A stretch of DNA of 64,000 nt from Mayamaea pseudoterrestris (taxonomy: Eukaryota), in assembly GCA_027923505.1 (NCBI GenBank), contig BROI01000010.1:310001-374000 (forward strand), written 5' to 3'. The translations under genes and the position numbers were made by a program. Shown one piece after another: positions 1 through 64,000 of this stretch; the first letter of the stretch is position 1; every line of letters starts with the position of its first letter. Under the pieces are notes generated by a model that worked only from the letters and a program-made list of their open reading frames with translations, did no database searches and was not told the origin of the DNA.

Positions 1-316
1 TAGAAGGCGCCACTGGTGCACCAATGGAGCATCCAATGAGCATCTGCATGGCCAAACCCTTGTCCCGTATGTTCATTTGGCGTGGTTAAACCCCTCCATG
101 GCATCCAAGTAGCTCAGTGGTGGTGAGAAGGAAAATCCTTCTGAGCGCCAGTTGAAGGGGCATCTGCCTAGAAGGCGCCACTGGTGCACCAATGGAGCAT
201 CCAATGAGCATCTGCATGGCCAAACCCTTGTCCCGTATGTTCATTTGGCGTGGTGAAACCCCTCCATGGCATCCAAGTAGCTCAGTGATGGTGAGAAGGA
301 ATATCCTTCTGAGCGG
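1..316. repeat. 168-bp tandem repeat, ~1.9 copies visible (truncated by window start)
   Basis: TAGAAGGCGCCACTGGTGCACCAATGG... starts at 1 and again at 169; the copies are nearly identical. Confidence 0.93.
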
Positions 317-328
317 CACTTCTGTGTA

Positions 329-1503
329 GCTGGTGACTGTGTGGCTCTTTGCCCTCCCCGATTACTGATGCTACATTTGAGCTGGGAATGATTGTTATGC
401 ACCAATATCACCGCATATGTGTCCCCAGGGATAGCCAGAACAGAAATCATGGAACAAGACTATTCGGGGTAGTCATTAAAGGCCGCACACTGTAGAACCT
501 TGCAGCTGGTTACTGTTTGGATCTTTGCCCTCCCAATCAACTGATGCTACATGTGAGCTGGGATTGATTGTTATGCACCAATCTCACCTCATAAATGTCC
601 ATAAACATATCCAGAACAGACTTCATGGAACAAGACTTTTGGGAAAAGCTTTTGAAGGCCACACATGTAGCACCATGGAGCCGGTTACTGTGCGGATTTT
701 TGCCTTCCCAAACAACTGATGCTACACGTGAGCTGGGAATGATTGTTATGCACCAATCTCACCGCATACATGTCCCTAAGAATAGCCAAAACAGAATTCA
801 TGGAACAGGACTATAGGGGGTAGTCTCTGAAGGCCACACATGTAGCACCATGCAGCTGGTTACTGTGTGTATCTTTGCCCTCCCAAACAACTGATGCTAC
901 ATGTAAGCTGGGAATGATTGGTATGCACCAATCTCACCGCATACATGTCCTCGAAGATAGCCAGAACGGACTTCATGGAACAAGACTTTTGGGAAAAGCC
1001 TTTGAAGGCCACACATGAAGCACCATGGAGCGGGTTACTGTGCGGATCTTTGCCCTCCCAAACAACTGGTGCTACATGTGAGCTGGAAATGATTTTTATG
1101 CACCAAGCTCACCGCATATGTGTCCCCAAAGATAGCCAGAGTAGAATTCATGGAACAAGACTATTGCAGGTAGTCATTGAAGGCCTTACACCGTAGCACC
1201 ATGGAGCAGGTTACTGTGCGGATCTTTGCCCTCCCAAACAACTGATGCTACACGTGAGCTGGGAATGATTGTTATGCACCAATCTCACCGCATATGTGTC
1301 CCCAAGGATAGCCAGAACAGAATTCATGGAACAGGACTATTGGAGGTAGCCTTTGAAGGCCACACATGTAGCACCATGGAGCTGGTTACTGTGTGGATCT
1401 TTGCCCTTGCCCTCCCAAACAACTGATGCTACATGTGAGCTGGAAATGATTGTTATGCACCAATATCACTGGATACGTGTCCCCAAGGATAGCCAGAACA
1501 GAG
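329..1503. repeat. ~175-bp tandem satellite, ~6.7 diverged copies
   Basis: Anchor CTG(A/G)TGCTAC at 365, 541, 716, 891, 1066, 1242 and 1423 (periods 175-176, last 181 owing to a 6-bp CTTGCC duplication). The repeated short ORFs in the track reflect this. Confidence 0.96.
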
Positions 1504-1605
1504 TTGGTTGCAGTAGGATATATCCCGACATGTCTCACGACATTACTTGGAATACTGCAGCTGCGACCTAGATGATGTCATGGTTGTGGTGCATGCAATG
1601 ACCCC

Positions 1606-1985
1606 TAATAATAAACGTGTTAGCTATCCCAAACACATTGCTTTAATTTAGGAGTATGCTCTCAGAGAGCCATCAATTACGACTAAATTACTGCAATCTC
1701 TAGCCTCTCCTTGTGTGAGACCGTTGATCCTACCACCTCCCCGCTCCGCGAATGTGTTTATGCATTCTGCATTCTGTCATCTACCTACGGCTGGCTAATA
1801 ATAAACGTATTAGCTATCCCAAACACATTGCTTTAATTTAGGAGTATGCTCTCAGAGAGCCATCAATTACCACTAAATTACTGCAATCTCTAGCCTCTCC
1901 TTGTGTGAAACCGTTGATCCTACCACCTCCCCGCTCCGCGAATGTGTTTATGCATTCTGCATTCTGTCATCTACCTACGGCTGGC
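1606..1985. repeat. 190-bp direct tandem duplication (2 copies) covering the stop codon and 3' flank of the macrodomain gene
   Basis: TAATAATAAACGT...CTACCTACGGCTGGC at 1606-1795 and 1796-1985, with only a few substitutions. Confidence 0.95.
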
Positions 1986-3805
1986 CAGTAATCTTCGATG
2001 GACTGACGTCAACCTTCACACGGGCCCAAAATTCCTCCTCCGATATAGAGCAAGCTGCTTCATCCTTGATTATGCTGGACTTGCTCTTAAAAGCACTGTC
2101 AATGACGCCGTAATGAAAAATGTCTAATTCATATGCATTATGGGAGTCATCAGCCGCGTCGTTGGTCGTCACGTCGCCATCATGGTTATCGCCGTCGCCA
2201 CCGTCAAATTGAACCGTTTCGCTAGCAATTGCAGAAGCTGAGTCACTCGCCATGTTCGTGTTGCGGCTAGAAAAGAAGTCGGTCCGATAGGAGCTCATGC
2301 CTGTGACACTTGACCAGGGTGTGTTGAGTGCTGCTTTCCAACCCTTCGCCTCATCGTCGGGTGCATTGTCACTATTGCTTTGATAAGAGTTCGTACCGGT
2401 ATGAACGACTGCGCTGCTCTTGCTTCCATGGACATCGGCTTTGACCGCAGGAACTCCAACGTGACTACTAGCCTGCGTCAAATCCGTCATGTTTGAAAAG
2501 CTGTAGCGACAGCCACCACTAGCACTTGGCCAGCCTCCACCATCGACTCGCACCCAATCGTCAATATTCTCGTCGCTGGTCCAAGCTACTTTGGATGTTC
2601 TGCCATTATCCTGGTCCCTGACGTTTCCATCATGACCTTTGCCATGTGCATCCTCGTCGTCGTGGGTGGCGGACGCCGCAAAAGCACTTTTGCAATCCAC
2701 GGGTGCTTCCGTATCAATCGACATTGGCGATCCACAGTCGCTCTTTTGTTTCTTGGTGACTGGGGAATTGTCGGCGGAAGGTGAACCCAAAACATGACGA
2801 CACGCCTCAAGCAAGGTTTCGCACTCCTCGCGAGTAAATCCGCATAATGTAATCTCCGCGATTGATGCTTGTCCTGGCAATGGAGAAGGCGGAGGCGATG
2901 GCGGAAGTGGTGCAGTGAGTGGATTATCTGGATCGAATGCAGCATCTGCCTTAAGCTTTTCGTTATTGCCATCATCCACACTCGACCCTTGCGTATCTAC
3001 CAAGGGAGCCCAGCTTTGAATCGCGTCGATGGAAACTTGCAAAATCTCAAGCAACGAAACATGCGCCCGAAAGATTCCAGCGGAAAGAAGGGAAAATCCA
3101 ACCTTTTGAATGCCGTGTTCCAAGGCTCGATCGAGTGATTCTTGGTAGGCGCCATTTAACAGCTCATGTCCATGGCTCGTCCCTTGACTCCCTCGAAAGT
3201 TTGAATAGTCCGGTCCGACGGCGTGAATGACGTAAGGAACATGCAAGCGACCATAGTCGTTTGGACCTGTCAAGACAGCCTCTCCAGTTGGACATCGAAT
3301 CTCGGAGCGAAAGGCGAACATGTTGCGCATAGCGAAATAGTCATTGGAACCTTGTTCGGAAACAATGGGTAGATTGAGTCGGTCATGTCGCAATCGAAAG
3401 CCCCCTAGTATTCAAATAATGAGAGCAAGTCAAATATGTTATAAGGATCAATTGCAATCAACAGTTGAATTATTGTCATTGCCATGGTCAGCATCAATGC
3501 TCACCTGCACTACTAATCGCTCCGTCAATGCCTCCTCCGCCGAGACATCCTTCATTAGCCGCATTTACAATCGCCGATTTGAGTACGACAGGCAAAGAAT
3601 CTTGCTTTTTATCCTTTAGATCATCTTTGCCGTCTCCAATTGTACTTGTGTCTGCTGTTGCAGCTGCAATAAAATGATCGAATCCGTAGTCGACGACTGA
3701 TCCGTGTACGATGCGAACTGTTCCAATATGCGGAGAAACATTGGAATAAGAAGCGATCAGTCGCATACGAGGAGGTGAACGGGAACGAGTAAAAGTCTTC
3801 TTCAT
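1975..3805 (-). CDS. Macrodomain protein (MacroD/YmdB-like ADP-ribose-binding/hydrolase) with long disordered C-terminus; 2 exons (3805-3505, 3404-1975)
   Basis: Motifs IVNAANEGCLGGGGIDGAISSAG|GF, VIHAVGPDY and LLSAGIF; a GT-AG intron at 3504-3405 joins the two ORFs in frame. Confidence 0.9.
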
Positions 3806-4067
3806 ACTGATGCTGCGTTGGCAGTGAATAATAACATGTATTATGCGGAATGAACGACGAGAATTTCATGATCTCGTCAACGCGTCGCTTCGATGCGCGG
3901 ATCGCTCTCGATGACGATTCCGCGCGGGAATGAAAAGATCGAACGATATAACCGCTACGACATCCAAAGGACGAAAAACTCCGATAATGCGAAGCTCCTT
4001 CGTGCCTCAATAACATACGATAGCAAAACAAAGCAATCAACTCTAAATTACATTTATGTTTTACATA

Positions 4068-4886
4068 CTATTGCTTCATGGTTGGTCGTCGCATGGCCAT
4101 GCGACGCATTTCCTCCAAAGAAGGAATTTGACTCGAGTCAAGCAAGTCATCGGTCAAGCGTCCCTGTGTTCGATAGTCCGAAACTGACGCTGCCATGTTT
4201 GCCACGGCCACTCGTAGCGAGTCAATGTTGCGCGACTGGAGCGCTTTTGCGTATAGTTGATATGCTATTTGAAAGGCTAGAGCGTCAGCCTTCATCTTTT
4301 TGGCAAAGTCCGTCGTCAAGCTCAAGCCTTGGCCATCAAGCGAGGATTGATATAGCTGCAGCGGCAAGACAGCATTGTCTGCCGTCTTGCTAAAATCCTC
4401 AAGTAATTCCCAGTTTGATTCAGCAATGGCGTCTGGTATCGACACAAGTTCCTGCGAAAGCTTTTGAATGCGCGGCAAGTATCGCTTCTTTGCCGTAGGA
4501 TAGTAGTAGGAGCTTCGAAGAGTTGGATCAATCTGGCCCTTGCCTACGGCATTGTTGGGTACTTGAGCTGTCGCCGGGGCAACCTTCTTTTCGATATTCT
4601 TTGGGTCGGTGCCGTAGTCGTCGAGTAAACCGGCATTAGCAGAAGACGCTGCAACGAAAATAGTAGGGACTGCAGGAGTAATGGAATACATCATGTTTCG
4701 CCTGGTAACAGCAAATAGACTTGTAGAGCTTTGAAAAGGTGGTGATAAAGCTTCTTCTGGTAGAGGATGTCGATAACGTTGTTCAAGTGACGATGGAAAA
4801 GCATTCTTGAGAGCTGACAATGGCGCATACGCATGACCGGAAGTTACACTAAGCGCCATAGCAAAAACATGCTGTATTCTAATCAT
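4068..4886 (-). CDS. Probable plastid thylakoid-lumen protein of unknown function (helical, possibly PsbQ-like fold)
   Basis: Signal peptide plus Ser-rich transit region, twin-Arg-like TRRN, then a hydrophobic stretch ending ANA-G; helical mature part. Confidence 0.55.
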   Translation of the reverse strand: MIRIQHVFAMALSVTSGHAYAPLSALKNAFPSSLEQRYRHPLPEEALSPPFQSSTSLFAVTRRNMMYSITPAVPTIFVAASSANAGLLDDYGTDPKNIEKKVAPATAQVPNNAVGKGQIDPTLRSSYYYPTAKKRYLPRIQKLSQELVSIPDAIAESNWELLEDFSKTADNAVLPLQLYQSSLDGQGLSLTTDFAKKMKADALAFQIAYQLYAKALQSRNIDSLRVAVANMAASVSDYRTQGRLTDDLLDSSQIPSLEEMRRMAMRRPTMKQ

Positions 4887-5224
4887 CCTATACATACACG
4901 CTGCTATCTCCGCCTTAGTAGACAAAGCAAGTCGACAGTGAGCTGAGTGGTCGTCGTTCTTGCCGATTGCCGACCATGGTCAAAGGCGAAGAAACGGCTG
5001 ATGACGCACCACATTTTTTACGTCATTCACGATTGAGAGTCTCATTCACGCAAGCGACGCACTGGCACTGAAACAGCGCTCCACCATGGCGCGCTGCCGC
5101 AACTGCAAAACGCAGCATCAGCGCTCCCATTCTTCGTTCCCTCGCCGACAGGAACTAAGATACCTCATACCTCAACTCCCTTCTCTATCCATTGCGACAT
5201 TTAGTCAGTCTTTAGTCAGTCATT

Positions 5225-6084
5225 ATGTCAAGTCCAACCCAGGAGGAATGGAAAAAGATTGCCGCTCTCGTCGATAGCTTTTCCAAGCGACCTGATACCG
5301 GTACAAAACCTACTGAAATAGCAGTCTTGATATTTTATTCTGCCATTTTCTCACTCCTTTTCGTGTCTTGTACTTAGAACCGTTTCGCGTCCCAGTGCCG
5401 CACGCCGAATTAGGTGAGTGCTGCGATCATCTGGAGCATTTAATAGTCTACGAGACATAGGTTTGTGAAGACGATGCATTTCCTCTCTTGTCATCCATCT
5501 CATTCATTCATATCTCTCATGATTGCAATGGAACAGGACTCACCGATTATTTAAAAGTCATCAAGACTCCGATGGATTTGGGAACTGTCAAGACCAAGCT
5601 TCGCGGCAAGCAGTACAAGACAATCTTTGAGGTCGGCCATGACGTTCGCCTGATTTGGAAGAATTGCATGACGTACAACCAAGACGGATCCGACTTTCAC
5701 AAGCTTGCCGATGTACTGAGTAAAAAGTGGGACGAAAAGTACAATAAACTGTTGGGTGAAATGGCCCTTTCTACCAGCTCCGATCCAACCATTGCGGCGG
5801 CAGGCAAGGATGTATCCGGTAATTCAACGACACTAATCAAGGATCGCCAAGCATTTGCACGCTCTCTCTATAACATTACTAAAGAGGAGCTTGGCAAGGT
5901 CTTGGTCGAATTGGAGCAAAAATGTCCATCCAGCATTACGCGCAACGCGCAGGAGGATGAGGTCGAGTTGAATGTTGACAAGATTTCCGCACACTTGCTC
6001 ATGGAGCTGCAAACCTTTGTGTCAAGCTGCGGACAAAAGGCCAAGAAGAAGAAGGTTGCGACGGGAGCGACGGCAAAGAAGTAA
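5225..6084 (+). CDS. Bromodomain + extra-terminal (ET/NET) domain protein (GTE/BDF-like); exons 5225-5300, 5378-5413, 5537-6084
   Basis: EPFRVPV...LTDYLKVIKTPMDLGTVKTKL...DVRLIWKNCMTYNQDGS bromodomain; ET-like LGKVL...EVELNVDKI; two in-frame GT-AG introns. Confidence 0.92.
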
Positions 6085-6445
6085 AGTAGTGAGGCGAGTG
6101 GTTGCGGCATATATGTGTTGGACTGCGCTACTCGATGTAATTTGAGAGCGATTGTATCTTCGAATGAGACTAGATGATACAACTTATCACAACAAAAATA
6201 ATGAGTTCAACTTTAGTATTAAGCAGTGTTTAATAGGGTTTGTGCGCTATTAAATGCAATGGTGTGTCTGCGGCACCGTTTTGTTTTCGATGTATCGACT
6301 CGAGTATTGTCTTTTGCAAATAAAACGACAGGATCCTTTCTCGCCCTCGGTGCTGTACACGCTCAAAGGCAAGGTGCAGTGCCTACTGCGTGTTACTCGG
6401 CGAACGCTTGCTCGCACTCGCCCATCTCATTGCAGGACCATGCGT

Positions 6446-7378
6446 TCATTCGTCAAAGTGAACTCGTCGCTCGTTCGGTCGATTTGCAAACGCATCCATC
6501 ATTGTGTAGGGAAGTTCCGTCTGCGTTATTGTACTTGCATCATTCGAATCCGCTCGCTGAACAAGTACTTGCAAGTCTTGCTCAAGCACATGCTTGGGAA
6601 TCATTCCAATCAATGCCGTTTCAACACTTCCATTAGCATCCACTAGCGCAATATGCGGAATGGCGTCCACACCAAACGTTTCAATCGCTTTATAGGTATA
6701 AGAGTCACTCAAGTCCCCATTGACCAATACGAAATTGACGCGGTCGCCAAACTCTTGCTGAATCATGAACATGGTCGGTGCTTCCTCCTTGCAATTCTTG
6801 CACCAGGGTGCCCAAAACTGAACCAGCGTTGGCTTTTGGTTCGTTCCAATGATGCTCAGTGGCGGTGAACGCGCCTGCATGCTTGCCAATAGTTGCAAGG
6901 ATGATAGTGGATGAGTGTAGTGCCACGCGTAGTTGGAAACGGCGAATACGACGCTGGCGACTGCAACTAGTGCGTTGCGGCGAAGCATGGATTGAATCGA
7001 AGAGTTGCTGTCACTTGATGTTGCTTCTGTTGCTGATGGTTCTCTGATACCAAAGGTAGTACTGGCTGCAGCAGCAGACGTAGAAACAGTCGAGGGGCGA
7101 CGCAGTTGAACCACTTGTCCAAATTGTGGCAAAGGGGTTAAAGCTTCGTCCATTTGCGTTGTATGATTGCTGCTGCTGGTTATTGGCGTTGACAGAACAA
7201 ACTTTTCATTCGTTGTTGCAGTCTCGTCTGACGCAGCTGTCATAGATCTACAAGTCGGACTTCTTTCATGGCGTTCGAATGTTCCTGCGGAATACCTGTG
7301 CTTGTCGGGAGCTGTGATAAAGGCTGCATTCCCTTGCAAACAGCAAAGGCAGAGTAATAGCAGCTGATGCATCTTCAT
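6446..7378 (-). CDS. Plastid membrane thioredoxin-like protein (HCF164/TxlA-like)
   Basis: Bipartite presequence (NAA-F), TM segment, FWAPWCKNCK active site, VNFVLVNGD and FGVDAIPH. Confidence 0.82.
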   Translation of the reverse strand: MKMHQLLLLCLCCLQGNAAFITAPDKHRYSAGTFERHERSPTCRSMTAASDETATTNEKFVLSTPITSSSNHTTQMDEALTPLPQFGQVVQLRRPSTVSTSAAAASTTFGIREPSATEATSSDSNSSIQSMLRRNALVAVASVVFAVSNYAWHYTHPLSSLQLLASMQARSPPLSIIGTNQKPTLVQFWAPWCKNCKEEAPTMFMIQQEFGDRVNFVLVNGDLSDSYTYKAIETFGVDAIPHIALVDANGSVETALIGMIPKHVLEQDLQVLVQRADSNDASTITQTELPYTMMDAFANRPNERRVHFDE

Positions 7379-7751
7379 ATGGATTGTTTTGTTATACTGC
7401 GAAGCTGTTATAGTCTGCGAAAGAGACAAGCCTGTTCTTCTTGTTGTTCTCGTGTTGAAGCGTCGACCATCATCATGGTGGCGCGCTGACGCGCCGAAAC
7501 GAACGGGACTCGCGTGAATGAGTCAGGAGAGTGACGCAATGACACTGAGAACCGGTCCGACAATATCTTGCGTACGCACTCCGCGCGCAATGCGACCCGC
7601 AAATTCTTCGTGAAGCAAGTTCCGACGACGCTGCCATCAACAAAAGCATCTTGCTTCTCCTCGGATCATCATTGTTAGGAGAGGCCTTTCATACGACGAC
7701 ATAGAAAATCATTGGGCGCAGATTCGAGCAAATTTACAAGCATTTAGCATC

Positions 7752-9656
7752 ATGAGCAGCAACACGACGACTAGTGTGTCCGTCGACGACAAGGCGGCGA
7801 CTATCATTTCCATTGATTCGTTCGCTGCCAACAAGCGAGCGTCATCCGAATCTTTGGTTCCTTCGAGTCAGGAGAACTATGAAGGACTCTCACCGCGACA
7901 GCAATCCAAGAAGAAGGTCAAGTCAAATCAAAATGGTAAGGGGCAAGTTGTACTTCTGCTATTGTATGATGAATGACGAACGATGCTTGCTCCAAGAATT
8001 TGCGACAGCCGAAATCTTGGCGCGCACGTCTGGATTAATCGCAGCATTGACTATGTGTTGAATTTGTTTCTATCATGATGTCTTGATGTCTCGGCTTTTC
8101 TTTCTTTGTCTGCAAATATCCTTCGTTCCCTCATTGCTTCCATTATTGCCTTCTGCACTTCCACAGACAATACAAACAGCGGCAACGACATTCCAGATCC
8201 CCAAATATCCGACGCCAACCACATTACACTGACTTCACACCCTGATGCCTTTGGAGTGGATCCAATTCCCATTTCGTGGGGACATCCCGATCCAAAGATT
8301 CGCGGTCCCATTGTTTGCACGGTGCGTCACTCGGCCCAGCGAAACGCCATTGGCGCTCACCAAGGAAGCTACTGCATTTACACTGGCTTGGCACTGGCTG
8401 CGGGTGCGCTTGATCCAGACTATGTTCCAAACCTTTCGTTAACGTCGCCCGTGTTTACCGTTGGCCCGCATGCGTCGTGGAGCGATCCAAAAAAGATGGC
8501 ATCCATGGATCCCTTTGGACATTTGACAACGTCGGCGTATAACGACTGGCTGGACAAGGGATGGGACATTCGTCCAACCATTGCCGTGACCAAGGCGCAC
8601 ATTGATTTGCCCGAATGTCGCGAGGCACTTGCAGCCGGTCGGTTGGTGCCGGATCACAAGATTTTGTTGCCCACGGGGCAGTCGGTTTGCGGCAAGGCGG
8701 CGATTGAACCAGTGTGGTATCTGCCGGAGATTGCGCGACGATTCCAAACGACGGAAAGCAACTTACGGCAATCAATCTTTCGCATGACGAATGGCATGTA
8801 TCCGGAATTAGGTATGTTGACAGAGTCAAATTTGATATTTTGGTTCTGTTTCAATGTTTGTCGTTCTCACTCACTTCCTCGCAATACTCGACTCGATATT
8901 TGGGATAGTCACTCGTCCCGATATCAAAGTATTTCTACCTCCCATTGGTGGCCTGACAATTTACATTTGGGGAGATCCCGACACAATTCCAGACGAGGAC
9001 ATTGAGCTGACTTGTCGGGTCCATGATGAATGCAATGGAAGCGACGTGTTTGGCAGCGATATTTGTACCTGTCGACCGTATCTCACACATGCGATTGAAG
9101 AGTGCATCAAAACTGCTCAACGAGGTGGTTGTGGAATTGTCATTTACTTCCGCAAGGAAGGACGGAGTCTCGGTGAAGTGACAAAGTACTTGGTGTACAA
9201 TACGCGCAAGCGACAAGAAGGTGGAGACTCGGCGGCACAGTACTTTGCATGTACTGAGAAGGTGGCCGGTGTGCAAGATACTCGGTTTCAGTAAGTGAGA
9301 GAATGAAAGAGAATTGGTTGGATTTTTGTTATCTTTGTATTCTTACTCACTACATCTTGCCTCGCAGAGCATTGATGCCCGATCCCTTGCACTTTCTTGG
9401 GGTGACAAAGATTCACAACTTTATCAGCATGTCCGACATGAAGTATAATGCCATTATCAACTCTGGTATCAAAATTGTAAACCGCATTGAAATTCCTCCC
9501 GACATGGTTCCCGACGATGCGCAAGTGGAGATTACGGCCAAGGTGTTTCATGGTTACAATGCTGGCAAGGCCTACCAAGGAATCGACGAGGAGTCAATGA
9601 AAAAGACTAAAGGTCGAGATTATCATTATGACGGTACCAGTACAGATGATAAGTAG
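7752..9656 (+). CDS. GTP cyclohydrolase II-like protein of the Urc1/Urg1 type (with GTP_CH_N N-terminal domain); exons 7752-7935, 8167-8811, 8909-9290, 9368-9656
   Basis: RNAIGAHQGSYCIY, DIRPTIAVTKAH, KVFLPPIGG, RVHDECNGSDVFGSDICTCRPYL, RKEGRSLGEVTKYLVYN and SMSDMKY; all three introns are GT-AG and keep frame. Confidence 0.9.
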
Positions 9657-10086
9657 TGGCGATGCTAATTCTTACTTTTTTGAAGGCTCTGATATGCGTT
9701 AAAGGTGGAGCAATCAATTCGTCCAATTAGAATCCAGACGACAGTATTCATTTCGTCGCGCCAAACAATCCTTTAAAGCCTTTGCTTATCAAAAGTCAGC
9801 CGTTCACGTCGGTCACCATGTATGTAACTGGTAGAAAAGACAGGAGCAGCTCCTTCGCGCTTTAAGAAACGGGTTCCGCTCCTTCTTGATCTCTCCGGAA
9901 AAAAGGAATGTCATTAAAGCAGGAACCCACATTGATCATTCGAATCGTCGTAACATCCATACCAGTTAACTCTCTGTGCAGCAAAACTACTGCGTCACTT
10001 GCCTTGTGTATTCATCAGCTACAGCGCTTTTAGGCCGTATAATCGGCTGCGGCTTCAATTTGAGTTTTTGTGCTGTCCATGTCATG

Positions 10087-12666
10087 TCATGTCATGAGTG
10101 CAGTTTCCGAGCCCCATTGGCGGGCCATCTTGAGCGCTTCGGCCGCGTTCCTTTTTATTCTGAACGTGCCATTTTTCTGCAATGAATCGAGCTGAACAAT
10201 CGAGCTTGTCATCTTTCGCAAACTTGTCGACTCGTGCGGACTGGTCGACAACTGAATAAGAGTCACGAAACCTTGTAAAATAAGTAGCATGGTGCGCTGA
10301 CTGCTTAGAACTTGATCCAAATTTACACGATCCATTCCCAACGACTCGTCGCCCAACAGCAGACCTTCGTATAGCGCCACAAATTGGTGCAAAATGCGGG
10401 CTCGTTCTTGATTATCTTGCATTGTCGATGCTTCATACAAATGTGCAGAGAGAAGCATGGAAAATGACTCAACACTAGGTGTCCACTGTATGGATCGTTC
10501 GTCTACTACCCGCCGCTTCTTTCGAAACGCAACTCCCTGTTTCCAAAATGATAATGCCAATCCACTTTGACCCGCTTTACCTGTCGCACATAGCAATTGC
10601 CGCCACGTTGTGTCATCCGGCACCAAATTTGCCGCAAGAATTTCCCGGAGCACCTTTTCGGCTCGATTGACATCACCCACCCGAGCGCATGCTCGTAGCA
10701 GTGCATTGAACGATGCCAAGTCAGGCTGGACGCCCGACGACTTCATCTCTTGAAAGACCAGAAAAACTTTGAGCAGCAATGTGTTGGAGTCGTCGGCGAT
10801 GCTGCGAGTCCTACCATGATTTGTAGGTGTCGCTATGTTGCCCCGCTCAGTCGACTCGACAAGACTCTTCATCAGCTCCGTATATACGTGGATTGCTGTG
10901 GTATCTTCCGCGGCTACAATGCCATCTTTCGTGTCGGTATCAACATGCTGCCATGCTCGACTGGACGTCGCCCATGCCTTATTACCATGATGCTGCTCCA
11001 GCTCTGCCAATCGCTCTGCCCGCATCATGAGCGACGTGTACATGACTTCGCTCGGTGCGATGCCATGGGTTTTCATGTATTTTAAAACACTCAATGTTTC
11101 AACTGTCCGTCCAATCCGGAGCAACGAATCCGTCAAGCATCCGCAAGTGACGGTATTGGGCGAAACGCCAAAATTGGGCATGGCATAAAAGAGCTTAAGG
11201 GCCGTTTCCCAGCGACCAGCCTTGCCACACGCGTTAATAGCAGCCGTCCATGCGCCGACCTCGTTGCTTAACACAATAACTTTGCCACCAGGCATGTTTA
11301 GCTGCAACTTTTCTTGCTCCTTCTTGTCGCGAAGCATTAGTCGAAGCCCTTGCAATGCCAAGTCACTTCGACGAGCCTTGGAAGCCGCGTCAATCAATGC
11401 CGTGTAAGTCATGCCATTGGGACGTACGTTGCATTCCTTCATTTCTTCGAACAGAGCAAAGGCAAGTGACAAGGGGTCTTGAGGATAATCACTCTCGCTT
11501 GTGGTGTTTAGTTTACGCTCCGTCGTAAATGCTCCTGCAATTAATGACTCAGCTTGGTAGTACTGCAATCGTGCTGCATTGTTGCTCGTCACCGCCGTCG
11601 TGGCAATGAGGCTCGTATAGGAGCGAACGTCGGGTTGAATTCCAGTCGCTTCCATCTCGCGCTTGACCAGCAGTGCCATCCGCAAATTTCCAACCTTGCT
11701 GCAAGCGTCCAATAGTGTATTGAATGTCACCAAGTTTGGTTTCAAGTCGCTGCAATCGTCGTTGGCGTCCAGCAGGAGTACGTTTCCCGCAAGAGCTGCA
11801 CCTCCAACAGAACTATTCTTCATTTGCTGAGTGCAACTGGCGTTGGCGTCCAGCAAGAGTCTGTTTGTCGCCACTGCATCTTCATTGAAACTATGCTTCA
11901 TTTGCTGATAAAGTGCAAAACAAATGTCCAATTGCTTTAGCTTTGTATAAGCATTCATGAGAATGTTGCAGGCTCGGGTGTCGGGTAAAATGTGGTCGTT
12001 CCGCAGCATGCGAAAGAGCCTCAATGAAACGGCAGGTTTCGACAAGCGATTTGATCGAGACATGAGCGTCGAGTAGGTGACAAGAGTCGGGCATAAGGTT
12101 GGTAGTTTTGAACTGCTGTATGGTTGCTGCTGAAGTTTGGCTAGCTTGCGCATTTTTCCAAAGAGCTTGAGTGATCTTAGCATGTCGCCGTCGTCTCCAA
12201 ACCTTGCTAAGGCCGCGTTACATTCCCGAATGGTAGGAATCACTGGAATTAATTTTGGTGCAAATGATGAAGGCGAACTTAATGACGAAGCAGAAGAAAG
12301 CGTATCTATTGCTTGGTGTATATGCTGCTCGATGATTTGCGCCATGGCTGTCGTCATCACAGACCGCCGCTTTTGCTGACTGGATGATAAGTTGCGAAAT
12401 TTAGGCTGGTATTTTGTATATGATCTTTGTGTACGTTGTTTTATTTGCTGACTCTTCCAATGTATCGAAGCGTCATTGTTGTCCAAGATTCCTCCTTCCT
12501 CTTGCCTTGATTCTAGTGAAACAAAACGCTGAGTAGCTCGTCTGCAGCCATGCTTTTGCCTCGGAAATTCACAGGACAGCAGCGCATACCCACGACCCTG
12601 AATCAGCAACAACATTAGTACTCGCTTCATCCAGCATTTTCTTCTTTTAACACAAGTGAAGTACAT
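10087..12666 (-). CDS. Organelle-targeted pentatricopeptide repeat (PPR) protein
   Basis: Multiple PPR motifs (PNLVTFNTLLDACSKVG, PNGMTYTALIDA, WTAAINACGKAGRWE, PDLASFNALLRAC). Confidence 0.93.
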   Translation of the reverse strand: MYFTCVKRRKCWMKRVLMLLLIQGRGYALLSCEFPRQKHGCRRATQRFVSLESRQEEGGILDNNDASIHWKSQQIKQRTQRSYTKYQPKFRNLSSSQQKRRSVMTTAMAQIIEQHIHQAIDTLSSASSLSSPSSFAPKLIPVIPTIRECNAALARFGDDGDMLRSLKLFGKMRKLAKLQQQPYSSSKLPTLCPTLVTYSTLMSRSNRLSKPAVSLRLFRMLRNDHILPDTRACNILMNAYTKLKQLDICFALYQQMKHSFNEDAVATNRLLLDANASCTQQMKNSSVGGAALAGNVLLLDANDDCSDLKPNLVTFNTLLDACSKVGNLRMALLVKREMEATGIQPDVRSYTSLIATTAVTSNNAARLQYYQAESLIAGAFTTERKLNTTSESDYPQDPLSLAFALFEEMKECNVRPNGMTYTALIDAASKARRSDLALQGLRLMLRDKKEQEKLQLNMPGGKVIVLSNEVGAWTAAINACGKAGRWETALKLFYAMPNFGVSPNTVTCGCLTDSLLRIGRTVETLSVLKYMKTHGIAPSEVMYTSLMMRAERLAELEQHHGNKAWATSSRAWQHVDTDTKDGIVAAEDTTAIHVYTELMKSLVESTERGNIATPTNHGRTRSIADDSNTLLLKVFLVFQEMKSSGVQPDLASFNALLRACARVGDVNRAEKVLREILAANLVPDDTTWRQLLCATGKAGQSGLALSFWKQGVAFRKKRRVVDERSIQWTPSVESFSMLLSAHLYEASTMQDNQERARILHQFVALYEGLLLGDESLGMDRVNLDQVLSSQRTMLLILQGFVTLIQLSTSPHESTSLRKMTSSIVQLDSLQKNGTFRIKRNAAEALKMARQWGSETALMT

Positions 12667-12899
12667 AACAAGGAATTATCAAAATGATTCATCGTCGCGG
12701 ACGGATCGGTGGATGGTGTCGAAACTAGGCTTGCGTGCAAAGCGGTACTGAAATGTTGAGTTTCATTGGCGAAGATACCTACGAAGACAATCACTCGCTA
12801 ATTGAACGACCCGGCAGGCTCGCCTCGCTCGAACATTCTGTGTCGGAGGGAAGCCATGCACCCACAAATTCTTTCACAGCGACACAACAAATCTCCACC

Positions 12900-14009
12900 A
12901 TGATCATGCACCAACATCTTGCTGCTCTTCTGCTGCTAGCGACGGCTATAAGACCTACTGTTGCAGCCAAGTATCCAGATACATGCATTTCATCATCGTC
13001 ATCGTCATTTGGGGTCTACAGCAGTCGCGTCACCTCTCGACAGAAGCACGAGGAACGCATGGAAAGCGCCTACCGATCCATTCGCCCAACGACAACATGC
13101 TCTTCAACGACAAACTCATTAACTCGCCAAGAGGAAGACGAAGATGAAGTGGACTATGACATTCAAGACGAGGCTGCCACCAAGTTTGACCGATTCGAGC
13201 CAACGACAACGACTCTACATTGCGCAACTACCAGCAATCATCACAGAACACGAAACTACCACCGCCAGCAACAGCCCCGGCAGGAGCATCATCCATTTTT
13301 GCAGATTCCTTGTCAACTAGTAGCATCCGCTGCCATGCAGGAGGATTCGATACCCGTGTCAAGCAGTCGATCCTCGAAACAAGCATCAACGCGAACAAGT
13401 AGCGCATCCGACTGTTGCTGCTGCATTGACACTGGCGCCCAGCGCTCGGTCATGAGTTTGGAGTGCGCCAAGGCGTGTGGATTAATGGCGCATGTCGATC
13501 GTCGGTATGCTGGTCAAGCGGTTGGCGTGGGAGGAAGTGTGTCCGTCCTTGGTCGCATTCCGGCTGGAGTTGTTCAACTGCATTGCAGCTCAGAGCGACA
13601 AGAGAATACGAGCAGAAGAAACAAGCATGCTGATGACTCGTTGTCATTATCAGTCATGGCTCCAAGTATTATTATCATTGAGCGCATTGGACCCAAGACG
13701 ACTGGAGCATCGTCGAGCGAACAGAATCAATCGATTGATTTACTACTAGGTCTCGACTTTTTGCGCGAGCACCAAGCTGTCTTGGATCTACAAAAGGAAG
13801 ACTTGCAGCTGCAAGTGAATGGCCGCTTACTCAGTGTACCGTTCATGCGACCAAAAGTGAAGGGAATTTTATCGGCAAAGTCAGCATTTGGAATCAAGGG
13901 TGGTGCCATAACTCGCACGCAAGGCATGTCCAAGGAAGAGTATGCCGACTTCAGCGACGACGAAGACTTTGACTTTGATCCAGACGGTGTTGACTTGACA
14001 GGCTTTTGA
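12900..14009 (+). CDS. Ddi1-type retroviral-like aspartyl protease with N-terminal signal peptide
   Basis: IDTGAQRSVMS..CAKACGL..VDRRYAGQAVGVG...GRI and DLLLGLDFLREHQAVLDL match the Ddi1 RVP domain; N-terminus MIMHQHLAALLLLATAIRPTVAA. Confidence 0.85.
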   Translation: MIMHQHLAALLLLATAIRPTVAAKYPDTCISSSSSSFGVYSSRVTSRQKHEERMESAYRSIRPTTTCSSTTNSLTRQEEDEDEVDYDIQDEAATKFDRFEPTTTTLHCATTSNHHRTRNYHRQQQPRQEHHPFLQIPCQLVASAAMQEDSIPVSSSRSSKQASTRTSSASDCCCCIDTGAQRSVMSLECAKACGLMAHVDRRYAGQAVGVGGSVSVLGRIPAGVVQLHCSSERQENTSRRNKHADDSLSLSVMAPSIIIIERIGPKTTGASSSEQNQSIDLLLGLDFLREHQAVLDLQKEDLQLQVNGRLLSVPFMRPKVKGILSAKSAFGIKGGAITRTQGMSKEEYADFSDDEDFDFDPDGVDLTGF

Positions 14010-14429
14010 GCAATGTCCGTGATAGCGTTACCCATAGCAAGCGCAACCGGTTGCGCGAACAACGAATTTGCTGCTGCTGACGATGTATAATAATTTATGA
14101 GGGTCTCCAATCATTCATTCATTTAGCTATTCTTGACATTATTGGCTGCTTCACTTCTACATAGTAATTCTGTAATGCGACTGTCATGTTTATTATTCGG
14201 TATAGCCCTCCGGCGTTTGTATATTTGTTCAGTGACTTGTCGCTTGCATGACATGCAACTTGCTCATAAGAACTACCGGTAGTACTTGTAGTTAAAACTA
14301 TGTACACAAATCACTTTAGAGTATAAGCATAAGTCTATATCAGGAAAGATTATTTTTTTGTATGAGTATGAGTCAATGATTAATTGCTGGTTTGTAAAAT
14401 TGATAAACATGACAGCAGTTTGCAAGCAA

Positions 14430-16046
14430 CTACACTTCTGCCGACTGTCTTTTCGAGGATGGTGCGTGCGTTCGCTTAGACCGATACTCGTTTTTCTCAT
14501 GAACATTGCGCGTCCAATCACTCGGCAAGTCTCGTCGGCTACGTCCGTCCATTAGTTGTCGGTAACATTCCGGAGATGCAGCCTCGCGGAACCGGCTGAG
14601 AACCATGTCGCCAACGCAGCCATCAGCGCAGGCTGTTTCGAAGACTTCGCGCGATACTTGCTTGCGAATCGGTGATGAGCTTGGAAGAAGTTTGCCACAA
14701 GCCTTGAGCATAGTGCCGTAAGTCACGTGGTTGGCATGCAGGTATGAGCTTGTTTGAATTTCTCGAAAGGTGCGCAAGGCAACGTCAAACGCTCGAAGCT
14801 TGTCCTTTTTATGACCGGACTCACCCGCGCAGCTTGCAATGACAGAGGTATAGCCATAGACGTCCGGTTTGCAGCGAGGACAATTTCCTGCCGCGTGCAA
14901 TGCTATCTGGCGATTCAAAATGGCGCGGGTACGCTTGTAGGCCCCCGGGACATTGGACTTGGCCCAGCAGCCCATGGCTGTATTGTAGAGCAAAGTGTCA
15001 GGCGCAAGTGTGCGTTTGCCTTGATAAAAACCGTCTTCAACATGCTGAAGGAACACATCCGCTCGATTGGCCGCCAGTGCTTTGTCTTTGCTGCAACTCT
15101 TGGTCAAAGCTCCCATGACAATAGCGTAGCTTGCACGATCTGGTGCAACGGCTGCGTCGCCTCGGCTCTCCAGCAGCTCCATGAAACTCAAAACGTCCGT
15201 CGCTCGTTCCAGCGCGTAATGGGCCGAGCTCTTGCACCAAGCCGACAACACGGCGTTGAAGCTGGTCGTTCGAGGTTTCAGTATTGGAAATCCTGTCTCC
15301 TCGTACATGCGCTCCATGACGCCCATTAGCTTCTCGGCCTTTTTCGGTGCGTCCTTGCGTCCACTGTTACTCCACGTTTGCAAAACGATATCAAAACAGT
15401 CACTGTCTGGCAATGCTTGCAGATTTTCTTGTGTTTGCACTAATCGAATCATCCACTCCAAGACACGCTGAGCCCGAATTGGCGCATAGTCGCAGTCTTT
15501 GGCTTGTCGCCACGCCATTAAAACAACCTTGAAGCTCGATAAGTTTGGCTTCGGTCCTTGCTCCTGCATGCCATGCAATATTTGCTCGCAACGTTCCGCC
15601 GCAGCGATTCCGCAGTCGGCTCGCGCCCAACCTTCCAGTAAACAGTTGTAGTCTTCCAACGTTGTTTCCGCCAAAACATTGCCTGCTCTTTGCTCGTCAA
15701 TGACGCGCTTGACCAAGGATTCGACGGCAAGTGCAGCTTCCTTGGTGTGTCGGCGCGTCTCTAGATGCGACCATGCATACATTAGTTCGTGACCTTGCGA
15801 AATCTCTCTTGTTGACAAATGTCCAGGCGTCTTGGTGCAAATGGTGCTCGTCATTCTCTTGAGCCATTCGACTTGACGCTGATGTGGGACAGTGCCAGTC
15901 ACATATGAAGAAGCTAATCGGAAGCTGTCCATGGACAGAAGCAAAACTAGCAGCAGGGAGGTTATATTGGTACAACTAGACATGGTTCGCTTGGTATGTG
16001 GATGCAGTTTCCTTGATCTTGGCTTAATCATGATCGTTGTTGTCAT
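14430..16046 (-). CDS. PPR-like organellar RNA-binding protein (diatom type)
   Basis: YNCLLEGWAR, PNLSSFKVVLMAW, PRTTSFNAVLSAW, PDTLLYNTAMGCWAK, PDVYGYTSVIASC and NHVTYGTMLKAC repeats; signal-like N-terminus. Confidence 0.88.
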   Translation of the reverse strand: MTTTIMIKPRSRKLHPHTKRTMSSCTNITSLLLVLLLSMDSFRLASSYVTGTVPHQRQVEWLKRMTSTICTKTPGHLSTREISQGHELMYAWSHLETRRHTKEAALAVESLVKRVIDEQRAGNVLAETTLEDYNCLLEGWARADCGIAAAERCEQILHGMQEQGPKPNLSSFKVVLMAWRQAKDCDYAPIRAQRVLEWMIRLVQTQENLQALPDSDCFDIVLQTWSNSGRKDAPKKAEKLMGVMERMYEETGFPILKPRTTSFNAVLSAWCKSSAHYALERATDVLSFMELLESRGDAAVAPDRASYAIVMGALTKSCSKDKALAANRADVFLQHVEDGFYQGKRTLAPDTLLYNTAMGCWAKSNVPGAYKRTRAILNRQIALHAAGNCPRCKPDVYGYTSVIASCAGESGHKKDKLRAFDVALRTFREIQTSSYLHANHVTYGTMLKACGKLLPSSSPIRKQVSREVFETACADGCVGDMVLSRFREAASPECYRQLMDGRSRRDLPSDWTRNVHEKNEYRSKRTHAPSSKRQSAEV

Positions 16047-17095
16047 CTAGGGCAAATTCTGTGCATGTGTATTCGCTTTGGTAATGTTTTTCTATACGCT
16101 CCTCCGACACAGAAAGAGTCAGCAGCTCGATGGAATTGTTGTTCGATCGGTCTGATTCAACATTTTCCAAATTCCGTTCGTGTGACAGGGAGCTCTGGAA
16201 GTTCCGGCGAATGGCCTCTTCCAAAAGGGCGGCCTCTTCTTCATTGACTCAGCACGACCAAGCGCCGACGAACAATTGGCAGGCTGGAGTTGACGCATCG
16301 TCGATAAGTAAGCGAGAACCAACCAGCTGGCTGACCGTGACCACGTCATTGTCGAGCGGAAAACGGATCGTGGCGCAAAACGAAAATGTGCGCGATCTTG
16401 AAACTTCAAGTTTGCCCGCCCGGCTCGCACCAACATGTCGTAGCGAAACCTAAGCGATAGATCCCGCGACATCGACATCGACCGCATCGAATTCACGCGA
16501 CATCGGCACAAGCTCGACGTCGGCAAAGATTTAACACTGTTTGGCATAAAAGCAGCAAGGAACGAAACGAAAGAGCCTTGGGCAGACTTGCCAAGCGAGT
16601 TGGTGTTTGAAGCTTGAAACTTGAGGTGTAATATCCACTCGTTTCTCTTCCCGCGCGATTGCCTTTTCCAATCACGTCCGTGTCGACTACACACTTGCAG
16701 TTGCGAAGATAGACAACAAAAAGTATTCAAGAGATGCATATGATGTTTTATAAGTTTAAACCTAAATGTTTCTCGGCCAGGTCACTCTGCGGTCTGACGG
16801 CTCAGGTCGCGTGTATCGAGAGGTGAGATAGGTGCAACACATATCGCGTTTCGAGCAAGCATCAAATCTCGAATCTTGTTCGTTCTGACGTCAAGCTGCT
16901 CTCTCAAACATCGACCCGCTTGTGTTAACTGTATTTTTACATCGTCCCTTGTATTTAATTTTTAACATAGTTTCGCTTCCGCCGTTACTTCTGCATTTGT
17001 GCTTGCCAACGATTGCCGGCGCATTACAAAATAAATGACTATCCATAATCAATTTTGACTCTTTCTTTCTTGATACTGCTTTGAAACGTCAGCAC

Positions 17096-18484
17096 TCACT
17101 GCTGTGCAAGGTAGTCTCCCAATTTATGCATTGCTTGCCGGTAGTCCAGTGCATCGCAGTCATCGACAACAGCACGGTTAAATTCTTGATCTACTTGTCG
17201 AAACAAGGATTCTCGTGGCCGCATGAAGAACGGTGCGCTCATGCGCTGCTCCCGACATGTTGGATCGGAAATGACTCGGTGCACAGTGGCTTTCGTCTCG
17301 CCCTTGGTGAGTAATTCTAGCCACGACCCAGTTATGACAACCGCGTATTGCGAATTCCAATTGTGTTCGCTTGCTGCATCTGCTGCTGTTGCATTTGAGT
17401 GATGCATACCAGCAAGAACTTGTTCGATGCGTATCCATCGCTTGGTGCTTGGATCATACAACTCCAATCCAGGAATGGCACTAACAGGCAATGCCGTGGC
17501 AATGGTCCAATCGCAATGACTGCGCAGCAATCGTCGTCCAGTGCTGGTGTCGTCGTCAATTTCAGTTTGAAGCTCGCCCGAGACATATTGGCATAGCCGA
17601 TGGTACGTTCCTGACATCCAAGGTTCATCATATAATGTGCTGTCCATCTCATAGAGCAGTCGGTCGCGCAACACGGCCGCGTCGCGGGGACACCTCTCGC
17701 CCGAGTTTACGACAGACGTAAAAGTTTTGCAGAGCTGTGACATTAGTTGAAAGGCCGATGCGGCTTGTTCCATGCCACAAGGTCCAACTAGCGTTTTCAA
17801 ACTGCGTGGGACGAGCTGATGGTCGTGGAGCAGCTGCGTTTGAACGTGAAGATACCCAGATTGTCGCTTGTCGTTGGATAACTTGCTATTGGCACTTGCA
17901 TCAGCCAGACTGAATCCACGTATTAAGCCGTGCTCGTCATTCTCTTGATTGATGAATAGCGTTTCAATGCATTTCCACATGTCATTGACAACAGTCGCTG
18001 CCACCTTGTCCAGTCGAACAACACACCAGCCTCCAGAGTTTTGAATGCGGCGACAAAAGTCTTGTCGTTTCTGCTGTATTGCTTCTCCATCTACCGTATC
18101 GCCATCATCAATTATCATTTGAAGCATATCATTCCAGTCAATAATGTTTATAGCAGTGTCTTGTCTATCGGCTGTTGTGTCATCATGGCACGTTCGAACG
18201 TCATGACTTTCGTCGGCTTGCTGTATTAGCTGATTCTGGTGCTCGCGAAATAAATTCAAAGGTGTCGTCCCCTGCAGAGATGTTTCAGCTGGTGCCGAGG
18301 CTGCAGTCAAAAGCAGACATGACGATGAGTCGCAGATATGATTGATGGGTGTGTTAACGCTGAAACGGCCTCGTGGAGAGCGAACGACAAAGGCGTGACA
18401 GCATCGTAAAGCAATGGTGAAAAGTAGCAGCAGGTATAATAATGGTCTCATGCCTCTGGTGAGTATTCTAGCGATATGCAACAA
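17096..18484 (-). CDS. 2-oxoglutarate/Fe(II)-dependent oxygenase (IPNS-like), likely plastid-targeted
   Basis: HCDWT...PGLEL...TVHRV...RMSAPFF facial-triad and RxS motifs; presequence CHA-F. Confidence 0.82.
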   Translation of the reverse strand: MLHIARILTRGMRPLLYLLLLFTIALRCCHAFVVRSPRGRFSVNTPINHICDSSSCLLLTAASAPAETSLQGTTPLNLFREHQNQLIQQADESHDVRTCHDDTTADRQDTAINIIDWNDMLQMIIDDGDTVDGEAIQQKRQDFCRRIQNSGGWCVVRLDKVAATVVNDMWKCIETLFINQENDEHGLIRGFSLADASANSKLSNDKRQSGYLHVQTQLLHDHQLVPRSLKTLVGPCGMEQAASAFQLMSQLCKTFTSVVNSGERCPRDAAVLRDRLLYEMDSTLYDEPWMSGTYHRLCQYVSGELQTEIDDDTSTGRRLLRSHCDWTIATALPVSAIPGLELYDPSTKRWIRIEQVLAGMHHSNATAADAASEHNWNSQYAVVITGSWLELLTKGETKATVHRVISDPTCREQRMSAPFFMRPRESLFRQVDQEFNRAVVDDCDALDYRQAMHKLGDYLAQQ

Positions 18485-18669
18485 ATCCGATGACCCTGCT
18501 TAGTTTCCTCGTGGTGCATGCGTCATTCGACTCGGCTCATCCATGGTCGTTTCGAATTTCGGTCAATACCAGTTGATGTCGCACAACGACTCCGGATCGC
18601 AGCCTCGTCTTCACAACTCGCTTCCAATGATTGTTCGACCATGCTGCTGCTCCGCAAGCACCGCGTTCA

Positions 18670-19848
18670 ATGACAAGTGTATGGATTCGTTTGGTGCAGC
18701 TCCTTGCCGTGAGTCTTCTCGCTGAAGCTTGGGTAATGCATCCGTTTTCGAGGCGACTGACAGTTCGTTTGAGGCGACAATCATCAACAAGCCGACAACT
18801 GCTGCAACTTCTTTCCAGTTTTACTTCTGAGCATACTCCTACCGCATCAAAGCAAACAGTTGCAGTCGTTGGATCGGGTGCTATTGGATGCTACTATGGT
18901 GCTCGACTATGGGAAGCTGGCCATGACGTCAAATTCTTGCTCCGAAGCGACTTTGACTACTGTCGAACCAATGGCATGAATGTAACCTCCATTCTCGGAA
19001 ACTTGCACATTTCTTCTCATCAGCTGCAAGCCTTTAATTCTACATGCGACATGGGCCAAGTGGATTGGGTGTTAGTGTGCGTCAAGAGCACCAGCTTTGA
19101 CGATATACCTCAACTGATACGTCCATTGCTCAATGTCAGCCGAACGCGAGTCATGCTTATTATGAATGGACTCGAATTGGAAGAAATTCTTACCAAAATG
19201 ATGGGTCCGTCCTTTTGCCGCGCCTTGTATGGAGGCATGGCGTTTATCTGCGCAAATCGTCTAGGTCCGGGCCATGTTGACCACACTTTCGCGGGCTTGC
19301 TCGCAGCAGGTCGACACTTTGGCTGCAGCTGCAGCGACGACAGTGTTGCAGAGGATCAAGCTGCATTGGAGCAGCTATGGGAACCAACTAAAGTCGACGT
19401 CGCGTACGATCCGGTATTACTGCGGGGACGATGGAAAAAGATGCTATGGAATTTGCCTTTCAATGGCATCTCTGTGGCCATGGGTGGCATTACGGTTGAC
19501 CAAATTGTTGGCAATGCTAGTCTGCGCAAACTTGCCAAGAGAATTATGCAAGAGACGCTTGCGATTGCCAATGCAGACTTGGAGGCTCGTGTCAAGGAAC
19601 CAGGGATAGCTTGTGAGCCTTTCACGGATTCCGACATGGATGCCATGATGAGCTTGTCCGACAATATGGACTTTGCCTACAAGACATCTACCATGCTGGA
19701 TCTGACTTTTCGAAAACCCATGGAAGTTCGCTTTTTGTTTGAAACACCGCTGGAACGAGCAAAAGAATTAGGTGTTGCAGCTCCATGCTTGGAGACGATA
19801 GTGGCGCAAATTGAAGGTTTCCAGAGCATGTACGGCCTATACAGCTAA
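18670..19848 (+). CDS. panE: 2-dehydropantoate 2-reductase (ketopantoate reductase, PanE/ApbA family), organelle-targeted
   Basis: VAVVGSGAIGCYYG Rossmann motif, CVKS, MNG, WKKMLWNLPFN and TSTMLD...E. Confidence 0.88.
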   Translation: MTSVWIRLVQLLAVSLLAEAWVMHPFSRRLTVRLRRQSSTSRQLLQLLSSFTSEHTPTASKQTVAVVGSGAIGCYYGARLWEAGHDVKFLLRSDFDYCRTNGMNVTSILGNLHISSHQLQAFNSTCDMGQVDWVLVCVKSTSFDDIPQLIRPLLNVSRTRVMLIMNGLELEEILTKMMGPSFCRALYGGMAFICANRLGPGHVDHTFAGLLAAGRHFGCSCSDDSVAEDQAALEQLWEPTKVDVAYDPVLLRGRWKKMLWNLPFNGISVAMGGITVDQIVGNASLRKLAKRIMQETLAIANADLEARVKEPGIACEPFTDSDMDAMMSLSDNMDFAYKTSTMLDLTFRKPMEVRFLFETPLERAKELGVAAPCLETIVAQIEGFQSMYGLYS

Positions 19849-20097
19849 TACCTAGCAGTGGCACTAATTGATTAGAAGATTGATGCAGTGGGTATGAGCT
19901 TTAACTCTAAAGTATTACACCTTGAGCAACCTACAGTACCGGTTCGCTTGGTTAACATGCGTTAGCTCGCTTCGAACGGTACTCACTGCCATGTCGCATA
20001 ACGACTTGAACGTCGTGGCTTCCGTGCGTCCGGAGCGAGGGGATGGAGGCATTTCGCAAGCAAATCAAGCAACTCCTTTGCAGCTTTTGGAACGACC

Positions 20098-21123
20098 ATG
20101 AGTGATCAAGGCGACGACGGTTTCGGTCAGCAGACCCTTGAGCATCTTCACAATGATACGTACGATGCTGCGGCACATGAGCCGCTCCCGTACGCGCCGC
20201 AGCATGAATCTGACGCCTCGCTCCTATTGCCGCCGCAGCAGCACGACGATTTACTCATAGCGGATGATCAGCAGGATGATGATGACGACGCTTCGTCTCC
20301 TCGTCCGACTGACTCGCATCTCGAGAGTCCAGAGGAGCTTTACGCCGAAGCTACGGCTGCTGTAGAAGCTGCCGCGGCCGCTTCACTTGAAAATCCTCAT
20401 GTTGAAGACATTGTCCTTCCAACGGCATCAGGCGGCAACGCCGCTCCGCCAATGGACATTAATTCACTCCAGTCGGCCCTTGCCTCCAAGGAGGCCGAAG
20501 TTGAAGCACTTAAAAAGGCTCTCAAGCGCCGTGATCGGCAATTGATTCGCCAAGCATCGCAGCAGTCAACGTCTGCGATTATTGGAGAAGCGGTGCTCAA
20601 GCACGCCAAGGGCGAGGACGCGAACAATTCAAACCTTATCTCCGCCATTGATCCCAACAAGATTTCGAACCTTGAGCAGCGATGGAAAGCTCGCTTCCAA
20701 CAACTAGTTTGTTTTAAACTAAAGCATGGTCACTCCAATGTCCCCAAGAGTTTCGACGCTTCGCTGCATGCCTGGGTTCGCAAGCAGCGGGTCAACAAGC
20801 AGCTTCGTGACAAAACGCAAGGGGACCGCGGATTATCCGTGCATCAAGTGGAGGCGCTTGATGCGTTGGATTTCGACTGGTATGTTGGCTATCGCTCGCT
20901 TGACGATCAGTGGGATCTGAACTACCAAAAAGTGTTGATGTTGAGTCACGCCCAAGGGCATTTGGAAACGACCAGTGATAAGAGCCTTAACAAGTGGATG
21001 CAGAATCAACGAGCCCGACGCAAGTTGCTGGAGCAAAAGGGAGCTGGCAAGGCCAAGGGCATGACGTGGGAGCGAGTTCACAAGCTGGATGCAATCAACT
21101 TTCGATGGGAGACGAGAAAGTAG
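20098..21123 (+). CDS. Helicase-associated (HA) domain repeat protein with coiled coil
   Basis: Two HA repeats: WKARFQQLVCFKLKHGHSNVP...LHAWVRKQR...LDALDFDW and WDLNYQK...LNKWMQNQR...LDAINFRW. Confidence 0.88.
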   Translation: MSDQGDDGFGQQTLEHLHNDTYDAAAHEPLPYAPQHESDASLLLPPQQHDDLLIADDQQDDDDDASSPRPTDSHLESPEELYAEATAAVEAAAAASLENPHVEDIVLPTASGGNAAPPMDINSLQSALASKEAEVEALKKALKRRDRQLIRQASQQSTSAIIGEAVLKHAKGEDANNSNLISAIDPNKISNLEQRWKARFQQLVCFKLKHGHSNVPKSFDASLHAWVRKQRVNKQLRDKTQGDRGLSVHQVEALDALDFDWYVGYRSLDDQWDLNYQKVLMLSHAQGHLETTSDKSLNKWMQNQRARRKLLEQKGAGKAKGMTWERVHKLDAINFRWETRK

Positions 21124-21519
21124 CGCAAGCATAATGCGGTTGAGCCATTTACTTACTCTATGCATAGTGCGGCGTACAACTTGTGGTATACCAATATAAA
21201 AGCTTTCTTAAGAATATTGGCGTTACAATAAAAGAGTAGACATCGCGATCGTTGCGCGAGATGTTGTCGCGGAAAGAGCAACTATCATCATGATCCTCAG
21301 CCTGGAGTCCCTGCCATTGCAACTATGCAGCTGCTAAATAAATATTAATGTATACTGTATAGAGTAAAGCAAACATAAAGCTATACGGCGATATCACATT
21401 TTGTGCTTCTTGCGCACAAGGGACAGTTATGAAAGGAAATAATATGAATATGCCACGCGGCAACGCTGGTGAAGACTAGCAATCGTCTTTGCCTTTTCAG
21501 CGTGTCAAGGTTTCAACAT

Positions 21520-23105
21520 TTAGTAGTAAAATCGACGGTATCTTGGTACCTCCTCCTCAATAGGCTCCTCCTCCTCTTCCAAAGTGACTGGCGAGCTGGT
21601 TTCCGTCGTGATCACTTCTTCCGCAGGAAGGATGCCCTTCTTCTTCTTAGCATTCTTCTTCTTGTCCTTCTTATCCTTCTTGTTCTTCATCATTCTCTGT
21701 GGCTCCTTGCAAACATCTCCCTTGATCTTTTTGGCCACCTGGAGGCGACGTTTCATTCCCGCCTTGGCGCCCGGGCCGCCTGGGCCTCCCTTGATCTTCA
21801 TGCCCTTCGTGTCTCCCTTGATTTTCATTCCTTTGGCACCCTTGATCATCATCATGTTACCCTTTGGCACTTTCATGCCGGTGGGGCGAGGAGCTCTAGT
21901 AGGAGCACAAGTTGGGCGAGGACGCATCGTCGGGCGCATGGTTGGGCGCCTTGTTGGACGCTAAAATGTTGAAATGGTAGAGAAAAGTTGGGTCAGCAAT
22001 GGTCAAGCAAGACAGCTAACAATAAAACCTTTGAACATGTGTACGTACCATTGTCGGTCTACGGGTCGGCATCATGGTCGGGCGACGAGTAGGCATCATC
22101 GTCGGGCGACGAGTAGGCATCATCGTTGGACGACGAGTGGGGCGCATAGTCATCGTCGGTCTACGCGTAGGAGTCTTGGTAGTAGGTCTGCGAGTCGGCA
22201 TCATGGTCGGACGACGCGTAGGAGCCCTGGTCATCTTAGGTCGCTACGATTGATTAAAAAGATACTGGGTAAGTACTGTGTTTCCACGAAGAAGAAAGAA
22301 CAAATAATTATGCAACGCACCTTCGTCGGATTCGGAGTTGGCATTCCAGTAGGACGCTTCGTTGGCCTCATTGTTGGACGTTTGGTCGGGTTTGGAGTTG
22401 GCATGCCCGTAGGACGCTTCGTTGGCATCATTGTTGGACGTTTGGTTGATGGAAGAGTTGGTCTTGGAGTTGGACGCTTTGTAGGGCGAAGCGTGGGCAA
22501 CTTTGTCGGATTTTTTGTAGGCACCTTTGTAGGTCGTTTCGTCGGGGTTTTGGTTGGAGCTTTCGTTGGCCTTTTGGTTGGAATTTTGGTCGGAGCTTTC
22601 GTTGGTACTTTGGTTGGCGGACGAGTTGGAATGCTGGCGCTTCCAGGAGGCAGTACCGACCCACTGCTGATGGGAGGAGGCACAGCGCCGGATGCGCTGC
22701 TGAAGGGCGGGACGACCGACGCGCTACTAATGGGCGTAGGGACGGCACCAGACGCACTGTTGAAAGGCGTCGGCACAGCTCCTGATGCACTGTTGAAAGG
22801 AGTTGGTACAGCTCCTGACGCGCTGCTGGAGATGGAGGCAGCTCTTCCTTCTCCATCCTCGACTGGCGGAATACCGAATTCGTCAAACAACCGGCCAGCA
22901 AGGGCACGAGCATCCTGTGCGTTGCAGTAGAAAAGGGAGAATTAGATGTAAGCCATTGTCCCAAAGATGTCGGTCGTTACGCAAACGATGATTTGATGTT
23001 TCGTACCATTGTCTCCTGCACCTCTTCTTCCATATTGGCTTCCGGAACTCCTGCGGATTTCGCAGCCGCCAAGAAACTTGCCACGATCAGCAAAGAAAAT
23101 TTCAT
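21520..23105 (-). CDS. Secreted Pro/Thr/Lys/Arg-rich repeat protein with RXL motifs; exons 23105-23007, 22914-22321, 22243-22049, 21960-21520
   Basis: Signal MKFSLLIVASFLAAAKSA; DARALAGRLF; SASGAVP repeats; many PT(K/R)RPT repeats; K-rich tail with KRRLQ; three phase-0 GT-AG introns join the ORF fragments. Confidence 0.82.
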
Positions 23106-23908
23106 AATGTTGCTTTGTCTATATGTGTCTCTTATGTTTAAGACAGCAATATATCAAACCTCGTGATAATACAACGATTGTTTGATGGCAAGATGTGGGT
23201 GGAGATCGAAATTTGAAATATTTGGCGAATCTGTGTCGCCAAGGAAAGAGCGATGGTGTGACATCAAGGATACCTTGAATTGTGTGTCATTTTGAAAGAT
23301 ACCATAAATTTTGATGTGCAAGTTTTCTCGTGACGTCAATCAGAGTCATTGGGCAATAGCTTATGGTTCTTCCAGACGTCATCATGGTGAACTTCGATTT
23401 GGTAGTGAACTGTTGTGTAGCATAATTGGACAGGTGTATCGGAAGTCACTTTTCATCACGTGATTTGCCGATCGCCAAAAGTAACGCCTGTGAGACTCAT
23501 GTTACAATTGCAGTCTACTCCATATAAGTAGCGGCAAGGCGATAAGACGAGGAGCGAAATGTTGCACGTGAGGAAAAGTTGCGTCAGAAAAGGAAGAACT
23601 GGTGGAGGATGGATACTGTGAGTGTCAGAATGCAAAAAAGTGATTATTCTATCTCACGTACTGCAACAATAACTGGAGGCCGTTAAAGAGTAGCCGATAT
23701 TGTTAGGCTACAAGTATGCACAAGGAGATGCGACGCATGCTCGTATGATATGACCGTATTTCGAAATCGGTACGACATTTATTCATCGTACCGGTACTAA
23801 ATCTTTCTTTCCTTCATTTTATTCTTCTCGATCTCGAGGCGCTTGTCCATTGGTCATGAAGGAACCACCATTAACCTCTTTTGTTACGTCGCTCAATCTA
23901 AATGAAGG

Positions 23909-25765
23909 ATGAACTATGCTACGGACCGCTTGGATCGAAAGTCTCGTAGCCGGATTGGATTACAAGGTCTCTTTCACGACTTCCAGCAGGCACTTGCAGA
24001 AACCAATCACTCAAGGCTCGCGCATGTTGCCCTTCACAAAGGCTGCAACCAAGCTGCTGCTTATCATGCGGGAACGGCATGGATGGAAGATCCCGATAAT
24101 TCCAGCTTGGCGGGGGACTATGCTCAAATTTGTGAGCTGAATGGCTATCCGGAAATCGGCCTGCTGGCCCTCCTCTGCTTTCGTTTGCGAGGCCGGCTAA
24201 AGAGTGTAGACGACTACAGTACTATTATTGTAAAAGGGACGCGGAGTAATCAGAAAGACAGTCCGACGTTTGAAGATTGGTCGACGAAGACTGCTTCGTG
24301 TGGCTGTCGATTGTCAAACTGTGGATTCGCGCACTGCTTTGTGGCCATGCTTCCCGAGTCAATACATGCGGCACAAAGAGTGCTTCGAAACTACTTTGTA
24401 TCGGCCAGCAAATGCAGCAAATCACCAGTCTTGACGGCTCATGAGATTTTGATGAGCCGGTCCAAGAAAGACAAGTTTGATACGGAGAGAGAATGCTCGT
24501 CTCATGTGCCTTTGGACCTACAGTTTTGGAACGCAAAAACAAACTCCAATACGCGTCGATTGTTCCCAGTCGTTCTCCAGACGCTTCTTATCAAACTTCT
24601 CTATCTTACCATTCCGAGTCTCGCTTGTGAGTTGCTTGTGCACGTTTCGCCCTTGGTGCTGGAAGACAACAAAGTCAAAGCGAACATGGTAGTGCACCAC
24701 AAATCGCACATGGCTTACATGGTTTTAATAGACGCCTTGGTGTTTGGTTCCAAGCATGCACTAGTCAAGCCAGGACGGCGACATTCACTAAAGTACTTTC
24801 ATGTACCTGTGCATGATCAGTGTCATGGATTGGATGCGAGGCGTGACTTTGCATTTACAAAGGGCAGGCGGCAGGAAGACAATGCAAGCAACAGCGACCT
24901 TATCGCATTTGACGAAGGCATGGAACATGAAAATCTGTGCGCTGGTGGTTACAGTGAGTCCAAAATTGGCGAATTTACAAAAAAGCTCGACGTGGTTGTC
25001 CAATTTGCTTCCTCCCATGTCATTTTACAATCTGATCCAAGTCGCCACGTTGTTCCGTCACCGCTGACCTGGTTATTGCCGCGCACTTTCCCGAGTGCAA
25101 ATGCCGAGTCATTGTATCTGGTTGGTGATTCGCACGTCTTGTCTCTAGCTTGGCAGCTCATTCAGTTGCCATCCGGTGACTTTCGGCGAATTGTTCCGGT
25201 TGTCGTGACGGGTTTGAAAGCTTGGCATGTTCGACCAGAAACGCGATTCTTCACGAGAGTCAACCTTGCCAACGTTTTGAGTACCAGAATACGTTCGAGT
25301 CGGACCATTCTCTTTTCGGCAGGTGAAATCGACTGTCGTGAAGGGCTTGGTGGTCCATTATTGGAGCGATATAAAGCGGACGATACGCTCATCAGAGCAC
25401 ATGTCGAACGCACCGTGCAAGAGTATGTTGACTCCTTGACCAAAGTAGTTGAGGACGTTAGCAATAGCTTGCAACAAATTTTAGTGCTACCAGTTGCCCC
25501 GCACGCAGCCAAAGGAACGTCCCGCATTGTAGGTCAAGCATCACGATGGGAAACGACACGAATATGGAACGAAACTTTGCAACAGCTGCTTCCTTCAAAG
25601 AATGTGCATTATCTAGACTACAGCAGTGAGCTACTTGACAAAACCTGCGACTCGTATACATTATTGCGAGCTTTGGATGCGGATTCAACCCACATGAATG
25701 CTGCATTTGCTCCTCTGCTGGAGAAAAGCATCGCTGCCAGCAGGTGTGCTCAAGATTTAATATAA
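23909..25765 (+). CDS. Unknown protein with C-terminal SGNH-hydrolase-like domain (5' end uncertain)
   Basis: 618-aa ORF; LVGDSHV (block I), GLKAWH, GEIDCRE and DSTH (DxxH-like). Confidence 0.62.
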   Translation: MNYATDRLDRKSRSRIGLQGLFHDFQQALAETNHSRLAHVALHKGCNQAAAYHAGTAWMEDPDNSSLAGDYAQICELNGYPEIGLLALLCFRLRGRLKSVDDYSTIIVKGTRSNQKDSPTFEDWSTKTASCGCRLSNCGFAHCFVAMLPESIHAAQRVLRNYFVSASKCSKSPVLTAHEILMSRSKKDKFDTERECSSHVPLDLQFWNAKTNSNTRRLFPVVLQTLLIKLLYLTIPSLACELLVHVSPLVLEDNKVKANMVVHHKSHMAYMVLIDALVFGSKHALVKPGRRHSLKYFHVPVHDQCHGLDARRDFAFTKGRRQEDNASNSDLIAFDEGMEHENLCAGGYSESKIGEFTKKLDVVVQFASSHVILQSDPSRHVVPSPLTWLLPRTFPSANAESLYLVGDSHVLSLAWQLIQLPSGDFRRIVPVVVTGLKAWHVRPETRFFTRVNLANVLSTRIRSSRTILFSAGEIDCREGLGGPLLERYKADDTLIRAHVERTVQEYVDSLTKVVEDVSNSLQQILVLPVAPHAAKGTSRIVGQASRWETTRIWNETLQQLLPSKNVHYLDYSSELLDKTCDSYTLLRALDADSTHMNAAFAPLLEKSIAASRCAQDLI

Positions 25766-25812
25766 GCGTCAAGTATGTGTTGCGTTACGTTATAGTAATT
25801 GCTAATAACAAA

Positions 25813-27093
25813 CTACTCGTTTCCACAGTTCAGTCTTTCCTGTAGTTCTCTTGCCAAGTCGCTATCAGATCGTAGTAATGCGCCTTGAGGTAATTTCAAC
25901 AAGACAGGTTCCACTTCGTCAAGTGTAAATTCCGTCTTTTTCATCATTTGGAAACCTTCCTGCAGCTTCTTGCTGGAGGGAACGCGTTGGGGCACAGTGT
26001 CAAAAAAGACGGATGAATTATCCTTTTCCCAGGTACGTAACAATAGCGCCATGTGTTGTCGAAGATCATCCAAATCCTTTTGCATCACCTTGAGAATGGG
26101 ATTGCGAGCCACGTCGGGAATTCCGGGAGCTGCGTCTGACTCTCGAGTCCTTAACGCGACGGATGCTTCCGACATGAGGGCAATAGCGATTCCATACTCG
26201 CACGCATCCCAGAAAGCCCGCGCTTGAAAATACAAACTCAAGGACTTTTGCACGTTGATTTGAAATGTGGTGAGTGTGAAAAACTCCTTGTCCATGCGTG
26301 CCATTTGCACGTAGGCATCGCGACGAAGCTGGCTGACAAACTCCTCCAACTGATCCGCCACGCCAAGACATAGCTTGCCAAGCAGTGAATAGTTTGGTGT
26401 ACCAGGCTTAATAAGAACAGTAGCAATTGCCATTTGCTGTCCATTGGCCATGAATAAATTAGCCAGAGCCTTTGCCATGGCAGCATGACATTCACTCGGA
26501 AGTTGCTGCTCGTCAACCGATGAGCCCTTGCTGATCCACTTTGGCAGCAAATCCTCAGACAAGAAGGTAAAGATTCCAGCTGCAGCCGCATAGTCTCTTG
26601 ATGATGCTGCAAACTCGCCTTGCACCGAATTCTCTGTTGCGCTAGTAACCTTTCCCAGTCCCTCGCTGACAACCGTCATGACCAAGTCGTACATGATTGC
26701 CTCCGACTTGAAAGACTGTGGAGACTCTTCCACACCACTTTTCCAGCCAAACACCAATCTCTCATTCAATTGAGCTTCTTCTGGTTGGACTTTGCAGGAA
26801 AGTAGAATTGTATTGATGATTGGTTGAAAGCGTTTGGCTTCCGAAATAACTCGTTCCGATGATGTCCGTTCAGCGTTCAAGGCATCATACAACCGGCCGC
26901 GTACATCATCGGCATTTAGCATGAGTTTACGAGTCTTGTCGGCCTGGCCGGCAGTCTTGAAAGACTTGGCGAAACTGACCTGTCGATCCATCTTGGGAAC
27001 CTTGAAGCGATGAACGGCGCACGCCAAACGGATGCAGCTGTCTGGATGGTCAACGTTTGGTCCAGTGTGATCTCTGTAAAAGATATTTGACAT
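25813..27093 (-). CDS. BRO1-domain protein (ESCRT-associated, BROX/Alix-like)
   Basis: LVFGW, AAAGIF.FL, YGIAIA and EKDNSSVFFDTVP, typical of the BRO1 C-terminus. Confidence 0.82.
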   Translation of the reverse strand: MSNIFYRDHTGPNVDHPDSCIRLACAVHRFKVPKMDRQVSFAKSFKTAGQADKTRKLMLNADDVRGRLYDALNAERTSSERVISEAKRFQPIINTILLSCKVQPEEAQLNERLVFGWKSGVEESPQSFKSEAIMYDLVMTVVSEGLGKVTSATENSVQGEFAASSRDYAAAAGIFTFLSEDLLPKWISKGSSVDEQQLPSECHAAMAKALANLFMANGQQMAIATVLIKPGTPNYSLLGKLCLGVADQLEEFVSQLRRDAYVQMARMDKEFFTLTTFQINVQKSLSLYFQARAFWDACEYGIAIALMSEASVALRTRESDAAPGIPDVARNPILKVMQKDLDDLRQHMALLLRTWEKDNSSVFFDTVPQRVPSSKKLQEGFQMMKKTEFTLDEVEPVLLKLPQGALLRSDSDLARELQERLNCGNE

Positions 27094-27401
27094 GGTTTAA
27101 GTTTGAGACAAAGCCTAATTGTCTGGTAATGAATCAAGTCGAATTGTTTTTTCCTTCAAAGAACGACGAGTGCATGATTGTGGTCGTGCGTTGGCAGAAA
27201 TCGCCTTCGCGGAAAATCAACTCACTTTTTTGCTCGTGTCGCACCGTTACTTACGACGACAAGTCGTCCAAACATCCTGCCATCACCATGCGGGGACCAA
27301 AGAGTAACTTAAGAAAGTCATTCTGGCTGTCCTGTTTCTCACTTGATGACAATATAGGAATCGCTACCGGCTGATGAATTTGCGCCGGTAAGCGACCAAA
27401 C

Positions 27402-28721
27402 ATGGCGACACACGAGACTCATGTGCATCCATCATCACGCTTTACTGGAACGGAACCCTTTCTGGCTGGACTTTCGCCATGTTTTTGGTCGCACGTGCCA
27501 CTCATGGCGGCGCATATAAACAGTCTCAAGCTTATCAATGGTTTGAATTGCATTGTGGTAGACGTACTTGACGCGACAACAAAACTTTTGCCAATTCAAA
27601 AAGTGACAATGGTTGGAACGATTGTCTGTGCAGAGCGCCGATCCAATGGCTCTGTCATGTATGTTTTGGACGATGGGACTGGATTTGTAGATTGTATGCA
27701 TTGGATTGAGAATCCTTTTAGCTTGCCGTCCTTGACTGGCGAAGATGCCGAGGACGAAAGAAGGGGCGCGTATTCTGTAGGAACACTCGTTAAAGTCATG
27801 GGACGCATTGAATGTTTAGCCATACACACTGACAATGTGGAAAAGATTGGCTACAATGGACACCTCCTCGAGTCGCAAGCATGCGTCCGTGAAATTCATG
27901 CCACTATTGTGCAGGATCTGTCAGCCGTTGCAGATGCGGAATGTCGCCATTGGTTCAGGTGTCAGTCTCTCCTTCGAACCAACTTGAATGCCAGCGAAGT
28001 CCTTACGACAAAGCTTGGTTCTGAGATTGAACAACAGGTTGCTGATCGAACGAATTTGCCAGCTATTGATGACACTTCTGGCGAGTGGCGGCTCTTTGGA
28101 ACAAGGTGCATATGTCAATCACGTTACAAGGAGAGGCTGCTGTGTAAGTGAGTCTACATCGTAACTACGTTGTCGCTACTGAATTCATAATAGTTGCCAC
28201 TTTAATACACGCGCATCAGCTCACGACTTGATTGCACTATTGCAGACTGCCACTGTCAGGCTACCATGGAGCCGCTTGATCCCCACTACCGATTCCGCGA
28301 CTACTTTTTGGAGACGCTCATCGAGCTGGAAGCCTCAAGTTCAAACGACCAGCCTTTTCGAATACAGTACAAGTTTCTTGTTGGCAACCACGAAATCCAA
28401 TCCATGGCGTTAAACGTGGTTGGGCCAACGGGAGATGCGAGGCGCTTGCTTTCGAATACTGTTCGATGCCTGCGAAAGGACGGGATTCTTTATCTGCTCT
28501 GTCAAGAGTCCGACACATATTTGCTAGTATCGGCTGACCGCGTGCTCAAGCCTTATCTACAAAAGGTAATGTCAAGAGACCATAAAGATGCTGCAGAACG
28601 AGCTTTGCTAAATTTGAACCGGCCCGAATATCTTTCCAACGTACCAAAGGCGAGGTTGGACCTTGTGAAACGGCGTCTCGTGAACGAATTGAGGGATATG
28701 CAGGAGCGGGATAACGGATGA
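27402..28721 (+). CDS. OB-fold ssDNA-binding protein, Stn1 (CST)/RPA32-like; intron 28144-28245
   Basis: KVTMVGTIV...YVLDDGTGFVDC...GTLVKVMGRI OB fold; Cys/His cluster C-x-C...YCHC and a possible winged-helix C-terminus. Confidence 0.72.
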
Positions 28722-29162
28722 CAGTACGCAGCTACATGATAACAACAGCTTGTATTATACCATCAAACTGTCATCCACCTACTAGTAGGTAGTTCTTTGG
28801 TGCGTTATATTGCAAGCTCGTCTTACTCCGCGCACCCAAACGCGATGGTCATAGTCATTTCGTCAAGGTCATCTTCAATCGTTTTCATGAAAAGCGTTCG
28901 TTCGAAATCGCCGCGCACCTTCCCTCCGCGTTGCTCGAGCTTCGACAAGTCGGCATAGCGGATGAAGCATAGATAGCGGCCACTTTGCGGCCCAAGTAGA
29001 CAGACAGCTACGTGACGCTCACTTTTAAATCTACCTGGCTGTAAGCGCTAGCTTTTATAGTTTCAGCTTCGCCGGTCGCTGCGCTTAGCTTGGCTCCTTT
29101 TTCCTCCTCCTCGGACTGTTGCGCAAGTGCATCCACTTTGGAAATACTTGCAGACTAACAAA

Positions 29163-29705
29163 ATGCCGGACGACAAGATGACACCTCTAGTTTCGCACAA
29201 GTCACTCATGTTCTACGATTTAGACTGCATGCTGAATGTTTCCACAAGTCTGGCAAACGGATACATTGTCATCCTCGCAGGTGGTGCGCCGAAGGAATCC
29301 GTCTTGAATGCGCAAGGTTGCGTCGTGAATCAACCTATAGAAAAAGAGGCTGACAATATTGTCTTGGGCTTTTTGGCATTGACGGAAGGTAACGTTATCG
29401 ATTCATGCTTTGGTGTTAGCCCCGTCACTAGCAAAATGTCCTCTAGCAGAAAGTATGTGGAACGACTCAAGTCGCTCTTGCTTTCCGCGGCCGATGAGAA
29501 TGACGACATTCGTCGTTTAGCAGTTGATACGTATATTGAGATCTTTGGAGTGCTGCTGCAATATCAAGGACAGCTGCGGAATTTAAATTGTTTCACTCGA
29601 TGCTTTCGCTACGGACGATTACGTCGACAAGCTCAAGCCAATTTAGAACGAGTCTTTGAAACACTCAAACATGCAATCCAAACGTGCACTCGACTAGAAA
29701 TATGA
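29163..29705 (+). CDS. Hypothetical protein
   Basis: 180-aa ATG ORF with globular composition, flanked by non-coding DNA; no family recognised. Confidence 0.6.
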   Translation: MPDDKMTPLVSHKSLMFYDLDCMLNVSTSLANGYIVILAGGAPKESVLNAQGCVVNQPIEKEADNIVLGFLALTEGNVIDSCFGVSPVTSKMSSSRKYVERLKSLLLSAADENDDIRRLAVDTYIEIFGVLLQYQGQLRNLNCFTRCFRYGRLRRQAQANLERVFETLKHAIQTCTRLEI

Positions 29706-30215
29706 CAATATAGTTGCAGATTGAACCTATTGATTCTATTTACTGCAACTCCTACTTTTCTTCTGCGTAGTCTGCAAACTAAATGCACGTTTCCTTGAAT
29801 TACGCGTTACGATGCGCCTGCCTTCTTCGAACGCATCAAGAACCTGTTACGATTGTAGCCTGCAGATTATGGCGATTGCGGCAATTCATGTTTATTATTA
29901 ATTATAAGCGAGAAGAAGGGTTGATGAGTTGGGGCGACGGATAACTGTTGTGTGCAAGAACGTCATCGCCCATCGCCATTGTCTATCCTTTGCGCAACTG
30001 GGGAGCACTGACGAGCGTCAAACAATCACTATTTTGAAAATGGATTGGGGCGATTTAACATATACACTCTATTTACGGCAACATTAAAACGTCAACATAA
30101 AACATGGCAAAGCAAAAGATTGGGAAGAGGAGATATTGTACTGGGTGCGCGCGTATGATAAAGCAGAAGCAGCACCAGCTATGTACGGCGATTGGCATCG
30201 TTTAAGCAGCAGCTG

Positions 30216-33200
30216 CTACTTCTTTTTCTCCTTCTTGTCTTTCTTCTCCTTCTTCTCTTTCTTTTCCTTCTATGAAATGGAGTAGCGATGCGTTCATGAG
30301 CAAGTTCAATATGGAAATACAAGGTAAAGCGCTCGGGTAAAATATTAAGGCGTACCTTCTCTTTCTTTTCCTTCTTCTCCTCTTTCGGCTCCTTCTTGAC
30401 TTTCTTTTCCTTTTCCTTCTCCTTGCCGTCTTTCTCTTTCTTGACCTTCTTCTCCTGCAAAGTGATTCCCCGTAGCTGGTTAGCATGGATCGTTCGTTTT
30501 CTCCAACGCAAACCACAACCGCTACAACAGATGTGCTTACCTTCTTTTCCTTCTTGTCTTTCTTTGGCGCAGACTCTGGCTGCTCCTCGTCTGATGAACC
30601 ACGGCTCGAGTTCTCGTCATAATCGTCGTCAAGAGTTCCAGAGCGAAACTCTATGGATCGGCGACCACCTTGCTTTAGTATCGCAATAGTTTCATCGTAC
30701 GAATGGACAACCTGCTTGTTCACAGAGACAATCACATCACCAATATTGATCACGCCAGAAGCGCGAGCGGGAGAAGGTTGGTCGGGTCCGGCGTCTAAAA
30801 AATCAAACACACGACAAGATCGATCGCCTTTCGTTGGCTCAAGCTGCATCCCAATCGGTCCCTCTTCAAACACAACAACCTTGAGTTCGGCCTCGTGGCT
30901 AGATCCGCTGGTGCTTCCGTCGCTTGCAGTGTCATTTAGTGGTTGATCGTCCGAGTCGTGGCTCCTATTGAGAGCAATCGCAATCGAATCGACATCGACC
31001 GGTCCACCAAACCCATTCTTCGCACCGCTAGACTTTGAAGGTGATTTACGACTGGGAGATCGGGATGCAGGTGGAGGTGATGGCGGATCAATTAACTCGG
31101 GCTGTCCGAAATTTTCCCATGTTTCCACTTCCTCCTCCAGCTCTTGAAGTACTGGGGCGACCTTCTTGGAGCTTAATATATCAGGTGGCATAATCTGTAG
31201 CGTCCTCATTAAAGTCACACGAACGTTCGAGATCTTATCCTCCTTCATAACAAGAGCTTCATCGATCAGTAAATCCATAAGGACATTCCGCAAATGCTTT
31301 TGCTCTGCTTTGGTCAATTTCAAGTAGGGACCCTCCATATTATCGTCGACGCTTGTTCCGTAGAGCTCCAAATATTTGCTCCGCAGCTCTGACACTGGAT
31401 CGTTTGATTGGAATTGTTGATTGTCAATGTCGTCACCGAACCGAAGCGCCAAGCCAATGGCTGCACATATCCTGCAATACAATTGTCGGTCGTTAAAATT
31501 GTTCAACTTTGGGACCTTAGGCTGCCCTTTGCGGCCATTGGTAAACGCTCCAATTTTTAGAACTTTTTCCTTTATCCATTGCGTACAAGCAGTCGAAGTA
31601 TCGGAACTCCACTTCTCTGGTTTAGCAATCTCGGACTGACGCTTTACTATGTCGATGGAAAATGCTCGCAGCATCATTGGAACCGCCCACATTGCATCCT
31701 CTCGTACCGAACATATCGGATCGATGAGCAGAACTTGTAAAACAGGCCAAACATAGTCTCGGACAAGTAAGGAATCGAGGGTTTGTATCAGCATTGGCAA
31801 GCTCCTAGCGAGATAATCTCTCTGACGCCAATTTAAAACGAGTGGGTTCGAAGCGCTCCTTTTGCGAGCACCCAAGAATTCGTCACCCATGACAACTTCG
31901 TGCCACTGCAGAAATGGGCCTCGTCGCTCAGCTTCCGGAAGCATCTCAAGTATATACGGGAAATTCCTTATGACGTTCAGTCGCACAGACTCATCGGTAT
32001 CATTCAAGAAATACTCTTGAAAAACTGGAAGGATATCAACTAGTGTAGCTTCCGACCCCAACACTCTCGCCACTGTGTGGAGACTACTCGCCAAGCATCG
32101 TTTCACTGGCAGCGGGGGTTCTGGCGGTTCCTCTTCTTCGCCTTCGTCGCCGCCACCCTTTGCGTAGTTCGAATTTAACAATGAAAAGAAGCAAGTCTTC
32201 AACGGACCTTCCCAGTGATCCTGTCCGAGCAAAAGAGCAATGGCAGGAAAGCTGTATGCGCAATATACTCTCATTTCAGCGTCTGTATTCTCGTCACCAG
32301 TGGTTACAATTGCCAAAGCAGCAAAATAATCAAGGAGTTGCTCCTGAATCGCTTGAATGTCCGCAGGCTCGGGCGGATATTTTCTTCGATGCTGGCATAC
32401 AGCGTGCAACGACAAGGCCGACATGCGATGGGCTTGTAGAAAAATGGGCAGTGCGCTATATAGCTTTTCGCCGTCGGTAAGTTCCCGTGGTGTAAATTGT
32501 TCCAAACTAGAGTGGACGGGTGTTGGGGCAAGAGTAATCGAGTTTTGTGACGAGTTTAAACGGCTAACCATGCTGGTGGCATGCGGAAAGAACTGAGAAA
32601 CGATTCCAGAATGATTGGAACCGTCACTTTCTGTACTTGTCGGTAGCAATCCTTTCAAAGGCGAATATTGGAAGGGATAGAAACTGGCGAGAAACGGTCC
32701 AAGAAATTGCATCATACCTTGTCGAACCATCTTGTGCGAATCTTGTATTAATCGATCAGCAATTGGAATCAACTTGTCTCGCCTCAGCTGGTATAGTAAG
32801 TTTTTCTTTGCTTCATCCTCTTGTGCTGCTGCTAATATAATCAAGCTTCGACTCATGTCCACTAAACATTCGCCGCTGCTCTTTCGAATTCGATGCACCT
32901 GGTCGCTCGACAATTCCTCAAAGGCTGGAACAATCTTTTCTGTGACAATCTCAACGTCACACGCTGCCAATAATCGCGGCAGCGCCTGTACCGCACTCCT
33001 TCTGACTCGAAAGCTTGGATCAGCGCAAAGTTCCAAGACGGCTGGCAAAACCTGGGCCGGCACCCACTGCGAAGAGTCTCGCAAATGAGCATTTTCACTC
33101 GCCACGCCCGACAGTTCCGCCAACAAATTGCAAGCGGTAATGCGCAACTCATCAATCTTTTGATCCGACTCGGACCGCTTCTTGGCAGTTGGATTGCTGG

Positions 33201-33777
33201 GCTTTTGATATGCCATTTGCAAACAGACGGGCAAGCAGTAGGCTGGAATGTCATGTGGCTGCAAATGAACCGCCAGCGACGCCATTGTGGTTGCCGCCGC
33301 CCGACGAACGTCCAAATCCGCATCGGCAATCAGCGCATTCAAGTAGTTGTGAATGACTGACTGCGTCACCAAATCGTAGCCTTGCTGAAACATGACGCTC
33401 TTTTTATGCGGCAGCGAGTACTCGTGCGAATTGTCAATCAAGTATTGCACGCCTCCCCTTTTATGTTGATACAAACTCGGATGAAGCATTGCTACTATTG
33501 ATACTTGCAAAAGTTGCGCCGCCAAGTGCTGTCGAATGACCGACTCTGGATCACTGACTAGACTTTCTAGCGCTGGAATCAAGTATTGAACCGTTGGCTC
33601 GGCTCCAATGAGTTCGGCCGTTTCGGCAATCATTTTCACGTGCACCAACCGCTGCAACGCAACTTGCGACTGAATGTATCGGACGATACGATCCAAAATG
33701 GGCAAGTCATCGTCGACGGTCAAGTCCTCAAAGCGGACCTCGGCACTGAGATTTGCTTCGCCGCCTGATTCGTCCAT
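30216..33777 (-). CDS. HEAT-repeat PP4 regulatory subunit 1 (PP4R1)-like protein with C-terminal PDZ domain and K/E-rich tail; exons 33777-30541, 30454-30356, 30269-30216
   Basis: PP2A-A/PP4R1-type HEATs (DPESVIRQ, DPSFRVRR, CAYSFPAIALLLGQDHW, VKRCLASSLH, NWRQR, DKISNVR); PDZ (EGPIGMQL...SPARASGVINIGDVIVSVN). Confidence 0.83.
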
Positions 33778-34442
33778 TTTGTATTATTGATCGATTGATA
33801 GTCGAATGGTAATTTCTTAACACGCTCCTTGCTGAAAGCCAGATGACGCACTTTCTCGTCAAGCTTTCCAGTTCGTTGAGTTTTTGAGTCAAGCGAAAGC
33901 AAATTCGAACAAAGCCAACGAGATTGCTGTCGAGTGACTTTAATGAGGGGCGTCCAGCAAGCGAGATCGTGGGAGCCAGTCGATTCGTCGCTCGATTGAC
34001 TTGGCAGTTCCGAAGCCAAGCAGCAAATTGCAATATTTTAAGACGATGCACGCAATTCAATAGCTCGAGCTGAGTCTTGAATGTCTTGCTTGCTTATCGA
34101 CAGTTGACCGATCTCCAACGGCAGTGTACTTTCTCCGTGATGCGATGCCTCGTAGTCGATGCAATGAAACCTGAATTTCCAATTCAACTCCTTATTTCGC
34201 GAATGTATATTATGCTTCAATTTCTGTCAACAATTCTCAAGTACGAAAAGTCCTGCGAGAGCAACTATAGCATGAGCAGCAGCAAGCAGCCAAGCATCAC
34301 AATGGACCTCTGCATCGGCCGTCGCTGACGGTCCCTGCGTCGTCCGTGAAATGACTGTCGGAGCGGTACTGAAAAAGTGCGAGTCACGCTGCAACGCGAC
34401 CATGGCGAGAATCCTTTTCCTTCCTTCTTAAGCAGCAGCAAC

Positions 34443-36782
34443 ATGCAGCCCCAAACGACGCAAAGCTGGACCAAGACCCAGCTGGCTCTCTTGCTGGTCG
34501 TTTTGTTTCTTGCCGTGGATGAGTGAGTGGAATGAATGTAGTTGTTGTTGAAGATGATCAAGGTTTGCATGAAGAGTTGTCACGCTCCTCGATGTGCTTC
34601 TGTATCTAATCTCGATTCATCCTCTCTTTCTACAACTTACAGCATTAACCCAATCAAACTCGTCCTGACAGTCTTTCCTGAAATATTGCCATGGCACATT
34701 GCTTCTGTCTCCTTGATCTTGATCGTGTACATTTTCGTTTCCGACATTAAGGAGCTTGTTTACTTTGGCCTCAAGGTCTTTTTCAAAAGCATTCTTTCGA
34801 TATTCTTTCGGCAGGTTGAAATTGTCGGTCGAGAAAATATTCCAAGATATGGTCCAGTCATTTTCTCAGGTACTGTACGCAATGATGATTGCTTGAGTTG
34901 TATATCCTTGAAGTTCGAAAACATTCATTGTCTCACATTTTCGTTTTATAACTTGCGCGCACTCACTGTCAAGCACAGTCAACCACGCTAACCAATTCAT
35001 GGACGCGGTCATGGTTGTCTGTGGATGCGAAAACAAGGTTAGCTACTTGATGGCAGAAGCCTCGTGGAGGCGGCCCATTATTGGGCACATTGCCTGGGCA
35101 CTGGACGTTGTTCCTGTCAAGCGAGCGCAGGATGACGCAAGGCAAGGAACAGGCAAGATTCAATTGGCGGATGCTCCGGACATGGGTACTAGTATGCTGG
35201 AGCTGCATGGGCAGGATACATGCTTTACGAGAGAATTGAGTCCTGGCGACAAGATTCGTCCGCCGGAGACGGCGCATACGTTGAAGGTTGTCAAGGTTTT
35301 GACGGATACTAGTGTCTTGGTCGAAGAAAATTCAGAACTAAGTGCAACACTTTTGAAAAAGCCAGTCGCATTTGACATTCTCAAGTACACGCCACTGAAT
35401 GTTGTATTTGCGCGCGTATTGGAACGTTTGGCGGCTGGTGGAGCGGTGGGGGTACGTCTGTTAGTCGCATGCAATCCACTAAACGATAATCTTCCACCAA
35501 CTCATCCCATATACCCTTCTTTATCAGATTTTTCCGGAAGGTGGGTCCCATGATCGAACGGACTTATTGCCGCTCAAGGTTGGAGTCGCCTTGATTGCCT
35601 ACAGCGCATACGTGGAGCATGGCATGACCGTGCCCATTGTGCCGGTTGGTCTCAACTACTTTCGCGCACACCGATGGCGCGGGCGAGCGATTGTCGAGTA
35701 TGGCAAGCCGCTTTATATTGATCCAAACAATATTGAAGCCTACAAGGCAGGCGGTCAGAAGAGAAAGAAGGTTTGCAACGACTTGCTACAGGATATTGAG
35801 GCGTCGATGCGGTCCGTAATTGTTTCAACAAGCGACTATGAAACGATGCAATTGATTCTCACGGCGCGACGATTGTATGTCAAGACGTCGTCCACGAGGC
35901 TTGATCCGTCGGAGAAGCAGGATTTGACTCGCCGCTTTGCCGAAGGGTACAGGAGATTGCTCGAAGTACCGGAGCCGCCGAAAGAATGGACCGACTTGCA
36001 GGATCGCTTGAAAGCTTACTACTTGTAAGTATCTAGATGGCTAGTGCCTTGCACTTTAACGAGCGAAACTAACAATTTTTCACAATTTGCCGTTTTCCCT
36101 CAGTGAGCTTCGGGATTTGGGCATCAAGGACTACCAAGTCCCGGCTTTGATGGAGGAACATTTGGACGAGACTGTAGAAACGTTGCACGTTGACGGAGAC
36201 AGGGTTCTGTCGACAATGCAATTGTTTTACCATATTGTACACCTTCTCATTGTTTTAGCGTTGGCAGCCGTTCCGATTCTGTTTCTCAACCTACCCGTTG
36301 GCATCTTGGCCTCCTGGTGGGCGGAACGGCGCCGAAAGAAAGCATTGGCAGCATCCAAAGTTAAAATCAAGGGTTACGACGTTATGCTCACGGAGAAGGT
36401 TCTGTTTTGTCTTGTCATGGTTCCCAGTTTGTGGATTTTGTACATAATTCTACTGTACACCTCTACAAACTTGACGAGTCCTGAAATTGCGCTTTGCATT
36501 CTGTCCATGCCGGTGTTTGCGTACGTTGGAATTATCGTAACCGATGCCGGATTTGTTGACTGGCAGCATTTGCGTGCATACTACATGAGACTCTTCCCGT
36601 CAGCGCGCAAGCGACTGGCAGTGCTGCCATTTGCACGCAGGAAGTTACAGGCTGACCTGCGATCGTTTATCAAGTCGATTGGGCCCGCTATGGGGGAGAT
36701 TTACTACGAAAAAAATTTGGATTGGAAAGCTATTCAAGAGAAATCGCGGAAGGAAATATCTGTGGATAAGAAGGCGCTATAA
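34443..36782 (+). CDS. Glycerol-3-phosphate O-acyltransferase (Sct1/Gpt2-like ER GPAT); exons 34443-34522, 34643-34869, 34979-35451, 35528-36024, 36104-36782
   Basis: NHANQFMD (HxxxxD), VPVKRAQD, IFPEGGSHDRT, IVPVGLNYF and TM segments; four frame-preserving GT-AG introns. Confidence 0.9.
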
Positions 36783-36903
36783 GCTGCATGTTTTATTTCA
36801 TATGTACTGCACTACCGGTATATGTATAGGAGAAAGTCTGCTCGTCATCAACTTTGACCCATCGCCTCGACGTACGCATAGGAACAAACGTTGCCCTCAT
36901 ACT

Positions 36904-38149
36904 TTACTCTTCGCACAACCAAATGTTCAGAGCGTACTTGATTCCTTTCTCTACTGACAGGCCCGCATGAATCGTTCGAGCATCAGGCTCTCCGGATGGC
37001 AGTATATTCTGCCATACTACTGCTCGTCCAGCCTGTGGTTGCACAGTCAGTCCAAGCGACGGAAACTGGGTCTGCCCTCCCTCCTCCACGTCGTTGAGAT
37101 AACAGAAAATGGTTACCAATCGTCTGTTGCAGCCTCGCACATGAATTTGCTTCGGAGGAAGCTCGACGGTGCCAGTGTCCACGTCATAATTGCCCAAATC
37201 ATGATGCACACCAAAGAACTCACCCACATGGTAACGCACCAGCTGCAGTGCCTCCACGGATCCTGTCGTAAAACAACCCATTAGAGTCGCGGCTCGCTGC
37301 TCAATTGCAGCAATCTTGGAATTTTGTCGCTTATCAAAGGATAAGAATGTACTCGTCCGATGTGTCGTGTCAAAGTGACGTTCCATTGTTTGGGGATTGT
37401 CGACGTAGGATCGCTCAAACGGCATGTTGCTGATACATGAGCGAAAGTAGTCCAAGTCGGATGAAGTCAAAAAGTTGTCAATGGTGTATATGTTGGGCGA
37501 AGAATGGACGCGCTCCAACATCCAGTTACCAATCCGAATGGCATGAGCTAACGGAGAGTCAGTTAGCTCATCAAAAAGTTGCTCAAAGCGACGTCGAGCT
37601 AGCGACGTCCGCTCCCATAGTTGAATGCGCTGGAGATAGAGCATAGTTTTACAGTGAGGCGAGACTTGCGACCCTTTCTCGCGTACCAGTCATTATTGTG
37701 GCACGTACATTTGAATTTCGCTTTGAACGACGACGTTTTTTGCTTGTGTCCACCTTCTTTTCGTCCGTCAAAATCCCGCGCTTGACCTCGCTCACTATTG
37801 GCTTATGAAACGTTCCATCATTTGTGAATGGAGCTGCTCTGGAAGGGGTTGCGACGGGCGAAAATGCGACACTGATGATTTGAGGAACTGCTGGAGAAGC
37901 AGTTTGGATTGTACTTTGTTTCACCAATCCATAAATGCCAGCGTCGCTACAGCAGCCTTCCATTCTTCTGTCTTGAGCTCCAGCAACTTGCTGCCCATCT
38001 TCGTCTTTGGTAGCAGAGTCATGCAGCACAGAAATGCGCATGACATCGCTCGCGGAACTTTTCTGCAACGGCGCTTCAGTCCCTGTCATGCTGATCTCTT
38101 GCGTCTCATGTGTATACGGCAACTCGAACATTTTCAATCCAGCCTGCAT
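36904..38149 (-). CDS. Prolyl 4-hydroxylase-like 2OG-Fe(II) oxygenase; intron 37686-37548 (start uncertain)
   Basis: PNIYTIDNFL, RTST, EALQLVRY, HHD, TIFCYLNDVEEGGQTQFP and HAG..V.KGIKYALNIW; intron has a GCTAAC branch site and joins the two ORFs in frame. Confidence 0.85.
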
Positions 38150-38494
38150 ATTACTGTTTCGCCAGCTGTGATGCAATATGTTGCGAACCGCACCGATGAA
38201 CAAATGCCTTTCATCCCATGGTGAAGGAATGACGGAACGAATGAAGCGTTGAATCTGTCACAAAGTCGCAACGGTACACGATGCTTCGCGCCAAGTCGGG
38301 CAGTCCTGTCTGAGCAATTCAAAAAGGTATCTTCAAATCGTGATAAGAAAAGTTGCTTAGCAGATAACGACGCTTCTGGCGCCGGGCCGACCAGTAACGT
38401 GTGCACTATTCGACCGATTTGAAACGTCGCCAACTCATCACAACATCATTGATCCACTCAACGACCATTCATCCACTTTCATAATCATTCGACC

Positions 38495-40229
38495 ATGAAG
38501 CTAGCATCCGCCGCCTGCATTTTCCTCGCCACTTCCGTCGCTGCCTTTCGCCGTAATATTGGTGATGACCATGACGAGGCGCGTCGCCTCTTTGCGCGAC
38601 CGCCAGAAAGTCCAGACAGTGACGGACGAATGCTTGCAAGCGGCTCTGGCAGCTTTGTTCCACCAATAGCGAGCGGCAGTGGCAGTGGATCTGTTTCGGT
38701 AAAAGGTATGTTGAGTTGTAAGTAAATGCTGCAGAGTAACGAATGGTATTTCCTCATCGCTCGTCTCGCTTCGCAGGGTCCAAGTCTAGCAAGGGAAAGG
38801 GTGGCAGTAAAGGTACGCATGCTTGAGAAAGAGCGAGTCTCATTGTTTCAATCTATACAATACTCACGCGTCGGCTGTCTTCCATTATATAGCTTCAAAG
38901 GGTAAGGGATCACCAAATGCATCCAAGGGAAAAGGAGGCGGCAAAGGATCAGCCAAAGCAAGCAAGGCAGGATCGCATGAGCATCACAGCCAAGGAAGCG
39001 GGTCAGGTGCTTCTGGATCCATTGTACATGGTTCTGGATCCGTCGATATGTCAGTCGCCGGATCTGGTTCCGTAGCAAGTTCTGGATCAGTCGTCATGAC
39101 CTCTGGCTCGGTCGTCGCTGGATCTGGATCCGTCACCACTTCCGGCTCTGTCATGGTAGATTCTGGATCCGTTGCGGCATCATCAGGCTCAACCATGTCT
39201 ACTGGCTCAGAATCTGTTGCTTCTGGATTTGTCATGGAAGCATCAGGTTCGGGCATGTCTTCTGACTCAGGTTCAGTCGATTCGGGCTCAGTTGTCGCGT
39301 CATCAGGGTCAGTCATGTCGTCGGGATCCGTCGTTGTCGATTCTGGATCTGTTGCATCTTCTGGCTCTATGGCAACTTTGGGATCCGTCGCTTCCGGTTC
39401 AGTGGCTACTTCAGGATCTGGATCAGAAGCCACTACTAAAATGGCTGATTCGTCTGGCTCAGTCGCTCATGGTTCTGGATCTTTTCACGACAGCAGCGCG
39501 TCAGGTTCCGCCGCAGCGGCTGGTTCTGGCTCCATTCACGTCGCTTCCGGCAGCCGCTTTGTCGGTGGCGCCAAGGGAAGCAAGGGTGGTTCTAAAGTTA
39601 GCAAAAGTGGAAAGGGCAAGGGCGGCTCCAAAGCTAGCAAGAGTGGAAAGGGCAAGGGTGGCTCCAAAGCAAGCAAAAGTGGGAAGGGGAAGGGCTCGTC
39701 AAAGTTCAGCAAGAGCGGAAGGGGCAAGGGCGGTTCAAAGGAAGCATTCCAGCAATCCGGATCAGGCTCTACAAACGTGGGGTCTGCATCATTCCAAACT
39801 GGATCATCCAGCTTTGAGCATGGACGTCAACTCGGTTCATCATGTCAGAAAATTCCTATTTTCTTTTACGTCGAAGATCTTAAGGCCAAGTTCAACAAGA
39901 CGGATGTTGGCGGTTCTTTCAACAAGGCACCATTCTACTACAAGGATACGGGCGATTTGCTCGGTTACTACACCGACAGTTCTACAAGCTTTGCCGATGG
40001 TGATTGTGTCGGAACTGGGACGTTTTCCTTCGGCAAAACTAAACCATACCCCAGCCAGATATCGGTCCAGTTCACATGCACGGGTCGCCAAAACACCATC
40101 ACCGGCGGAAACGGTGACTTTGGCTGCGCCAATGGTCTTGAAATATTCACGTTTGATGACGGCGTCATTACAGAGAGTGAGCTGCTCATTTGCCGAGACC
40201 TTTGTCCGTTTCATCAATGGACGCGCTAG
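38495..40229 (+). CDS. Secreted modular protein: RXL motifs, SGS-rich and KGGSK/KSGK-rich repeats, C-terminal Cys-containing dirigent/AOC-like domain; exons 38495-38705, 38777-38812, 38893-40229
   Basis: Signal MKLASAACIFLATSVAA; RRL, RML and RQL motifs; C-terminal NTITGGNGDFGCANG. Confidence 0.82.
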
Positions 40230-41412
40230 TAGAACGGTCACTGTGTCTCTTGCAAAATGATCGGTCACCCAGTAAACAATATAAAGCGATCCAAACACTC
40301 TTGAATCAAGTTAACATCTTTTATGAACTCTCTTTGCCTTTATAAGTATAACTACTTCAACGGTATGATGCGCGTGTATTATGCGCGAGGATAGAAAGCT
40401 AAATTTTCCCACGACTGGTTTTGGATAAGATAGTTCGTTTTCAAAGCTGTGATTTTCGACCACGCGATTGTCGACATCCACAGCCAGCCACACTATTGCG
40501 AGATGCCTTCATTATTCAACTTTCCTCTTGCCTAACGTTTTTGAGATTACGGGACCATGAGAACACCTACCGAACAAGCCTTGGCTGGCTCCACAAATGA
40601 ACTAAAAACACACAATTCCACGAGTGGCAATGAGCAATGAGGGCATCGTCGCTCGGCACTCACTGCCGCTCCGCACACTGGTCAAAGCTTAAAAAGCCGA
40701 TGACTGGTCTAACAGCTTCGGCTGCAACAGTTACCACAAGAGTAGAAAATATGACTGCAGCCGCTGCGGTGTATTATCACTGTTCGGTTAGTTCACTGTC
40801 ATTACGCCGTCATGTTTTCTTGAAGAATCTGGAGACAAGAGTCATTGCTTTCGAAAGAACCACATGTTGCAGCGCCTGGCACGGCGATCGGCTTGTTTGG
40901 TATAGCGTCTCATATTTCGTACACAACAAAGGTTTGAGTGCTAGTTTGACAATGACACGGGCAAAAATGGCTTGGGCACTCTACACGAGAGTCCACAAAC
41001 ACGACAATATTTTCTCACTCGACGTTGATGTTACATGTAACATGTAACAATGCAGAGAGTCTTTCAGTCGATCGAAAATGCGCGGACGCATAAAGCTTTG
41101 CTGGATAGTGGAAGAAAGCTTAACATTCGAGGGTTTTTTTCATTTCGCAATTCGATTTTTGACTTCGCACCTCTTCTAAGGGGCTGCGCTTTCAAGATTC
41201 GGTTCTTGCTATGGCAGTGCGTGAGTGATGTTGTGACGCTGCCGAAGCTCTGATCCCAGTTTTATCGAGCATGTCTATTGGCTGGTCAACTTCCACGATA
41301 TCTTGCCCGCGTGGGAACCGTATCGGTTAAACGTAAACCACGCTCCCCGACTTGTGTTCGTCAAGGTGTGCGAGCTTAATCAGCATCCTCTAACGACGCC
41401 AAACTTTCTGTC

Positions 41413-44400
41413 ATGAGAGTCTGTACCGCGTGTTGTGACGATTTGGACGATGGTTGCGGCTTCAACTGCCCGCGCCAATGCGGATACTGTTTGTGCGAGC
41501 CCTGCGTCAAGCTAGCTTTGAAAGATCAAGCCGGAGAGAACACAATCTGTCGACTTTGTAAAAACAAAGGAAAGGAAACAAAGATTGGGCTGCTCATGGT
41601 TGAATCACTTTGCGGCGTAGGCGCCATTCGCGAGGTGGAACGCGAGCTACGGTCTAAAGTGGAACTGGAACTGCAGCGAGACGACGAGCGACGCGAAAAG
41701 GGAAAGGCGGAAATGTTGCAGATGAAAGGCAGAGCCGAACAGCTGTATAAAGATTTAACTGAACGCCTGAACATGCGATGCCCTCGGTGCAAAACGGTTT
41801 TCTTTGACTATGACGGTTGCAATGCTCTTAGCTGCGTGTCATGCAGTGCCGCCTTTTGCGCCATCTGCTTACACGATTGTGACGACGATGCTCATGGCCA
41901 CGTTAGGGAAAGTCACGGCGAATTGTATAACAAGAAATTATTTGAGACTGCGCGGATTCGAAGGGATAATGCAACCGTTGCAAATTTCATGCATGAGATC
42001 AGTAATGAACCGTTTGAAGTACAAGAATATGTTCGCATCGAAGTAGAAAAGCTTGCCGTACCGGAAAGCGATGCTTTATACGATAACAAAGACATCGCTT
42101 TCCTTCGATCAGCGACACAAGTTCTGGCAAAGGCGATGAGGACTGACAGGCTCTCTGTTTTGAGCGAAACAGACCAGGAGTTGCAAGGACACCGTCTTCT
42201 TGGTTTTGAGACGAAACATATATCACCTCGGGTCGCCTTACCAAAAGATTATCAGCTCACGCTGACATTTCGCTCAGGTTCAATCTGCACCGTGAATCTG
42301 TACAAGCTAGAGAATGGACACTGGAAGAAAGTTCCTCTCCCTAACGAAGATGCAGTGATGACCAATGACGCGAAAGACAGTGAAAGGGAACAAGGCCTTA
42401 AGGTAGACGTTCTTTGTAATATTCGGCAGCAGCTTCGTTGTGGTGTCGTCGCCTTCAATGGCGAAACGGTTCTATATCAGACTCAATCGGTGAAACATGA
42501 CGGAAGTGAAAAGTTGGGAGACGACGACGTCTCGATTATGTTTCATCGAGTGTCCGCTACTGGCGACATTGAAGACCGACCGCAGAGTCTTTGCGACATC
42601 GGTCATCACGGGTGTTCTATTCTCGGAATCAACCAGAATCGCAGACTTACAATTCTTTGCGAACACGTCAAGAATACCGAAGCGGAAAAATTATTGGTAC
42701 CGTCGTTAAAGCATTATGTTGGAGCGGGAATACCTGAGCGCCTACTTGTTGACTTAATAGTACCACCCTTGAGTAGCATCTCGGAGCTGAATACAGAGCA
42801 GCAAAGCGTTGCTCACCCCTTGTGTTTAAAAACTGCACGAGAAGTCGCCGGCCCACCTGGAACGGGTGAGTCTTTGTTTAACTTGCGAGAATTTGAATTA
42901 TTGCGCCCTTCCGTGTGCTAACATGCGTTTGTCTTTGTTAAGGAAAAACTAAAACGATTACCGAGCTGGTCAGATCGATTTTAGAGTGTACATCCTTCGA
43001 TGTTATTGTTCTTTCGGAGAGAAATGGCGCAATTGACGCGATTGCTGAAAAGATTGCTGGTGACTGCATCTGTACATCGAAGCTGCAGAAGACACCGTCT
43101 ATTAAAGATATTCGGCTTTGGATCACCCTTCTGGCCTTTGGCTCCGCCAGCCTTGGTCCATCAACCTCCCTTTTTACTCATAAGAAAAAGATGGACTACC
43201 ATCCGGAGCTATCGGAGCTTGCCGAATGTCTAAAACGAAAAAAGGCCATTCAAAGGCGACGACGCAAGGAAATGTTGTCTCTCTTGGCTTCAGCCATCGC
43301 GCGCCTTGAAAGTGAATTACCATGGAAACCAGATCCTACAAAGCTCACCCGTAGCTCAATGATCCAGTCGATGCTGAAGAAAACAGGCCCTGACGATGGT
43401 TTGAACACATGCATGGTCGTTGTCTCCACCCTGTCGGCAGCCAAAGATGTGTGGGCGAAACTCGCACGCGTTCCTTTGAATGCGCTGGAAGAGAATCTCG
43501 TCGAGTCCGCCTCGCTCGATTTTGTAGACATCGTCGGAAACCTTATTCCAATCCGAGATCAGAATGCAAAGAAAGTACGACCATGGGAAAAGGTGCGCCA
43601 GGAGGTCAGATCTGCAACAGACCAAATCTCTCTCTGCCTCGAAACTGTTTTGAAAGATCCGTTGTTTTCGTTTGAAGAGGTTGAAAGAATGCAGTTTGAT
43701 GTCCGCCAGGGAGAAGATAATCTAAAAGCTGCAACTGACCGAGTGGCGAAGGAACTTTTCGAAAGTGCTAGAGTCTTTCTATGCACCATCGGCTCATCTC
43801 ACAAGCTCCCAACCACGACTTTGGAGGACGAGGCTGACGCGACGATAGATGCTTCGGATATTGCAACGATTCCATTTGGCAGACCTACAATCGTAATATT
43901 CGATGAAGCGGGATGTATCCCTTGCTACGAACTTTTAGGCTTGACTCGTTTAGGTCGAGACATCAGAGGCATTCTTTGTGTCGGCGACAAGCACCAACTT
44001 GGTCCGTACAACCCAGGCAACTTTACCCAAGTCGGCGGCAGAAGCCAACGCACCCGTCGTGTGCAAGACCGGGACAAAACAATACCGAGCCTACTCGACG
44101 TGAGTGCTATGGATGCAAAAAGTAGCAACAAAGTTAATCTCACTGAGCAATACAGATTGCCGCGAGACATAGCAAGTCTTCTAAATGCTCGGGTGTACAA
44201 GGGAAATTTTCGCACAGCTGTTCAATTCAACGCACCACTACGCGGCTTCCACTTCGTCAGTGTTGACAGTCCACTTCGGGGCCGCGAAAATAAATATGTC
44301 AATCAAATGGAGATCAACCGTTGTATTGAGATTATCAATTTATCTATCGAAGAAGGTCATACCAGTTTTATGGTTTTGACGCCGGTGAGCAATCGACGAG

Positions 44401-44796
44401 TGTGTGAGAGAGAGAGCCTGTATAGCAAGCCGCGTAAGCTGAAAACTAATCACATATTCGTTTTCCATGCAGTACAAGCATCAACAGCGACTTTTGCAGC
44501 ATACGTTTAGCAAACATTTTACAAAGGAGATTCCAATTCTCACTATTGACCAGTGCCAAGGGCAGGAGGCCGACATTGTTCTCATCAGTTTGGTTCAAAA
44601 GCCAACATCGTTTCTCACGCTCAATCGTTTAAATGTTGCTCTGTCTCGAGTACGCAAGAGGGTCTACTTGGTTGTTGATATGGAAGATTTTCGACAAGCC
44701 GCGCGCAACGTGAAGTGGGACTGCCATTTGCTTGCGAATGATTTGATAGAAATAGCGACAGGAGGGAACGAGTCTGATTCTGATGATAGCTTGTAA
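41413..44796 (+). CDS. RING + IBR-like zinc-finger protein fused to a UPF1/DNA2-like SF1 helicase; exons 41413-42865, 42943-44384, 44473-44796
   Basis: N-terminal CxxC...C...C...CEPC...CRLC; RCPRC...DGCNALSCVSC..FCAIC; helicase AGPPGT|GKT, DEAG, VGDKHQL, LTEQYR, TP|Y..Q, TIDQCQGQEAD and RLNVALSR. Confidence 0.87.
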
Positions 44797-44988
44797 TTTA
44801 ATAGCTCAGCGTGTTGGCATTGGCGTTATAATATTGTAGCATGCTGCTATTATATACCGTTTACTTGTGCCTATATAATACATTACAGACTTGTCAGCCA
44901 TTGTGATCGACAAGCGCAACATATCTGCCGCACAACCAATTTGTCGACTACACCCAAGTCGGTCTTCCAACGCCGAACGGAATCAGTA

Positions 44989-46122
44989 TCAAGGAAACCT
45001 CCGATGCGTCTGGCAAAAAAGATTCTGCGTAACGCTCACAGGAGAGGCTTTCCAATACACGTCTTGCTGATTGTCCTGTTTGGGCGGTGTAACAGCCCGT
45101 GCTCTTGACGTCCCAAACATATTCAAAATGCCATAGTCGCGAGCCAAAGTAATTGGATGCGAAGCATCCGCGTCGACGCAATCATCAAGTAGCATTTCAG
45201 GCCAAAGTGATGTGCCCAGCGTCGCTTGTAGCTGATAGGTCGCCTGCTCGTCGTCCCAACAACAAAGCCCGTCCACCCGATGACAAAACGAGCTTCGTAC
45301 TCTGGCTGGAAGTGCTTCCAAGGTCAACAGATCCATGGCAACCAGTAGAGCCGCAAATCCAATTTGCGATGGCGGATACTGCGTGCACTCTTCTTCCAAG
45401 CAAACAACCAGCTCCGTCAAGTAGCGAGACAGTTCTCGCAAAACATGCACTACCAATTCATGTCGGTCGCGTCGCAGTTCCCACTCGGGCATTAAAACCG
45501 CCAGGTAGTAATTGACAAATGTCATTGGCGTTGGCGTGTTAACCACCTTCCAATTGAGCGCTCGCAGAATTGTCTGCTCCATGTGAATGACATGGTCTTT
45601 CCTGAACAGTCCCCGACTCAATTCGCAAAAGGCTTGCAACTTGAAGGTTCGGCGATGAGCCGCGTCGGCATCAGATCCATTGTCAATGTGTAACTTGACG
45701 GCAAGGTAAATGCACGTCATTGCCGCGAGCTGATAGAATTCGGAATCGACGCAGCGTTTGCAAGATGGACATGCGCATGGCGATGCAGCAGACGACTTTG
45801 TACCGCTCGACGATTGCTGTTGTATGCTGCAAGCGGCTAGAAATCGGTCCAACAAGTGCATGCCGACTGAAACGACTTCTCGGTCGAGGAGAAAGTGGTC
45901 AATGACTCGAAACGACCACTGACAAATCTTGCGACGCCAATGTTGGAGTGGCTTCTCTTGACGCGGCTGCGAAGAGCGGCAGGGTATGTGGGGAATGGAG
46001 TATACTCGTTCAACCTTGAGTAATGCGACAAGTTGGTCTGTCTGCAACACAGTGGTTTGGTCATGGATGGCGAACCACTCTGGTGAGGTGTAGTAGTCGC
46101 ATGTTGTAGGAATAGGCTCCAT
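44989..46122 (-). CDS. Cyclin (diatom-specific cyclin type)
   Basis: WRRKICQWSFRVIDHF.LDREVV...LDRFL, YQLAAMTCIYLAVK and MEQTILRALNW...PTP. Confidence 0.9.
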   Translation of the reverse strand: MEPIPTTCDYYTSPEWFAIHDQTTVLQTDQLVALLKVERVYSIPHIPCRSSQPRQEKPLQHWRRKICQWSFRVIDHFLLDREVVSVGMHLLDRFLAACSIQQQSSSGTKSSAASPCACPSCKRCVDSEFYQLAAMTCIYLAVKLHIDNGSDADAAHRRTFKLQAFCELSRGLFRKDHVIHMEQTILRALNWKVVNTPTPMTFVNYYLAVLMPEWELRRDRHELVVHVLRELSRYLTELVVCLEEECTQYPPSQIGFAALLVAMDLLTLEALPARVRSSFCHRVDGLCCWDDEQATYQLQATLGTSLWPEMLLDDCVDADASHPITLARDYGILNMFGTSRARAVTPPKQDNQQDVYWKASPVSVTQNLFCQTHRRFP

Positions 46123-46771
46123 GTGATCGAGGGTGAGAAGGCAGGCAGCACAAATGCGTGTTGTTCCTTGCCACAGCCACCAGTCAACTTGGGTTGCGAA
46201 AATTATGTCATGCTCTGTGCTGATACATAAGTGGAAGATCCGAAAGACTGCGTTCAGAATCGTGTAAACGAGAGTGTCTTGACTCGAGTCGTTTTAGAAT
46301 GAAGCCGGACTTTAGAATGATGCCAATGCTGCACCACCGGCGCAGGTGAAGCAAAAGACCACTGCCTCGGTTTTCCATTAACGAAACCAGCTTCAAATGC
46401 CTGATAGTCGAATCAACTTGGCATAGCTTGACCGACTCGACGAATTCGTCCATGAGTCCTCATCCATCTCCGTTTGCGCAACTCGACGAAAGAAAAAGCG
46501 AAACCGAAGACAATCATGTCTTACCGGTTACCATGGCATAAGCCCCAAAGTGTCAGGCAATATTAAATAAAGCAAATCTTGCTATCGGAAAGAATCTTTG
46601 CTAAAGTACTTAGGTAGCGTGACCTTCAACGGAAACATGTTCGAGCCAGCCGAGATGCCGCATCGTCAACTTTGGCCTCTCGAAAATATTTTGAAACAAC
46701 TCGTCGTCCCCGTGTCGAATCGAAGGAGAAGCGAGACAGCCTTCGACCATCAACTCTCGAAAAAGTTCACC

Positions 46772-48228
46772 ATGAGGCTTTGTAATCGGCGGCGAACGCT
46801 GCTAGTGAATCTGCTATTACTTTGCGCAACCGTGGCGAGGAGTCTTGAAACAGAGACGACACAATCGGATCTTGACATTCGCGCGACAAGCCTGCAAAAT
46901 GACAGACGGTCATTGTTCATGTCACAGAAAGAACATGAAAAGTCTTTGACAGTATTAGAAGAGCTGCGGCAGCACGTAGCCACAGATCGGCAAGCCTCGC
47001 TGCACTTGGACAGTCGAGATTTGCTTCGACTTCGCCGCGCGGACGCTGCCTCGTTCAGTCACTTTTTTCGATCGCTGCTCCAAGCCGACACTAACGTCAA
47101 AGCTAACTCGGAGCATCGGAGAACCAAAGAGCACGGAAACATTTTTTCGCGAGTAGCTCCTGTAACAAAAGCTCCTGTCTCAAATGCTCCTCCGCCAAAA
47201 GGAAGCAAGAAGGGCAGCAAGGTTGACAACAAACTGGCTAGTAAGAGCAAAGAGTCGAAAGGCAGCGCTAAAAAGATAGCGAAAGGAGGCAGCAAAATTA
47301 CAATTAAAGGCACCAAAGGTAGCAAGGGATTAAAAGGACGAGGCATGAGTAAGGGTCTTAGTAAGAGCCAGGCGCCGAGTAGCAAGCGAACAAAGGGCGT
47401 TAAGAACGCGAAAGGCAAAATTACCAAAGCTATAAAATCCCCCAAGGGCGTCAAGAGCACCAAAAGCAAGGTATCAAAAAGCATCAAAAGCGCAATAGGC
47501 ATCAAGGGCATCAAGGATGCGACGCCTAGCAAGTCTACGAAAGGCATGATGAAGGAGAAGGGCAGCAAGAAAACGAAGGGTTTGAACAGTTCAAAAGCAA
47601 TCAAAAATGCAAAGGGAATCAAGAGTGCGAAGAACACCAAATTGAGCAAAAGTAAAGGTACCAAGGCACCAAAAGGTTCCAAGACTGGTGTTGTCAGTAA
47701 CATTATGAAAGGCGCAAGCAAAGGTTTGAAGGGTGGCGATGACAAAACAGCCAAAATCAGCAAGAAGGAAGTCGTTGCCGGCGGCAATCAAGGCACTGAA
47801 AACGTTGATGACGCTCCCACGAGTGCGCCAAAGCAATCAACTTCATTGACAGAAGCGCCTATACTAGTACTGACCATCGCGCCTCAGACTGTCGACACTC
47901 GAACTCCGTCGGAACGTCCAACACGGACACCAACAGTGCCCACCTCACCACCCACCAGAATACCTACAACACCTTCGCCGACAGGTGCACCAGTAATCCC
48001 GACGGATAGTCCAACACGACCACCGACTGTACCGACTCCACCACCAACACGATCACCGGTGAGTTAAAAGTTCACGTAGTAAAGTTATTGTGTCATCTGG
48101 CGAAGGTGTTAATACTCACAATTTTCATTTCACAGGCTTCAGTTGATTCGCAAGCTCCGTCATCGCAACCTGCATCCATCGACTCCCTCGCACCCGCGGC
48201 CGCACCAACAGCGCAAGTAGTACGATAG
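46772..48228 (+). CDS. Secreted Lys-rich (KxxK) and Pro/Thr-rich protein with RXL motifs; intron 48059-48135
   Basis: Signal ...LLVNLLLLCATVA; RSL motifs; ~190-aa KGSK/KGxK-rich block followed by PT repeats. Confidence 0.8.
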
Positions 48229-48357
48229 CAGGAAATGTATTGTATATTTATAAACATGCATGTATATTAATGTTTCTTTTTGACTATGTCGTGTTGGCTG
48301 TCCAACGGTTTGTTGTCAGCTTCGACATCTCTCAAAGGACACAAGTTTTGTAGTCAG

Positions 48358-49230
48358 TCACACAGTGCCACCGACCGGGACGAGTATATTTTGCCGCCTT
48401 TCTCGCAAGTGCTCTACGATCCTCTGGTTTGTTCGCTCCAATCTTTCCACCTTTCGTGTGGGCACCGCTCCGTTTGCAACATTCGCCTTTAGTACATGAA
48501 TCATCTTTTGTACAAGACAGTGCGTATCCTTCAATCCCGGCTCTGTCCAGTCGTTTAAGTCACAATCACGTTCTCCTATGATTGCCTTGTCGCCACGCGC
48601 CCTGATGAGCGCCTGCATGAACGTTTGATTCCACTCTCGTGCATCGGCCCGTGAAACATACATGAAGCACCTGTACAGCACGCTGCAGCACTCGCTGCGA
48701 AGCAAGTCACCATGTTCCTTCAATATCGTTAACACAACTGGCAAGTGGTGCTTCACAAAGACTATTCTCCAGTTTGACGCTTGCGTTTCGTTTCGTTGCC
48801 ACTGCTTGTCGGTTTGATAGAAACCAATCATTAAATCCGGAACGCTCTGAAGCACGCGAAAGACGACAGCAAACGCTTGTCGGAGCAGCAAGACATTATT
48901 GGCAAACGGCGTTTGCATCATGCTGGCAAGCTCCTTCAACACAGGTCCGGCTCGTTCGTGGTAGGTTTCGTTGCCAGAGTCGAATGTGAGATGGCTGCTG
49001 CCGCCGCTTGTGATGGATATTGTGGTTCCACTCGACTGGTAGGACTCCTTAATTTCCTCCAAGCGTATTCTGGCAATTTCATCCGATAAAAAGTCAAAGA
49101 TATAACTCGTTACTCCGGGGCAGGAAAGTGAGCGATTCAAATAAAGGTGCAGCAAGCCAACCGTTGGCTCTGACAGCAAGACTGGCGTCGCTTCGTCTTC
49201 GTCGTGGATGGAAAGAGAGTTGACATTCAT
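48358..49230 (-). CDS. Hypothetical protein
   Basis: ~290-aa ATG ORF, helical composition; no family recognised. Confidence 0.6.
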   Translation of the reverse strand: MNVNSLSIHDEDEATPVLLSEPTVGLLHLYLNRSLSCPGVTSYIFDFLSDEIARIRLEEIKESYQSSGTTISITSGGSSHLTFDSGNETYHERAGPVLKELASMMQTPFANNVLLLRQAFAVVFRVLQSVPDLMIGFYQTDKQWQRNETQASNWRIVFVKHHLPVVLTILKEHGDLLRSECCSVLYRCFMYVSRADAREWNQTFMQALIRARGDKAIIGERDCDLNDWTEPGLKDTHCLVQKMIHVLKANVANGAVPTRKVERLERTNQRIVEHLRERRQNILVPVGGTV

Positions 49231-49395
49231 TTCGCTACGTTGCGACACTTAATTCAAGGAAGGGTGAGAAACATATACAAAAAAGATCTTAAGAGTCGCG
49301 ATGCACGGTTATGATACAAACAAGCAAGCACATCAAGAGAAAGGGATCATCGCTTTCGATGCGTGACACAGGTGTGCGTTTCACAGTTTTGCTTG

Positions 49396-49610
49396 TGACG
49401 TAATTGACACTGGCACTCGTTTCGCACTATAACCTCAGTGACGTAATTGACACTGGCACTCGTTTCCCTGCTATTGCCTTATGACGTAATTGACACTGGC
49501 ACTTGTTTCGTAGTATTGCCTTATGACGTAATTGACACTGGCACTTGTTTCATAGTATTGCCTTATGACTTAATTGACACTAGCACTTGTTTCGTAGTAT
49601 TGCCTAATGA
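49396..49610. repeat. 42-43-bp minisatellite, 5 copies, in a divergent intergenic region
   Basis: TGAC(G/T)TAATTGACACT(G/A)GCACT(C/T)GTTTC units start at 49396, 49439, 49482, 49524 and 49566. Confidence 0.95.
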
Positions 49611-49690
49611 TGTGTGAAATGTCTAATTAACTCGACATCGCCATCCATCATCGCCATTACCATGCATTTTCGACGCTGCTTATATGAACA

Positions 49691-51736
49691 ATGAAGCATG
49701 CACTATGCCTCCTACCACTCTTAGCGCTTTGCTGTCAGGCATGGGTGTTTTGGAATGGCCAACGCACCAGCGAAAAGTTATTCAGCATTCGGCTCCGCTC
49801 TACCAAAGCTCCTTCCGACTCGCTGTCGATAAGGGCGGCAGCATTGACTCTCAATGAAGCAGCCGCCATTCCAAACACTGTGCACTGCATTACCGGATAT
49901 GTAACTGCTATTCGAGGATTCGGAAAGTCATTTTGCTTTGTCGATATCTCAACCAAAGACGCCATTCAACAAGTCATGCTCAAGCGACAGGAATATCAAA
50001 ATTCGCACTTTGACGCCACGCGCCGCGCCATGCTTCCTGGCGTCAAGCTGCGTGTCACAGGCGTTATGATCAAGTCCAAGAATCAAGAAGACGATTTACT
50101 GGTTCATAATGCGACTATTGTGGGATGGCCTCGCAATCCGCAGCATGTGCGCATCCTGCTCGAGCTTTTGGAACAAGGCGAGCTGTCTTCGGAGTTGAGC
50201 TTGCCGCCGTCGCCGCCGCCCTTATTACGAAATAGTGATGTCGGCAATGCTCTGCAATTCAACAATAGTGCTGCGTCAACCTTGTATTTGCGAGCAAAAC
50301 AAATTGTAGAGTCATTGCCGAGCGACGATGACTATCCGTACGAGATACTGTCGACTTTGAACGCTGGCGATTTTCTTCTCCCAAAAGCACCAATTCACAT
50401 TCAGCGCGGCCCAAGCAACGAGCTCTCGCAATCAGCAGACTCACTAATATCCATGTCAGCGATCGTCATGAGTCGCCGCCGGTACCAAGGCAATATAACG
50501 CAGCTAGAGTTGGTCGACGAATCGACCCAGGAGCGGTTCCTCGGCATTCTACACTCGCAATGTTTTTTGTCGTTTGCGTTCATTAACGTTTTCAGTACCA
50601 TTTTGGCGCCAACCAGTCGCGTCCAAGTATCGGGTTTCATGCGGCGAGGCGATTGTGACGAGCAAGGACTCTTCCTCCTGTGGGTAACTGACTGTCGCAT
50701 TGTTCAGGCTTCATGGCAGCCAAAAACCATTGAATACTTGCTGGAAGTGACACGAACTGGCGATTTTGACAGAAAGGATGCTGCTACGGCGCTCAACATT
50801 TCGGCAAGCAATCTTGCTGCCATTGTAAACCTGTCGACGACAACGGAACGACAATGGAAGGCTGCGGAGCTCTCGCGAAACATGCAGGCCCTTGCTCACA
50901 GGTATGAGGATGCAAGCCACGGCAAGAGCGTCGTCGCAAACGTATTGGAACACTTTCGAACTGCACGAGAGCAGTTTCCATTTGAAGCAGTCAATGATAT
51001 AGACACCATCAATCGTAACCGCAGCAACGTTGATTACTCGAATGATGGAAGCCGCTGGCGTCGCAAGAAGGAACCTCAGCTAGCTTGGATGCTTCAACAA
51101 GTCGAACAGATTGTGCAGCATCATCCCGATTACGAACTACGACCCATTCGCATTCTAGATATTGGCGGCGGGAAGGGGTTACTGGCCAACTACCTGGCCA
51201 GTCACATGCTGGGCAAAGTGGAAGTGCAAGTTATTGACATTTCCGACCGAGCAGTAAAAAATGGAGCAATGCGCTCAAAGCGCCTCAGCCTTCCAGTCAA
51301 ATACACAGTTGGAGATGCCAGTCAAGCAAGACTAATAACGCCAGTGGATGTTGTGGTGGCACTGCATGCGTGCGGTACATTGACCGACGTGGCTTTGGGA
51401 CATGCCGTGCTGCATAATGCCTCGTTTGTGATTTGCCCTTGCTGCTTTTGCTCTCATCCGCACTTGCGGGTGCCAACGAGGGGCCAAAGTGTTGACAAAC
51501 ACGCTTCACTGACTGCATCTGACTGGCTTGATGTTGACGCGATTAAGCTTGGGGAGCTGCAACGGATCGCCGAGATACAGGGCGACATGCAAACGGCCAA
51601 CCAGGCCATACATTCCATTTGCGCACTACGTGCATGCGCTGCAGAGAATAGATGTCAGAGCCTGAAGGTCTCTATCAAGACCTTTCCGCTTGCCTTTTCC
51701 ACACGCAACTTTTGCCTAATTGGGAGCCAATTTTGA
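49691..51736 (+). CDS. Organelle-targeted class I SAM methyltransferase (Methyltransf_32-like) with N-terminal OB-fold(s)
   Basis: ILDIGGGKGLL, VALHACGTLTD, FVICPCCF and FSTRN; N-terminal ITGYVTAIRGFGKSFCFVDI resembles a tRNA-anticodon OB fold; presequence CQA-W. Confidence 0.8.
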   Translation: MKHALCLLPLLALCCQAWVFWNGQRTSEKLFSIRLRSTKAPSDSLSIRAAALTLNEAAAIPNTVHCITGYVTAIRGFGKSFCFVDISTKDAIQQVMLKRQEYQNSHFDATRRAMLPGVKLRVTGVMIKSKNQEDDLLVHNATIVGWPRNPQHVRILLELLEQGELSSELSLPPSPPPLLRNSDVGNALQFNNSAASTLYLRAKQIVESLPSDDDYPYEILSTLNAGDFLLPKAPIHIQRGPSNELSQSADSLISMSAIVMSRRRYQGNITQLELVDESTQERFLGILHSQCFLSFAFINVFSTILAPTSRVQVSGFMRRGDCDEQGLFLLWVTDCRIVQASWQPKTIEYLLEVTRTGDFDRKDAATALNISASNLAAIVNLSTTTERQWKAAELSRNMQALAHRYEDASHGKSVVANVLEHFRTAREQFPFEAVNDIDTINRNRSNVDYSNDGSRWRRKKEPQLAWMLQQVEQIVQHHPDYELRPIRILDIGGGKGLLANYLASHMLGKVEVQVIDISDRAVKNGAMRSKRLSLPVKYTVGDASQARLITPVDVVVALHACGTLTDVALGHAVLHNASFVICPCCFCSHPHLRVPTRGQSVDKHASLTASDWLDVDAIKLGELQRIAEIQGDMQTANQAIHSICALRACAAENRCQSLKVSIKTFPLAFSTRNFCLIGSQF

Positions 51737-52038
51737 AATACTACAGTAAGCATTTGAGGAATGCATGTCGCGACACTATGAATTTTGATCGACTTCATGT
51801 GCGGCATGCACGTACTACATCCTTAGATTTATCTCTAATAACTCGCGTAAACGTAGCTACCACAAAAGTACGGCATATAAGACCTGAGTAGACCAAGATA
51901 GCATGTATTTTAAACAACAGGTCTTTCAAAAAACGTTACGTCGTGATAGCCCATCATTGGGATCAAAGGAATACGTGGCACAAACAAAATCGATCTGCCA
52001 CGACATCCCCCTTGAGACACAATTGCACCATTGCCCCT

Positions 52039-52512
52039 CTACTGCAGCATCTTCAGCTCCTGTCGAATCTGCTTGCGCTTCTCGCGAGCTTCAAAGCTCT
52101 GGACGGACGCTGCAAAGTCGTCGACTTCAAACTGCAAGTCGTCGACATCCTGCTCATGGCTCACCTCCCGCTTCAATGCGAGGCCGCGCTTGGATGCAAG
52201 TTGTCTCTGAGCCTTCTCCAACTTCTTTTTGTTCTTAAGCTGCTTCATCTTGCGTTCTCGCTCTACTTGCTCTGGTGCCTTGGCAAGCAGCTGCTGCAGG
52301 AGAACACTTGCGTCAGCCTGAGGAGCCGTGATGATCGAAAAAGTATCCAGCGAGGAGGTTGATTGCTCGGTCAATTCAGTCAACTCCAAAGGATCATCAT
52401 CATGCTCCGTCGTATCCTCCACTCCATCCTTCCCAACCGAACGGCGCAGGTTGTCACGATGCGCCAAGCTCTTGACGGCCGCCGCCAGCAAAAGGATCGA
52501 TCCAAGCTTCAT
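52039..52512 (-). CDS. Small secreted coiled-coil protein of unknown function
   Basis: Signal MKLGSILLLAAAVKSLA followed by NLRR and charged helical sequence. Confidence 0.68.
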   Translation of the reverse strand: MKLGSILLLAAAVKSLAHRDNLRRSVGKDGVEDTTEHDDDPLELTELTEQSTSSLDTFSIITAPQADASVLLQQLLAKAPEQVERERKMKQLKNKKKLEKAQRQLASKRGLALKREVSHEQDVDDLQFEVDDFAASVQSFEAREKRKQIRQELKMLQ

Positions 52513-53402
52513 GGTGCTTTAGACGAAAAGCTTATGATGTCGACTTTCGCATACGATGAGTTGAACTGTGGGAGCGCGATACTATATCTGATACAGCAAT
52601 GAGGCGAGCCAAAGGATTTTAAGCTGACAAAAAAATGCAATGGAGAAAATATCAAAGAGAAATGCCAGAGCAGTATTCACTGTTATAATGACCTTAGATA
52701 CTTTTTACAATATAGCCCTTCCTAGTATGGGTCGTGCGAACATGCCGATGGATGCGACGAACATTTTTTTCTACGCGAAAAAGATTGGTTGGCCTTTGTC
52801 TCTTGCGCACCCTTGCAAAATGAATGCCGACGCAAGCCGTCACGGCGATAGAAAGAGTCATGTACAGCAACGTTTACCCATTCGCGACGGGCTAGCATGC
52901 GCCTGCGAGCTTGAATTTGTAGACATGCACGCACGGACGCGAGCTTACCGACACTGTCCCATCGACTCCCGGGCCAAATGCGCCTTTTGCTAGCTCCCAA
53001 TCCCATCTATTGAATTGTCACCTGAGCAGCGACCGATGCAAGCTACCGGTAGTCCGTCTACCGGTATGCAAATTATTGCCCGCCAAATCAGGCAGTCCGT
53101 CGTCATAGAAACTGAGTTGCTTTTTGCTGACAAATCCACTTTCTCATCTTGCGATACAGTTCATAATACCGGTTGCACGGGACTATGTTGTATACACTCG
53201 GACGCTATTACCGGTACCTCGCACTCTTGCTGGATAACGTTACGACTCACAAAGTCATTTCCTGCAAAAATGGTTCTTGTCGCGTGACCGACGATTAGTC
53301 GTCGCAAACATCGCAAAAGCAAGCCGCACATGAACAACATCACATCACAGCACATCACTCCTTCAAGCTTCACCAAATCCCTTTGTATGACGAGCATCAA
53401 AC

Positions 53403-54677
53403 ATGTCAAACGAATCTTCTAATCAAAAAGAGAATACCGACGAGGTCGAACTCGCCAGTTTCCTCGTGCCGCCACTAAGCGAGGCGCCATCCGACATGAT
53501 GAGTTACCACATTGAAGCTTCTAAGCGACTGACAAGAATTGAAGAGCGGGAGCGAGATAGACGGCGGGTGATCCGATTGCCTCCTGGCTGGGATAAGCAA
53601 AAGTTGAAGCAAACTTTAAAACTTGCTCTTGCCGCCATTGTCAGTCTCTGTGTGACGATTCGCATCTTCCGTCACTTTCACTCTGCTCGACAAGAACAAC
53701 ACCAGCAACAACTCGCACGACAACCCGTCGTTTACAAAGGTCATACGTTGCTGCCTGAAGTTGTTGAAAAGGTTTTACAATATCGGAAAAAGACAGCTCT
53801 CATTGTAAATCTACATTTGGGAATTATGCATTCCTCTACGGAATACAAAGACGATGTAATCTACCAAAACATTGTCAACGATGAAGATTATGTCTGCAAA
53901 GTCATTGGACACGCCTATCTTTTGGATCAACAAGCTCCTCGCTTTCACTGTCGAATTGACATACACCAAGATAAGCTGCGCATTAAACCTGGTCCATACT
54001 TTCCATTTACAGCACCATGGTCATTTGATGACACGGCTGACAATATACAAGCAGTTCGCAAGTTTTGGCACATGATTGATTGGTACAGTAACGATGTTGA
54101 TGTAATTAAGGAAACGCTTGATTCTGTCGCGACGACGGATGATGCTGGTCGTGCGCAGCAACACTTCTTGGCAGACACCAACTGGAAGGATCCAAACCTC
54201 ATCTCCATTCTAGTCATGGTTGATCCCATGGAACGACTCTTGACGGATGCTTGGGCCTTTTTTGAGCGTACATATCCAGTTGACAATGTCTTGGAAATTA
54301 CTCTGGATCGATCGTTCGGCTCCAAGCCATGGTGGAGCTTCATCGAGGAGAATCCTACGAATAACGTGGTCGAGCAACTTGGCCAGCGGCACAAGGATAC
54401 GAAGCGCGTAAGGCCAGCTGTGTTGACAAGTCATGCTCAGGAGCTGATGAAGGAGTTTACGTTTGTCTTGGACAGCGCATGTCTTGAGCAAGGCATTACA
54501 AAAGTGGCTGACATTTTGAATATTCCCATCGATGAACCACTGCCAGAACGAACCAACACCACTTGGACGCCTTCCACAAGCATGCCAGCGGATGTCTACC
54601 AAAGGTTGACACAGCTCAGTAAACTAAATATTGACTTGTACAAGTGGAGCAAAACAATAAGCTTGGTGCAATGCTGA
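53403..54677 (+). CDS. Type II membrane (Golgi-like) protein, possibly a degenerate sulfotransferase fold
   Basis: Single N-terminal TM; ILVMVDPMERLL (cf. RDPxxRxxS), FTFVLD and LNIDLYKW resemble the sulfotransferase C-terminus; no clear 5'PSB loop. Confidence 0.5.
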   Translation: MSNESSNQKENTDEVELASFLVPPLSEAPSDMMSYHIEASKRLTRIEERERDRRRVIRLPPGWDKQKLKQTLKLALAAIVSLCVTIRIFRHFHSARQEQHQQQLARQPVVYKGHTLLPEVVEKVLQYRKKTALIVNLHLGIMHSSTEYKDDVIYQNIVNDEDYVCKVIGHAYLLDQQAPRFHCRIDIHQDKLRIKPGPYFPFTAPWSFDDTADNIQAVRKFWHMIDWYSNDVDVIKETLDSVATTDDAGRAQQHFLADTNWKDPNLISILVMVDPMERLLTDAWAFFERTYPVDNVLEITLDRSFGSKPWWSFIEENPTNNVVEQLGQRHKDTKRVRPAVLTSHAQELMKEFTFVLDSACLEQGITKVADILNIPIDEPLPERTNTTWTPSTSMPADVYQRLTQLSKLNIDLYKWSKTISLVQC

Positions 54678-55031
54678 TGCGACAGTATGAGATCAAGTTT
54701 TGTATGGTGTTTGCCGGTAGCTGAGATGGACATGTCACAGCAAAGCGTCAATTTCTGGTTATGCATATTTTGTAACTTTCTAGATACATTTTCGTTGTAA
54801 GAAATACTCTACAGTATAAACAAGTTCCACCAGGTCAGGATCATGATTCCGCCGCGCTGCGTTGTAAGCAAACGTCGCACCGCGGTACTGAACGGAAATG
54901 ACCGCAAAGAATGAATGTGACGTCACGTTGAAACATTCGAAACGCAGAATCCTCGCGCTGCACCATGAGCACCTCTTCTTTGACAGCAGAAGAAGGGAGC
55001 AGCTTCTGCGTTTGTATCGCGAAACTAAACA

Positions 55032-56618
55032 ATGAGCCAGTCGCTATCATCCTCCTCCTCCTCTCTTGAGGCTGCCAACATTGAGCTTCCCGGCGACGAA
55101 GAAGACAGTGACAACTCGGAGCGGCGAGCGAGCAACTTGCAGCACAATAATTATCCAACGATGCTGCGCGAGCGTCTAGCGGAGCCCGGAGCTGGTATTT
55201 TAGCAGCTGATGAAAGCGAAACCGACCTAATGCTACTTGATGACTGGAAAGTGACTCATAATACGGAATTTGATGACGACGCTCCATTTCTGGGAGACGT
55301 TGTTGAACCCGAAGCGGCTGCTGCCTCCACCGCTGCTCGAGTACAGCAGACTAGCGCAATCGATAAAGCGCATAACCTTGCAGCTCCTACTGTCAATAGT
55401 ACTGATAATTCCGCTGTTGCAGCTATAGGTCCATCACTGTCTTGGTCTCATCCTGAGAACGACGAGCAGGCACTAGAGGAAGTGCAAACTCCAACGTCAA
55501 AGAGTGCACCATGCACGCCTAGCAAAGTGCGCGGAAGGACGCTTCTATATGGTTTCATGCAGCCTGTTAGTATCTTGAGCAAAATGTCTCCAAATGAGAA
55601 GGATGAACGCGACATTGAAGCTGCCGATGCTATCGCCGGAACTCCTACTACGATTGACTCCAAGGACGAGGAGGGCCCCGCGTCCGAATCGGCGCTCGAA
55701 AAGGTTTCACCAACAGCCGAATCATCTCAACTTACCGACAAGCAGCGCAAATGCCGATACTGCGTCTGCATTGGCATCTTACTTGGGCTCTTGCTCATTG
55801 CGCTTGGAACGGGGCTGGGCTTGAAAAACAAGCAGCGAATGGAGTCGTCGTCACTAAGTGACAAGAGTAGTTCATCAAACAGCACCTTATCCGATGACGA
55901 ACTGGTCGAGCCTCCGTACAATTCGGCGCCGACCAAGGGGTTTCAAACGACGCAGGAACTCTACGATGCGGTGGATGTTTACCTGGCGCGGCCCATGTCA
56001 TCGGCAATTTACGATGTTGCTGCCACCTACGGATACCCAATCAACGAATGGCTGGTCGGTAATCTAACTCGATTCGATAACGTTTTTGCGGCTTCTCGGT
56101 CACCAAATTCAGTAAGCTTCAATGAGCCGCTTGACAAGTGGAACATGAGCAAAGCAGTCTCGCTGGCGTTCATGTTTGAAGGCGCTCTGGCCTTTAGCCA
56201 AGACTTGAGCGCTTGGGACACGTCCAACGTGCGAAACATGACGCGTTCCTTTGCAAATTGCCAATCATTTAACAAAGCACTCGATGCATGGACCGTGTCT
56301 CGAGTTGTAACCATGGAAGGCATGTTTCAATTAGCGACCAGTTTCAACCAGCCACTTGCCGATTGGAACGTGAGCGCCTGCGAGAATTTCTCGCGCATGT
56401 TCTTCAATGCAACGAGCTTTGCGCAAAATCTTTGTCTCTGGGGTGACACTATTGATGTTAACGCGAATGTCAGTTTAATGTTCGATGGGGCGTCAAGCTG
56501 TCCTGCTCGCTCCGAAACTCTAGATCTCGCATCAGGTGGTCCATTCTGCTCTTATTGCGGGAATTTACCGGGAGTGGAAGTACCAATTGAATTAAATACA
56601 ACCAGTGGGATGGCTTAG
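55032..56618 (+). CDS. Single-pass membrane protein with DUF285/BspA-like repeats
   Basis: TM CIGILLGLLLIALGTGLGL; repeats FNEPLDKWNMSKAVSLAFMF, FSQDLSAWDTSNVRNM and FNQPLADWNVS. Confidence 0.88.
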   Translation: MSQSLSSSSSSLEAANIELPGDEEDSDNSERRASNLQHNNYPTMLRERLAEPGAGILAADESETDLMLLDDWKVTHNTEFDDDAPFLGDVVEPEAAAASTAARVQQTSAIDKAHNLAAPTVNSTDNSAVAAIGPSLSWSHPENDEQALEEVQTPTSKSAPCTPSKVRGRTLLYGFMQPVSILSKMSPNEKDERDIEAADAIAGTPTTIDSKDEEGPASESALEKVSPTAESSQLTDKQRKCRYCVCIGILLGLLLIALGTGLGLKNKQRMESSSLSDKSSSSNSTLSDDELVEPPYNSAPTKGFQTTQELYDAVDVYLARPMSSAIYDVAATYGYPINEWLVGNLTRFDNVFAASRSPNSVSFNEPLDKWNMSKAVSLAFMFEGALAFSQDLSAWDTSNVRNMTRSFANCQSFNKALDAWTVSRVVTMEGMFQLATSFNQPLADWNVSACENFSRMFFNATSFAQNLCLWGDTIDVNANVSLMFDGASSCPARSETLDLASGGPFCSYCGNLPGVEVPIELNTTSGMA

Positions 56619-56944
56619 TGATTCTGAACGCTGGTGTGAAATTTGCAGGTCACGACTGGGCAGACGATCGACCGCCCCCGCCGCACGCAAGTCGTGGTTA
56701 CGATGTTCTCTTTCACCTCCAAAAATGGCATCAGCTTTACGAGATAAACATACATAAACATACATATTGTGCAATATAACCTTTGTAATCTAGTACAATG
56801 ATTGCCTAGTCCCCGATAGCTCGTCGCCTTGTGTATAGCGACAATGAAAGATGCTGAAGCCGTTGTGGTTCTCAGACACGCCACCCTCCAATCCCCTATA
56901 GCCTGTGGCAATGTGTGCATATTACAACGAAAAGGTCGTATCGT

Positions 56945-57874
56945 TTAACGCTTCTTGCACACTAACATCTTCTTGGAGTTTTTCAGCTCCCACTCGAAAC
57001 CAACCTGCTCGAGCTTAAGGATGCGCTGAAGAGTAATGTTCGACGGCGTGGCCTCGTGCAAATAAAGTTTGTGTTGTCTTCGCTGGCACTTGACCCAAGT
57101 TGCCAACTGAGGGTTGTCCGAGAAGAGCGATGGGACGTTCGTATGACCATACTTGGCCTTGAAGTCCATCAACTCCTCGAAACGTTCTTGCCAGGCCGAC
57201 TCCTGAGAGCCCCAGCAGAATCCAATGTCCTCCAGCGCACGGACGCGCTCGGGGATCATGGTCGAAGGCTGACCAGAGATCATCAAGCGATATTGGTACC
57301 TCTGTCTTTTCACCCAGCGAGCGAGAGGAAGATTCTCTGCGTAGGTGTGGGTAATCATGCAATTACCATACTTTTCCTTGTAGGCCAACAGCTCCTCATA
57401 GCGCTGCGCCCAGTTTCCTGACTGATACGTCCTGAACCGCTTTGGGCTGTCCTCACGCTCGCATTCCCGCAGACGACGCTTGGGCGAGGATCCCTTGGAG
57501 GATGCGGGAGATACGCTGTGGATCAATTCCGGAATGGCAAAAGGAACATAACCCGTCTTACCCTTGCTTGAGCTTGATTTGGTGGGTGTCACCACAGCAA
57601 CCTCCATGATTGGGGCAGACATGAGCGCCTTGAGCTCGTCGTCATCGTCTTCGCCTCCAAACAGAAAGTCGTCCGAGACGTCAATGATCTCTTGAGCCGT
57701 GAAACCCTTGAAGCTGTCGTAGGCCGTCTGCAACGGTTGGAAATCTTGATGCGGGAGGTTTTCACACCCTTCAAATGTGAGGTCGTAGGTCGGCTCCAGC
57801 GATTTGGGGTCCCAAATGCCACTGACAAAGGCGGAGGAGGAGGAAGCGAGTAGCTTTTGGGTAGGAAAGCTCAT
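56945..57874 (-). CDS. Helicase-associated (HA) domain repeat protein
   Basis: WAQRYEELLAYKEKYGNC...LARWVKRQRYQY...LEDIGFCW and WQERFEELMDFKAKYGHTNVP...LATWVKCQR. Confidence 0.92.
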   Translation of the reverse strand: MSFPTQKLLASSSSAFVSGIWDPKSLEPTYDLTFEGCENLPHQDFQPLQTAYDSFKGFTAQEIIDVSDDFLFGGEDDDDELKALMSAPIMEVAVVTPTKSSSSKGKTGYVPFAIPELIHSVSPASSKGSSPKRRLRECEREDSPKRFRTYQSGNWAQRYEELLAYKEKYGNCMITHTYAENLPLARWVKRQRYQYRLMISGQPSTMIPERVRALEDIGFCWGSQESAWQERFEELMDFKAKYGHTNVPSLFSDNPQLATWVKCQRRQHKLYLHEATPSNITLQRILKLEQVGFEWELKNSKKMLVCKKR

Positions 57875-59033
57875 GGTGGATGGGAGGTGGATAAGTGAGA
57901 TGAAGGTGTTGATTTAGCGGACTGGCGAAATTGTGAGCAAGATCCAAGGCGGAATCACTAAACCTGAGACGCTGATGATTTGAAACTCCATCCGTCGTCG
58001 TTTGGAACGACTGATCTCAGTGGACCGACCAAGGCTGCAAACATAACGCGAAGCTGAACTCAAGGCAATAGTAAATGAGTGGAGATGGACAGCATCACCT
58101 TGAAATTCTGAAGTTGAGCTTCTCTCCGAGTTCGCAAAATGACGAGCTTGGAATAAATGGGCGACGTAGTTAGTTCTTGTCCTTTGTAGTCTGCATTTAA
58201 AGCGATAGCCGTGATGTTCAATTGCGACTTCAACCATGCTGTCAGTCGTGCACTTTAACGACGGGTTAATTGGAGTGGAAAGTTGATCACTCCACTGGAT
58301 TACGGTGCAAGACAATCCTCACGGATTTAGATGACCTCCATCCATCGACTTGGTGTTTGGCAAGATCTGTTCCTCAACTCCGCATCGGCAACAGTGATCC
58401 CATGTCTTGCTGGCTGACATGGTTTGATCACGGTCCCACATTGCAGCTGGCAGCCGGAATTCTCGTTCACTGTCAACAATTTGGCGACCAGGATCTTACG
58501 CTCGATGCAGCAAATCTTGTATGTACTGCAACCACGATATATATGATCCTGATACAGTGATATATTTCTGTTGCTGAAAGTGATGCGACACATAACGTGA
58601 TGTTGCATCGGCTTTGGTTCAATGCATAGTGAGCAACTTAGGCCAGCTTGTGGTTGGCCGCGTCCGGAGACATGTATCATCCATACGTATAGTTCTCGAT
58701 GCACGATTGCAGTGTCAAGGTGTGCAATAATGACGCCTTGTTTCTCGTCCAGCACGCTACAGCAGAACTTGTGCCCATGATCCGACAGCCAGCACTGCTA
58801 CGTCGCTTGTCGCTCGCCGCTCCCGGTATGCAATTGTGGATAGCAAACAATATGTTTGCACACAGAATGATCTGCATTGTCTTTTTGTGAATAAGTTGAG
58901 ATAAAATTATAGCACACTTTACTTTTACTTTCATCTCATCGTCGAAACAATCACCTTTGTGACCATTGTTTCGACGCAGCTGTATTCCTTCGTGACGCAC
59001 ACTCATTTGGCTTGCAGTTTAGTTATAAAATGG

Positions 59034-59759
59034 CTACCGCTTATTTTTCTTGCGTTTATGACGCTTTTGTGACTTTTCTTGCTGCGCGCGTTGCATCGTT
59101 TGGTATTTTCGCTTCACGTAGGCGCTTTCCTGCTGTGCGCCCAGCACTTGATCCACCAACGTTCCATGTCTAACCTTTCTACCATCCTCAATATAAGTTC
59201 CTCGCTGTACCCACTTCCCCGGCAAATCCGGATTCTTGTAGAAACGTTTTGGATCCAAGTAGTTTCGATGACGAATCAAATGCAGATCTTGGGCCAGCGT
59301 CGGGTCAGACGACGGATCGAGCATCCCCTGGTGCTTAAGTCGCTTTACTTTGGAACCAGGTGTCGATGCCGAAGCCAGTCCATTCCGCAAGTTCCCCAAA
59401 GACTTGTTAAGCGCAGCCTTGTAATCCTTTTTCATTGATGCTTTGCGAAGCGACTCCAGGCCTCCTTCGCATTTGAACTTGTCCAATGAAGCAGCAGCAA
59501 GTCGTAATGGAGCTACATAACCTGGACGAAGCTTCGTCAAAGCATTCTTTTGGACTTGCAATTGTTGCTTCTCCGTTATCAATGCAGGATCGGGAGAAGT
59601 GTTGATCTCCGAATTGCCAAATATATCAGCGTCGTCGTCGACGTCGACGTCGGACAACGTTTCGGCCAGGGCGCGCTGGGGAAGTGATGACGAGTTTGCT
59701 GTAATCCTGTCGATCGACACACCTTCTTCTGTAACATCTGTCTGCTGAAGAGTCTTCAT
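59034..59759 (-). CDS. FCF2: Fcf2/DNTTIP2-like pre-rRNA processing protein
   Basis: DLHLIRHRNYLDPKRFYK...QRGTYIE...TLVDQVL...YVKRKY and a basic C-terminal tail. Confidence 0.85.
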   Translation of the reverse strand: MKTLQQTDVTEEGVSIDRITANSSSLPQRALAETLSDVDVDDDADIFGNSEINTSPDPALITEKQQLQVQKNALTKLRPGYVAPLRLAAASLDKFKCEGGLESLRKASMKKDYKAALNKSLGNLRNGLASASTPGSKVKRLKHQGMLDPSSDPTLAQDLHLIRHRNYLDPKRFYKNPDLPGKWVQRGTYIEDGRKVRHGTLVDQVLGAQQESAYVKRKYQTMQRAQQEKSQKRHKRKKNKR

Positions 59760-60333
59760 TGTGTTTGCTTTATTCTATACTATAGAGACGGTATGATAGC
59801 AGGTATGTCTGCAAAGAATTTGGACGAAATTCAAATAATGGACGGCCATCACCGCAGTACCGGTACGATGAACCATTGTCGAAAAAATCTCTCCCGTGGA
59901 CCAATGCGATACCACGCAAGTACTCATACTACTCAAGTACTTCCAGTACTCAGCCGCTGGCAACCAACAATGTGAAAATCGATAGTGGTTAAAGAGCAAC
60001 AGTAGCTGATAAATGACGACCCACGCGAGGGTCTAAAAAAATACGTACTTGTACTGCGTTTTACAGTACTTCTCGAGTACTTTTCGATATTCAGACCCAC
60101 AACATGGTGGTGTGTAAAGCGAAAGTGGTCAAAACATCACAGTAGTTGATAAACGGTTGTCATTATTGAGTGCAAACGCGGCTAGCGCGTTGTGATTAAC
60201 ATCTTTTATGTAAGGTACGTCAGCGCTCGCGATCTTTATTCAGAGAGAGAACCGAACAAAGCCCATCAGCAGCATACGCATTCCGGGTAGTGATACATTT
60301 CATGCGAACGACGACGGCTCGCGTCAAGCGGCT

Positions 60334-60936
60334 CTACTTGCGAAAGAATTTTGGCGCCTTGCTACCTTTTGGTCCTTTGCTGCCCTTGGTCTTGCTCCCT
60401 TTTGCGCCCTTGCTCTTCGAGCCATGCAGTTGACGTCTTTCGCGAAAGAATTTCGGCGCCTTGCTTCCTTTCGGGCCTTTCGGAGCTTTACTGCCCTTAG
60501 TTTTGCTTCCCTTTGAGCCCTTGACTTTCGATCCGTGCAGTTGGCGTCTGTCGCGAAAAAATTTGGGCGCCTTGCTGCCTTTCGGAGTTTTCGGACCTTT
60601 ACTGCCTTTGATTTTGCTGCCTTTAGCTTTAGATCCTTTCAGTTGGCGACGAAAGAATTTTGGAGCCTTGCTGCCCTTCGGTCCCTTACTACCTTTGGTC
60701 TTACTTCCTTTTGACCCTTTTAGCTGACGGCTGGTCTGCGAAAGCTGGCGAGCACCTCGAACCAGTTGCTGTGCTTGCTGCTCGACCTGACCACTGATGC
60801 GGCCCTCCTGAAGCTCGTTATCTAGACCTCTCGCGCCTTGATTTGTCGAGCAAGAAGCTCCAACGAGCAAAAGGAGGATTGTTAGGATAAGTTGACGCGG
60901 CATGATGAAGCTGGAGGTGGTGGAGGAGCTCGTCAT
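60334..60936 (-). CDS. Silaffin-like secreted polyprotein: four Lys-rich KGSK...APKFF units separated by RQL motifs (alternative start 60903)
   Basis: Signal ILTILLLLVGASCS; RGL and RQL pro-region; four units ending KGSKAPKFF; synonymous variation among DNA copies. Confidence 0.85.
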   Translation of the reverse strand: MTSSSTTSSFIMPRQLILTILLLLVGASCSTNQGARGLDNELQEGRISGQVEQQAQQLVRGARQLSQTSRQLKGSKGSKTKGSKGPKGSKAPKFFRRQLKGSKAKGSKIKGSKGPKTPKGSKAPKFFRDRRQLHGSKVKGSKGSKTKGSKAPKGPKGSKAPKFFRERRQLHGSKSKGAKGSKTKGSKGPKGSKAPKFFRK

Positions 60937-62703
60937 TCAAACAAATGTGTGAGATTTATAATGGATGCATGTGTGCTCGCTTAAAGAAGTGGTGGCAGGA
61001 TGGAGCTCGGATCGCTTGCACTCGTGTCGGCGAAAGATCCACATGGGCTTCTAAGTGTTTTAGTACCGGATACCTATATATGGTCTGTCTGACTCTCAAG
61101 CCGGCCGATGTCACACGCTTCATTAAATGCCACCATGTGCCCAACTTTCCGAACGACCATGCTAATTGCACATTAGCGGTTGTATAGCGATCATTGCAAG
61201 TCAGAACACGTGGTATCGGCCCAACTGGTGAAAAATGGGATGTAAGCGAAAGATACAAGATTGCAGCGGCACCCCAACGCCACCGCATGCTTGCCGTCAG
61301 TCCGAGGTGCGAGCCTCGAGCCTAGCGAGGAGCGAAGGGCGAGGAATTCTTGGTGAAATGATGGTCCGAGCCATGCCATTTTTCCCTTCCCTGTTTATGC
61401 GCAATGAATGAGCATCACCACGCATGTGTTTTGTGTATGGCTGTCCATCATAGCCGCGTCATCGCCGCATCACTATAGCCTGCAGCTTGAGCATACATCT
61501 GTTCGAGACCAACAAAGGTCAAGAGTCCCAAATAGAAGATAGTTCATCCATGGAATGGTGGTAGGCGACACGACGCGCCACCTTTTGAAAATTACGATGG
61601 CGACTTGTTGCATGTGTCCTCCAAAGATTCATAATTTGCTAGCTGAGAGGATGTGGACCTGCTACCTGCTACAGTTCAGAGGAAGGAGGAAGGGCATCGA
61701 CTCCATGCTATATCAAGCACAACTCCTCGTTCTATGTTTCCAGATGCATTGGCGAGATAGTGTTGCAGATGGTGCAAGCTGCAAGCCCATCATGCGCCAT
61801 TAAATTGCTACGACTTTATACTATTTTGCCTTAATATAGCTGCAGCGTTACCATTTTTAACGTCATTGCGCAGCGAGACCTTGTCTCTTATTGCATATCT
61901 AAAAGTCATCGCCCTACGGCTGGCTTACTTTGGAATGGCCCGGATAAATTTGCGAGAGAGGTCTGTAGTATCTTACAGGAGATTGACGTCACTGCGAAGC
62001 GCGTTGCAGGCTCATTAGTTGCTCCTTTTCCATTGCCGTCATCACTAAGTAATTTTGTTCATCAAGGCGGTGTCACGCAATCAATTGGTATTGAGAGGAA
62101 GCAAAAAGCATGGACTTGATGCGATGTTCGCCGATGTCGTTCTCTCTGTATGCTATTATAGCTTTGCCGCAACCGCTTAATGGATCGATTATTAGCCAGC
62201 TCGCATTCGTGCCTGAGCAGATTTTGTTAAACTTGTCAAATGAAAGCGGATGATAAAGATGTCGGCTGCCTCATCAAACCATAACTTCTGCTTCGCCTAA
62301 TAGCTGCTGCATGATGCATGCAAAAATGCAACGAACATGAAGGCACGGACAGATAGCAAAGTCACGACTGCTGCTCATTTTTACTGCTATTGCTTCGAAT
62401 ATCGCTGAAGCGTGGCCGAATCTTTGAGATCCTCCATGTTTGCATCATTTTTGACGTTTCTCAGCTCGAGAGTCGCGTACGAAGGATCGCTGAAACAAAA
62501 CCTTGGACGAGACAACATGGCTCGCCTCGCGCGCCATATTCATATTAGAAAACGTGTTCATGACACAAAAATCACGATACTTAAGTAGGCTCGCTTACAC
62601 AATTCAAGCGATCCAAAATTGGCGAGCTTTTCACCTTTTCTGTCAAAACTTCGCACCTCTAACATCTACACTTTCGATATTCGTCGCACAGCCAAGTAAC
62701 ACC

Positions 62704-63564
62704 ATGAAGTTTGCACGAACAGCGATTGCCTTTACCATCATGGCCATCTCGGCCGACGCCTTTAGCCGCGAAAAGACTCTAGAGCATTCCCAGGCAGGCG
62801 GTGGAAGATATCTCAAGCGCACGCTAGCGGGCATGACCACGGCAACTGGATCTGCGGCAACACCCGTTGCACCAGTGGCAGCACCAGTTGCGACAATGGC
62901 GCCGGTCATATCAGGGTCTGTGGCGGCGCCCGTCGCAGCTCCTGTTGCTCCTCCTACTCTCATCGCATCTGCATCCGTCGACACACCGATTGCAGCGCCC
63001 GTTGCTCCTCCTACTCCAATTGCATCTGCGTCGACTCCTATTTCTGGATCCTTGTCTGCCGTTACGGGCGGAGGCGACGGAGGAGATGGAGATGGTGAAG
63101 GTAACGTGCCAACGACATCGCCACCACCGCCAACGGCGGAAGCCTGCCGCACCATTCCCATTTTCTTCTTGAAGAGCGAGCTGACGGCCAACTATACGCG
63201 CTATGCTACTGGCGGAGGTTTCGACTCGGTGCCGTACTACAATGCCAACACGGGCGAGCAGTATGGTTTCTACAGCGACGAAGCAACCAACCTTGATTCG
63301 GGAGACTGCGTCGGCGGAGGTGTGTTTAGCTTTGGACCAACCATAAGCTACCTTGACCAAATCACCTTTTCCTTTTCCTGCTATGGAGCATCTAACTCTA
63401 TCACAGGAGGAAATGGTCGCTTTGGTTGCGCATCAGGCTACGAAATTTTCAATGCGGACGAGGTTGACCGCATCAGCTCCACCTTGTACTTGTGCGGAAC
63501 CCTGTGTCCGTACACTGGCCCCATGGATCCGGTTGCAACAACTCCTCGCACGGAAACGCCATAA
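62704..63564 (+). CDS. Secreted Ala/Pro-rich protein with RXL motifs and C-terminal dirigent/AOC-like domain (paralog of 38495-40229)
   Basis: Signal MKFARTAIAFTIMAISADA; RYL and RTL; APVA repeats; CRTIPIFF...GDCVGGGVFSFG...NSITGGNGRFGCASG...LCP. Confidence 0.83.
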   Translation: MKFARTAIAFTIMAISADAFSREKTLEHSQAGGGRYLKRTLAGMTTATGSAATPVAPVAAPVATMAPVISGSVAAPVAAPVAPPTLIASASVDTPIAAPVAPPTPIASASTPISGSLSAVTGGGDGGDGDGEGNVPTTSPPPPTAEACRTIPIFFLKSELTANYTRYATGGGFDSVPYYNANTGEQYGFYSDEATNLDSGDCVGGGVFSFGPTISYLDQITFSFSCYGASNSITGGNGRFGCASGYEIFNADEVDRISSTLYLCGTLCPYTGPMDPVATTPRTETP

Positions 63565-64000
63565 GCTGGCTTGCTAATTATGTTTGTTGGGCGGACCAAC
63601 GTATGGGGTGCTGTCGAAAGCATGTTAGATTGCACGGGGATTTGTTGCAGGCTAGTAATCATTTCATAGTCTGGCTACTTGGTTTTATTACTTAGTATAC
63701 CTCTAATCACTCAGCCTTGCCACGACTGTCGAGGGCAATGCAGTCCAACTTCTTGTTCATGTTAAAGTTGGACTTGTAACATAAAAGTAGCTAACTTTCA
63801 TTCCAATGCTTGTGCGACACAGGACCGACACCACGAAACGCACGCAGCGCGCCCAAAGAATGATGAGCCATGCGACCACCTTTCCACCCACTTAACCAGG
63901 TCAAGTCATAAGAAACTCTGTCAAACAAGTACATCCTAACTTTATAAAGGCATGGCAAGGATATCACGCTCCCCAAATGCCACTGCAACAAGACAGCAGC

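Follow-up and report, generated by a model that had tools for sequence, protein, structure and literature searches.

Gene and predicted product

The window, i.e. the whole 64-kb stretch of DNA analyzed here, carries on its minus strand a Lys-rich open reading frame (ORF) which, judged from its sequence, most likely represents a single-exon gene encoding a secreted polyprotein. Its features are compiled in Table 1. The translation of the maximal ORF given in an earlier note on this DNA (200 amino acids, minus strand, TAG stop) proved to be exact. Two in-frame ATG codons come into consideration as start. The first one adds merely 11 polar residues. The second ATG at position 60903 (MPRQLILTILLLLVGASCS) is the most likely start because the two nearest homologues, P0002 and P0003, begin with MPRTL (MPRTLILALLMLLGGASCS). 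Of the N-terminus proposed earlier, the predicted signal peptide and the short pro-region are retained, while the start of translation has probably to be moved to the second ATG. The pro-region is present as described and contains two more RXL sites, RGL and RQL, than had been noticed.

Table 1. Features of the Lys-rich precursor gene (positions in the window)
Feature	Position	Strand	Remarks
Maximal ORF (P0001)	60334..60936	minus	200 codons and TAG stop; TAG at 60334-60336
Likely CDS	60334..60903	minus	second ATG, 189 aa (MPRQL...); start as in the homologues P0002 and P0003
Predicted ER signal peptide	60847..60903	minus	residues 1-19 (MPRQLILTILLLLVGASCS); hydrophobic core, then small residues
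Pro-region	60721..60846	minus	residues 20-61, Lys-free; RXL sites RGL, RQL, RQL
Unit 1	60652..60720	minus	KGSKGSKTKGSKGPKGSKAPKFF; KGSK...APKFF, 23 aa, 8 Lys, calculated pI 10.85
Linker RRQL	60640..60651	minus	RXL site
Unit 2	60556..60639	minus	KGSK...APKFF, 28 aa, 10 Lys
Linker RDRRQL	60538..60555	minus	RXL site
Unit 3	60445..60537	minus	HGSK...APKFF, starts with His, 31 aa, 10 Lys
Linker RERRQL	60427..60444	minus	RXL site
Unit 4	60343..60426	minus	HGSK...APKFF, starts with His, 28 aa, 9 Lys; followed by RK and stop

The signal peptide was predicted on a purely heuristic basis, from a hydrophobic core in which the Kyte-Doolittle average over 9 residues rises to 3.5 and which is followed by GASCS. 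An AlphaFold model calculated from the single sequence placed a helix at residues 3-17 of this segment, which is also conserved in P0002 and P0003 according to a three-way alignment. In the same model, the pro-region forms helices at residues 23-32 and 36-62, and the repeat region appears as coil with block pLDDT values of 48-62, which is weakly consistent with disorder. The four units follow a common scheme, each starting with [K/H]GSK directly after RQL and ending with KGSKAPKFF. The description of four Lys-rich units, all preceded by RQL and terminated by APKFF, was thus borne out by the translation in 4/4 cases. At the DNA level, Tandem Repeats Finder recognized the array with a period of 111, 2.3 copies and 82% matches. 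No domain was detected besides the repeats, the best Pfam match (E=0.22) being meaningless, and the ESM Atlas yielded no usable match for the Lys-rich precursor.

Other explanations of the reading frame were considered and rejected. An antisense or alternative-frame gene was discarded, as the sole overlapping ORF with 40 or more codons lies on the plus strand and encodes 43 amino acids. A nuclear, histone-like Lys-rich protein was rejected on account of the predicted signal peptide.

Host and annotation status

A neighboring ORF at positions 25813-27093 (426 aa) is identical in 400/420 residues (95%) to the Mayamaea pseudoterrestris protein GKY98485.1. The only named relatives of the Lys-rich precursor are two hypothetical proteins, both of them from the same species, which is a freshwater raphid pennate diatom (PMC9724779). 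A non-silicifying host, which the earlier note had regarded as an argument against a role in silica formation, can therefore be dismissed: all named matches, as well as the 95% identical neighbor, lead to M. pseudoterrestris or a very close relative of it.

An exact protein look-up was carried out with the two start forms of the Lys-rich ORF and with six further ORFs of the window. Three of the latter (426, 241 and 538 aa) correspond to NCBI proteins. Neither start form of the Lys-rich ORF had an exact counterpart. No counterpart was obtained either for the other three ORFs (476, 393 and 334 aa) in the form submitted, which probably reflects differing gene models. Neither the word-indexed protein search nor the exhaustive HMMER search gave a self-match of the Lys-rich ORF. 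The gene is unannotated in the protein collections searched. Furthermore, none of the peptide strings turned up in diatom papers of the open-access literature (main texts), and the locus tags of the Mayamaea paralogues are not mentioned in two supplementary files of the Mayamaea paper (PMC9724779). The novelty claimed before holds for the gene and its peptides, which are missing from the protein collections and from open-access print. It does not extend to the kind of molecule, which is known.

Constraint at the protein level

For a codon-wise comparison of the repeats, gap-free blocks composed of the unit heads (7 codons) and the unit tails (13 codons) were used. With these blocks, in which pN is biased towards low values because they are free of gaps, the six unit pairs gave pS values of 0.37-0.88 and pN values of 0-0.09 (pooled pS 0.69, pN 0.052, ratio 0.075). 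The raw counts were 30 synonymous versus 3 non-synonymous differences in 78 codon pairs of the tails and 24 versus 4 in 42 codon pairs of the heads. The earlier observation that the DNA copies differ at synonymous sites is strongly supported by the pooled pN/pS. As synonymous sites are near saturation, the repeats are old and have been kept by selection on the peptides; they do not result from a recent duplication of DNA.

Contigs from four public runs of one study (X1-X4), each covering parts of the ORF, were compared with the window. X4 covers the ORF by a piece spanning positions 60428-60935, X3 by pieces spanning 60304-60899. The contigs disclosed the presence of a second haplotype or strain. 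Among the 40 of 111 differences that are listed, seven are situated within the ORF, six of which are synonymous and one of which changes Pro to Ser. An in-frame deletion of six bases exists at position 60621 in unit 2 of the X1, X2 and X3 contigs. The patterns between units and between alleles indicate that this is a real gene which is constrained at the protein level.

The possibility that the ORF is non-functional, either because the frame arose by chance in a low-complexity DNA repeat or because the copy is decaying, has to be judged against these data. Its absence from the protein collections, in which three of six other window ORFs are present, would agree with such an interpretation, as would the fact that no run recorded as RNA contains the ORF. 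On the other hand, the frame is intact and is preserved by the indel, the pN/pS between units is low with synonymous sites close to saturation, and only one of the seven allelic differences listed alters an amino acid. Moreover, the signal peptide and the pro-region recur in conserved form in P0002 and P0003. A non-functional ORF is hence scarcely credible.

Motif content of the precursor

Several motif definitions have been applied to diatom biosilica proteins. A pentalysine cluster consists of five non-consecutive lysines within 12-14 residues and matters for silica targeting (PMC5501833, PMC9650480). The KXXK screen demands a signal peptide and repeated K[SG][SG]K motifs that are one to six residues apart (PMC5501833), and the screen by Scheffel a signal peptide together with minimum contents of 18% Ser and 10% Lys per 100 residues (quoted in PMC3478156). 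Cingulins are characterized by KXXK regions alternating with regions rich in Trp and/or Tyr (PMC4557024). KXXK has been proposed to be a recognition motif of lysine-modifying enzymes, and RXL a general endopeptidase site, for which frustulins, cingulins and silacidins are named (PMC4557024). The position of RXL cleavage is C-terminal of Leu (bioRxiv 10.1101/518332).

The 189-residue protein contains 15 K[SG][SG]K, 26 KxxK and 7 RxL motifs as well as 22 pentalysine windows. The latter occur several times in every unit and comprise 5-6 non-adjacent lysines within 12-14 residues. Intervals between successive lysines are strongly biased, with a spacing of three in 26/37 and a spacing of two in 7/37 cases. 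The repeat pattern exceeds chance: when the 128-aa repeat region was shuffled 20,000 times, not a single shuffled sequence attained 26 KxxK or three RxL[KH]G, nor was any free of KK; four FF were reached by seven of them. The protein falls within the KXXK screen of PMC5501833, the 15 K[SG][SG]K being located at residues 62-179 and accompanied by the 7 RxL; 10/14 gaps between these motifs lie in the range of one to six residues, the other four are zero or above six. By the Scheffel screen it would not be selected, since the best 100-residue window holds 28 Lys, well above the lower limit, but only 15 Ser. The KXXK and pentalysine clusters by which silaffins are recognized are present, and so is a signal peptide, as far as it can be predicted heuristically. 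An identity as cingulin was rejected because the 189 residues include neither Trp nor Tyr. The RXL and KxxK motifs to which attention had been drawn earlier are thus well documented: KXXK and pentalysine clusters are abundant, and RXL is found at the unit boundaries, those of the relatives included.

Relatives and arrangement of the RXL sites

A HMMER search of 1,835,955,588 representatives, the library entries being unnamed, yielded four matches at E<=0.001. These are P0002 (ENA, 266 aa, E 2.8e-13), P0003 (ENA, 140 aa, E 6.2e-13), P0004 (Mayamaea, 167 aa, E 1.5e-11) and P0010 (JGI/IMG, 383 aa, E 7.6e-08). A weaker relative, P0005 (Mayamaea, 204 aa, E 5.6e-3), emerged from the word-indexed search. 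In the three-way alignment of P0001, P0002 and P0003, 56 columns are invariant, 28 of them in residues 1-61, which precede the repeats. P0002 and P0003 are therefore regarded as true homologues, because they have the non-repetitive signal peptide and pro-region in common with P0001. The similarity of P0004, P0005 and P0010 is confined to the low-complexity repeats and could be partly convergent. The core common to all members reads ...KG[ST]K.PK.SKAPK.

The six proteins (P0001-P0005 and P0010) were cut in silico after every RxL. In all of them except P0005, which fits the pattern less cleanly, this procedure separated Lys-rich pieces of 27-81 residues (27-40% Lys, net charge +10 to +22) from Lys-poor spacers (0-10% Lys, net charge -5 to +1). 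Every one of the Lys-rich pieces of these five proteins (18/18) starts directly after an RxL. Two short pieces at C-termini deviate from the pattern and contain Lys, namely RKA in P0004 and a stretch of 10 aa in P0010. The basic pieces of P0002, P0003 and P0010 all terminate with RRDL or RNRDL, to which an acidic spacer is attached. In P0001, the spacers are reduced to 0-2 residues so that one RXL would serve two adjacent units. RXL in its role as conserved punctuation of the family is the best available indication, albeit an indirect one, that the units are excised.

Metagenomes were scanned as well. An alignment of all six proteins contained no segment of sufficient conservation to serve as query. 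With the single protein as query, 468 pattern matches were obtained, among which there was no relative. The three-protein alignment, from which KGSKGPK patterns were derived, pointed to 10 loci. Nine of them were rejected as low-complexity matches in other proteins, mostly unrelated and larger. Four of the loci represent one type of Cys-domain protein, L010 is collagen-like and one contains in-frame stops. L005 is the only locus with a signal peptide, RRQL and a Lys-rich region; it does not encode a polyprotein. The unrelated KGSKGPK loci demonstrate that a Lys-rich composition easily yields matches.

Comparison with known silica-associated proteins

Silaffins are defined as biosilica-bound proteins that are set free by ammonium fluoride or HF (PMC4220933, PMC4557024), and silaffins of different species are described as sharing no sequence similarity (PMC4557024). 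Membership in this group is thus a biochemical property. The word-indexed search revealed no match to a protein named silaffin, and Sil1p was compared by its published description, the entries of the HMMER library bearing no names.

Sil1p of Cylindrotheca fusiformis comprises 265 aa. Residues 1-19 form the signal peptide and residues 20-107 an acidic domain, followed by the basic repeats R1-R7, whose RRIL/RRNL ends are missing from mature silaffin-1A/1B (PMC4557024). As far as this description goes, the product of the Mayamaea gene is also a small secreted precursor in which a signal peptide, predicted to have 19 residues, precedes a Lys-free pro-domain and tandem basic units rich in Lys, Ser and Gly. 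In both proteins the units are bounded by RXL (RRIL/RRNL in Sil1p; RRQL, RDRRQL and RERRQL in the Mayamaea precursor), with one RXL between neighboring units in P0001 as in Sil1p. The resemblance to the silaffin-1 precursor asserted in the earlier note is well founded in this respect, since predicted signal peptide, pro-region and RXL-delimited Lys-rich repeats match the description in PMC4557024. There are also clear differences. The pro-region has 42 residues and is nearly neutral, whereas the corresponding part of Sil1p consists of 88 acidic residues (PMC4557024). Instead of seven units there are four, and these contain Pro and the invariant C-terminal APKFF, unlike those of Sil1p. Tyr and KK, in contrast to Sil1p and its R5 peptide, are absent, and the Ser content is lower (14% of the repeat region). 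KXXK clusters including KGSK, on the other hand, are shared with Sil1p. The R5 peptide contains KGSK.

Likenesses to other systems are more restricted. Strings like KGSKGSKTKGSK resemble KSGKGSKSSGKSGK and KSGKGSSSKGSKGSSKSSK published for silaffins and cingulins of Thalassiosira pseudonana (PMC9650480). In those silaffins and cingulins, however, the clusters are embedded in large, otherwise non-basic proteins, whereas they constitute nearly the whole product of the Mayamaea gene. The Trp/Tyr-rich regions of cingulins have no counterpart. The silacidin precursor of T. pseudonana follows the same logic inasmuch as it is repetitive, gives rise to many short peptides by proteolysis and is named in connection with RXL (PMC4557024). 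Silacidins are acidic (Asp, Glu and phospho-Ser), though, and their charge is opposite to that of the peptides studied here. Siliplant1 (Slp1) of Sorghum bicolor is a secreted, disordered protein with basic Lys/Pro-rich repeats, some of which end with RXL (bioRxiv 10.1101/518332). It differs in originating from a plant and in its three-part repeats, which comprise His/Asp as well as Pro/Thr/Tyr domains, and it bears no sequence relation to the Mayamaea precursor. An unmodified Lys/Pro-rich Slp1 peptide precipitates silica in vitro in a Lys-dependent manner (bioRxiv 10.1101/518332), which makes it plausible that the Mayamaea peptides could also be active on silica in vitro without modification. 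By contrast, the Lys-rich protein AC3362 of Amphora coffeaeformis belongs to the cell-wall matrix and is not brought into solution by ammonium fluoride (PMC4220933). This case illustrates that not all secreted Lys-rich diatom proteins are silaffins.

Proposed function and alternative explanations

The Mayamaea gene, which belongs to a raphid pennate diatom, may encode a polycationic peptide precursor of the silaffin-1 type with a role in silica formation, an assignment which is based on analogy and to which we give about an even chance. By the same analogy, we infer that the product is cleaved, trimmed and modified, that it resides in the frustule or the silica deposition vesicle and acts on silica, and that FF might contribute. 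The protein would enter the ER co-translationally and lose its signal peptide. An RXL-specific endoprotease of the diatom would then cut after the Leu of each RXL and release the Lys-free pro-peptide along with four disordered polycationic peptides of about 23-31 residues, for which masses of 2.3-3.1 kDa, Lys contents of 27-33%, a pI of about 10.9 and charges of +8 to +10 were calculated. C-terminal R/RRQL remnants might be trimmed as in Sil1p, leaving ...APKFF. The KXXK and pentalysine clusters may be sites of lysine methylation or aminopropylation and may act as silica-targeting signals, and Ser residues of the units may become phosphorylated. In the silica deposition vesicle, the released peptides would form assemblies with polyanions, make silicic acid condense faster and finally be trapped in the silica.

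Whether the mature peptides end with FF depends on the presumed removal of R/RRQL. FF occurs in 4/4 units of P0001 and once in P0004 (...APVFF-ERAL), the other unit of which has a single F. It is not a defining trait of the family because four of the five relatives (P0002, P0003, P0005 and P0010) lack it. Phe-Phe as the driver of self-assembly is a speculation that draws on nothing but the presence of these residues. In the synthetic R5 peptide, the RRIL end is required for assembly and activity, and the hydrophobic C-terminal end of the Mayamaea units might take over the role of this RRIL end. It is doubtful that the peptides are functional analogues of silaffin-1A in a stricter sense, namely surfactant-like, polyamine-modified polycations with an FF tail, in which aromatic stacking and not phosphate cross-linking would bring about the self-assembly behind silica nanopatterns in naviculoid freshwater diatoms, and that the small SKAPK polyprotein family would constitute a lineage-specific toolkit for silica formation overlooked by gene annotation.

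It is also conceivable, if unlikely, that the product is a largely or completely uncleaved Lys-rich matrix protein of the cell wall similar to cingulins or AC3362, in which the Lys clusters would serve targeting and anchoring and RXL would at most free the pro-peptide. Lys-enriched regions of cingulins do influence targeting to the frustule (PMC9650480), AC3362 resides in the matrix that is insoluble in ammonium fluoride (PMC4220933), and the window encodes other secreted Lys-cluster proteins that also bear larger domains. The Mayamaea precursor, however, has no Trp or Tyr, unlike the cingulins, and no domain beyond its repeats. Moreover, the relatives contain Lys-rich pieces that are flanked by RXL on both sides and separated by acidic, Lys-free spacers, a layout that is difficult to account for without excision. 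Excision would also take place if the peptides were secreted polycations acting outside of silica, where they might cross-link or condense anionic polysaccharides of mucilage, raphe trails or an organic casing. Arguments in favor are that the closest organism with a name belongs to the raphid pennate diatoms and lives in fresh water (PMC9724779), that the peptides combine a charge of +8 to +10 with an aromatic end, and that RXL processing reaches beyond silica proteins, as frustulins are also named (PMC4557024). Yet a diatom adhesive of such a composition was not found in the literature searched, the Lys-rich adhesive candidate of Amphora turned out to be a cell-wall protein (PMC4220933), and the motif content fits the definitions for silica targeting. 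We consider this possibility improbable, too.

A multi-copy precursor of strongly charged peptides also calls to mind host defence, i.e. cationic antimicrobial peptides. Among the peptide strings, only KGSKGSK was encountered in the open-access literature, in four papers, which concerned engineered linkers and host-defence peptides and not diatoms. Nevertheless, the units lack an amphipathic or hydrophobic face, consist of Gly, Ser, Pro and Lys apart from FF and were modelled as coil. A host-defence peptide system of this kind is not known from diatoms. An antimicrobial function is very improbable, and a silaffin-1-type precursor remains the preferred interpretation.

Implications

In the accessible part of PMC4557024, sil1 of C. 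fusiformis is the only multi-copy precursor of short polycationic silaffin peptides described. As silaffins of different diatoms do not resemble each other in sequence, the search for any new precursor has to rely on architecture. The Mayamaea gene and its few relatives would represent a second, independent design of Lys-rich peptides excised at RXL, in this case from a freshwater raphid diatom with a small genome. Our current understanding does not change unless an association with silica is demonstrated. The peptides are short enough for synthesis and for a search by mass spectrometry. Within the family the ends vary (FF, GKGKGG, KRN) and acidic spacers are present or absent, which offers a natural comparison of what the non-lysine end contributes. 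The absence of the gene from public protein sets suggests that short, low-complexity biomineralization genes are easily missed by annotation.

Contig depth and neighboring genes

Two further observations were made on the window. Contigs of X1 occupied 29/30 depth bins, those of X2 28/30, those of X3 15/30 and those of X4 14/30. The deepest X3 and X4 contigs belong to the Lys-rich ORF and to a gene at 62.6-63.5 kb. This X3/X4 pattern would fit RNA, but gaps and depths of contigs are not evidence and the stretch contains no intron, so that no conclusion is drawn from it. Finally, the 64-kb window encodes further secreted proteins with Lys clusters, which also carry larger domains. Proving nothing about the precursor itself, such neighbors fit a genome rich in frustule-type genes.

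Further lysine-rich candidates and neighboring genes

The coordinates of the genes and ORFs discussed here are compiled in the table. The two exons predicted around 38.5-40.2 kb probably belong to one gene. Exon 1 contains a signal-peptide-like start (MKLASAACIFLATSVAA) which is followed by RRL. Beyond the gap, a long Ser/Gly-rich region carrying Lys clusters (KGSKGGSKVSKSGKGKGGSKASK...) was found and the C-terminal end is made up of a Cys-containing domain of approximately 130 aa. The gene looks like a further silaffin- or cingulin-like candidate; a Pfam search with it gave no match.

A related Cys domain is located at the C-terminus of the gene lying head-to-head with the target, the silaffin-like precursor ORF, the starts of the two being about 1.7 kb apart. 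The Cys domains of this neighbor and of the two-exon gene are clearly paralogous, sharing the motif CxxIPIFF...GDCVGxGxFSFG...ITGGNGxFGCAxGxEIF. The signal-peptide-like stretch of the neighbor is accompanied by an Ala/Pro/Val-rich region, and the gene is covered by contigs from X1-X4, four public sequencing runs of one study. A Pfam search did not reveal any match for it. ESM Atlas feature matches, scoring 0.77-0.83, hint at a dirigent or allene-oxide-cyclase-like barrel, which is a lead only.

In the 476-aa ORF, the signal-peptide-like stretch is internal (MRLCNRRRTLLVNLLLLCATVARS). Besides RRSL, this ORF comprises a Lys-rich stretch, about 200 residues long and crowded with KxxK motifs, and a Pro/Thr-rich tail; it had no match in Pfam. 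Silaffin-like proteins with PT repeats have been described (PMC5501833). Outside the window, the eukaryotic ORF of the metagenome locus L005 encodes a signal peptide, RRQL and a Lys/Pro-rich region (KGPKAPKGPKSPKGPK...), and its tail is a long Ser/Thr/Pro repeat. L005 is an additional silaffin-like candidate.

Features of the window and of the metagenome locus L005
Feature	Position	Strand	Characteristics
Predicted two-exon gene	38453-40229	+	Signal-peptide-like start, RRL, Lys clusters, Cys domain
Neighbor gene, head-to-head with target	62560-63564	+	Signal-peptide-like stretch, Cys domain
476-aa ORF	46637-48067	+	Signal-peptide-like stretch, RRSL, KxxK-rich region, Pro/Thr-rich tail
L005 ORF	metagenome contig 109-1056	+	Signal peptide, RRQL, Lys/Pro-rich region
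528-aa ORF	55032-56618	+	Pfam DUF285
139-aa ORF	21520-21939	-	MKIKG-type Lys repeats, KDKKDKKK stretch; as listed, without signal peptide
318-aa ORF, adjoins 139-aa ORF	21974-22930	+	Composed of VGRFVG-type repeats

3′ flank of the target and other ORFs

Within a part of the 3′ flank of the target (59884-60117), two similar copies of a stretch of roughly 115-120 bases were discerned by eye. One X1 contig skips 232 bases at this position, which probably reflects a copy-number difference between haplotypes. The 528-aa ORF strongly matched DUF285 ('Mycoplasma protein of unknown function') in Pfam (E=2.9e-41, two stretches), an unexpected family name in a diatom gene.
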